A stretch of 64,000 nucleotides of DNA from Asterias rubens (GCF_902459465.1 NC_047068.1:14756001-14820000), one strand, 5' to 3'; counted from the first letter of the stretch, positions 1 to 64,000 are shown. A program made the numbers and translations. The notes: generated by a model not told the origin, from the letters alone.

Positions 1-3000
1 AACACTCAAAATTTGATTGATGCAAATGTAAGCCTATAGCCTTGATGCATTTTATGGCAAAGTTTGATGAATACGCTAACCTATAATAGCCTTGTTGCAT
101 TTTGAGGCAAAATTTGATGAATACGCTAACCTATAATAGCCTTGTTGCATTTTGAGGCAAAACTTGATGAATACGCAAGCCTATAGTCTTGATGCATTTT
201 ATGGCAAAGTTTGATGAATACGCTAACCTATAATAGCCTTGTTGCATTTTGAGGCAAAATTTGATGAATACGCAAGCCTATAGCCTTGGTGCATTTTGAG
301 GTAAAATTTGATGAAAACGCCGCAAGCCTATAGCCTTGTTATATTTTGAGGCAAAATTTGATGAATACGCAAGCCTATAGCCTTGTTGCATTTTGAGGCA
401 ACATTTGATGAATACGCAAGCCTATAGCCTTGTTACATTTTGAGGCAACATTTTGATGAATACGCAAGCCTATAGCCTTGTTGCATTTTGAGGCAAAATT
501 TGATGAATACGCAAGCCTATAGCCTTGATGCATTTTATGGCAAAGTTTGATGAATACGCTAACCTATAATAGCCTTGTTGCATTTTGAGGCAAAATTTGA
601 TGAGTACGCAAGCCTATAGCCTTGGTGCATTTTGAGGTAAAATTTGATGAAAACGCCGCAAGCCTATAGCCTTGTTATATTTTGAGTCAAAATTTGATGA
701 ATACGCTAACCTATATTAGCCTTGTTGCATTTTGAGGCAAAATTTGATGAATACGCAAGCCTATAGCCTTGATGCATTTTATGGCAAAGTTTGATGAATA
801 CGCTAACCTATAATAGCCTTGTTACATTTTGAGGCGAAATTTGATGAATACGCAAGCCTATAAGCCTTGGTGCATTTTGAGGTAAAATTTGATGAAAACG
901 CCGCAAGCCTATAGCCTTGTTGCATTTTGAGGCAAAATTTGATGAATACGCTAACCTATAATAGCCTTGTTGCATTTTGAGGCAAAATTTGATGAATACC
1001 CAAGCCTATAGCCTTGGTGCATTTTGAGGTAAAATTTGATGAATACGCAAGCCTATAGCCTTGTTGCATTTTGAGGCAAAGTTTGATGAATACGCAAGCC
1101 TATAGCCTTGATGCATTTTATGGCAAAGTTTGATGAATACGCTAACCTATAATAGCCTTGTTGCATTTTGAGGCAAAGTTTGATGAATACGCAAGCCTAT
1201 AGCCTTGTTGCATTTTGAGGCAACATTTGATGAATACGCAAGCCTATAGCCTTGTTATATTTTGAGGCAAAATTTGATTAATACGCAAGCCTATAGCCTT
1301 GTTGCATTTTGAGGCAAAATTTGATGAATACGCAAGCCTATAGCCTTGTTACATTTTGAGGCAAAATTTGATGAATACGCAAGCCTATAGCCTCGTTGCA
1401 TTTTGAGGCCAAATTTGATGAATACGCAAGCCTATAGCCTTGATGCATTTTACGGCAAAGTTTGATGAATACGCTAACCTATAATAGCCTTGTTACATTT
1501 TGAGGCAAAATTTGATGAATACGCAAGCCTATAGCCTTGTTACATTTTGAGGCAACATTTGATGAATACGCAAGCCTTTAGCCTTGTTACATTTTGAGGC
1601 GAAATTTGATGAATACGCAAGCCTATAGCCTTGTTGCATTTTATGGCAAAGTTTGATGAAAACGCAAGCCTATAGCCTTGTTGCATTTTGAGGCAAAATT
1701 TGATGAATACGCAAGCCTATAGCCTTGATGCATTTTATGGCAAAGTTTGATGAATACGCTAACCTATAATAGCCTTGTTGCATTTTGAGGCAAAATTTGA
1801 TGAATACGCAAGCCTATAGCCTTGATGCATTTTATGGCAAAGTTTGATGAATACGCTAACCTATAATAGCCTTGTTGCATTTTGAGGCAAAATTTGATGA
1901 ATACGCAAGCCTATAGCCTTGGTGCATTTTAAGGCAAAATTTGATGAATACGCAAGCCTATAGCCTTGTTATATTTTGAGGCAAAGTTTGATGAATACGC
2001 AAGCCTATAGCCTTGATGCATTTTAAGGCAAAATTTGATGAATACGCAAGCCTATAGCCTTGTTACATTTTAAGGCAATATTTGATGAATACGCAAGCCT
2101 ATAGCCTTGTTACATTTTGAGGCAACATTTGATGAATACGCAAGCCTATAGCCTTGTTGCATTTTGAGGCAAAATTTGATGAATACGCAAGCCTATAGCC
2201 TTGATGCATTTTATGGCAAAGTTTGATGAATACGCTAACCTATAATAGCCTTGTTGCATTTTGAGGCAAAATTTGATGAATACGCAAGCCTATAGCCTTG
2301 GTGCATTTTGAGGTAAAATTTGATGAAAACGCTGCAAGCCTATAGCCTTGTTATATTTTGAGGCAAAATTTGATGAATACGCAAGCCTATAGGCTTGTTG
2401 CATTTTGAGGCAAAATTTGATGAATACTCAAGCCTATAGCCTTGTTGCATTTTGAGGCAAAATTTGATGAAAACGCCGCAAGCCTATAGCCTTGTTATAT
2501 TTTGAGGCAAAATTTGATGAATACGCAAGCCTATAGCCTTGTTGCATTTTGAGGCAAAATTTGATGAATACGCAAGCCTATAGCCTTGTTACATTTTGAG
2601 GCAAAATTTGATGAATACGCAAGCCTATAGCCTCGTTGCATTTTGAGGCCAAATTTGATGAATACGCAAGCCTATAGCCTTGATGCATTTTACGGCAAAG
2701 TTTGATGAATACGCTAACCTATAATAGCCTTGTTACATTTTGAGGCAAAATTTGATGAATACGCAAGCCTATAGCCTTGTTACATTTTGAGGCAACATTT
2801 GATGAATACGCAAGCCTTTAGCCTTGTTACATTTTGAGGCGAAATTTGATGAATACGCAAGCCTATAGCCTTGTTGCATTTTATGGCAAAGTTTGATGAA
2901 AACGCAAGCCTATAGCCTTGTTGCATTTTGAGGCAAAATTTGATGAATACGCAAGCCTATAGCCTTGATGCATTTTATGGCAAAGTTTGATGAATACGCT

Positions 3001-4560
3001 AACCTATAATAGCCTTGTTGCATTTTGAGGCAAAATTTGATGAATACGCAAGCCTATAGCCTTGATGCATTTTATGGCAAAGTTTGATGAATACGCTAAC
3101 CTATAATAGCCTTGTTGCATTTTGAGGCAAAATTTGATGAATACGCAAGCCTATAGCCTTGGTGCATTTTAAGGCAAAATTTGTTGAATACGCAAGCCTA
3201 TAGCCTTGTTATATTTTGAGGCAAAGTTTGATGAATACGCAAGCCTATAGCCTTGATGCATTTTAAGGCAAAATTTGATGAATACGCAAGCCTATAGCCT
3301 TGTTACATTTTAAGGCAATATTTGATGAATACGCAAGCCTATAGCCTTGTTACATTTTGAGGCAACATTTGATGAATACGCAAGCCTATAGCCTTGTTGC
3401 ATTTTGAGGCAAAATTTGATGAATACGCAAGCCTATAGCCTTGATGCATTTTATGGCAAAGTTTTATGAATACGCTAACCTATAATAGCCTTGTTGCATT
3501 TTGAGGCAAAATTTGATGAATACGCAAGCCTATAGCCTTGGGGCATTTTAAGGCAAAATTTGATGAATACGCAAGCCTATAGCCTTGTTATATTTTGAGG
3601 CAAAGTTTGATGAATACGCAAGCCTATAGCCTTGATGCATTTTAAGGCAAAATTTGATGAATACGCAAGCCTATAGCCTTGTTACATTTTAAGGCAAAAT
3701 TTGATGAATACGCAAGCCTATAGCCTTGGTGCATTTTAAGGCAAAATTTGATGAATACGCAAGCCTATAGCCTTATTACATTTTAAGGCAAAATTTGATG
3801 AATACGCAAGCCTATAGCCTTGATGCATTTTATGGCAAAGTTTGATGAATATGCTAACCTTTAATAGCCTTGTTGCATTTTGAGGCAACATTTTATGAAT
3901 ACGCAAGCCTATAATAGCCTTGTTGCATTTTGAGGCAAAGTTTGATGAATACGCAAGCCGCCTTGTTGCATTTTGAGGCAAAATTTGATGAATACGTAAG
4001 CCTATAGCCTTGATGCATTTTATGGCAAAGTTTGATGAATATGCTAACCTATAATAGCCTTGTTGCATTTTGAGGCAACATTTTATGAATACGCAAGCCT
4101 ATAATAGCCTTGTTGCATTTTGAGGCAAAGTTTGATGAATACGCAAGCCTATAGCCTTGGTGCATTTTGAGGCAAAATTTGATGAATACGCAAGCCTATA
4201 ATAGCCTTGTTGCATTTTGAGGCAAAATTTGATGACAATGCAAGCCTATAGCCTTGTTGCATTTTATGGTAAAGGTTTATGAATACTTAAGCCTTGTTGC
4301 ATTTTGAGGCAACATTTGATGAATACGCAAGCCTATAGTCTTGTTATTTTGAGGCAAAATATAGCCTTGTTACATTTTGAGGCAAAATTTGATGAATACC
4401 AAGCCTATAATAGCCTTGTTGCATTTTGAGGCAAAATTTGATGAATACGCAAGCCTTTAGCCTTGTTGCATTTTATGCCAAAGTTTGATGAATACTTAAG
4501 CCTTGTTGCATTTTGAGGCAACATTTGATGAATTTGTTACATTTTGAGGCAAAATTTTGT
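1..4560. repeat. Homogeneous tandem satellite, 47-bp unit (GCAAGCCTATAGCCTTGTTGCATTTTGAGGCAAAATTTGATGAATAC) with 50-bp variants; runs off the window start
   Basis: Period read directly (ATGAATACGC at 361 and 408). Recurrent variants GCTAACCTATAATAG and GAAAACGCCGCAAG add 3 bp. Decays from ~4200. Confidence 0.98.
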
Positions 4561-6200
4561 GAATACGCAAGCCTACAGCCTAATTGCAATTTAGGGCAAA
4601 ATTTGATAAATTCGCAAGCCTTGGATAAATATGCTAGGCTAAAGCCTTGTTGCATTTCCGTGCAAAATTTGAGCAACATCGATAAATATGCAAGCCTTGT
4701 TGCACTTTGAGGCAAAATGTGAGAAAACTGGATAAATTTTGAGGCAAAATGTGAGAAAATTTGATAAATATGCAAAAGCCTTGTTGCATTTTGAGGCAAA
4801 ATGTGAGAAAATTTGATAAATATGCAAAAGCCTTGTTGCATTTTCGTGCAAAGTGTGAAAAACATTCGAAAAACATTTAGAAGAAAAATTGTGAGAAAAA
4901 TTTGATAAATATGCAAGGCTAAATGCCTTGTCGCATTTTCATGAAAAATTTGAGCAACATTCGATAAATACGCAAAGCCTTGTTGCATTTTCGTGCAAAG
5001 TGTGAAATACATTCGAAAAGCATGCAAGGCTAAAAACCTTGTTGCATTTTGAGGAAAAATTGTGAGAAAAATTTGATAAATATGCATTGCTATAGCCTTG
5101 TTGCATTTTCATGAAAAATTTGAGCAAAATTCGATAAATATGCAAGGCTAAAGCCTTGTTGCATTTTCGTGCGAAAATTGAGCAAGATTCCTTAAATAAA
5201 GCCTTGTTGCATTTTGAGGCAAAATGTGAGAAAAATTTGATAAACATGCAAAGCTAAAGCCTAGTTGCGTTTTGAGGCAAAATGTGATAAATTTGGATAA
5301 ATATGCAAGGCTTTGTTTATTTTCGTGCAAATTTTGAGCAAACATTTGATTATATGCAAGGCTAAAGCCTTGTTGCATTTTGAAGCAAATTTGAAAAAAA
5401 AATTATAAATATGTAAGGCCTTGTTACATTTTTCGTGCAAAATTTGAGCAACATTTGATGAATACACAAGGCCTTGTTTTATTTTGAGGCAAAATGTGAG
5501 AAAAATTAGATAAACATGCAAGGTTAAAGCCTTGTTGCGTTTTGAGGAAAAATTGTTAGAAAAATTTGATAAATATGTTGCATTTTGAGGCAAAATAAGA
5601 GAAAATTTTGATAAACATGCAAGGCTAATACCTTGCTGCATTTTGAGACAAAATGTGAGTAAATTTAATAAATATGCAAGGCTAAAAAAGCCTTGTTGCA
5701 TTTTTCGTGCAAAACTTGAGCAACATTCGATGAATATGCAAGGCCTTGATGCATTTTGAGGCAAAATGTGAGAAAAATTTGGTAAATATGTAATGCTATA
5801 GCCTTGTTGCTTTTTCATGCAAAATTTTAGCAACATTTGATAAATACGCAAGGCCTTGTTGCATTTTGAAGCAAAATGTGAGAAAAATTCGATAAATATG
5901 CAAGGCTAAAGCATTGATGCATTTTGAGGCAAAATGTGAGTAAATTTAACAAATACGCAAGGCTAAAAAAGCCTTGTTGCATTTTTCGTGCAAAACTTGA
6001 GCAACATTCGATGAATACGCAAGGCCTTGTTGCATTTTGAAGCAAAATGTGAGAAAAATTCGATAAATATGCAAGGCTAAAGCATTGATGCATTTTGAGG
6101 CAAAATGTGAGAAAGTTTGATAATTAATATGCAAGTCTAAAGCCTTATTGCATTTTCGGACAAAATTTGGGTAAAATTTGATAAATACGCATTGCTATGA
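4561..6200. repeat. Older, diverged layer of the same satellite family (alternating ~57-bp and ~51-bp units)
   Basis: Shared core GCCTTGTTGCATTTT; units alternate ...GAGGCAAAATGTGAGAAAAATTTGATAAATAT and ...CGTGCAAAATTTGAGCAACATTCGAT; local duplications near 5677/5957 and 5861/6032. Confidence 0.93.
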
Positions 6201-6925
6201 ACCCTTGTTACATAACATCAGTTATGTTCATGTTCAACACCATCTTCACATTTGCTTCACATGTTGATAGTTCCAAGGCTGCAACAGGTGTCAGCCCTCC
6301 ATTAAGTACAGCTTGAATCTCCCTGGGTTCGTTCATTCAGGCCTTGCTTCGTTCATTCAGGCCTTGCTTATGAACTGACACTGTTAACTTTGGTGCTGCT
6401 TCGTGGGTGACAATCGGTCCTTAGGAGATGCAGTTGTTAATACCACCTCGCAGTTGGTTCATATGTAAAATAAAGCAATTATTCTTGCATTAGGCTTGTT
6501 TTAATAATCTGATCAATTCAACAAACTTGTGTTTGATGGTTTTTCACAGCATACACTACATGAGGAAAAAATAAACAAAACCGTAGTCAATGGTGTTTAT
6601 GATTGGTAAAAAGACATTTTTGTTCATTTGGGGGCGGGGGACTCTGATGAGCAACGGGCCAGGGCTCCGCTTAAGCGCTTGAATACAAAGGGGCAAAGAC
6701 ATGTCGGGGGGGGGGGGGGGCTTTCAATGTATCAAACCTCACATTCTACATTGTTCAACCTCATAGAGAAAGGGTTTTAAGCAAGAGTTGGCTCCTACTT
6801 AATACTAAAATTAAACACAATGTAAATTATGCTAACTATGCATCAGAATGCTATGAGGGACTTAATATCCCAGCCCTTATACAGGCTCATCACAGCTAAA
6901 TTTCTTAGTTGTTGTATAAACTCAC

Positions 6926-9400
6926 CTGTACAGTACATGATGGACACATCGAGTTGTCGGTGCCAGCGGTTTTCTTGATAAATGGAAAGATTGGAGCTGT
7001 CAGCAAAAGGTACACGTCTGAGAGGAATAAAAATAAGTTAACAAGTTAAAGTTTATTTCAACAAAATTTTGTTCCCTTAGCAGCACTTGACACTATTGGT
7101 AATAGTACTCAAAATAATTGCTAGCATAAAAACTTAATTGGTATAAACGACCAATGGAGAGCTGTTGATAGTATAAAACATTAAGAGAAATGGCTCCCTC
7201 TGAAGGAACAAAGTATTTGAGACAGAAGTAATTTCTCACTAAAATTGAATTCAAGACCTCAGCTGAGGTCTCAAAATAGCATCCCCAAAGCACACAACTT
7301 TGCGACAAGGGCGTTTTTCTTCCACTATTGTCTCACACTTTCGATGACCAAATGAGTTCAAATTTTCACAGGTTTGTTCATTTATGCATATGTTGAGATA
7401 CACCACATGGGAATTCAAGACTGGTCTTTGACAATTACCAAAGGTGTCCAAAGCCTTTAAGCATCTAAGAGTGAAGCGTTGCTAAGAGAAGCCAACATGG
7501 CATCGCTTACTATTAACAATGCATGAATCCATTGATCAGTCCAGTCACTGCTGAGAAATCTCGCTCCTTTGACCAAATGCTGCCCCCCCCCCCATCCGTG
7601 CATATTTTAAATCTATTAAAATAGTTTGCTGCTAAAACCTAGGATTCAAACTGTACTAGGGCAATTTCAATGGTCTGTAGCTGTGTTTGAACCCCACCTG
7701 AGTAATATGCCTTTTGATTTTTTCCACCTGAGTGCCAGCACACATTTGTATAGGTCAAACTAAAATAATATTCTTCCCAATGGAAAGTTAACACTTTAGC
7801 ATATAGAATGTTGTTTAAATTGTACCTTTATTTTGTTACTTACCTGTAGATAAAATGGATCAGTCCTTATTTTAACTTACCTTTTTACAAACTTAGTGGA
7901 ACAGTCTTATTAGCATAACTCAAACTAGTTTTACATACACTCAGCACAGGGAGTGGATTGCCTCATGCACTGTAACCATGTGGTATGTTTCTTTGGTTGA
8001 AATTAGCTTTTGTTGCACACACATTACTTGTTGTTGCACCATTCGTTACTTTTTTCATATGGTGGAATGTTTCTTTAAACCTTTAAAGTAGGGTTTCATA
8101 AGGCTTAATGTAGCACGTAGAAGTAAAAATAAATTTGAAAACTTGTTATTACAGACCTAATATGGACGAATATTCCCTATCATAGAAAACTCTTTGTGTT
8201 TACCTTTTCTTTTAGACCTCATCTTGATTATAACTTGATTGCACATCCCAAGGCAGTAACATGCTTAGTAGAAATGCACCTGTTCTGTAGCACAGTTCTC
8301 CTCACTATAAAACACAAACAAGTAAGAAATAAATATGGTAAATTTATCTTCCTCCCAAAGAAATAAACTTTAAGGTCTTCAAATGTTGGTTGGAGTAGAC
8401 CTTGGGAGTATGCAGCCTGCGAACGCCCCCACCCCCCCCCCCAAATTCCCCCTAAAAAAGGAAACAAAAGTCCACCCCCAAATAGAAACACACCAAAATA
8501 AAACTTTAAAAAACAAAAAAATCTGCCCCCCCCCCCTCAAAAAACACAATTTTGTTTTGTTTTCAATAATTAAAAAAAGGCTGCCCCCTCAAACAAAACC
8601 CACAAAACATTACAAGATACAATCTGCCCCCCCCCCTAAGAAAAGAACCCCCCCCCCATTTGCCACATATAATGCATGGGCACACTTTTGCGCAACAGCA
8701 AACAGCGAAAGTGATGGTGCCCTCTGTTGCCCAGTCATCATATTAAGGAAGTGAGACTTTCAACATGCTTTTTTAATGGGGATATCAATATCATGTTAGG
8801 AGGGGGCGATGTTGTCTGCAAATACATTTTGGAAAATGAAGAAGAAAAAACCTATAAACATTAAACAAGTAAATGAAGCCATTAGCACCCCCACAGTACA
8901 ACAATGAACAAATGAAACTGGGAACATTTTCCCCATGTCGCCACCAATTCATCCGCCCTTAATTAGCTCCAATTCCACTGAATTTTTATAATCTGATTTG
9001 AGTAAATTAAATAAGTGTTGGTAGGGTACAGACATTTTTCAAACCCTGTTTGCAATCACTATGTAACTAAAAATAATACAATATTAAATTTCCTAAACAT
9101 GTCCTTATAATAATATACAGCAAATGTTAAACATGTCGGTCACGTGTGTGTTTCGAAACTGCCGCCGTGTCGAACGGCAAGGACCGCAAGGTCTATTGTT
9201 TGGCTTACCCATTGTTTGCCTTATTTTTACCGTTTCAGAAACTCATAAAGAAACGAAAGAAGTATTCTACGAATGCTATAAAGCATACTCTACTCACCTC
9301 TTTCATTGTTGTAGTTATTGTGTCGACTTAATTACATGTAAATTGTGAAAGAACATGAGAGAAAATTCTTGAGCATTCAGCCATTTTGTCTTGCAAGCGG
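6926..9400 (-). ncRNA. Candidate spliced non-coding or small-ORF transcript; exons ~9400-9298, 8304-8204, 7017-6926; 3' end unresolved
   Basis: Donors GAG|GTGAGT (9298), AAG|GTAAAC (8204), CAG|GTGAGT (6926); pyrimidine-rich acceptors before 8304 and 7017; promoter-like motifs at 9380-9454; only short ORFs. Confidence 0.4.
7077..7460. mobile_element. MITE family A (TTAA-flanked, T2/Kolobok-type), degenerate left end
   Basis: TIR-like GACACTATTGGTAAT ... ATTACCAAAGGTGTCCAAAGCCT-TTAA; internal sequence shared with the other family A copies. Confidence 0.85.
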
Positions 9401-9454
9401 GCGAAGTGACGCGCGCGCGCATACACCCACGCACATCACGTGAGTAATTTGCAT
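9380..9454 (-). promoter_or_regulatory. CpG-rich promoter-like cluster: YY1-like CAAAATGGC (minus strand), (GC)n, E-box TCACGTGA, octamer ATTTGCAT
   Basis: GCCATTTTG at 9380-9388, TCACGTGA at 9436-9443, ATTTGCAT at 9447-9454, directly upstream of the 9298 donor. Confidence 0.4.
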
Positions 9455-9794
9455 ATCACGAAGGTCCCTGGGATATTACGGTGATACCAAAACAAATTAG
9501 ACGTTATGAGAGAACTTTATTTTCTTGATAATGAAGGGACGATGTAGAATTAATAATAATCATTTATATATATTATGAACTTTGATAGTTTAGCTAACAG
9601 TGGATTTTTGAAACTGTTTTGGAGAGTTTAGGAGCAAGTATTAGGGAAGAAGGAGCTTTGAGATGTTTCAACCCTAAATGAACACCCCTATATTTAATAA
9701 TAGAACATGCAAGCCATTTCGGTAAGTCCTGGATCCAGGCTAGGGGCGGGGGAAAGGGTGGGGTGGCGGGCAGTAGTAGATTTGATATACACAG

Positions 9795-9920
9795 TCTAGC
9801 CTTTTTGAATTTTAGGGCAAAATTTTCTAAACGCGCAAGGCCTTGTTGCATTTGATAAATAAGCAATGTAGCTTTGTAGCAAAATTTGAGAAGTATGCAT
9901 TCAAGGTTTATAGCTTTTCA
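9795..9920. repeat. Detached relic of the satellite family
   Basis: TAGGGCAAAATTTT...GCAAGGCCTTGTTGCATTTGATAAAT...GCAAAATTTGAG matches the 4561-6200 units. Confidence 0.7.
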
Positions 9921-10432
9921 AGATGACTGATATATTATTCCAACACCCCAACCTTCTGATGCAGAAGGCTGTACTGATGATTTCTAATGTAACTTGACCT
10001 GCGAAAGCCCCTATTAGCTTTATTTTGAAAAATATAGATACCTGAAAAATTGCCACCCCCCCAAAAAAAAAAGTATCATAAGGGGTTTTTCCCCCTTCAA
10101 ATTAGGCCAATAGGGCCCTAGTTTTAAGCTCCCATTGTATGATCGAAATTGATGCAGTAGGCTCTAATTGTGCCTTTGAATGTAACTTGACCTTGGATAT
10201 ATACTTTAATTCTTTTACTTCATATGGGGTATAAGTCAAGCATTTTTCTCAAATTTGGGCCGTTTGTTTTATGTTCCGATTTAATGCTAAAAAAAAGATG
10301 CAGTAGGCTCTACCTATCGATTGTTCCAATTATTAGTTACTGCTTAAACACCATTTCTTATCTCTTTTTTTATTATTATAAACCTTGTACACTCAATGTA
10401 GTTTTGCCATTTGCAACTAAATTTGATGCTTT

Positions 10433-10818
10433 TTAAAGACAGTGGACACTATTGGTAATTGTCAAAGACTAGTCTTCACAGTTCGTGTACCTCAACATAT
10501 GCATAAAATAACAAACCTGTGAAAATTTGAGCTCAATCAGTCGTCGAAGTTGCGAGATAATAATGACAGAAAAAACACCCTCGTCATACGAAGTTGTGTG
10601 CTTTCTGATGCTTGATTTTGAGACCTCAAATTCTAAACTTGAGGTCTCGAAATCAAATTTGTGGAAAACTACTTCTTTCTCAAAAACTACGTCACTTCAG
10701 AGAGAGCCACATCTCACAATGTTTTATACTATCAACCTCTCCCCATTACTGGTAATCAAGAAAGGTTTTATGATGATAATTATTCTGAGATATTACCATT
10801 AGTGTCCACTGCCTTTAG
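10433..10818. mobile_element. MITE family A copy
   Basis: TTAA-AGACAGTGGACACTATTGGTAAT ... ATTACCATTAGTGTCCACTGCCT-TTAG; ~385 bp. Confidence 0.92.
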
Positions 10819-11290
10819 TAATTGATGAACAATGAGTGTGACAATAACAGACCATATTGGTGGTTTATTTATATCAATTTCTTTATTTCTGACTCTGATT
10901 AAGCAAACACAACACAACAATGATGTGTTTATTACAACTGTTGAGGTAAAACAAGCTGAACCATTCAAAATAAATTTAGTTTTTAACCCTCTACTCCCAA
11001 GGGTGTACAAATCTTTTCCTTTCTAACAACCAAGTCCAACATCCATAACATTACAGTACGCCTGCCAACATATTTTTATCAAGCATGATATTTGTTCCTA
11101 GGGAAAAAGTAGGAACCTTTTTATTGAGTACAAGGGCTAACCTACATATACGCATGGTGTAGGCTCTAATAGGCCATTTAATCCCATTTTTTCCCTACAT
11201 TTTCCAAGGAGAAAAAAATGGAAGTCAGACTTAAGTAGAAAAAATATCATGCCTGTTTTATATAAACATTTGAAGACTGCAAATTTGTTG

Positions 11291-13911
11291 TCACCTGGCT
11301 AATTTATCCATTTCTGAGTGTTCGTCTGAATCCCTATTCATCTCCAAAGTTCTCTCATTTGATATCTCTTTATCTTGTCTTAAAGACACCTCTTGAGATG
11401 GTGCTTCAGGGCACCATTTTGGGTCCCTTTCTGGAGTGAAGGGATCAGCAGCAGTTACATCGACCACTTCTGCCTTGGTTGGTATGGTTAGTCTCTGGGA
11501 GTGCAACATCATGCGGTAAGGTTTGACGTCCTTACGGAAGCTGTACGTGAAGTCCCCAACGACTGGGTGTCCGATACTCCAGCAGTGCACACGCAGTTGA
11601 TGCCTTCGTCCTACACAGTGATCAATAAAAATTATAAGAACTCCTGTAGAGAAAGGCTTGGAAGAGAAGACTTTACAATGTCTGCCAGGTGGTACTAAAA
11701 TATTGCAGCCTACACAAATACAACCCAAAAAGTATTCACACACCCCCAACTAGAACACTAGTGCCCATGGAACACTATGACCTATGAAACACCTGCACTT
11801 AGGGCCCATGAGACACTGGTGCCTATAGCTTTTGAAGCACTGCTACTTGGAGCCTACAGAACACTGGTGCTTTTAAATTAGGGCCTATGGAACACTGGCA
11901 CCTAGGGCCTACAAAACATTGGTGCTTAGGGCCTATAGAACAATGGAACTTAGGGCTTTGCAGGACACTGGTGCCTAGGGCCTGTGAAACACTGGTGGTT
12001 AGGGCCAATGAAGTACTGCCACTTAGGGCCTACAGAACACTGGTACTTAGGGCCCATGAAGCACTGGCACCTAGGGCCTATGAAACACTGGTGCTTAGGG
12101 CATATGAAACAATGGCACTTAGGGCTTACAGAACACTGGTGCCTAGGGCCTAAGAAATACTGGTGCTTAGGGCCCATGAAGCACTGGCACTTAGGGCCCA
12201 CAGAAACATGGGTGTTTAGGGCCTATGACCACATGACCACTGGAACTAAGGGCACTACAGAACACTGGTGCCTAGGGTCTATGAAACACTGGTGCTTAGG
12301 GCCTATAATACACTGATGCTTATGGCACTAAAAAACATAATGCTTATGGCCTATTAAACGCTGGTGCTTAGGCTAATGAAACACTAGCGCTAAGGGCCTA
12401 TTAAACACTAGTGCTTAGGGCCAACAGAACATTGGTGCCTATTGCCTATGGAACACCACCTGTGCCCATGAAACAGTGATACCTAGGACCCATGAAACAC
12501 TAGGTCACATCAAATATTGTTGGCTAAGCCCCTTAGTCAGCCCCTACTAGTTACCTGTGACTGGTTTCAGGAGTACTTTACTTGCAGGACTGCCATCATA
12601 CATCCCTCTCTGTATGACAGACAATTCAGTCATGGCTGACAAGATCTTGACCTCAGATTGACCTCGGGGGAGGTCATTGTCCGCAACACACATCATGTGG
12701 GTGAATCCCTCTGCTGGGTTGGGATATACCGGCTTGTCTATCAACAAGAAGTCTGGTTGTACATGACCTCTGACCTTTTTAAAGCACATGGAAAACCATG
12801 GTGTTAGAATAAATGTGAGTTTCTATGAAAAATTACTACAACCCAACACTTAGCAGCTGACTCTCTGTTTACAAAAGTACAATGAGCCATTGTAAAAAAG
12901 ATTGTAAAAGTGTTATTAATTTTAGAGGAGATTCTAAGGACTCATGATTGTCTCACTCATTTACTATGACTCGATCATACTCAATTCATTTGTAAATCTG
13001 AAATAGATGACACTATTCGGCAAAAGTGAAACCGTGGGGTGAAAATCAACTGGGACCTCCCCAGGGCTGTTTTCCATGGGGATATTAGAGATTCAGAGTG
13101 AAATCAGTTGTTCTGCTATGCAACAAAGGGTGATGTAGCAATACAAATCACTATGGCGATGTTGTCAACTAGACGAATCTTAGCGATTTTTGTAATTTGT
13201 TTTAAATTCTAAGTTTTGTGGTTCACTTGAACTATTGTACCATGTATAAAAGGTTAGACTCAGGAAAGATCAAAGCTTGAAAAGGTTGTGGTGGTCATTC
13301 AGTGCACATTATTAATAACTTCTTCCTGCTGATGAAATGTAAGTTTTCCTCACTGCTTACTCACCAGAGCATAGTAGCATTTGTTGACCTCACGTTTCTT
13401 GAACTGTTTCGTGACATTGGCAGATGCTCTTTTGTTTAATGCAACACAAATAGTGCCACTGGTAGAATAATCCAATCGGTGAACAAACCTGGAAGATGTA
13501 ATATAAAACAAATAATAAAATTTGTGATAAAATGAACTTTCTTTCTTGGGGTTTGAAACTTGGATGTAGATCCAACCTTGCAGAGCCTCCCCTCAAACTG
13601 GTAAGAAATGTCCTTATTTCAGCACATGAAACACTGAATGAAAAATCTCACCTAAATTGGTGACAAATGCTTGCATCCACAAGCTCTGGAAACCGATGAG
13701 CAAGTTGAGTGGCCAGCGTTATCTCATCCTGAGGGTCGTTACTATTGATCTTGACATCGTAGTGTTTGTTCACAACGATGTAGTTATTGCTCTTGTAGAG
13801 AACTTCTACATCATCGAGGGTGGCAGCCTTGTTCATACCGAGTAGTCTTCTATGCAGCCATACATTCATCAGGTGTAACTTTGCTACAATACTTTGTAGG
13901 TACTGACGCAT
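11291..13911 (-). CDS. RPUSD1: RluA-family RNA pseudouridine synthase, RPUSD1-like (307 aa)
   Basis: Coding exons 13911-13652, 13488-13365, 12774-12555, 11610-11291 (924 nt, phases consistent, GT/AG). Motifs VVNKHYD, catalytic HRLDYSTSG, LLKPVTGRRHQLRVH, GHPVVGDFTY, PYRMMLH follow the RPUSD1 pattern. Confidence 0.95.
11750..12510. repeat. 24-bp minisatellite (CTTAGGGCCTATGAAACACTGGTG, ~30 copies) filling most of RPUSD1 intron 3
   Basis: Direct periodicity; explains the overlapping 8-aa-repeat ORFs at 11823-12316. Confidence 0.95.
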
Positions 13912-15749
13912 CTTCTTGGTTACAGTGCATCACTTGAATACAGGAAAATAAATAAGTGAATACAAAAAATGGTCAACTTCCTTTTCTTCACTCTTGTCAT
14001 TTTTAAGCATCTTTTCATTCAAAACAGTTAAAGGCACTGGACACTATTGGTAATTACTCAAAATTAGCATAAAACCTTACTTAGTTTTTAGTAAGCTATA
14101 CAGTCATTTGACCAGTTCGGGATCATTGACCGGTTCGGGATCACTTCAACTTTGCAATAACCAAATAATTATATCACTTCGCATTATTACCAATTTCTGT
14201 TGATAAATGTGAAGATTAACAACCATAAAACCAACAAACCCAAAATAAGATGCCAAACATCATCAGCAAATAAATTACGGCCGTTTTCTTGAAGGTTGTC
14301 TGCGAAATTGATCATTTTTTTTTTTTTAAATGTTGGTTGAAAAACACTGTTAAAACTTCTTACCTTTAGAATTGGAGTGCCAGGGCAAAAAATATTAATG
14401 TAAAATGATAAGAATGTGTCAAAAAAAAATTCCTGTAAATACTGTGCAGTCATTTTACTTTTTTGAGGAGACGAAGTTACCAAAATCTTCTTTGGGGGGG
14501 GGGGGGGGGGGGGGGTCACTCAACATCTCATTGCGTCAAATGGTGCCGCAGTAACTTACTAAGTAAGATAAAATCATACTGCTGCAGTAGAAAGTTTATT
14601 GAGTTGATTTTGAGAAACATTACTTCAACAAATTCTTGTAGATTTTTTAAACTTGGAGGGGTCAATAATGCTTTTTAGGTTCGCTTCACTTTTTTATTTG
14701 CCTTTGCTGTTGTTTTGTGGTTTTGTCGCTGGGTTTTTGCGCTGCTATTGAAGACACTTGCACGACATTCACTAAAGGAAGGAAGTCCAAGAACATGCCA
14801 ACACACCCCTGAAGTTTTGTGTCCTTGAGAAACAGTTTTATGAATGGGAGTATCGGTTTGCAATTAAAGTGCACTCTACTGATTCAGAATAGATTGAACT
14901 GATCTTGAACTGGTCAAACAGGTGACGATACTTTTCTCAAAGCCTCTTTGAAAGAACTAATATTTTTTTTGTCAGTGAATACTTAGTGAGTTTTATGTCA
15001 TGTTTAGGTAAACTGATAAACTTTTTTGTTTAAGATATCAAAGAGATTGCAACAAAAAACAATGTGAATTCAAAAAGTGATCCAGAACTGGTCAAACGAT
15101 TGTACTTGTAATTATGTTGAGCTGTAATTGTAAATGGCTCTCTTTTTATCGGTCTCAGACCCTCATCACACCCGACTGTAGTGTATTGAGACCGATGTTA
15201 AAATGCCATATTCTTTTTTCATAGTGTTCTGCTTCAGTGCTTGTAGTTGTTTAATGGTCTATTAATTAAAGAATAAGAATTAACAAGCTCAACAAGAACA
15301 AGGACCAATGTGGGCTAGTTTGTTGTCATGGTTCTTGTCGTCTTGGTTGTGCAGGCAAGTTAACCTTTAATGTTTACCTTGTCAATGACAATGACCCAAC
15401 CCAACATGCCCAATGTCCCACCTTGTAAATATAAAATTAAAATTTGAGTAGGAGGGTCTGCACGTTTATAAATTATAGCCCAGTGGCGGCGGTTTGTGCA
15501 ATAAAGACAAGACAAGACAATATTCAATGACAGACATGTCATGCCTGTCACTGTCAGTGTGGTGGGGTTTCTACAATAACAAATGCGCTTAAAAAACTGC
15601 CAGAATCGATAGTTCTGAAGTGTAAAACTATGACCCTTTTGAGCACATTTTACAGGTTTTAAACTTACTTAGATCATAACGCACTGCAATACTTGACTCT
15701 GCAGCTGTCGAAAGAGACCCCGAAAGAGAGTTTCAAACTTTTGGCCATG

Positions 15750-15820
15750 GAGGCTGCCATCTTGAATTTGACCTATCCATAGAGGGCGCTACACAAATTG
15801 TTTAGAGTAGGGGCGGGGTT
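15750..15820 (-). promoter_or_regulatory. Likely RPUSD1 promoter (YY1-like CAAGATGGC, CTCF-like CCATAGAGGGCGCT, GC box)
   Basis: GCCATCTTG at 15756-15764, GGGGCGGGG at 15810-15818; possible non-coding donor at 15669 and acceptor before 13932. Confidence 0.4.
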
Positions 15821-16145
15821 TGGCTGGTTTTGAAGGGGGAGGGGTTCAGTGAAAAGTGACAACTGCTAAATAAAAGGTTGTTCTTATAATCCCCCACCCT
15901 TTTTGGGTGACGTACAGTACAAATAATTTGTCCGCTTTTTCTGTTGAACATGAGAGAAGATAATTGGGGCTATACTACTTTTTTTTATTAGTGGTGGAGG
16001 CAATTCGTGCAACATTTAAAAAGTTTGTGATTATTGAAATCAAACTTAAACATGAATTAACTAAACTAATATTGGGGAACTAAATTATGCTGATAAACAA
16101 GGAGATAGACGAAGAGCATAATCCTATTTGGTAAAGGTCAACCAT

Positions 16146-16290
16146 CCGATTTCACAAAGCAATAAAATTCATCGCAAGACAATTTTTCAGAATCACCATA
16201 GTAATTTGTATTGTGACATCACCATTTTCATAGCAACTACGATTGATTTGCAGTTAAGATCAATCTTAGATCTTTGTGAAATCGACCCCA
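16146..16290. mobile_element. PIF/Harbinger-type MITE (family G), inverted relative to 34572-34717
   Basis: CCGATTTCACAAAG ... CTTTGTGAAATCGACCC ends; internal sequence is the reverse complement of the 34572 copy. Confidence 0.8.
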
Positions 16291-17174
16291 GGACATTAAA
16301 TATCTTGTTGCACTTAACCATGAAAGAGGAACATTAACCATGGAAGAGGAACATTCTAAAAGAATAGGAAAATACACATGGCTTTCCACCAGCTGTAGAT
16401 TAAAGCAAAAACCAACACTCTATTTCGGAACATATAGATTAATTTATTCAGGATATAAATAATTGTAAATATCACATAAATGAATGGAATCAGATAGATT
16501 TGTATTCATTGCATTACTTTTCATTACATATTTACACAACTTTCTTGAATCTGACTGGAAGGTGGAATATGACAAGATAATTATTAAACAATTCTAAACT
16601 AATACAAATATTCTAATTTAATTGCAAGTAAAACAAAGTTGTCAGTACTGTTTTGTTAAAAGAAGAAAATTGGGTTAGATATAATATGCAGTACTGTAGA
16701 GCTTAGTTCCCCCCCCCCCAAAATAACTTAAATATTTATCTTACAAATACAGCTACCACTGTAATAAAAACTAGTGCTTAATAACCGCAGGAATGCAGGG
16801 TAGTAAGAGATAAAACAGTTGTCACAAGTTTTGATTTGATTTATTAGAAACATTTTCTTACAGAAGTACCGTTTACAAAGAAACTTTGTACATGTATTAT
16901 AACTGTTTGGCAACTTTACCATGCTGGGGATCTGGGGCCAAAATGCCAGCAATTTTTGAGAGCAACATTTAACGGGAAACCCAGATGTTCTGGGCCCAAT
17001 TTCATGGCTCTGCTTACCGTAAGCAAAGAATCACCTCTTACAGGGAAGCAGGGAGTTCCACGCTTCTACGCCAAGCATATTGCACAGGTTATCCGGGAAT
17101 TTAGGCTCGTGCAGCTTTGTACATTTTGTGCATGCCAATCTTTCTACACTAAAAAGAAGTCCATGTAGGTCCCA

Positions 17175-17326
17175 TAGACCTTATCGCAAATACCAATGCG
17201 CAAGCGCAGACTGTTGAATGAGGTGCATTGTGGGATAGATATGGATCAAATTTGGATACCAGCTGGACCACAATGCACCTAATTCCAAGCTTTACGCGCG
17301 CGCCCCGGTATTTGCGAAAAGGTCTA
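17175..17326. mobile_element. Short TIR element with TAGACC termini
   Basis: TAGACCTTATCGCAAATACC ... GGTATTTGCGAAAAGGTCTA; no clear TSD. Confidence 0.7.
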
Positions 17327-18162
17327 TGTCACCAGATAGACAAAATAGTTTGATTCTCTATACCTAAACGAGTGTGAGGGTAACAATGAAGATACCCAGG
17401 CGTTGTTTCCACTTTGCTTTCTTTTTGGAGTTAAAGATAAAGCAGAGTTTGTCGACAGGCATGTAAATGAAGTTTGTTAAAAACACAGGATCATGCCACT
17501 CACAGCAAAGGCACAACGCTGAAGACCCCCAAAGCGAGGAAATCGACTGAAAAGTTGCATGCCGGAAATCAACACGATACACTAAGAGACCACTATTTTA
17601 CACCAAAACATTCAGACTTAAACAAACTAAGGCATGCTCTAAACATTCAAATTGGCCCAATTTTGTTCTTCTAAATCTAGTTGGTTGCTAAATGTAACCA
17701 GCATGAAACGATTCTAGAATCGTCAAACAACTCATTGGTTCAGTTTCACAAAAAATGCAAGATTCATGGTCAGGCCTGATACTTTACAGAGGCAACGAAG
17801 GTGATTGCCTCCGTGCCCCCCGATCAATGCCTTGGTGCCCTGGAAATGCTTCAGTAGAAATTTACAATTTTCTCATGAGGTGCCCTTTACTAAGGAGAAA
17901 ATGCCTTGGTGCCCTTGCCCTTTTAAGAATACAGGCCTGCATGGCACATATTTCGGATCAAGCTTTTAGGTAGTTAAGTAAGGGATGGTGTGTATGGTAC
18001 AATGATAACAGGGTTTGCTCATCTGGAGGTTGCAATTAAAAAGGCTTGACATAGCAACTTTGCCTATAGTCCGAGGAATTGAAATGTAAGTGGTAACTTG
18101 TGCCTAGGCAAGTCAATGTACAAGACTTAATTTAAGTCGCACGTGGCTTATTCAGACATGGC

Positions 18163-18528
18163 TGAAAGGCACTGGACATTATTGGTAATTACTAAAATAA
18201 TTGTTAGCATAAAAACTTACTCGGAAACAAGCATTGGTAGAGCTGTTGATAGTATAAAATGTGGCTCCCTCTGAAGTAACGTAGTTTTTGAGAAAGAGGT
18301 AATTCTTCAATCCAATACTAAAAGACTTCAGGCCTGAATCCTTTCAAGGCCTGAAGCATTGTAGGCATCTGAAAGCCCACAAGTGTGTGCAACAAAGATA
18401 TTTTTTCTTTCATTATTCTCTTGCAACTTCAATGTGTCAAAATTTCCACAGCTTTAATATTTTATGCATATGTTGGGATACACCAAGTGAGAATACCGTC
18501 TTTGACCAAACGTGTCCAGTGCCTTTAA
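18163..18528. mobile_element. MITE family A copy abutting a family B element
   Basis: AGGCACTGGACATTATTGGTAAT ... GTGTCCAGTGCCT-TTAA; the TTAA at 18525-18528 is shared with the next element. Confidence 0.88.
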
Positions 18529-18907
18529 AGGAACACGTTGCCTTGGATCGGTCGAGTTGGTCTATAAAAGGCGTTTGTAACTGTTTGTTATAAAATGTAT
18601 ATGGTTAGAAAGATGTTGTAAAAGTAGAATACAATGATCTATATATACTATATAATATAATATGCCTCGAAATTGCGTGGTTTTCCTTTTATTTTGCAAA
18701 CTAACACGGTCGGCCATTTATCCATAAATGGCCGACCGTGTTAGTTTGCAAAATAAAAGGAAAACCACGAAACTTCGAGGCAAATTTGTGTGGATCATTA
18801 TATTCTACTTTTAAATTATCTATCTTACCATTTCCATTTTATAACAAATGGTTTCAAACGCTTTTCAATGACCAACTCGTCCGATCCAAGGCAACGTGTT
18901 CCTTTAA
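18525..18907. mobile_element. MITE family B, whole-length foldback, TTAA-flanked
   Basis: TIR AGGAACACGTTGCCTTGGATCGG(T/A)CGAGTTGGTC (33/34 match); central palindrome CGGTCGGCCATTTATCCATAAATGGCCGACCG. Confidence 0.93.
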
Positions 18908-18938
18908 GGGTGGCTTATTGATTAAAACGGAGCTACAT

Positions 18939-21900
18939 TCAGCTTGCAGGTGAGATGAGATCTTCCTCCGCCTCGAGAACAGCATCGACCTCCTCCTCCT
19001 CGTCCTCCTCATCATCATCGTTGAACTGATCACTAGTGTCGTAGTTGATGGTGGTGCGCAGGAGATCAACCTCGATGGGGAAGATCTCGGCGACTTTCAT
19101 CTGCTTGTGGCAGTCTTGAAGATAGGTCGCCATGGCCGAAACGAGTCTCTGGAGTTGAAACACAATATCTTGCACTAAAAGAGAAAAGAGAAGTAATATG
19201 AAATGAGAAGTGGATAAATTTGAAACCCAGCATGACAGAAGGATTTTAATGAACTAAACATCATAAATCTAGATTATTGTTTCATGACAATTTCCTGAGA
19301 TGTCAGCGAAAGTACCCAAAACATATTCAATACAATGAATTTATGAACAGTTACTCGGCGGTAAACATCCACATTCCAAAATTTTCAAAGTATCAAATCA
19401 TCCTTCTAAGCCTAAACAAACAATACTATAGGAAGGAAGACGTGCGAGTATACTGTTCAAAATGCCGCGACCAAACCTGCTCTTCTCAGAGCCAACACTT
19501 GCACAAAAGAGATTTACACATGGTTGGACCCGCACGCTTACGATTTATTTATAGTTTCTTCCTATTTCTCCACACCATGCAAAGCTTCAAACAATACTTA
19601 AACAATACTATTTTTGTGCGGGAAAACAAATGATATGTGGGATTTGAGGTATTGCATGGTGACCAAAAGGTGAATAGGACGTAGGGGTTTGTCTGGTTTA
19701 TCGATCTTTCAAATGATGTTAAAAAGTTACTTTATTCGTATCTACTGATCACTAAAAATCAATAGAGAAAAAAAAAAAAAACAATAACTTACCATGTTTC
19801 TGGTCTAGCAGTTCTAGTTTGACCATGACGTCAGATCGCAACTTGGCAAATTTAGCTCGGGCAAGTTGACGGCATCTCAAGATTAACCTGAAGAAGAAAG
19901 ATTAATCTGTTAGAAAAGTATCTAATCTCCCAAGCGATATAAAAAAAACGTGACCATCTTTTGAAATTAAATTGTCAAATGTTAGTTGTAATCAAACGGT
20001 TCCAATAACCATTGATATACTTTGCCTTTGAAATGGACTTCACCATGTACACAGGAAATCAAATTTCACATGACTATGTCAAGACAAAAAAAACAATTTA
20101 TTTTCTGATCACTACCAATCCAATATTTTGTGTTTCATACAGAGCAAATTTTTCTGCAGACAGGTCTACATAAAACCTATCAGCATATTATTAGTTTCTT
20201 ACCTGTATTCATAGTTTCCTGTTTCTACTCTGTAGAGTGGTTCCCCTAGTGTTGCATAAGCGTACTCCTCATCATCCATTTCTTTCACTTTCAAACAATA
20301 TGACTGGAGGGGAGCAATACACGAAAAAAAAATGTTCAACAAGATTTCTTAATTTAGAGTTGACTTTAAAGGCAGTGGACACTATTGGAAATCTCACAAT
20401 AATTATTGGCATAAAACCTTACTTGGTAACGAGTACTGGGGAGAGGTTGATAGTATAAAACATGGTGAAAAACTGCTCCCTCTGTAGTGACGTGGTCTTG
20501 GAGAAAGAAATAATTTTCCACGAATTTGATTTGGAGATCTCAAGTTTAGAACTTGAGGTCTCCAAATCAAGCATCTGAAAGCACACAACTCCGTGTGACA
20601 AGGGTGTTTTATAGTTTCATAGTTATCTCGCAACTCCGACGACCGATCGAGCTCAAATTTTCACAGGTTTGTTATTTTATGCATATGTTTAGATACACTA
20701 AGTGAGAAGACTGGTCTTTGACAATTACCGATAGTGTACACTGTCTTTAAGACAAATTTAAAAAAAAAAAGGCATTTCTCAAACCGCGTCTTGGGCTCTG
20801 GCTCCATGCGCAAACTGATGTTTAAACCACCATCGCGTGCAAAATACACGCTACTCAAAAAATAAGCTTGAAATGCAGTGCTGCGTTTCCACTGTGTTAG
20901 CAACGCAGGGAGCCCAAGTTGGAGATTGAACCCAAACCTGTGACCTCCAGACGTACATTTTTAGTGATTGGTCAGCATGACCAGTCAGCATGACCAGTCA
21001 GCATGACCAGTCAGTTTGTCATATCACTAGTCCATACATGTACTTCGAAAGAAATAAGGATGCTTTTCAACACTGATGAACCAGCCGGACCACTTGAAGA
21101 GAATTTGTACTGGTCCTCGTTAGGGCTCAATTTAATGGCTCTGTTTACCGCCGAATTCTGTGTTTAAGATCATGAAATGCTTGACATAAGTGCGGAACTC
21201 CCTGCTTCTGCAACATCCGATTCTTTGCTTACGGTATTGTAAGCAGAGCCATGAAATTGGACCCAGGTGTTTTAATTAGCATTTGGCCAGTGGACCATTG
21301 TTAGGGGGAAAAGTCTGCTAAACAACTTGGTCACGACACTCCACACATTTATTCATGCACTAGATCTTAAAAACCAGCAGTAAAAAACAAAAAAAACAAA
21401 AAAAAAGATTTACTAAATAAGAGAAGGTTGTACAAACCAGATATTCAAACTTGGCATCGGCGTACTTCTTGATTGTGAGGCGGGTATCTGGAATAGCTTT
21501 GGTGAGGAATGTACCCAAGTCTGTCAGCATCTGGAGAATGATAAAATAGTATTTGGGATTAGAGGCATTGCATGGCGAGGTATCAATATACATATGGTTT
21601 ACGGTAACACCATGTGTGTATCTACTTGCTGGATAAATTATGTCCTTTTCAGAAACTTGTCTTGCTCTGTATTCTACTACCGCGTAGTAGGTTTGCGAAA
21701 TAAGGGAGACTTTACAGTTCTAAAAAGACCTGTCCTGTTTTTTAACATCTACCTGGGCAGAAGGTAGAAATCAGCCGGGACTACTTCTTTTGCTTTAGTG
21801 GATCTAGGGGACTTCTCGTTATTAACTTCACTGCCGCAGAGTGAGTTCTTAAAATAGTCAAAATACTGGAAATCTGAAAGTCTATAGGAACACTTTTTAA

Positions 21901-24900
21901 GGAGCACCAAGGCCAAGACCAGGGGCAGCAGAGGCCATTGTAGCCATTTCTGTGTAAATCCAAGCCTGTTAAGCAGAGCTCTATGAACTGGGCCCATTCT
22001 CTGTGATGTTCAGACTCACTGGTTTGACTGTTCTCAACAGACGGATGCCAAACTTCTCCATATTCCGGTGGGCTTCAGCAAACACTGTAAACGCCTCGCT
22101 AGCCTTTGGCTGAGGTTCTCTAGCTCCGATAACAGAAAAGACTTCTCCAAAGGCTAGAAGTGAAACACAGAAACACTCATGAGGAATAACTAAAGATTCA
22201 AAATATAGCACATCACTGTACGTGGTTTTTGAAAGAGTAATTTCGTTTTAAAGTTGTAGTTTTCGAGAGACCAATTACAAAAAGGAAAAACTGTTGTTGA
22301 CAGGATTTATTTTTGTTTCTGTACAAGTCATAATACAAGTCTAACTGATTTTAATTTTGGATTGAACAAAGACAAGTTTACTAGAGGGGGACTTTCGGAT
22401 TAACGTGCAAGAACTCTTTGAAATGAGTTATCGAACTCTTGTGTCTCCCCATTTTGTCAATATCTTTGTTCCGGGGTGCCAGTCAGAATTAAGCCATACA
22501 ACCTGTAAATGCACATGGCCACGGATCATATCAAAGTTTAAGAACCTGGGAAGCGACAGCAGAGGGATCAATTTAAAAGGGAATGCCACTTTTTATTTCA
22601 AATATCAAGGGAAATTATGTGCATTTTGAACAAGTATTTCTCAATTTGAAAAGAAACCAAACTTACATTTGTGTGTCTGAGAGAGGTCATAGAACGCCTT
22701 AAGCATCTTCTTAGCATGTTCCATAAGACCCTTGTACATCACTGATGTTCCTTGGAGTTCATCCATCTTTTTTATCAACACGTCTGCAACAAGTTAGAGA
22801 AACATAACAATTTAATGACTAAGTAAGGAAGGGGTCTATATCAGAAGTGCAGAATCCATTGTATGGTCAGTAACAACTCAACTTTAAACCCCCTAAATCT
22901 GGGTGTTTCTACTTTCGCAGCTTTCGAAACAAAGGTGGTATTAACATGGGGGTTTAACAGCATTAAAGCATAGAAATGCTTTTTTCAAAACTCTTTAAAA
23001 TATTTGCTCTCCTTGCACTTACCATAACACTTAGGTCTATTATAGCATTTTCAAATACCTTTTAGCTATTTGGTTAATTTAGGTTTTACCCATATACACC
23101 GATGTCTGTCAGTACTTTCCCAAGTCCTTTTCTTTGTATAAACTTCTTTGTTTCGGTTTCTTTTCCTCTCCAGCGCCTCAGATTAGTTTTCTAGATAGAT
23201 GGCGCTATATAACTGCTTATTATTATTTATATTATTATTAATCTGTGAACAAATCACCTGTACGCATATTCCTTGGTGGGATTCAAAACCACAACCTTTG
23301 CAATTCTAGAGCAGTGTCTTACTAACTAGACCACTGAACTTGTCTGGGTTGCTAGAGGCAGTTTGAATCATTTTAGCATCGGGTACCGCAACGCTTTAAT
23401 AGATTGATATTTGCATTGGGGATAAGAAATGTTGTTGGTGTTACCCATATACACCGTCGTGTGCTAGCACTGTATACTCAGTACCTTCCTGAGCTCAGTG
23501 AAAAAAATCTATAAAAGCTATTTTGTTCTTCCTTACCATTGCACAAGATGGCTCTGCTAAGACCCAGGGCGTCGGCGGTAGATGAGCTCATATTCTCCAC
23601 CATACGATGCTTGGCCTTCTTCAAGACGATGTCCAAACTTTTGCCCTGTTTAGGATCTGCATGCAGCTTGTTATAGTTGATTATCACTTCAGACTTTGGA
23701 GAAGAAAATGAAGAAAAAAAACCGGAAAAACTAAGAAAATCATGATCAAATGATTCTAAAATTACTCCATAATGGGGAGATTGCGTAATTCCAAAGAGCT
23801 GCGTATTATGCAGAACATATTTTGTGGCAGTTTTCTGCAAAGGCCAAACAAAATTTATGTTTGTGCTTATGGTAACGGTCTGAGAAAAAAATCAAGGTAT
23901 GTCGAAGGGAAACAATTTTATTTTGCTCATTACTAAGGACCCAAATAGAAATAAGTCTGAGTTATTGGCTTTTTGAGTTATCCTTGGATAAGTTTGTGCA
24001 GTATTTCTATCTTGTGTTCTATTTTGGTTTATCTTATTTCATTGTCTTTTTTCCTGTTGTATTTTTGGCATGTTCTTGCTGTATTTTTATCCTAATAAAA
24101 TCAATCAATCAATCAACCAATCATTTTTTAAGTCAGTATAAGTCGTTGAGCAAGGTGATGCAAAGCTCCTCCTAGAACCACGAGTAGACTTGGTCAGACA
24201 ATAGGCCTAACAGGTAATGGAAGAATTAGAACAACAGTTTGCCACCATTTTATCTGAAAATGGAATTATAAAACTATTCAAACCGGGCTTGATACTTGGC
24301 CCTTGGAGAAAAGTAGGAAATCTAAAAAAATGACAACCCACTTTTGTTGTAGCCTGAGCGACACCGACTTGTGAAAACCTCTTTGGAATTATTCGCTCTT
24401 AAAATAATTATTAAGATCAATAAGATGTTTGTCATACACATTTTAAATATTTGTTTTTGCTTAAAAATTAACTGATGCTTTTAAATAAAAACCAATTTAC
24501 ATGTAGCGGCAAATAGACAAACGGAAATCTACCAGGGCGATAAGAAGAGGTGTTACATAATGCACTTTTTCGTGCCGTTATATGACAGCTTGAACAAATT
24601 AGTGATCAGCACACAGTGGAAGGACGCTTGTCCTTCCTCATCAAGTATATCAAGTTTGATCATTTCAGATTGTAATATTGTACCTGGTTTCAGCTACGAC
24701 TGAGGTGCCAATTTACAACCACATCATCACTGCCTGAACAAAGACGCGTCTTCTCTGAGGTTGTGGTGCTCAGTCTGATGACAAACAAACAGGACGCCGC
24801 GGTGCATGTGGATGCATTCACTGGACTTAGACATTTCAGTTAGACAGTCTTACACCACAAGAAGCTTTGATTGAGCTATCCTCACGACATGCAGTCTCAC

Positions 24901-27900
24901 TTGTGAGGGATAATTTTACCATTTGGGTTTGACAAGAACTATGGTTGTAGTGAAATGGAAACATTAGAAGAGAGACTTTCCACTTGCAGTGGAGCAAAAT
25001 AGGCTCGACATACATTCAGTTGAGGTTAATGCATTGAACAGAGCTAAAAACCCTACATAGTACCACAAAGAGCTTGATTGATTGTTATTCGGTTGTAGTT
25101 ATTTTTTAACTCCACCATGAATTCGACCGAATGCAGTATACAGGATACACTGAACATCACTGAAGAGGAAGTGTCTCAATGGCTTTATAGTTCTATGGAA
25201 ACAGCCATAATAACCGTTATTCTGCCAATTGATTTGGGTCTGTGTACACTCTTTAACTTAATCTTTCTCTTTGTAGTTTTCCGTGTTCCTGAGACGCGAT
25301 CAGACACGACTATATACTTGATACACGTGGCATGGGCTGACTTTTTATTCAACGTCAGTTCTGTGTGTTTCTACTTATCCACATTTATACAATCTCCTGT
25401 GAAAGGTGATCAATCAATCAGCCATCCAGTGCAGTGTTGGCTATTAGCTTTGTCTATATTGACTGGATATGTTACATCTATTGCATTGGTAACTATGATG
25501 TCATTTGAGAGATATCTCGCCCTCTGTCATCCTTTGAAACATCTTAAAATTCGTGGTCGTCGACGAACCCTGAAAATAGCTGGGTTCTGCTGGCTGACTG
25601 GGTTAGCCTGCGCCGTGTTGGAAATACCCGCAACTGCGGTTCGTCAAAGACGATGTGTACGTTGGCCCGATGAAGTTACCTACCAGATGCTACCATCATC
25701 TTTAAGTTATTGTTCACCTATAAGCCCACAGGTGTATCAATACACCCAACTCCTCATACTTCTTCCGTGGTTCCTATCAATGTTTAGCAGTGTTTACATG
25801 TACGCACGCATCATACAGGTACTCAGCAAACGCAGGGAATTCAATGGTAGACGGGAGACAGACAGGAAAGCCGTGCAAATCCGCAACCAGGTCGCCAAAA
25901 TGTTGATTGCCAACGGTGTGGTTTTCTTCATTTGTCACGCTCCGTACATTGTGTTGGTGTTCACGATCTGGTTCTGTCGTACGGCTCAAATTGACAATCC
26001 ATTAGAAGGTTTTGTACTCACTGGAGGCACTTGGTTCATGCTCCTGCCTCAGTATGTTAACACCATTGTCAATCCTGTGATCTACGGACTGACAAACAGG
26101 GAATACCGAACTGCCTTCTTTCAAGCCTTCCACCTTAAGAAAGCCTCTTGTACGATCAGTCCATGCCAGAAGTAATCCACCAACTGGTGCTATACAGCCA
26201 GATGGTCAGCAACAAGTCTTACCATCAGTCCATGCAGTGATTAATCCACCACCTACTGATGAGCCAAATGCTACAACTGAGGAAGGCGACAATGACAATG
26301 CACCCATGCAAGGAACCAGACTATGATTTGACAGTGAACCATAACGTTCCGAAACTGATTCATTGTAAACAGTAAACACCATCTTCAATGACTAAAGGAC
26401 ATATGAATGTTTATCACTTCATGGGATTTAGTTGTATTTGCAGTGCTTAAAAGTAAGGTATTTTGTTCTTATGCGTAAATCAGACTGGAACTCAATGTTA
26501 TCCGTAACATGTCCCAATGTACTGTTATTTTTAACACAAAAATTACACTTTTATCTTAATTTGACTGCCTGTACATTGTAGGTTGTTTTTGTGTATCTTA
26601 ACAAAAAATAGCTGTGTTAGCCTTATAGATAAAACAAAGAAGGAAATGGTAGCACTTAAAGACTCACTAGCTACATAAAAACTGCATTCATGAGCTTTTG
26701 CAGCAACTACATAATTATCTTTCCAAAGTATTTGTTGCCACGAAAGCATATGCAGATTTGATGTAATTAGTTAGGCTTTAAGTGCTACCACTACCTTCCA
26801 TGTAAGACAAACACATTTAAAATATTTTGCTTAAATAAATAAGCTGTTACTTATGCCCCTAAGGATGATTTGCATTACCTTGATAGCTTGTATCATGCGA
26901 GCTACTTCCACTTTAGTTCTCCCTTTAACTGATTTGCCGTTAACTCCAACTATCTCGTCCCCTGATGCCAAAGTACCATCCTTGGTGGCAGGCGTGTTAT
27001 CAAATACCTGAAGCAACCAAAACAAATAACAGTGCATTATTTTGTCTTTTAGAAGTACCTTCACTCTTAAAGGGTCTGTATACATTTGGTAATGACTCTA
27101 AAAATTGATGGCAATAAAAAACTACTTGAAAAAATCACAACATCTTTCGATAATTTAATGTATTTTGAGAAACTTTTCACTTCCATGTACTGCGGTGTAT
27201 TAATATGGAAAAAGATATCACGTTTGATCTAATAACAATATTGAGTCTGGTGCTCTTAACCACTTGACCAAGACACTTTGCTGCGTGTCGTGGCCGAGCC
27301 TTTGTCGAGCGATCCAAGTCACTGTCCAAATCCAAGCTGTGATGTTGTCAGCAGCAGAGTGCTGGTTCGAATCCTGATCTTGACTCTTGTGCCTTTGAGC
27401 AAGGCACTTAAAGGAACACGTTGCCTTGGATTGGACGAGGTGGTCTATAAAAAGTGTTTGTAACAGTTTGTTATAAAATGTATATGATTGGAAAGAGTTT
27501 TCAAAAGTAGAATACAATGATCCACACAAGTTTGCTTCGAAATTTCATGGTTTTCCTTTTACTGTGCAAACTGACACCATCGGCCATTTATGGGAGTCAA
27601 AAATTTGACTCCCATAAATGGCCGCCCGTGTTATACGACGAGGTAAAAGGAAAACCGTGCAATTTCGAGGCATGTTTGTGTGGGTCATTGTATTCTACTT
27701 TTACAACATCTGTCTAACCATATGCATTTTATAACAAACGGTTTCAAACGCTTTTTATAGACCAACTCATCCGATCCAAGGCAACATGTTCCTTTAACCA
27801 CAATTGTTAAATAAAGAGTTGGGAAGGTAGTGCATTTTGCTCTACCGGGCCATGCTACTTGATACCATTCATCCTAACTGACTGTGAAGGGGTAACCCCG

Positions 27901-30655
27901 TTTCAGACGTAGGAGTAGGTGACAACATGCCCCTGGTTAATGCCTGAAATAGGCTTGCCGTAAGCACAGAGTTCCCTGCTTCATTATGCACAGATTTTAC
28001 GCTTACAGTAAGCAGAGCCATGAAATTGGGCCCCGTACCCACCTGTACAATGTAGAGGCATGGACACAATGGCGCACCTCCTCCTATGCTGATGCCAATC
28101 AGGTTCTGCTTGTCCTTGATGAGGCTCACATTGCCTGGAATTGCATCCATACCCCTAAAGTAAAAAAAGATAAACAAAATCAGACTCTTAAAATATTCTG
28201 GAAGATACTTTGCAAAAGCGCACAGCTACAATCATGGCTTCATGGGTACACTTTTTGTTATAAAGACACCAAATAAGCAAAAGATAAACATGGACCTATT
28301 GCACATGATGTCATACTCGTATCAGTATGGCGCCTCCACCTGTAGGTAAACAACGGCCATTAATTGGCAAAACCTGAGCGCTGCACATACAAATCTGTGC
28401 ATTTTGATTGTTTCATCATCATTTTACCTCTAAGAAAGCAGCTGGATGACGTCAATGCATAAGGTTTAGTGGGCAACGGTTGTCCGACGAAACAGCTTGC
28501 CATTAGCAGGACTACAAGTATTACACTTGGAATGTTTCGTCGCAAGAAACAGTCACCTTGAATTGGTACACAATGTACATTACATGTACCTTGCTTGAGT
28601 AGCATCAGCAAAAGGATTGCGGATAGGGGTTGTAACTGTACATTTCAACCAGATGCTTCTTTACCGTACCAGAGGTAAATATTATGTAGGGCTAATGTTA
28701 CACACCTTTGTTATTTTTTTGTTATACTTGAGAAGCAATTTTGTTGCTGGTTTACCACGCAATTCATGGCTGACACTACAAAATGCAGAATTCAATATGC
28801 CTCAACAAAGACTAAGGTCATTAGGGTTGGTGGTGACAACTAAACAAACAATGCAGAATTGTTTACATTTTTTATGTATTTTGAAGCAGTAAGATTATTC
28901 TGTTAATAATAATATAATAATAATAATTCATTTCAATAATTCAATAGGCATAAAATCCTTAACAAAAACTATTAAGGTCATTAGGGTTGGTGTATTCAGA
29001 CAACTAATCGTACATTATGCAGAAAGTTACACACATTTTTCTACTTTGAAGCAGTAAGGTAAAATCTGTTGCTACTCTGCAATTCATCGCTCCACACCAC
29101 TCCGCACGCAGAATTCAGTACAGGCCCACAATCCTCCTGGCAAAGGTTGTCAGGCTCCTCCATTCTTCAAGTTCCCAGATCTCAACTCTCTTGGGGTGAC
29201 TGCAGTTTTGCTCATATTGGGCCTACTATCTGGAACAGTCTCCCACTTGCCATTCAACAAGCCCATCGGCAAGGTCTTCCAAATAAACTCAAAACCCATT
29301 CGTTCACACTCTATTTCAAATTGTATGCTTTGCACGTTTTTGTTGTGCACTATAAAAAAGCTCCACTATTTATTTATACAATAACAAAAGCTCCACTATT
29401 TTTGTATACAACATAGGACAAACCATGTAGCTACCAAACATACCTAAAAGTGTAGTGAATTGCTAGACTGAACTATACGCATGGATAGTTTCTGTAACTG
29501 TGTTCGGGTTTGGGTATGGTATATATGTACAGCAATTCCGTTAACCCTGATAAACTGACCTGCTTTCCCCTAAGTATTACATGACGATGGAGCTCAAAGG
29601 AACATTTTTCATAATGGCCTAACTGGGATATTTTGTACTTCTTTGGAATACAGCTTTATGATTTGACCGTGTGTATTTGGTTTGATGGTTTATTCAGGAT
29701 TGTACCAAAGCTAAACTCATAATGCTTTGCAACTGCATGGCTACTAATTAATTTAATAATATCTAGTTCTTTTTATAGTGCATTAATAAATACCTCGGAC
29801 AGTTTCGCTATTCCTATTGGTGGAGAACGCGTCACGTGGGTGTGTATAATCCTTTGTTTATGACCGGTAAGAAATGTTGAAACATGGGCGTGACACGCGA
29901 GCTTGCACTTGTGCTTATAAGACAGTTTCTTCATTCCTATTGGTTGAGAGTATCGGCTGAAACAGTTGTGCCACATCACAGGATACGCGCGACGCGCACA
30001 TCATTCCCTTATAAGGAGTTGTTTACCCGAGAGCGGCGGAGGGCCTTACCATTTCATAGCTGGAGGGGTGTTGTGTTAAAAGATATCATTGAACAATTAT
30101 AATTTTTGCATTTGTTTTACTTTTTGACAAAAACTGTTGATGTTTTTTGACCAAAAACCTATTTATGAATGGGAATCAAAGTGTGTTGAATCGGTTTTCA
30201 ACAAGTGGTTTAAACCCGCCGAGGCCTGGTTCTTGATAATTTACCTCGACTTCGTCTGGGTAAAATTATCAGGAACCAGGCCTCGTTGGGATTAAACCAC
30301 TAGTTGAAAACCTCTTCACCACACATTGATTCCCTTATTTTATAATAACGTGTGAATGTGCTTTATATTAGTGCCCTGGTCATTGGGCCAATAACAAACC
30401 TGTAATCTTTCTCAGCTCCCTTCGGAAGCATACCAAAACAGTCAAATGGTTGTGGCGTTGAGTTGCAGTGTCTTAACCATGCACTGATTTGCACTTTTGA
30501 GTGGAAGACCCTAATACTAGTAGTAAAGACACGTAGACGATTACACCATGGGGAAGAGGATATTGTACTTCATATTACTAAGCCATAATATCTACTCACA
30601 TGCGATCTTCCAACGCTGAAAAACCATCCCTATCACTAATCAAGTCCAGACTCAT
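18939..30655 (-). CDS. PICK1: Protein interacting with C kinase 1 (PDZ + BAR/arfaptin domain), 409 aa
   Basis: Coding exons 30655-30600, 28154-28043, 27007-26879, 23693-23537, 22783-22667, 22153-22020, 21530-21438, 20303-20203, 19887-19793, 19174-18939 (1230 nt, all phases fit). Motifs NLIGISIGGGAPLCPCLYIVQVFDNTPA, SLDIVLKKAKHRMVENMSSSTADALGLSRAILCN, KAIPDTRLTIKKY, FPIEVDL and an acidic tail. Confidence 0.97.
20366..20750. mobile_element. MITE family A copy in a PICK1 intron
   Basis: TTAA-AGGCAGTGGACACTATTGG ... ATTACCGATAGTGTACACTGTCT-TTAA; both TTAA intact. Confidence 0.93.
20971..21014. repeat. 13-bp tandem repeat GTCAGCATGACCA x3.4
   Basis: Read directly. Confidence 0.9.
21123..21264. 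mobile_element. Harbinger-type MITE (family H); related partial copies at ~16992-17110 and ~27955-28034
   Basis: GGGCTCAATTTAATGGCTCTGTTTAC ... GTAAGCAGAGCCATGAAATTGGACCC ends. Confidence 0.75.
23075..23500 (-). repeat. tRNA-promoter-bearing repeat (family C), about 1.4 units in a PICK1 intron
   Basis: Homologous to copies at 38885-39296, 41575-41780 and 45050-45280; degenerate B box on the minus strand. Confidence 0.75.
25117..26175 (+). CDS. Intronless rhodopsin-class (class A) GPCR, 352 aa as written; nested antisense in the PICK1 intron 23694-26878
   Basis: Seven hydrophobic segments; TM1 N, TM2 HVAWAD, TM3 MSFERYLALCHP, TM4 W, TM6 FFICHAPY, TM7 NPVIY, helix 8 REYRTAFFQAF; N-terminal sequons NST and NIT; Kozak-like CCACCATG. 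Confidence 0.95.
   Translation: MNSTECSIQDTLNITEEEVSQWLYSSMETAIITVILPIDLGLCTLFNLIFLFVVFRVPETRSDTTIYLIHVAWADFLFNVSSVCFYLSTFIQSPVKGDQSISHPVQCWLLALSILTGYVTSIALVTMMSFERYLALCHPLKHLKIRGRRRTLKIAGFCWLTGLACAVLEIPATAVRQRRCVRWPDEVTYQMLPSSLSYCSPISPQVYQYTQLLILLPWFLSMFSSVYMYARIIQVLSKRREFNGRRETDRKAVQIRNQVAKMLIANGVVFFICHAPYIVLVFTIWFCRTAQIDNPLEGFVLTGGTWFMLLPQYVNTIVNPVIYGLTNREYRTAFFQAFHLKKASCTISPCQK
27283..27935 (+). mobile_element. tRNA-derived SINE interrupted by a family B MITE
   Basis: A-box-like GTGGCCGAG and B box GGTTCGAATCC; CCTTTGAGCAAGGCAC[TTAA]CCACAATTG core split by the MITE; 3' part (GACTGTGAAGGGGTAACC...TAGGAGTAGG) matches the 37353 copy. Confidence 0.8.
27408..27797. mobile_element. MITE family B foldback copy, TTAA duplicated
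   Basis: TTAA-AGGAACACGTTGCCTTGGAT ... ATCCAAGGCAACATGTTCCT-TTAA. Confidence 0.93.
29070..29380 (+). mobile_element. 3' fragment of a non-LTR retrotransposon (L2/CR1-group ORF2 C-terminus)
   Basis: Translation LQVPRSQLSWGDCSFAHIGPTIWNSLPLAIQ...NKLKTHSF fits the post-RT L.VP...G.R.F...P..WN.LP...FK..LK motif; AT-rich tail follows. Confidence 0.75.
29773..30345. mobile_element. Non-autonomous element ending in a ~165-bp hairpin
   Basis: Arms ~30171-30244 and ~30258-30334 are reverse-complementary around TCGACTTCGTCTG; CpG-rich left part. Superfamily not assignable. Confidence 0.65.
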
Positions 30656-31914
30656 GCTTTTCTCCGATACACAATAATCACCTGCTCAAAACTAATCTCA
30701 TCTTGAGAAAAAAACTTTGACAAAATGAGTTTCGTCCTCCTCACAAACAACCAAGGCAGAAATCATCACATCGGCCATTGGGTCGTCCAGCATGCATTCA
30801 GCTCAAACTTGTTGCATCTCCATCATATGGGAAAGTCCAAAGTCGAAATGAAGTCTTCTGATTCTATAAAGTTATCTAGTGGGTAGCTTTACAAGACAAT
30901 AGCAATTTCATCATTACACTCTAAAAGTCCATGTTCTACATATGTAGCTGATCTTCCCCATCATGGGGACAAATGCACCGAAACACCCCACGGGTTTCCC
31001 CTGGTATTGGGTACCTTAGACCAGTAGACCAAACCTGATGCAGCTGCACAGTACACAGCTCTGATAACCTTCAGATACATGTAGCAACACCACTAAACAG
31101 CAAGCTTTAACAATAAAATGGCCAACAATGTAAAAAGTAGATTCACTATTGATCTGAAACTGGCCAGGCTGGACACAATCAATCCATGGCAGCCATGTGA
31201 ATTCCTGTGACTGGTATGTGGAGCTTTTGTCTGTATTGAGTTAATCTGCATTAGCTGCTGATGGATCAATGCTTTACTGAAGGTATCAGTCTCTACCGTG
31301 GACTATTGATTGATTCTTCTTTTTTTTGCACCTGCAAAACATGATAAAACCTACAAACTGTGCATGACAAAATGAATGTAGTTTACTGGTGAAAGTGGTG
31401 AAAGTAACACTGTACTGGTACTTACAAGTGTCAAGATACTTTGTTCAAAAGTAAATTTTAAAAAAAATCAAGAGTGTGGAACAATTATAAATCAAAGATT
31501 GAATGTTAGGAACTTTTGTACTCAATGTCAATAAAAGAAATGACATAGGCCTATATAAAAATGAACATAATCGGTATAAACATAAATTAGTTACAAATCA
31601 GAAATTCATTTCAAACGAATGCATTTCAAAAGACTTCATTTACATACAAAAACTACTTTTCCTTCAATAAAAATCATAAATTTATTAGTTAAATCACTTA
31701 GTTTAATTAATTAACTAACCAAATAAATTTATAATATAACATTAATTAGACATGACATTAGAAACTGTGCTCTTACCAAAAACATATGTTTTTCTTATTT
31801 ATTTATTTTCTTTTATATGGGGGGGGGGTGGTGGGTGACCAAGGTGAGGGTATTGTCAGCCATTTAAAACAACATTCTTGAATCTGAACATATACTCAAA
31901 TTTTTCATTTCATG

Positions 31915-32655
31915 TTAAAGGATTTGGGTACTTTTTGTGACACAAAACATAATGTCCACAAATTAACATTAAACTTACACCATTTGAAGATAATGATATT
32001 AGAAAGCTTGCCTCAAAATATTACTTGCTGAGGTGTTGTACAGTTTTTGAGAAATGAGTAAAACAATGTCATGAAAATACGTTTTTACATGCTAAAATAA
32101 TTTTCGTCTCATGATCACTGAGGCGAAAATTATTTTCATGACATTGTTTTGTATCTTCCAGTTTGCGCTACTCCACCAATCAGAAGCTCGAACTACTAGG
32201 GGGATAAAAACAAATAAATGCTACGACCTCTGTTTTATATCCTACTTCCTATGTTTTTATTACACAGTCCGTATTGTGAATTGTCATTTTGTCACGCTCC
32301 GAATACGGACAGTGCAGAAATAACGCTCTGAAATTACTAATTTTGCGCGTTGCAAGTGAGACTGGAAGATAAATTCGTGATCACACGCGCACTCATGAAT
32401 TACGAAAAAATATAGCTCGCTGCGTCCCATATCCAACTCAGCCTTCATCCTCGTTGGATATGGGACGCAGAAGCGCTATATTTTGTTGTATTCCACTCGC
32501 GCTTGTGTGATAACTTATAATACTCATTTCTTAAAAACTCAGCAAGTAATGTTTTCAAGGAAGCTTTCTTTTATTATTTTCAAACTGTTTTAAGTTTAAT
32601 GTAAATCTGTGGACATTTTTGTCCTACAAAAAGTACATAAATATAGACCCTTTAG
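31915..32655. mobile_element. MITE family D (TTAA-AGG) carrying a ~370-bp composite foldback insertion at 32151-32520
   Basis: Ends match the uninterrupted copy at 46223-46580; empty site GACATTGTTTTACTCATTTC is reconstructable. Confidence 0.85.
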
Positions 32656-34571
32656 GTGACGAGAGAAATTTGGGAGTCATACTTTGCAATTTCCAGCCAA
32701 TGTTTTAAATCAAGGCACTGGACACTATTGGTGATTACTCAAAATAATAGTAACTAGCGGGATGCGGCGCTTTGCGCGGCATCCCGCTAGATGAGGAGGA
32801 TTCTAGTATTACAAATGTTGTAAAAGGTAATGTGAGGTAAGGGAGGTGTTCTTACAGGTACTACTCATTTCGTAGGATTGGATTAGAAATTGTATTAGTA
32901 TGGAAATTGTCATAAATGTTGTATTTTGATAAATGTTGAGCATGCACAACACAGTGTGAAACGTCGCCTCCCCTCCTCACTTGCGTTCTCCAACTAAAGG
33001 AATTGGTGTTTGTTTCTGGAATTGAGCTTTAATATTGGGGAAGGGTTTACTTGGCAATGATCGTACTTGGCATGATATGTGGGGGTTTTCGTGAAATTTT
33101 AATGTGATCGAGCGGGCCAACGCATTTTTCGTATGAATGTGGATTCTTTTTCGCCTCTTTTACGCATATTTTAATTTAGTCGGCTTTTGTCATTGTATCA
33201 ATTTTATTCACTGCACTGAGTGTTTCCCAGCTAAGATGACTATAAGGGTAATAACGCGTTGTCGACTAAAAATATAGCACGTACACTGGTATAATGACTC
33301 ACTTATTTTATTGTGTTGAGCACATTGGGTTTAATTCAATTACCTTTGGCAACATGTACATCCCGAGTTCTGCCGAAACTGCTTTCATAGTTACGAACTG
33401 TGTGAAACATTTGCCTTGTTATTTTGAGGGTTTGTAATGTACGTCCAGTTAGACAAATTGTATAAAACGATGAATTTGGAATCAGCATTGGTATTTGGTT
33501 CCCTCCGCACAAATCCAAAGTCACCGACAGCCACTGATTTGAGTGGTCTAGGTCTGGTGTCCCCCCTCCCTAACAATAATCACCGCTGCTAATAGAAGAC
33601 AAGATACCCGACTAAAAAGGCTTATATGAAAGTGGTACCCTTCTTTAAAACAAACTCCTAATAGTTTATCTGACTGAAAATGAAGAAGTTCTGGTAAACA
33701 GCAGATAATCTTTGTTTTTTTAATTGAATTCCACAAGGATGCCACTGGACCTTCTAATTTCAATCCAAGATGGCGCGGTTTACGGCTTTAATAGTATAGA
33801 TTGGCATAAAAACTTAATAACGACCAATAAAGAGCTGTTGGTAGTTGGTACAGTTTTTTAGTATAATACGAAAGTAACACCCAAAGCACATTGCAGCAAT
33901 TGCCGTGGTGCCCTATGCTTTTGCTGGGGTGCCCTTTGCAAAGTTCCAACTTAAAAAAAGTAACATTTTCCCAAATGCTCCTAATGAATATTTAGAATTA
34001 CATTACTACAATGTAGCATGCCTCTTGAAGGGCAACTGCATGTTTCCTCTGGTAAAGGGCAAGTCTATGGGAAGTGAAACCAGTTGGCAAATAAAACCAC
34101 TGAGCCAACTTGTCCTCTTTTTGTGTCACTGACACAGAAAGAGCATCGGGTTGGCTCAGTGGCTTTTTTCTCTGCCTTCACTTCTGTGGACCCGGTTAAA
34201 ATTGTCCCTCAGACTTGTATGCTAATTGAGTTTTCAGTCCCTACCCAATTGTGTGTGTTTTTTTCCTTGGGGTTTTCCTCCCACCCACAGCTAAAACTGC
34301 TAAAAAGAATTAGAAAACTTAAAAAACAAACAAGTGGAAGTTATTAGTAAAAAATCTTCATTTGCTAGCTGGGGTGTGCCGACTATCATTTATTTAACAA
34401 AATATACCTAAATGTCAGACCTAGAATTTGATCTTTGAAAGGGTAAGATCATTTTATTTTGCAATGGGTACTTCCATTGAAAAATCTGAATTTTATTTTG
34501 AAACTTCTGAAAAGGCACCAAGGCAAAGACAAGGGCTTGCAACAGGGGCAGTTGACCCCATGTAATCCCAG

Positions 34572-34717
34572 GGGCCGATTTCACAAAGATCTAAGATTGA
34601 TCGTAACTGCAAATCAATCGTAGTTGCTTAGTAAAACGTGATGTCACAATACAAATCACTATGGTGAGACTGAAAATTTGTCTTGTGATGAATTTTATTG
34701 CTTTGTGAAATCGGCCC
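34572..34717. mobile_element. PIF/Harbinger-type MITE (family G) with CAG TSD
   Basis: CAG-GGGCCGATTTCACAAAG ... CTTTGTGAAATCGGCCC-CAG: perfect 17-bp TIR and 3-bp TSD. Confidence 0.9.
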
Positions 34718-36032
34718 CAGGCCTACATGTACATGAGCTAACTGTAAGTAATAGATACCTGAATAAAGGAATAAAGGATAAAAAAACTGAGACAAAATCA
34801 TAAAAATAAAAAGAAATACAATATTGGGCGCCTTTTTTTACAAGAATGGATAATAGTTGTTGAAGTCAATTATACTTTTTTAGGCCAGTAAAACAAAGAC
34901 CAGTAACACCATCCTTCAAGTGACACTCAAGTTTTATATCAACAACCATAACAGCAAGGCTCTGTCCTTACTCTTACCCAACTTGCTCTTACCTACTCTA
35001 TGAAACAGGGCATCGGGCGCATTATGTACCATTGAAATGAATTGGGTCAACTAACCGGTCGTACTAAACACCGTCACTTAATTAACTTATGACTTATGTT
35101 GGTTATTCTTTTAAAGTGCATTTAAAATTTGTCGTCAGGGGTTGTGAGTTGTTGGTATATAGTGCGTCCCCTATCTAACATGTCTAATGCTAATGCTAGT
35201 CAATAATCAGTGCTGGTTGTTCGGTCAGCAGACTCAGCGAACATGCTCAGTGACGTGTGTATCCTACACCGACGTGTAGGCGACCTTATCGAGTATCGTG
35301 ATTCCTGTCTGTCTGATTTTGCTAAATTGCAAAAGCAAAAGGTATCTTAACTAAAATTTAATAAAGGCTTCCTCCATAAGATTTATCGCGATTCAGAACC
35401 GCAATGCGTTGTGGGAAGGCATATGGTATGGGGCAGTTTGCTATGCCGTGCATGTTGTCATGCACGACTCACGCACGCATCGCCTACATCTTTATTTATG
35501 TGGGTTCAACAGCGCCCTCTCTTGATATTTTGCTATTCGCGATTAACCTTCAATGAACCAGAGGAAAACGATATGTAAATCATAAAACAAAATGCTATTT
35601 TTACCTTCACTTATTAGTCCTTTTTTTATGAGTATGACTTTTTTTTATGTTGTTGGAAAAAAAAAAATAGGTAAACACCGACCGAATTACAATTTTAATC
35701 ATTATTAAAAGGCCTAATTATAATACACCGATCATTGGTTTATCATGAAAAATTACTTACATCTTATCTTCTTCCATCTCGTAGTCCATTGTCAATGTGA
35801 ACAAATTTGTTTGGCTGTAAAACAAGATTATTCGCAACAATATGACACAGAAATTGTTCAGGACGAGACTTTAGGCTGCAGCCATATTTAATCTGAAAGG
35901 GCGCCCTCCTTTGACTGTATTAAAGAAGCTCGATCTCAATGCATGTTGTGTGATGATGATGGTTATGAAACGTGTAATTAATAACCAGTGTGTGGTAGAC
36001 GTAGCGATGATTATTATCATCATTATATAATT

Positions 36033-45503
<9,471 letters not shown>

Positions 45504-46222
45504 GTACTTCTTGGAATCATGTTGAGGTGATTATAAAAGAGGCTGATACAATAAATCTGGCATGCTACTTCTCAGCTAAATGCCTTGTTGAAAACTGAAC
45601 AAGAGTTAATACTATTTGTATCCACAATGTGGAGTTTCTGACAATAAATGGCAAAGAAATGGTTGAAGCCCTTTCCACATGGTATATGATTCTCTTAATT
45701 CTGTGGAATACATCCCTGGGGATGTTGCAGGAGTTTTTGGGGTTGTTTTGATGATCAATTGAGTCAAACATTTCTCAGGTTTGTTTTTGTATGCATATGG
45801 TTGGGATACACCAAGTGATATTAATGGTCTTTGACAATTACTGAAGGTGTCCAGTGCCGTTACACACTGATTAAAAAGAAGCAAAAAGGGCAACACAATT
45901 ATGTTGATTGGAGTTTGTAAATACAGATGTTTATTACTTTACTGCCTACATAAGAACAACAGTAAAGAAACTTTCTTGGGAAAATGGGTTTCCTTGTGTG
46001 TGCCTTATAATTAATTAGAAGGAATGACCATGGCAACTGGATCTCACTCCAGCCAATCAGGGCCCAGTTTCATAAAGCTTGTAAGTATAAAAACTTGCTA
46101 AGCACAGACAAGTACTGCTCAACAGAAACTGGATACCCAAGTTGCAACTGGGGCCCCAGTCTCTTTATGCTTAGCAAAGAAATTTGCCAAGCAGTCTTTT
46201 CAGCTATGTAGGCTGGAGTGCC

Positions 46223-46580
46223 TTAAAGGGTATGGGTACTTTTTGTAACACAAAACACAATGTCCACAGATTTGCATTAAACTTAAACCGTTTGAAGGTA
46301 AAGATAGGAGAAAGCGTACCTTAAAATATTAGTTGCTGAGGTGCTGTAGTTTTTGAGAAATGAGTAAAACAATGTTATGAAAATACGTTTTTACATGCTA
46401 AAATAATTTTCGTCTCATGATCACTGAGACGAAAATTATTTTCATGACATTGTTTTACTCATTTCTCAAAAAGTACAGCACCTCAGCAAGTAATATTTTC
46501 AGGGATGCTGAAAGTATAAGTTTAGTGTAAATCTGTGGACATTGTGTTTTTTGTCCTACAAAAGTACATAGACCCTTTGA
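46223..46580. mobile_element. MITE family D, whole-length foldback
   Basis: TTAA-AGGGTATGGGTACTTTTTG ... AAAGTACATAGACCCT-TTGA; centre CGTCTCATGATCACTGAGACG. Confidence 0.9.
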
Positions 46581-46591
46581 GGAGAACACAG

Positions 46592-46734
46592 GGGTCGATT
46601 TCACAAAGATAGTCCTAACTTAGGACTAGTCCTAGGACTCTTTAGGGGTTAGGGGTTATTAAGAACCTAAGGCTAGTCCTAACTCGTCCTAACTCGAGAT
46701 AAGACTAGTCTCAACTCTTTGTGAAAGCCACCCC
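46592..46734. mobile_element. Harbinger-type MITE with family G-like TIR and a different (TAGGACTAGTCCTA-rich) interior
   Basis: GGGTCGATTTCACAAAG ... CTTTGTGAAAGCCACCC. Confidence 0.7.
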
Positions 46735-47639
46735 TAAAGGATTGCCACATGCAAATACTTGAGAGATGAAAATGGGAACTTGTAAACATGTATTTCTTTT
46801 TGTGTGTGTGAAGGGGGGTATTTTTTAGCTCCTGTTAAGGTGTCTCTTAGAGGGGCACTACAGACCTTTATCATGGTAAGGCCATCTTGATTTTCTTCCA
46901 GTGGTTCAACACCTAATCATGTAAGGAATTTAAATAAACCACTGTGTCTCCCTCCATGGTGCTACATGCATAACGCATACCAATAGCTGTGTGCTCAAAA
47001 TTGATGTGTGATCGTCCATAAATATGGCCAACATAACACTGTCCGATGTCAATTGGGAACTGTGTTTTTTTAAATTATATACACGTATTCACTTTTATTT
47101 GCAAAAGTATTACCCAAGTACTATTTATTACTTTCAGCTGCTGGTGTGAAATGTGCAGCCCGTAATAAAAATACTTGTATTCAGATTTCTGCCTCTTAAA
47201 AGTTTCTTAAGTTATAGAATAGTGCTGAAAGGTTGTGAGTTTTTTACAGTGGATGGTTGGGTTTGTTGTGACTGCTATTTTTCATTTAATTTTTAATTTT
47301 TGTTACTCCGAATTAAATTTTACAATTTGTTAATTATTTTGTGAACACCATGTTACTATCTCTATTGTTGTGTTGGCAACTGATGATGACATGTAAACAA
47401 GAACAAAGATACTTGAATAAGTCCAAAGATTTATTAATGTTTAATTCCACCATGTTAAGAAGAAGTCATACAATTTTCTCTTATGATGTGTAGATCTTAT
47501 TTTGAAAGTTGTTAATAGTTTGCTTTGTTCAACCTTGCCGGTTTTGCATCAATATTTTTGTATACATATTTTTGTTAATAATTTCTTTACAACTTTTCCT
47601 TTGCGAAAGAAAAAGGGGAAGCAGAATCAGAATACCCAT

Positions 47640-48330
47640 GAGTACAGGGTACACTACAGGGTACTATTACCTAAACGTTTGAAACAATCAAACAATTACG
47701 GAAAATGTTACTTAGCAGAGTTTAGGTTACCAATAAGTAATGGCCACAGGATACTATTCTGAAATGTAGGTCAAAAGTTGCTTAGCACAAGTACCAATAA
47801 GTATTGGCCACAGGATACTATTCTGAAATGTAGGTCAAAAGTTGCTTAGCACAAGAAAATGTTGCTTAGCAGAAACAGGTTATCAATGAGTACAGGCTAC
47901 AGGGTACTATTCTGAAATGTAGGTCAAAAGTTGCTTAGCACAAGAAAATGTTGCTTAGCAGAAACAGGTTATCAATAAGTAATGGCCGTAGGGTACTATT
48001 CTGAAATGTAGGTCAAAAGTTGCTTAGCACAAGAAAATGTTGCTTAGCAGGTTGCGAAACAGGTTATCAATAAGTAATGGCCATAGTCTACTATTCTGCA
48101 ATGTAGGTCAAAAGTTGCTTAGCACAAGAAAATGTTGCTTAGAAGAGTTAGGTTACCAATGAGTATGGGCTACAGAGTACTATTCCAAAAATAAAATATT
48201 AAATGACAAAAAATTGCTACTACAAGAAAATGTTGAGCAGAGTCGGGTTACCAATGAGTACAGGCTAGCAATATTACCTAAATGGTAAATGGTCAGCAAA
48301 TGCTAAGCACTTGAAAATATTGCTTAGCAG
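47640..48330. repeat. ~89-bp tandem repeat, about 7 copies
   Basis: TACTATTC recurs at 47752, 47816, 47905, 47994, 48089 and 48178. Confidence 0.9.
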
Positions 48331-51300
48331 TGACAGGTTTTCAACCAAGAATACTGATAATGTCTATCGTTTGTGACTCTGGTTCTCTGCAGCTCCTATA
48401 ATATATATATATATATATTTTTTTTTTAAATACATTTTCCTAACAGATGAAAGAAGTGTTAACAATACTTTCTGCCCAGAATCTCTATGAAATTTAAACT
48501 TTGTTTTAGTTTTATATGAAGGGTATGTTTCTGTACTATCACTTAATTGTAAACGGTCAAAAACTTGTGTTTGATTAACCTGCTGTGTTTATTTATATTA
48601 ATTTATTTTAACGCACATTTACATCCATCCCAAACAAGGATAAAAAGCCACTCGTGGTATGGGGCTGCAATTATGCATAGAGATGCAAGCTTCTTAAGTT
48701 CATACTTTCTTTTTCTTTAAAAACACACTTTCTTTTAGATACAATATTTTTTTCATTGAAATAAAATAATGTGAAATCTAACAAGAATCAGTTGAATTGA
48801 CTTTGACTTTAATGAAAGCACACTGTGAAAAAAAAGTGTCCACCCATTATGTCTGGATTTATTCAAGCGCCTTCTCAAAACTCACTTGTTAAAGTCTATA
48901 TAATTTTGTTTGTTTTTCTTTTGTGACTTTGTACAGCGCATTGTGTATTGCGCTTTATAAGAACGGTTTATGATTATTATGTAAATCAGCATAGTTTTTG
49001 AGGAAAAGGTAATTTCTAAAATGGTTTGACAACTCACAAATGGAAACCAGTTTTGTCTTTACGGACCATCCTTGCTGTAGAAACCTGCATAAATGTAGGT
49101 AGTTCAAACCCATGGGTGAAGAGAAGTTATTAACTTTCATTTGGTTTCTTTCAAGAGTATGACTCAAACATTTGAAACCCGAATTTTACAGTAGAAAAAA
49201 ACAACATCTTGATTCTTTCAGGACAAGATGTTTCATTTTGGAGAACAATTTTTTGAAGGGGAGGACTTCTAGCTAGTCTAGTGGTTTCCACCAACTTTCT
49301 GTAAACAAAACAAAAGTAATTGGTAGACAGGTTCTTTGAGGTCCTGGCGTGGGTTTATTGTGGTTTTCGCCTAGTCACTGTTCCTTAAAGCATGGGCTGT
49401 AGAAAGTCACTACCGTTTATCGATCGATGACAGCTGAAATTTGACTCTCTGGTCTTTTGACATCGTTTTATCATTCTTCGGCATAATCTTTGGCCCTCTG
49501 GCCAACACCCTGCTGGTGCATTGGTGTTGCTGTTCCCATGGTAAGTACAGTATGGTAACTTCAGTGACAAATTGATAGTTTTCTTTTTTGGTTTTTAACT
49601 GATCAACTCTTCTTATTTTGTAACTTGTGCCTCGCTGTCTTATTCCTCCATGATTATACATAACATGGAGGTAAGAGACATCCATGGCTTAACAATCATT
49701 CAGTACAAAGAAATACAACATTACCCAACTGAGACTGAGAGTGTCTACGTGGTAAAGGAGATGCCTTCCCTCCTCTCAGAATCAACCGATGTGATGCAAT
49801 TGTGTACGCTGTCGGATCCCCCAAAATGCAAACTATACAAAGTAGGCTGCGACAGTGGCAATTGTTGTACAGAAAGAAAAAAAAATAGGCCTGCTACAGA
49901 GATAGCAGTAAAAAGAGGAGGGTCCATGTGACCGCACCCATTGCAACTTTGACCCGGCCATTGGAGTTTTAGTATATATTTTTTTATTTAGAAAAATTAT
50001 AAGTTGGTTAAAATAAGTACAGAGCCCCAGTTAGCAGTTACTTGGTTTGCAAAGTGTAATAAACTTTGCACTTTGTAATTTGACCGGTACTTCTTGGAGT
50101 TTAAATCAAATTATAAATTATTTGTTTCATATTTCAATACTCTGATGAAAACATGACATTGGACTTAGATTTGAGCAAGAAAAATATAGTTTTCTGAATC
50201 TTTTTGCAACTTATTGCTGTTGGTTTAAATAAAATTAAAATGCCATTTTTACAGAGGGTTGCTTGTTGGGTCATTAATTTAATTTTTTTCTTGGAAAGAG
50301 CAAAAAACATCCAACTGCCAACCTACTATTTTTGACTTTTTCTCCAATTGAATGACCGATTGATTGAAAAAAAAAAATTTGCTTAAAAAATAACATATTT
50401 GCCTCTGTACATCATCAGCAGATCGCAGTTTAAAAGTTGTAGACAAATTTGTAACAGGAAATTCTGAGGTAGATTTTTGTTCAAAAATTCCTGGAATATT
50501 TAACACATAGTTTGAACTGGGACGGTGTGAATGATTAATAAGAAAAATTACTATATTTTAAATTTATTATGTCCTGAAACTGAACAAATTGGTATATATA
50601 GCCACTTACTTTTAAAATGTTTAAATTTATTAAATGAACCTTTTTTGAAGACCCCCAAAACTCATTTGAGATTTTTCAATAGAATATTAATTTCATAAAT
50701 TGCATTAAAAAAGTAAAATAATTAAAATAACAATGAATTTAAGAAATAAAAAGAGTCTCATAATCACAAGACAGAAGAGAACAGAAAATACTTGAACTGG
50801 TATGATATTCTTTCTACTCCACTGATTATGTTATGATGGTTTGGAAAAATCAGCAGAAATTGTAATAAAAAGACTGAAGCTGCTGACAAAATTATCTCAG
50901 CCCTTGTTCTTAAAAATAACCTTTTTCTAAGGGACAAATATCATGCCTGTTAAAAAGACCATAATAAAACCAACCCTACAACCACATTAAAACTACTATA
51001 AAATTTCATTTCAAAACCAAATCATGATCCCCAAGAAAAAAACTAAATCATATACCAAAATCAGTAGTTTTTACAAATCAAAAATTTTGAAACAAGATAA
51101 TTGAGAATTCAGTTTTGGAGCTATATTGTAAACAAATGCCCCCGTTACTTTGAACTCTCTCATAACTTTGAAGTACTTTCGGTTGACATCTTTATGACGT
51201 GTTTGCTCACAAAGCCGTGACAACTAATAACAAAACAAAAAACCTTCAGATTTTGAAACGCTGCTCCTACGTCATGGCCTTTGTCCTTGTTTGTATACGG

Positions 51301-52150
51301 ATCTACAACAATTATGATATGTGTGGGCCAACCTCTGTCAACCACCAAGCAGGGGCGAAGTGACATGTTCCCCTTAAGTTTTATTGGTGCCCTGTAGTTC
51401 ATGTGCATCCAACTGTAACATCTCAACAAACGACACACTATTATACAGCCATGACATGAGCAAACTTTTATGTGTGCCTTGACTTAAGTGCTGGATCTAT
51501 TGTGATAGCAGTATATGCGTGAACTTGAGTCTAGCCAGGTTTATTTGCTGAAAAGGTGTGGATATCATTAACGCTTGTGATTACTAAGGCAGAGTTGTTT
51601 AAACATTCAGACGTATTAGTATACACTAGAGTAGAAGCAGGGGTGTGGCTGTGTCGGTTTAAACAGGATTTGTTGGAAGGTAAGCTAATTTTTATATGAC
51701 AAACTGAAAGAAATTTCAAAATATGACAAACTGAAAGAAGTTTCAAAATTTGGTTATAAAATCAGTGTGAAGCAAAACGCTTATTGTTGGATGATCATGA
51801 CTACTCTGTTCAATTACACTGGAACTTTTTCAATCTTGGTTCACAAAGTTCACCCAAAAACAAGAATTTATGCAACAATTGTGTCTAGTATAGTGTCTTT
51901 TTCACTTTACTCGCGCTCATTGTTTACACATTGTTATAAAAGCCAGCATTGAAAGATTTTGTGTTTCTGTCCCCTAAAAATGTGTGAAAATGTCTTCTTT
52001 TTCAGTTTCGCATTTAACATTGGTTAATTGATTTTTTCTTTAACTTCTGTAACCCCTTGCTTCAGGTAAAAACAGACGAACAATAAGGGAATTGAGTCAA
52101 GACCCTGCAGACGGAATTACTGAGTTAGTTCACAATTGAATGATTTTAAA

Positions 52151-55100
52151 ATGGAGCAGATGACATCTGCAGTAACTGCCTTGTTGGTGTTGGTTCTTAT
52201 TTGTATTGAGCCAGTTGCTGCTCAAGCCAGTGGTAAGTACTTTAATTAAAAAGGGACAGAAAACAGTGAGGAGTAAAAAATTTATGTAAATATTCATTTA
52301 ATTGACCATTCTTGATCATATACAATACGGAGTAAGAAGCTAAAAAATTTGCGCTGCTAGTCTATGACTGAGGGACTCCATAAACCAGGGTCTTGGGTAC
52401 TTAATGCAATCAAGATGTGTGGCTTCTAAGGTCACAAGGGTCAGAGTTTAGCAATCAGTCTTATAATAATTTATGGTCTTGGTGTTTCTCATTCCTATAG
52501 GTGGTATATCCGGTGTAGCGATTGGTCTTATCGTGGCTGGAGTGGTTGCTGTTGTTGTCATCGTTGTGTGTATTATTATTGGCTGCATGATCTACAAGAG
52601 GAAACAGTAAGTCAAGACGATTCTTTATAGACCTTTATCAAGCTGCCACCATCTTGGGCATGTACCCTGTATCCAATAAGAGTACTGAAGGCTAATTTAC
52701 ATTAAACAAAAAGGGACCAGGCTGTTCTCCTTCCAGCCTCATCAGTTTGATTACATTTATTTTAATGGGGAGAAAATCAAGATGGCTGCATTTTTTAGTT
52801 TTTCACAGCTCGCTATAAAACTTGAAAACACAGTAGGCCTACCCAAAGTCTTGCTGTGCCTGCTGGAACTTTCCTTTTGTCCTTTTCTTTAATTTTGGCT
52901 AACTGCAGTTGTCTTGCCTTTATGTTTATAGCTTACAAACTTCTAACTTTACTGGACATTGTGTATGAATGCTTTGAATACTAATAGAAAAATATCAAAC
53001 TGCTCAATTGGACACAGGACACATTTTCATTGAGCTGTTCAAGCAGCAGAAAGTGCTTAACAAATTTCCGCTTTCTTTAGCAAAAGTAAGCATAAAACCA
53101 ACCACAACTGGTACATTTGACAAAGTAGTATTTTGGCCAGTAACATTATTATGATCAGCAAAATTTGTTTGTGCTCCACGTTACTTTTGTGCTTAAGCAA
53201 CTCTTTATGAAACTGGGTCCTGTAGTGTTTTTTACAGTGTGCCACTTGAACTTTAGAATTGTACGGCAAGTCAAAATAAATTTACACAATTACCTTATCT
53301 GAAATCTAGTTTTACTGCGATTGTTCCTTAAAAAATGTGCACACACAAAACTTGAGTTTAGTACTCTTATCTTAGCCGATACAACACAATACTATACATC
53401 CTTATTATTTGTTCAATTTTGACTAACCCAGGGTTTTACTTCAAAAACCTTCACCAAAAGATTTTGATTGTATTTATATTTTTAGTATTTCAAATATTTC
53501 ATTTTGTTGTGTTAAGTTTTCTTTTGTTTTTTTCTGGACTGTAAACTATAAAAAAAAAATTACTGTGTCAAAATTACACAACTTCATGCTGAAACAACAG
53601 TTGGAAAACTCAAAGTAAAAACAGTCTACCAACTAAAGATTATTTAATTTATACATTAGGGTCAACTTGTTATCTGCCCATTTATTTATTAATTACCAAA
53701 TATAAATTGTGATCATCGTTATGAAAATTGTCTCTCTCATTTTCCTTGATCACAGTCTTGGTCGTCTAGAATTAGAACATCCTGAATTTGAACGTACGGG
53801 GGAGCCCTACTACAAGGCGTCAGTAACTAATGAAACCATAATCCCTAGTGCTACTCAGGCCCGATATGACACAACAGATTCCAATGCCTCATTGGATAGG
53901 ACGGCAACTGCGGATTCAGGTACTTTAAATGAACATCTTGTCCAAAATATGTGAAGAGCTATACCCGTAGTGAGGTGTTGTCCCTTTTTCTCTTGAAATT
54001 TCGACATATTCGTTCGTATCTATATAGTGTCCCTCACAACGCAGTCAGCAATTTGCTATGATTTTCACCACACCAAGGCACAAACATACCCCCAAAATGA
54101 CAAAAAGACCCAACTAAATAGCCTAACACCGCATACTGGCAACTCAATATGTATAAGATGCAACATTAGACATGTGCCCCAGACCAGACCAGTCAACACC
54201 GGGCCAATTTGGAATACAGTACCCCAGCAGTTACCGAGTCTAGTAATGAGCCATTTTTGCAATAAAAATCATACTTTATTTTCTCCTCTGAAGAACGTTT
54301 ATATTTAAGTTGTAAATATTAGTTATTAGGGAAAAGTTTCCGTATGGCGCCACCACTTTTTCATTCGATATTAAATGATATAATATCTAATTTACCTCAA
54401 TGAGATATCCCTTTTTGTTAAAATGAGTGAACAAGTGATGGCGCCATACGGAAAGTTATCTGTTATTTAGGCCTACCTGCATTTTACTGAAGAGTCTCTG
54501 TGGAGCAAAGTGCGGCCTAAGCTTCTTGGCAGGGTTGAATCTTCTCTTGAGGTTTGCCGTGTTGTTTGTGTTTGTAATTACAAGAGTTATAGAAAAGCCA
54601 TGTAGTTTTACAGCTGACTATTGCCAATGCTGTAGTAGGTAGTGTGTACTGTCCACCACAATGCAGAAGAATAAGTCACCAGTGATGTAGAATCGCTCAA
54701 GTGTGGAAGGCTACACAATAGAAGACTGGTCAGTCCACACTGGGATGTATTCAAGGAAATTTTTATTCAATTCAATTTTATATTTTATTTTTATTAGGCA
54801 TGCTCAAAAGTACATGAAGTTCCTTTTCCTTGTGTGAAAAAGATAAAATTTACCACTCTAATTAACAATTAAAAATGTTAATAAAAATAAAAATAAATTA
54901 ATTCTTGTATATTTAATTGACCCAAAAATTTAGATTTCAATTTTAAATAGTTAGTTTTTTAGAAATTAAAATTACAAACTTTTTATTTATGGTACTACAC
55001 ACAATAAACAATGGTTGTAGTGTAAGTAATTAAATCTAAAAATCAGTTACTGGTAGTGTCAGGATGCCAATTTTATTTCACATCCATCTTAATAATTGTA

Positions 55101-57223
55101 TGATGTAATTTGTTCATTGTATCTGTCAAAATTCAGTCAGAGAAAAAAAACTTTCAAAAAACAAAAACAAATAATTGCTGATAATTGATTGGGCCATGCA
55201 ACCTTGAGGGTAAATTCTGGGGGAAAGTGCCATCCTACTAGTGTGCTGAATTTAATCAAGTAGCTGATCACAAAAACATCAGAATAAAGGTTACCAGCCA
55301 AAATACCAGATCACACGTACCGTTTTATAGTTTTGCTGAAAGATTTTAAGCAGAATGTTAAGCAGAATTTTATGCCTGTGCAGATCTATAAAGGTGGGCC
55401 CTCTTGACTTCTCTTCCTCCAAGCACAGAGGGAGCTGAAGCTCAAAAAGTAGCTAAGCACAATTTTGCTTACCAGAATAACAGCAAAGATACTGACTTTG
55501 ATGGAATTCCTGCTTAGTTTTTAGCAGAAAGTTTTTAAGCGGAATGTTAAGCGGAATTTTATGACGTTGGGCCCAGCACTTCACTTTTGTCTTCTCTTTT
55601 TCCAAGCACAGATGGAGACGCAGTATCAGTTGATGATGGTATGTCGTCAAGGACTGAGAGAAGAGAGAAGTTTGAACTGGAGTTGATGGAGTTACAACCT
55701 TATGCCAGCACCTTCAACGAAATGTCCAAAGATGTACAAGAACGAATCAAGAATGCCAAGCATGGCAACCCCAGGGTGAATGGATACAAGTAAGTCTCTA
55801 GTTAGATCAGTGTCGTCTTTTTGTTTAGTTACAATGTATACTTTGCGTGGTTATTTTCCCCAATCAACAGTTTTTAATTTCTTGTATTGTTGACAAGGAT
55901 GCAACTTAAAAAACCTAGGTATTTCATTATTATACTCTAAAATTGTTTTCAGTCAATTATCAGTAGCTTTTAAAGGCACTGCATGTCCAAAGACTAGTAA
56001 AATTTGAAGTCAAATACTCGCTTAAAGTTATAAATTGAAATTCACTCTAATCTAAACTAGTGACAACTGCAGATGATTTTGTCCCTAGTTTCAATCAAAA
56101 AGAGTGAATTTCAATATTGATCAATAAATGGAATAGTCAAGTTAATCTTGCACAAACATTTTCTCTGAGAAACCCATGTTATACAATCCCTTTAAAAAGA
56201 GCTTTCCTCTTTTAATCTTTCCCTAGGGCTGTATCCAGAGATCTGAGTCGGGTACAGCATTTACTGAGTAAGAGGAATTCCTCTGGGTTTAAGATTCCTC
56301 CAGATGGGGCCGAGCTCTTATCATGGGCCTTGGAGACCAGAACAAAATATGTGGAACTACAACGGGTAAGTGTCTCGGTCTTCTCCAGCAGATAGTCAGA
56401 GAACACTGACCAAAACATCGAGCAGATCAAGCCGGCTCTTTTCAGAGCCACCACTACTCACAAAAGAGATTTTGACATGGTGTCATCGCAAATCTTAAAT
56501 ACTTGGTGCGTCAGTACATCTTGAATCCTGTCTCCCTTGGAATTCATCCCTCTAGCTTGTGCCGAGTTTGATGGATTCAAATCAAAACAGAGACTATCAA
56601 ACAAGAAACTCTGTTCTGGAAAGGGGTAGGCTAAGAGGCATCATTATGTATGTCTGAATCTCTTCTTAAATGCACAGCAGAGAAAAGATATGGAGGCAAC
56701 CGTTTTTTGTCTTGCCATTTAGTATCATCCAGTTATCATTATTTAATGATTGATACAATGCCAGCCTGCATCTGGGCCCTAATTATATGGCACCATGCTC
56801 TAGGTGGCTATGTGCCTCATGACTCCCAGCCAAGGCCATAATTATGTGAGAAGAGTTCATTAGTTCTCTCTTGTGCCACTAGGGTTTTTCTCCGGGCTCT
56901 CAAGTTTTTCTCCCTCCGTTAAAAACAAACACTTTTGATCTCAGGCTGTGCTCCTTTGTTATATATGGGTCGCTGTGCCTGGCCAATCAATGTGTACTCT
57001 ACTGTGATGCTTGTTTTTAGTGCTGTTGCTTTTTATTGGATATTTTTGTACTGAAGTTTTTCACTTAGAAAGCTTTTATTTTTTCTCTTTGCAGTACAAG
57101 TCGCTTAAAGACAGCGGTGATTCTTCCGAGCCTCCAGAGATGGCTTCCATCATGTGGATCCAATCTAAAGATGATTCTCTCTTTGAGGATAAGTCATCTT
57201 TCGATGAGAGCGCCGTCATATGA
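52151..57223 (+). CDS. Uncharacterised single-pass type I membrane protein, 265 aa (signal peptide, almost no ectodomain, long cytoplasmic tail)
   Basis: Coding exons 52151-52232, 52501-52606, 53756-53919, 55612-55789, 56227-56365, 57095-57223 (798 nt). All five introns are GT/AG and phases (1,2,1,2,0) chain without a stop. Probable non-coding exon ending at 49540 splices to 52066. Confidence 0.85.
54327..54465. mobile_element. Short TIR element
   Basis: TTCCGTATGGCGCCACCAC ... GTGATGGCGCCATACGGAA. Confidence 0.75.
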
Positions 57224-59501
57224 TCGAGGTATCTAATTGTGCCTTAGTAGACTAAGATGCCGTCATATGCATCAATTTCCCCCGTCTCACGCAACTATTG
57301 CGACTGCAAACTAAGTTTTTTTAAACGGGTCCAAACAATTTCTTGTCACCCTATGAAGAAAAAGTGTCACCAAAGAAAAAGTTGTGTGTCAAAGACAGTG
57401 AAATGAATCTTTACCTTGGTATAATCATCCACTTTTCCTCCCTGATGAGGTGGTCCCACAGAGATGCAACTTTCCCCATTACAAATGGGAAAAAAATCAA
57501 ATTTCAAAATCAAAATTGTTATCTCCTCCAAAAAACACATGTAGTTGTATTACAGAAAGTTTATCTCCACCAAATCACCGACAAATGGGTCCCCTGCCTA
57601 CCGCCCCCCCCCCCCCCATCCCCCAGATGAAAGACCATCCCCTGTGGCCCCTGTCCCCAACCCGCTCACTGAACAAAAACCCTGGCTATACTGCTGTCCC
57701 TTACTAATCAATGTAATGTGATTTTACTGTTTGTTTCCGTTTGTAAATTTAATGCACATTATTTGAAAGTCTGTGCTCTTCTAAAAATTCTAAATTCTGA
57801 TGTATTTTTTGGGAGTTTTTGCATGCAATTTTAGCTCAAATGCTAGACACTAGAGTCATGGCAATTTAGATTATAAAATACTACTTTAATGAGCTTGTTA
57901 CTGTCTGGCCATTTTGATATAAATTTTTACTGTTGTGAAACAAAATGATTGAATGAGATACTGCTTGAGCGCTTATCTCAATAATTTATTCTTAAATATT
58001 AGTGTTTTCTTTAACCAAGAGCATAAGATCTAGACAAATATTGAACCTGTGCGATCTAGCCAATTTGAAATTATTTTTACAGCAGAGCAACACAATAATT
58101 GAACAAGATACTGCTAAAGTGCTATATAATATATATTAAAACAGGTCATTCTTGGACATTTCTGTAAGAAAATAACATCTAGGTAAAATTTCAGGTTACC
58201 TTTAGTGATTCTAAGACTTTTAAAACACAGGACACTGCAGAAGAAAAGACATTTACTTTGCAAAGTTCACACATGTTTCTTGGGGATCGAATGAAGACAA
58301 TGTTGTGAAGAATGACCCCTGTGCTACTTAAGTGGTCTTGTACTATGCGCACTGCAGTTGGTTCAGTGGAGTTGGTTGCCTCAAAGTTTTCTGTACTAAG
58401 GCCATTAAATGCAGTATTCCATGGCAAGCAACAATTAACACATTAAAATTGAATTCAGAACTTGTCGCTCTCAACCAAGCACGGTTCAAGATTTTGCACA
58501 GATTTGCCAGACAGCCAAAAGACTTTTTTTCTTCATACTATTAATTTATTAGTTTTACAATTCGATGGACACTTTGCATTTCAATCTGAAGACCAGTCAG
58601 ATGAATTTTAAGATAAATTTAGATAAAGATTTTTAATTTACAGAGTACTTTGTATTGATTATTACATGTGTAAATAACGTAGTACTTAACTTCTTAAAGA
58701 TAAATACATTAAGCTTTTTATAGTAAAATGTTAGTAAATTAATTCGGTGAACTGAAATGTTTATAAATTCCATTTATACTTTGTACTATAAGAAAAGACC
58801 AAACCCCTGATCCAAACCAGGCATTTGGCTAGTTTTTGCTGGGTATGGAGTGGGGGCCTTGTTGGGCGATCTCTAACCTAATTCAGATATTTACCAGTGA
58901 CAGTAGCAGTTGTACAACAAAACGTCTACCAAAGTGCTGGCCAGCTTTTGTTACTAAACTTGTCACTCTTAATTAGTCATGCAAGTCAAAGTAGGTCTAT
59001 ACTACGATATATTTGAAATAATGTCCAGTAAATGCATGTAAATACCAAACACAAAACGAATGAAAGTTGAAAATCAACATATCAGACTTTCAATTTTAAA
59101 TGTAACTCTTAAATAGTACAAACTGCAGCTTTGCAAAAGGTGCTATGGTTTTACATGAACAAAATTAGTACACATTTTTCTTAGTAGTTTCATGTACTAT
59201 TATATCATAAATCTTGGCAATCACACACAAAAAATCATTCTATTTCACCATGTTTAAAAAGAGCGGTCTTGATATAAAAGGAGCAATAAATTGCACAGAA
59301 AGTATACCATGCACTTCGTTTCCAGAAGAAATTGAAATATGGACCCAATTTTTAAAGATAATTAAAGCTGCAATAATTATTTATCTTTCAGCATTTTGAG
59401 TCTAGCGGCAATATAAACGTAGTTAAAGTTCGCTAATAATTAGATAATAAAAATGTGTTTATTAGTTTTTCGTCCCATTCTATGCAGTATACAGGAATTG
59501 C

Positions 59502-59882
59502 TTAAAGACACTGGACACTATTGGTATTTGTCAAAGACCAGTCTTCTCACTTGGTGTATCTGAACATATGCATAAAATAACACTACCTGTGAACATTTGA
59601 GCTCAATTGGTCGTCGAAGTTGCGAGATAATTAAAACAAAATTAAAAACCTTGTCACACGAAGTTGAGTGCTTTCAGAAACTTGATTTCGAGACCTCAAA
59701 TTCTAAATCTAAGATCTCAAAATTTAATTTGTGGAAAACTACTTCTTTCTCGAAAACTATGTCACTTCAGAGGGAGCCGTTTCTCACAAGGTGTTATACT
59801 ATCTTCCCATTACTCATTACAACGTAAGGTTTTATGTTAATAACTATTTTGAGTAATTAACAATAGTGTCCACTGCCTTTAA
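59502..59882. mobile_element. MITE family A copy
   Basis: TTAA-AGACACTGGACACTATTGGTA ... CAATAGTGTCCACTGCCT-TTAA; both TTAA intact. Confidence 0.93.
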
Positions 59883-60936
59883 GTTACCAAATATCACATT
59901 TTTATACGGGCAAAAATGTTAGTAACATTTTAGGTGCTTTACTAAATGAGTTGTTTTTAAATTAGGCGGCTGAGTATTTTGCTTATATTAATATTAAAGT
60001 TATGAAATAGTTACTTGAGGGAAACAAAGAATATAATTTTGGTTTTATCACACATTGTTGCCAAGATCAAAACCAAAATAATATTCTGTATTAATATTGT
60101 TATAATCAGCACATTTTTATTGAGCCTTTATTTCGAGTAGGTTTTATTACACAAGTGTTTATATTGCTGTGATTGTGAACGTTTATGGATTTTCATTTTT
60201 GATGATCCGTTGTCAGTTTTCTGTGTGCCAAATAAACGAAATAATAAAACAAGTGGAAATTAAAAGATGCATCTGTGTTTAATAAATCTCTCTGCTTTGT
60301 ATAGTTTGGTCAGGAAAAAAACTGTTAAGCTTCTAGCAGAGAAACAAAATTGTTGTTTGATGAGGAAAGAGACATATCATGTTGTGTCAAGCACTTTTAA
60401 AAACTAAATATTAAACAAGAAAAATATAACTTTTTAGAAATCTTTTAGGATGAGGCAGGTAATCTGTGTTAGATATCTTGAAATTAGAAAACCTCAAGAG
60501 CCTCCTCTTATGACCACTTATCTGATATTTTGACATATGCAAATTTTGATTGATCAGAGTGACATCTACATTTTTAAGAAGTTGGGAAGGGGAGTTCCGG
60601 AGCCGACTAAAAATATCACAGTAAAGGTAAATGAGTGCATAATGAATACATGTACTTGGTTAGAACCCAATCAGAATTTTCCCATAACATAAAACCATGT
60701 TCATCGCTGGGCTAAAAAAAGGCACAGAGTTTCATGAAAAAGCCCCCAAGCGCCTAGCCCTATTTAGGACTCTTCCTCTGTAGTATACTACGAAAGGCTG
60801 CCAGGGCCACCAAGCACCTAGAATTCAAAACAGCACTGTGACGTCACACTACGCACTCAATTCAAACAAGACAATGTGCTTTTATAACAAGTTTTACTTT
60901 TTGTTGGCTAATTACTTTATACATGTAGTTGGCCAA

Positions 60937-62354
60937 CTACCATACGTTTGGGTCATTTTGATAATTCATGGGCCAAAAGAGTGGTAGCCTCACCTCCAGT
61001 TGTGATTCTTCATCGAAGGGTTTTCTGGGCATCTGCAAGTGGTCCCTAAAACGGTGAGAATTTCTCACGATGACAACAACTTTTATCTTGACTGACCCAA
61101 GTGCTTGATTAACCTCAGCATGGTGAATTACCTGCTCTACTTTGATTTCTGCCGGTGTTAAAACTCCTTCAGAAGTTGTCACGATTGGATTTATGTGTGG
61201 CCTAACACGTGTCAGTATCACCAAACGATATGTACCGCCTATATGATTTTGGTCTGGTTTTAACCGGTAACTAATTTCCCATTTCTTAGATTTTGCGTTG
61301 AAGCATTTTGATCCAGTAAGTGACCACATACAAGACTCGTCTGATAAGGTGTCATAAGCAGACACACTAGTAACAAGTAAACTCAACGCTTTGGTTTTTT
61401 TTCTGACAAACTCAGATGCTGATAGTTACTACTGACAGGCCCCGAGATGCAAATACGAGGTTCAACACAATGTTTTTTAGATAAGGTGCTTTTTGTGTCA
61501 CATGGAAGAAGACTTAATTCTTTTTCCTCAGATACAAGAGCTTTCCACTCAAAAGCGTCATGAATTGAATCTTGAAGACCTGAATCATTCAGTGAACTTT
61601 GGATCTGCAGTGACCTATCAGACATAACAGCGGGAGCTGTAATTCCTCTTTTAAGTGAACAGAGATCTAAGGAGGACATATGGGTAAAGTGAATCTTGGA
61701 GATGACTTCCTTAGTGTACTTATCATAGTCATGACCACCTGTGTAAAGCCAATCAACAGCTTGATTGAAAAGATGCCTTTCACTTAGCACAACCAGGTCG
61801 GAGCTCTCCAACATCTTAAGAAACAAACTCGGACCCATCTTTTGTAAAGAGGAATCGGATAGGTGAAAAAAGTTTGTTTCAAGGAACTTGAAACAGTGAT
61901 CATACATCTTGGTAAATCCAAACTCTTCAGCATCTGTAAGTGTTTGGAGGGCTATAGTGTCATTGGAAACCTCTCCTATAAGAAATTCCTCACACAGCTC
62001 ACAAATCTCATCGACTTCATACTTCTTAGAAAGCTTGATAAAGGAATAGACAGTATCTTTACTGATCTCAATTGTCTCTGTATACATGAACTTTAAAAAG
62101 TCAGAGAAGATCACCTCATATTCTTGATCGTCCTCCAAGACATGTGGCTCGTCTGAGTTTGACCTCTTGAGTAACATCTCCTTGAATACTGGACTCCATG
62201 AAGATAAGATCAGTTTATGGGCATGGAAGATGCTTGACCCAACCATCAAAGTGATGTCACTTAGACTGCCGCTGTCAAAGAATGGCGAAAGTTTGAGCAG
62301 AAGATGATCACTGGGTTGAGTTTCGTCTTGGTCTTGAGATGGGTCATCAAACTG
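60937..62354 (-). CDS. BTB/POZ + BACK domain protein (BTBD17-like architecture), one large exon broken by a 1-nt frameshift at 61395-61402; start exon not located
   Basis: SDITLMVGSSIFHAHKLILSSWSPVFKEML...FLKFMYTETIEI...KKYEV is a typical BTB; BACK-like LESSDLVVLSERHLFNQAVDW. Frame open from a NAGNAG acceptor (62354/62351) to a stop at 61383; second ORF 61386-60937 lies in the -1 frame. Confidence 0.85.
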
Positions 62355-64000
62355 CTTGTGTTAAAAAAAGTTGGATAAAAGTGTGTTGTAAACGCATTGA
62401 GGTATGACATTAGTAGTTAATGATCCGTGTTGTTACTTTACTTAAACTACCAATTGCTCACACTGTTTTATCGTGTTCTATAATTTTTTTCTTTAAGTAA
62501 AAAAGATTACAAACTTTGCACATTACTCCCTTTAATGAAGACTGGTTACACTGTTGCGTTTTGTGTGTGTTAGAGTTAACAGTGTGTGACCTGTGAAATT
62601 AAGGATATTTAGGACAACCAATGAGAGAATTAGGCTTTAGGCCTACGTAAGTTTGGTTTGGCTTGCTAGTGATTTAAAAACAAGGCTGACCAATAAGGTT
62701 TGGTCTGCAAATGAGTGGCTGAAAGTTAGGCGGAAGCATATTTATTGTCACAGTTTATTTCTGGTAAGGACATTAATTTTGTCCAATTTCATCAAGTCTG
62801 TTGAAAGGTCCATAAATTAGTTTATAAATTAATTGGTTTTAGTTTACAACAACAATATTAATTGATGAAATGAAAGTTCAGATAGGAAATTTCAGATAGG
62901 ACATAACAAGCCCAAATGCCACCCTCACACTGAAGTCAATGGAGACATACCATTGGCGGTGAGTTGTGAACAGTACATACTTGCATGCATGTTTCCAAAG
63001 TTAGCATAGACAATGGCAACTTATGCTAAGGGTCGGTTACTGATCTAACTTGGTTTTTAAAGTCAAAGAACAGGGTTGGTATGTACACTCATGTAGTCAT
63101 ACACAGTTAATATTTCTCATTTCATTTCATTAATTCTGGGGACTTTCATTAAAAAGTGAACATGCAACAGCAATAACAGCCCCATGCAAAAATGACAAAG
63201 AAGGGTTTCAGTTTCTAATGTGGGAAAAATGCTTTGATTCTACTTACTTAAAAACAGAATTTTGTGAAGTTCAGCCACCAGCAAAGTCACCCAACCTGAT
63301 TCATCTCCAGAATGGTTGTAGAAGAGAAATAACTCAGGATACAAATTCTGTCAACCCTCAGCAGGAACAAGAGACTTGTCAAAAAATTTGCTAGCTGAAT
63401 TTCAGACACACAGTTTGTTCATATTACCAACTCATACCAACTTTACGAGCTTGCAATATCATACAAGGAACCCAATGCCAAACTATGCTGAAAAATCATT
63501 ATTATGGTACACTGAACACACCCACAACGGACAATGGAAATCACAACACAATCATTATTTGTTTACTCGTCAGTAAAAAAATTCTCAAAATTGGAATTCC
63601 TCGGGATGTGCAATGTCCCACAATCCCTTGGGCATAGTTAGTTATTGACCTGAAGACCAGATAACTTTGATGAACTTTGATATTTACAGAGCTGTGGATT
63701 CCAAGCAAAGATAATTCAGAAACTGTTTAGTGTGAACTCAAGTTGTACTCTAATCGCTATAAAAAAAAGTAAATAAACTCAATTTTTAAAGTTATTTAAA
63801 GCTGCAATAATGTCTAGTCTAGTGGGAATAATTACAAACATAGTTACTATCAGAGTTTGCTAATACATGTAAGTTGCAAGACAACAAGACTTTAAGGTTT
63901 CATTAAAAACTCAATGAGATTTTTGTATTATAAGGAAGACATGTTTTTGCTCATATTAGTGATGTAATAGGCCTAATTCATGAATGGATTTAACTGATTT

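What the first reader, a model, noticed from the sequence alone, without database searches (positions are those of the whole stretch)
26134..26326. Hidden +1-frame GPCR tail ending in a class I PDZ ligand (-GTRL*)
As written the receptor stops at ...HLKKASCTISPCQK*. The +1 frame is open from before helix 8 to TGA at 26324-26326 and reads RKPLVRSVHARSNPPTGAIQPDGQQQVLPSVHAVINPPPTDEPNATTEEGDNDNAPMQGTRL*. It contains an internal repeat (SVHARSNPP / SVHAVINPP; DNA at ~26156 and ~26225) that the TAA interrupts. Removing one A from CTTAAGAAAG (26137/26138) gives a 402-aa receptor. T-x-L-COOH is the canonical class I PDZ motif (as in CFTR DTRL), and the host gene encodes a PDZ protein that binds class I and II tails. 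Options: assembly error, a segregating allele toggling the PDZ ligand, a recent truncation, or recoding. The ORF track misses this tail.
Basis: partly seen in the sequence, partly recalled or inferred. Interest (0 to 1): 0.72.

Follow-up and report, generated by a model that had tools for sequence, protein, structure and literature searches.

The report
Frameshift-truncated starfish receptor with relic tail
A starfish (Asterias rubens) receptor gene really has lost its original tail, including the short end motif its relatives keep, through a genuine frame-breaking mutation; this is ordinary gene decay in a large, fast-turning-over family, not a sequencing error or hidden recoding.

Summary
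A 352-aa intronless class A GPCR (25117-26175, +) stops at TAA 26173-26175. The +1 frame stays open to TGA 26324-26326 and ends -GTRL.

The +1 tail is the gene's ancestral C-terminus. It aligns with the tails of the nearest paralogues (BLASTP E 2e-9). 23 of the 25 nearest paralogues in this genome end in [ST]-x-[LV].

The frame break is real. One independent ENA assembly and contigs from three other sequencing studies all carry the same frame with no indel, so it is not an assembly error. No intact allele was seen.

The paralogue DNA alignment places the break at about 26149-26151, not 26137/8. The window has a net +49 nt there, linked to an old 69-nt tandem duplication.

In the sister species A. 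amurensis, a ~2.0-kb deletion removed almost the whole gene. Only the tail relic remains, further broken by a 7-nt duplication and a MITE-like insertion.

PICK1 is confirmed as the antisense host gene. Patiria and Acanthaster PICK1 carry no nested receptor, so the PDZ link looks coincidental.

No frameshift signal or RNA structure supports recoding.

Verdict: a lineage-specific truncation. The gene is either a young pseudogene or a tail-less receptor. Low to moderate interest.

The parts
25117..26175 (+). Intronless class A GPCR ORF, 352 aa, as encoded today. It keeps the ERY and NPVIY motifs and helix 8.
   Evidence: ORF list. Pfam 7tm_1 E 7e-33, 114.6 bits against a cut-off of 30.5. Identical 352-aa protein in NCBI.
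26146..26151 (+). Zone of the frame break (TCT T GTA). Upstream, frame 0 matches paralogues (KAS). Downstream, the +1 frame matches them (VRSVHA ~ LRPVHA).
   Evidence: DNA alignment with paralogues L002-L006: net +49 nt in the window starting at 26149.
26173..26175 (+). Frame-0 stop codon TAA, inside repeat copy 1.
26150..26326 (+). Relic ancestral tail in the +1 frame: 58 codons plus TGA. The last residues are G-T-R-L, with T-R-L at 26315-26323.
   Evidence: Translation. BLASTP E 2e-9 against an A. amurensis paralogue tail. Alignment.
26151..26219 (+). Copy 1 of the 69-nt tandem duplication (VRSVHARSNPPTGAIQPDGQQQ in the +1 frame).
   Evidence: 68% identity between copies. Both copies are present in A. 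amurensis.
26220..26288 (+). Copy 2 of the 69-nt tandem duplication (LPSVHAVINPPPTDEPNATTEE in the +1 frame).
24140..26162 (.). Segment absent from the orthologous A. amurensis PICK1 intron. This ~2.0-kb deletion removes the 5' flank, nearly all of the CDS and the frame-break site.
   Evidence: blastn and alignment of the window against L053.
26879..27034 (-). PICK1 exon encoding part of the PDZ domain. It forms the upstream boundary of the host intron.
   Evidence: PDB PICK1 PDZ hits, E 5.7e-20. tblastn of PICK1 proteins.
23538..23696 (-). Next PICK1 exon, forming the downstream boundary of the host intron. Further Arfaptin/BAR exons run down to 19032.
   Evidence: tblastn. Arfaptin matches on the minus strand.

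Best explanation
The +1 open frame is the untranslated relic of the receptor's original cytoplasmic tail.

The gene belongs to an asteroid-specific clade of intronless class A GPCRs. Their tails of about 60 residues end in a conserved [ST]-x-[LV] terminus, usually E-[ST]-[RK]-L, which has the form of a class I PDZ ligand.

In the Asterias lineage the tail first gained an in-frame 69-nt tandem duplication. That event predates the A. rubens / A. amurensis split. Later a frame-breaking change at about 26149-26151 put the rest of the tail out of frame. Relative to the paralogues the window now carries a net +49 nt there, which is 1 mod 3. Translation now ends 10 codons after helix 8, at a TAA inside repeat copy 1.

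This frameshifted state is the real sequence. It is the predominant allele in A. rubens, and probably fixed. The encoded 352-aa receptor lacks the S/T-rich tail and the terminal motif.

Shown here: the tail homology, the position and reality of the break, and the loss of the orthologue in A. amurensis.

Inferred: the locus is dispensable, and it is either a very young pseudogene or a tail-less receptor that still works. I rate these two about equally likely. Nesting inside PICK1 is a positional coincidence.
For: Tail homology:
- Paralogue tails such as ...RPVHAISHTSTTAAQPSTTEEGNNDTQSMKGTWL* align with the +1 frame PSVHAVINPPPTDEPNATTEEGDNDNAPMQGTRL*. BLASTP gives E 2e-9.
- 23 of the 25 nearest paralogues in the same genome end [ST]-x-[LV], against 4 of 26 more distant ones.
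- 40 of 50 relatives from Asterias, Patiria and Acanthaster end the same way.

Reality of the break:
- An independent ENA assembly protein, P0053, differs at 4 residues and ends identically at ...ASCTISPCQK.
- Contigs from three other studies span 26134-26326 with 0 gaps and 1-3 substitutions: X2 record 19, X5 record 31 and X10 record 7. No indel and no joint is listed there.

Sister species:
- The A. amurensis PICK1 intron (L053) lacks window ~24140-26162.
- It keeps 26163-26326 at 4.3% divergence, equal to the intronic level of 4.45%.
- The relic there carries a 7-nt duplication and a 344-nt insertion with inverted-repeat ends.

Gene tree:
- The window gene is sister (100/100 support) to a clade that holds both A. 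rubens and A. amurensis genes. Its lineage is therefore older than the species split.
- No A. amurensis orthologue appears among the protein hits.
Against: - All read evidence comes from assembled contigs, which drop minor variants. A low-frequency intact allele cannot be excluded.
- No RNA data were available, so whether the gene is transcribed is unknown, and translation of the tail is not directly excluded.
- The break site is deleted in A. amurensis, so the frameshift cannot be dated relative to the species split.
- The 352-codon body is still intact. That would be unlikely (P about 0.008) if it had been neutral since the split. The gene was therefore under selection until recently, or still is. 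This argues against an old pseudogene but not against truncation.
Confidence: 0.82

Rival explanations
1. Assembly or consensus error: the true gene is a 402-aa receptor and the extra base exists only in the reference.
For: The break is equivalent to a single base, and the tail frame is fully open.
Against: The same frame with no indel appears in contigs from three other studies. It also appears in an independent ENA assembly whose protein differs at 4 residues yet ends at the same stop. The reference does carry private alleles at 25580 and 26101, but not at the break.
Confidence: 0.02
2. Segregating polymorphism: an intact allele with the -GTRL tail coexists with the truncated allele and toggles the PDZ ligand.
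For: The tail is still open. The frameshift may be young, with a 95% bound of about 0.09 substitutions per site. Starfish populations are polymorphic, and several amino-acid variants were seen.
Against: All five non-reference data sets carry the frameshifted form: P0053, P0052 (N-terminal part only), X2, X5 and X10. No contig bubble or indel appears at 26134-26326. With four informative independent samples, the truncated allele frequency is probably above about 0.5.
Confidence: 0.08
3. Recoding: programmed +1 ribosomal frameshifting, or removal of a tiny GT..AG segment (for example 26150-26201, 52 nt), restores the tail in some of the products.
For: CUU-AAG-A at 26134 shares the P-site codon of the yeast Ty1 CUU-AGG-C site (my own knowledge). 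A GT..AG pair 52 nt apart would give KKAS|YGQQQVLPSVHA...GTRL in frame.
Against: The ancestral frame continues through KAS, so the real break (UCU-UGU-A) is not a known shift site. AAG is not a slow codon. The local RNA fold is no better than shuffles (z 0.08). Twelve GT..AG pairs restore the frame, as expected by chance. No contig joint supports any of them, and 52 nt is very short for an animal intron. The orthologue is deleted rather than conserved in A. amurensis.
Confidence: 0.04
4. The open +1 frame is a chance feature of the 3' UTR and was never coding.
For: Open frames of 63 or more codons occur at 3-4% of positions in this window.
Against: There is specific homology to paralogue tails over about 40 residues, including the stop position, and the clade-wide terminal motif is present.
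Confidence: 0.01

Closest known systems
Echinoderm lineage-specific 'odorant-receptor-like' class A GPCR expansions (sea urchin surreal-GPCRs; Acanthaster planci OR-like groups A-K; PMC5442662, PMC7042368)
   Same: Intronless rhodopsin-type receptors in large tandem arrays. There are at least 115 matches in this genome, clustered on contigs C5, C8, C15 and C16. Divergence is fast (dN/dS about 0.42), with gene gain and loss between close species.
   Different: Membership of a named A. planci group was not tested, and sensory expression is unknown. The cited papers mention no PDZ motif and describe the C-terminus as divergent. This clade instead keeps a conserved terminal [ST]-x-L.
Class I PDZ-binding C-termini of membrane proteins (CFTR -DTRL, beta-2 adrenergic receptor -DSLL, NaPi-IIa -ATRL; NHERF-type ligands; from my own knowledge)
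   Same: The relic tail ends -GTRL, and most clade members end -E[ST][RK]L. This is the X-[ST]-X-hydrophobic-COOH form.
   Different: No binding has been tested for any member. In this gene the motif is out of frame and not at the end of the encoded protein, which ends -CQK.
Chemoreceptor pseudogenes and segregating truncations in large receptor families (for example vertebrate olfactory receptor pseudogenes)
   Same: A single disabling frameshift in an otherwise intact single-exon receptor, with the orthologue lost in the sister species.
   Different: The break leaves all seven helices and helix 8 intact, so the product could still signal. The body ORF shows no further lesions.
Eukaryotic programmed +1 frameshift sites (antizyme UCC-UGA-U, Ty1 CUU-AGG-C)
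   Same: A 0 to +1 frame relation with a long open +1 frame.
   Different: There is no shift-prone site at the ancestral break, no stimulatory structure and no conservation.

Membership tests
Rhodopsin-like (class A) GPCR, Pfam PF00001 | Score above the Pfam gathering threshold across seven helices. | tested here: met
   114.6 bits against a cut-off of 30.5, residues 47-323, profile positions 2-260 of 260.
Rhodopsin-like (class A) GPCR, Pfam PF00001 | E/DRY motif after TM3 and NPxxY in TM7. | tested here: met
   ERY (SFERYLALC) and NPVIY are present in the translation.
Class I PDZ ligand | S/T at position -2 and a hydrophobic residue at the free C-terminus of the translated protein. | tested here: not met
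   The encoded 352-aa protein ends -PCQK. The motif -GTRL exists only in the +1 frame.
Class I PDZ ligand | Motif conserved at the C-terminus across relatives. | tested here: met
   23 of 25 nearest paralogues and 40 of 50 relatives from other starfish end [ST]-x-[LVIM].
Class I PDZ ligand | Physical binding to a PDZ domain (PICK1, NHERF or another). | not tested
   No binding prediction or assay was run. I make no binding claim.
Programmed +1 ribosomal frameshift | Known shift-prone site at the frame junction. | tested here: not met
   The junction is UCU-UGU-A at 26146-26152. CUU-AAG-A at 26134 lies upstream of the ancestral junction and lacks a slow A-site codon.
Programmed +1 ribosomal frameshift | Stimulatory RNA structure, or conservation of the site in orthologues. 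| tested here: not met
   Fold z-score 0.08. The orthologous site is deleted in A. amurensis.
Unitary pseudogene | Disabling lesion relative to the ancestral reading frame, present in independent individuals. | tested here: met
Unitary pseudogene | Loss of selective constraint on the remaining ORF. | tested here: inconclusive
   The body is intact, with P about 0.008 if it had been neutral since the species split. All three DNA-level coding variants are nonsynonymous (S26F, A155V, E329Q), but the numbers are too small to decide.
Nested gene in a PICK1 intron | The receptor lies between two PICK1 exons on the opposite strand. | tested here: met
   PICK1 exons at 27034-26879 and 23696-23538 on the minus strand.
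Nested gene in a PICK1 intron | The nesting is conserved in other starfish. | tested here: not met
   No receptor in the Patiria (L054) or Acanthaster (L055) PICK1 loci. Only a tail relic remains in A. amurensis (L053).

The most novel reading that the evidence does not exclude
The 352-aa product is a working, naturally tail-less receptor, kept by selection in A. rubens after it lost the clade's conserved PDZ-type terminus. The intact body ORF would be improbable under neutrality if the frameshift predates the species split. This would be a natural knockout of the tail motif. It could show what the conserved -E[ST][RK]L end does in this starfish receptor clade. A minor variant of this reading is that a small share of product regains the tail through frameshifting or a micro-intron.
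Probability: 0.3. Interest if true: 0.45.

Novelty: new member of a known kind. Interest (0 to 1): 0.27.

Why it matters
For annotation: the 352-aa model is the true coding sequence and should not be 'corrected'. The 3' UTR holds a recognisable relic of the former tail.

For biology: the case documents step-by-step decay of one member of a fast-evolving starfish receptor family. The gene is truncated in one species and deleted in its sister.

As a by-product, a whole asteroid GPCR clade was found to conserve a class I PDZ-type C-terminus, usually -E[ST][RK]L. The echinoderm receptor papers I read do not mention this feature. It could guide work on how these putative chemoreceptors are trafficked or scaffolded.

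The proposed link to the host gene's PDZ domain does not hold up.

Tried and rejected
- The look-up of sequencing runs failed three times as busy before it answered.
- No run on record is RNA, so expression and transcript ends could not be assessed.
- Run X17 was chosen hoping it was a sister species. It held only a few identical fragments of the same species.
- DNA for the ENA contig of P0053 could not be fetched because the sample file is too large. Its synonymous differences are therefore unknown.
- The first PICK1 search, with a crustacean representative (P0203), returned no starfish among the 120 listed. A hemichordate query (P0296) then reached the Asterias PICK1 cluster.
- dN/dS of the tail against paralogues was too noisy to date the loss of constraint: 0.6-0.95 over 36 codons and about 0.45 over the last 20.
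- Polarising the 7 tail differences between species by eye gave 2-3 changes on the A. rubens branch and 4-5 on the A. amurensis branch. This is not significantly asymmetric.
- The micro-intron idea was rejected for lack of any joint and because many GT..AG pairs restore the frame by chance.
- I ran no PICK1-tail complex prediction, because I do not claim binding.
- The one earlier scan note near this place (s1-178803, at 52151-57223) concerns another gene and had no bearing. A word search of earlier findings returned nothing.

Full report
**What is in the sequence**

The window lies in Asterias rubens. Its PICK1 protein is XP_033631010.1, and it sits on the same 21,886,259-bp contig as the receptor protein.

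On the + strand, 25117-26175 is a single-exon ORF of 352 codons. It is a rhodopsin-type GPCR: Pfam 7tm_1, E 7e-33, 114.6 bits against a cut-off of 30.5. It ends ...FHLKKASCTISPCQK, followed by TAA at 26173-26175.

The +1 frame is open for 77 codons from 26091. It ends ...NDNAPMQGTRL, followed by TGA at 26324-26326.

A direct repeat with a 69-nt period is present. The word tcagtccatgc occurs at 26156 and 26225, and the 69-nt units are 68% identical. The TAA lies inside copy 1.

An open frame of 63 or more codons occurs at 3-4% of positions in this window, so openness alone would be weak evidence.

**The +1 frame is the ancestral tail**

A six-frame search of the same genome found at least 115 related single-exon receptors, many in tandem arrays. 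The closest are 61-64% identical: L002-L006 on contigs C16 and C15. They are 385-395 aa long, and the match to the query stops at residue 343 of 352.

Their tails read ...FH[ML]KAS TNRQQNILRPVHAISHTSTTAAQPSTTEEGNNDTQSMKGTWL*. The window's +1 frame reads ...PSVHAVINPPPTDEPNATTEEGDNDNAPMQGTRL*, and it aligns with these tails through to the stop codon. BLASTP of the 63-residue +1 peptide against the tail of an A. amurensis paralogue gives E 2e-9.

The terminal motif is a clade feature:
- 23 of the 25 nearest paralogues in this genome end [ST]-x-[LV], as GTWL, ESRL, ETRL, GTRL, ESRV or NTKL.
- Only 4 of 26 more distant relatives do.
- 40 of 50 related proteins from Asterias, Patiria and Acanthaster also end this way, mostly E[ST][RK]L.

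This is the form of a class I PDZ ligand. That statement rests on my own knowledge of CFTR -DTRL and similar tails. No binding was tested.

**Where and what the break is**

In the DNA alignment the window matches the paralogues in frame 0 through GAAAGCCTCT (K-A-S). It then carries a net 49 extra bases (26149-26197), after which it matches again in the +1 frame. There is also a separate in-frame 3-nt difference at about 26137.

The frame junction is therefore at about 26149-26151 (TCT T GTA), not in the A run at 26137/8. Either position gives 402 codons if one base is removed.

The 49 nt can be read in two ways. One is an in-frame 69-nt tandem duplication plus a 20-nt loss at its 5' edge. The other is a duplication plus a 1-nt gain. 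The available relatives are too distant to choose between them.

Both repeat copies are open and read SVHA..NPP in the same (+1) frame despite 32% divergence. Both are also present in A. amurensis. The duplication is therefore old, and it probably existed as coding sequence before the frame was broken.

**The break is real, not an error**

The 90%-identity cluster of the protein holds an independent ENA assembly product, P0053 (sample ERZ23498370). It differs at four residues and ends at the same ...ASCTISPCQK.

Contigs from three further studies span the region with no gap:

| Run | Record | Span | Differences |
|---|---|---|---|
| X2 | 19 | 25491-26655 | 3 |
| X5 | 31 | 25998-26562 | 1 |
| X10 (a marine metagenome) | 7 | 26008-26800 | 1 |

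No insertion, deletion or joint is listed anywhere in 26049-26545. All three runs carry C at 26101 and T at 25580. The reference's E329 and A155 are therefore private derived alleles, since the paralogues have Q and V. This also shows that these samples are independent of the reference.

Contigs can hide minor alleles, so a rare intact allele is not excluded. The truncated form is clearly the predominant one.

**The sister species**

No A. amurensis orthologue appears among the protein hits. Orthologous pairs in this family are 88-92% identical, so one would have been found.

In the tree the window gene is sister, with 100/100 support, to a clade holding both A. rubens and A. amurensis genes. 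Its lineage therefore predates the species split.

I reached the A. amurensis PICK1 gene (XP_071797510.1; locus L053) through the PICK1 protein cluster. The intron aligns with the window on both sides, but window ~24140-26162 is missing. The junction reads ...aagtcagtaat|atgccagaag....

This ~2.0-kb deletion removes the 5' flank, all but the last 13 nt of the frame-0 CDS, and the break site itself. The tail relic 26163-26326 remains. It has:
- 7 substitutions in 164 nt (4.3%);
- a 7-nt duplication (GGAAGGC);
- a 344-nt insertion with 16-bp inverted ends and an 8-bp target duplication.

Intronic divergence at the locus is 4.45% (120 of 2697), with 19 frame-breaking indels. The relic therefore evolves like neutral DNA.

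**Timing and function**

I used the local neutral rates, namely the 4.45% intronic divergence between the species and the observed frequency of frame-breaking indels. With these, a 58-codon frame stays open with probability about 0.47 over the time since the species split. That probability falls to 0.05 at about 0.09 substitutions per site. The frameshift is therefore young compared with the split from the paralogues (dS about 0.55). It may be older or younger than the species split.

The 352-codon body would stay intact with probability of only about 0.008 if it had been neutral since that split. The receptor was therefore under selection until recently, or still is.

The three coding variants seen at DNA level are all nonsynonymous: S26F, A155V and E329Q. 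Further protein-level variants, A135D in the ERYLA motif, R149Q and S237R, hit conserved positions. This hints at relaxed constraint but is far from significant.

I cannot decide between a young pseudogene and a functional tail-less receptor.

**Host gene**

PICK1 exons lie on the minus strand at 28153-28040, 27034-26879, 23696-23538 and onward to 19032. The receptor is nested antisense in the 26879/23696 intron.

The PICK1 loci of Patiria miniata and Acanthaster planci hold no receptor. Paralogues with the same terminal motif lie in unrelated arrays. The coincidence of a PDZ-ligand-like relic inside a PDZ-protein gene therefore has no support as a functional link.

**Recoding**

The junction UCU-UGU-A is not a known shift site. 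CUU-AAG-A at 26134 resembles Ty1 only in its first codon and lies upstream of the ancestral junction. The local RNA folds no better than shuffled sequence (z 0.08).

Twelve GT..AG pairs would restore the frame, including a 52-nt one at 26150-26201. That number is what chance gives, and no contig joint supports any of them. No RNA run was available.

**Literature**

Papers on echinoderm receptor expansions (PMC5442662, PMC7042368) describe large lineage-specific OR-like families. They do not mention a PDZ-type terminus.

**Verdict**

This is a genuine, lineage-specific frameshift truncation in a birth-and-death receptor family. The sister species has a deleted orthologue.

The event is ordinary in kind, so interest is low to moderate. 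The conserved clade terminus is a useful side result.

Noticed in passing
L053:10416-10766 (A. amurensis; corresponds to the point between window 26299 and 26300): A ~344-nt insertion with perfect 16-bp terminal inverted repeats (TAAGCTTGGGCGATAT) and an 8-bp target-site duplication (ATGACAAT). It looks like a MITE-type, hAT-style element that landed in the receptor tail relic.
   Followed up: partly
Own-genome paralogues L002-L026; proteins P0002-P0051: A whole asteroid clade of intronless class A GPCRs conserves a C-terminal [ST]-x-[LV], mostly -E[ST][RK]L: 23 of 25 nearest paralogues and 40 of 50 relatives in other starfish. The echinoderm OR-like receptor papers I read do not mention it.
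   Followed up: partly
G000:C16:6345642-6346674 (L007): One member of the C16 tandem array matches the query as two overlapping pieces (residues 1-115 and 108-343) in different frames. It is probably a frameshifted pseudogene among near-identical neighbours (L002, L003, L005).
   Followed up: no
G000:C15:2468735-2469751 (L008; protein P0007, 361 aa): Another clade member has a short tail of 32 residues after NPxxY, ends -QQQI and lacks the terminal motif. No hidden frame with the motif was found. Tail loss therefore recurs in the family.
   Followed up: partly
window 25580 and 26101: The reference carries C (A155) and G (E329). All three other sequencing runs and the paralogues have T (V) and C (Q). 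These are private derived nonsynonymous alleles of the reference haplotype.
   Followed up: yes
window 26546-26800 and 27407-27800: Contig depth jumps from about 20 to 1500-4000 at 26546-26800 in the animal runs. Window 27407-27800 matches several places in L053 in both orientations. These are interspersed repeat families flanking the receptor's 3' end and the PICK1 exon.
   Followed up: no
L053:1-19308 called genes: The A. amurensis annotation lists a 136-residue histone-fold product whose gene range spans the whole PICK1 locus. It also lists a squalene-epoxidase-like gene (FAD_binding_3/SE) just upstream on the opposite strand. The very long histone gene model looks like an annotation oddity.
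   Followed up: no
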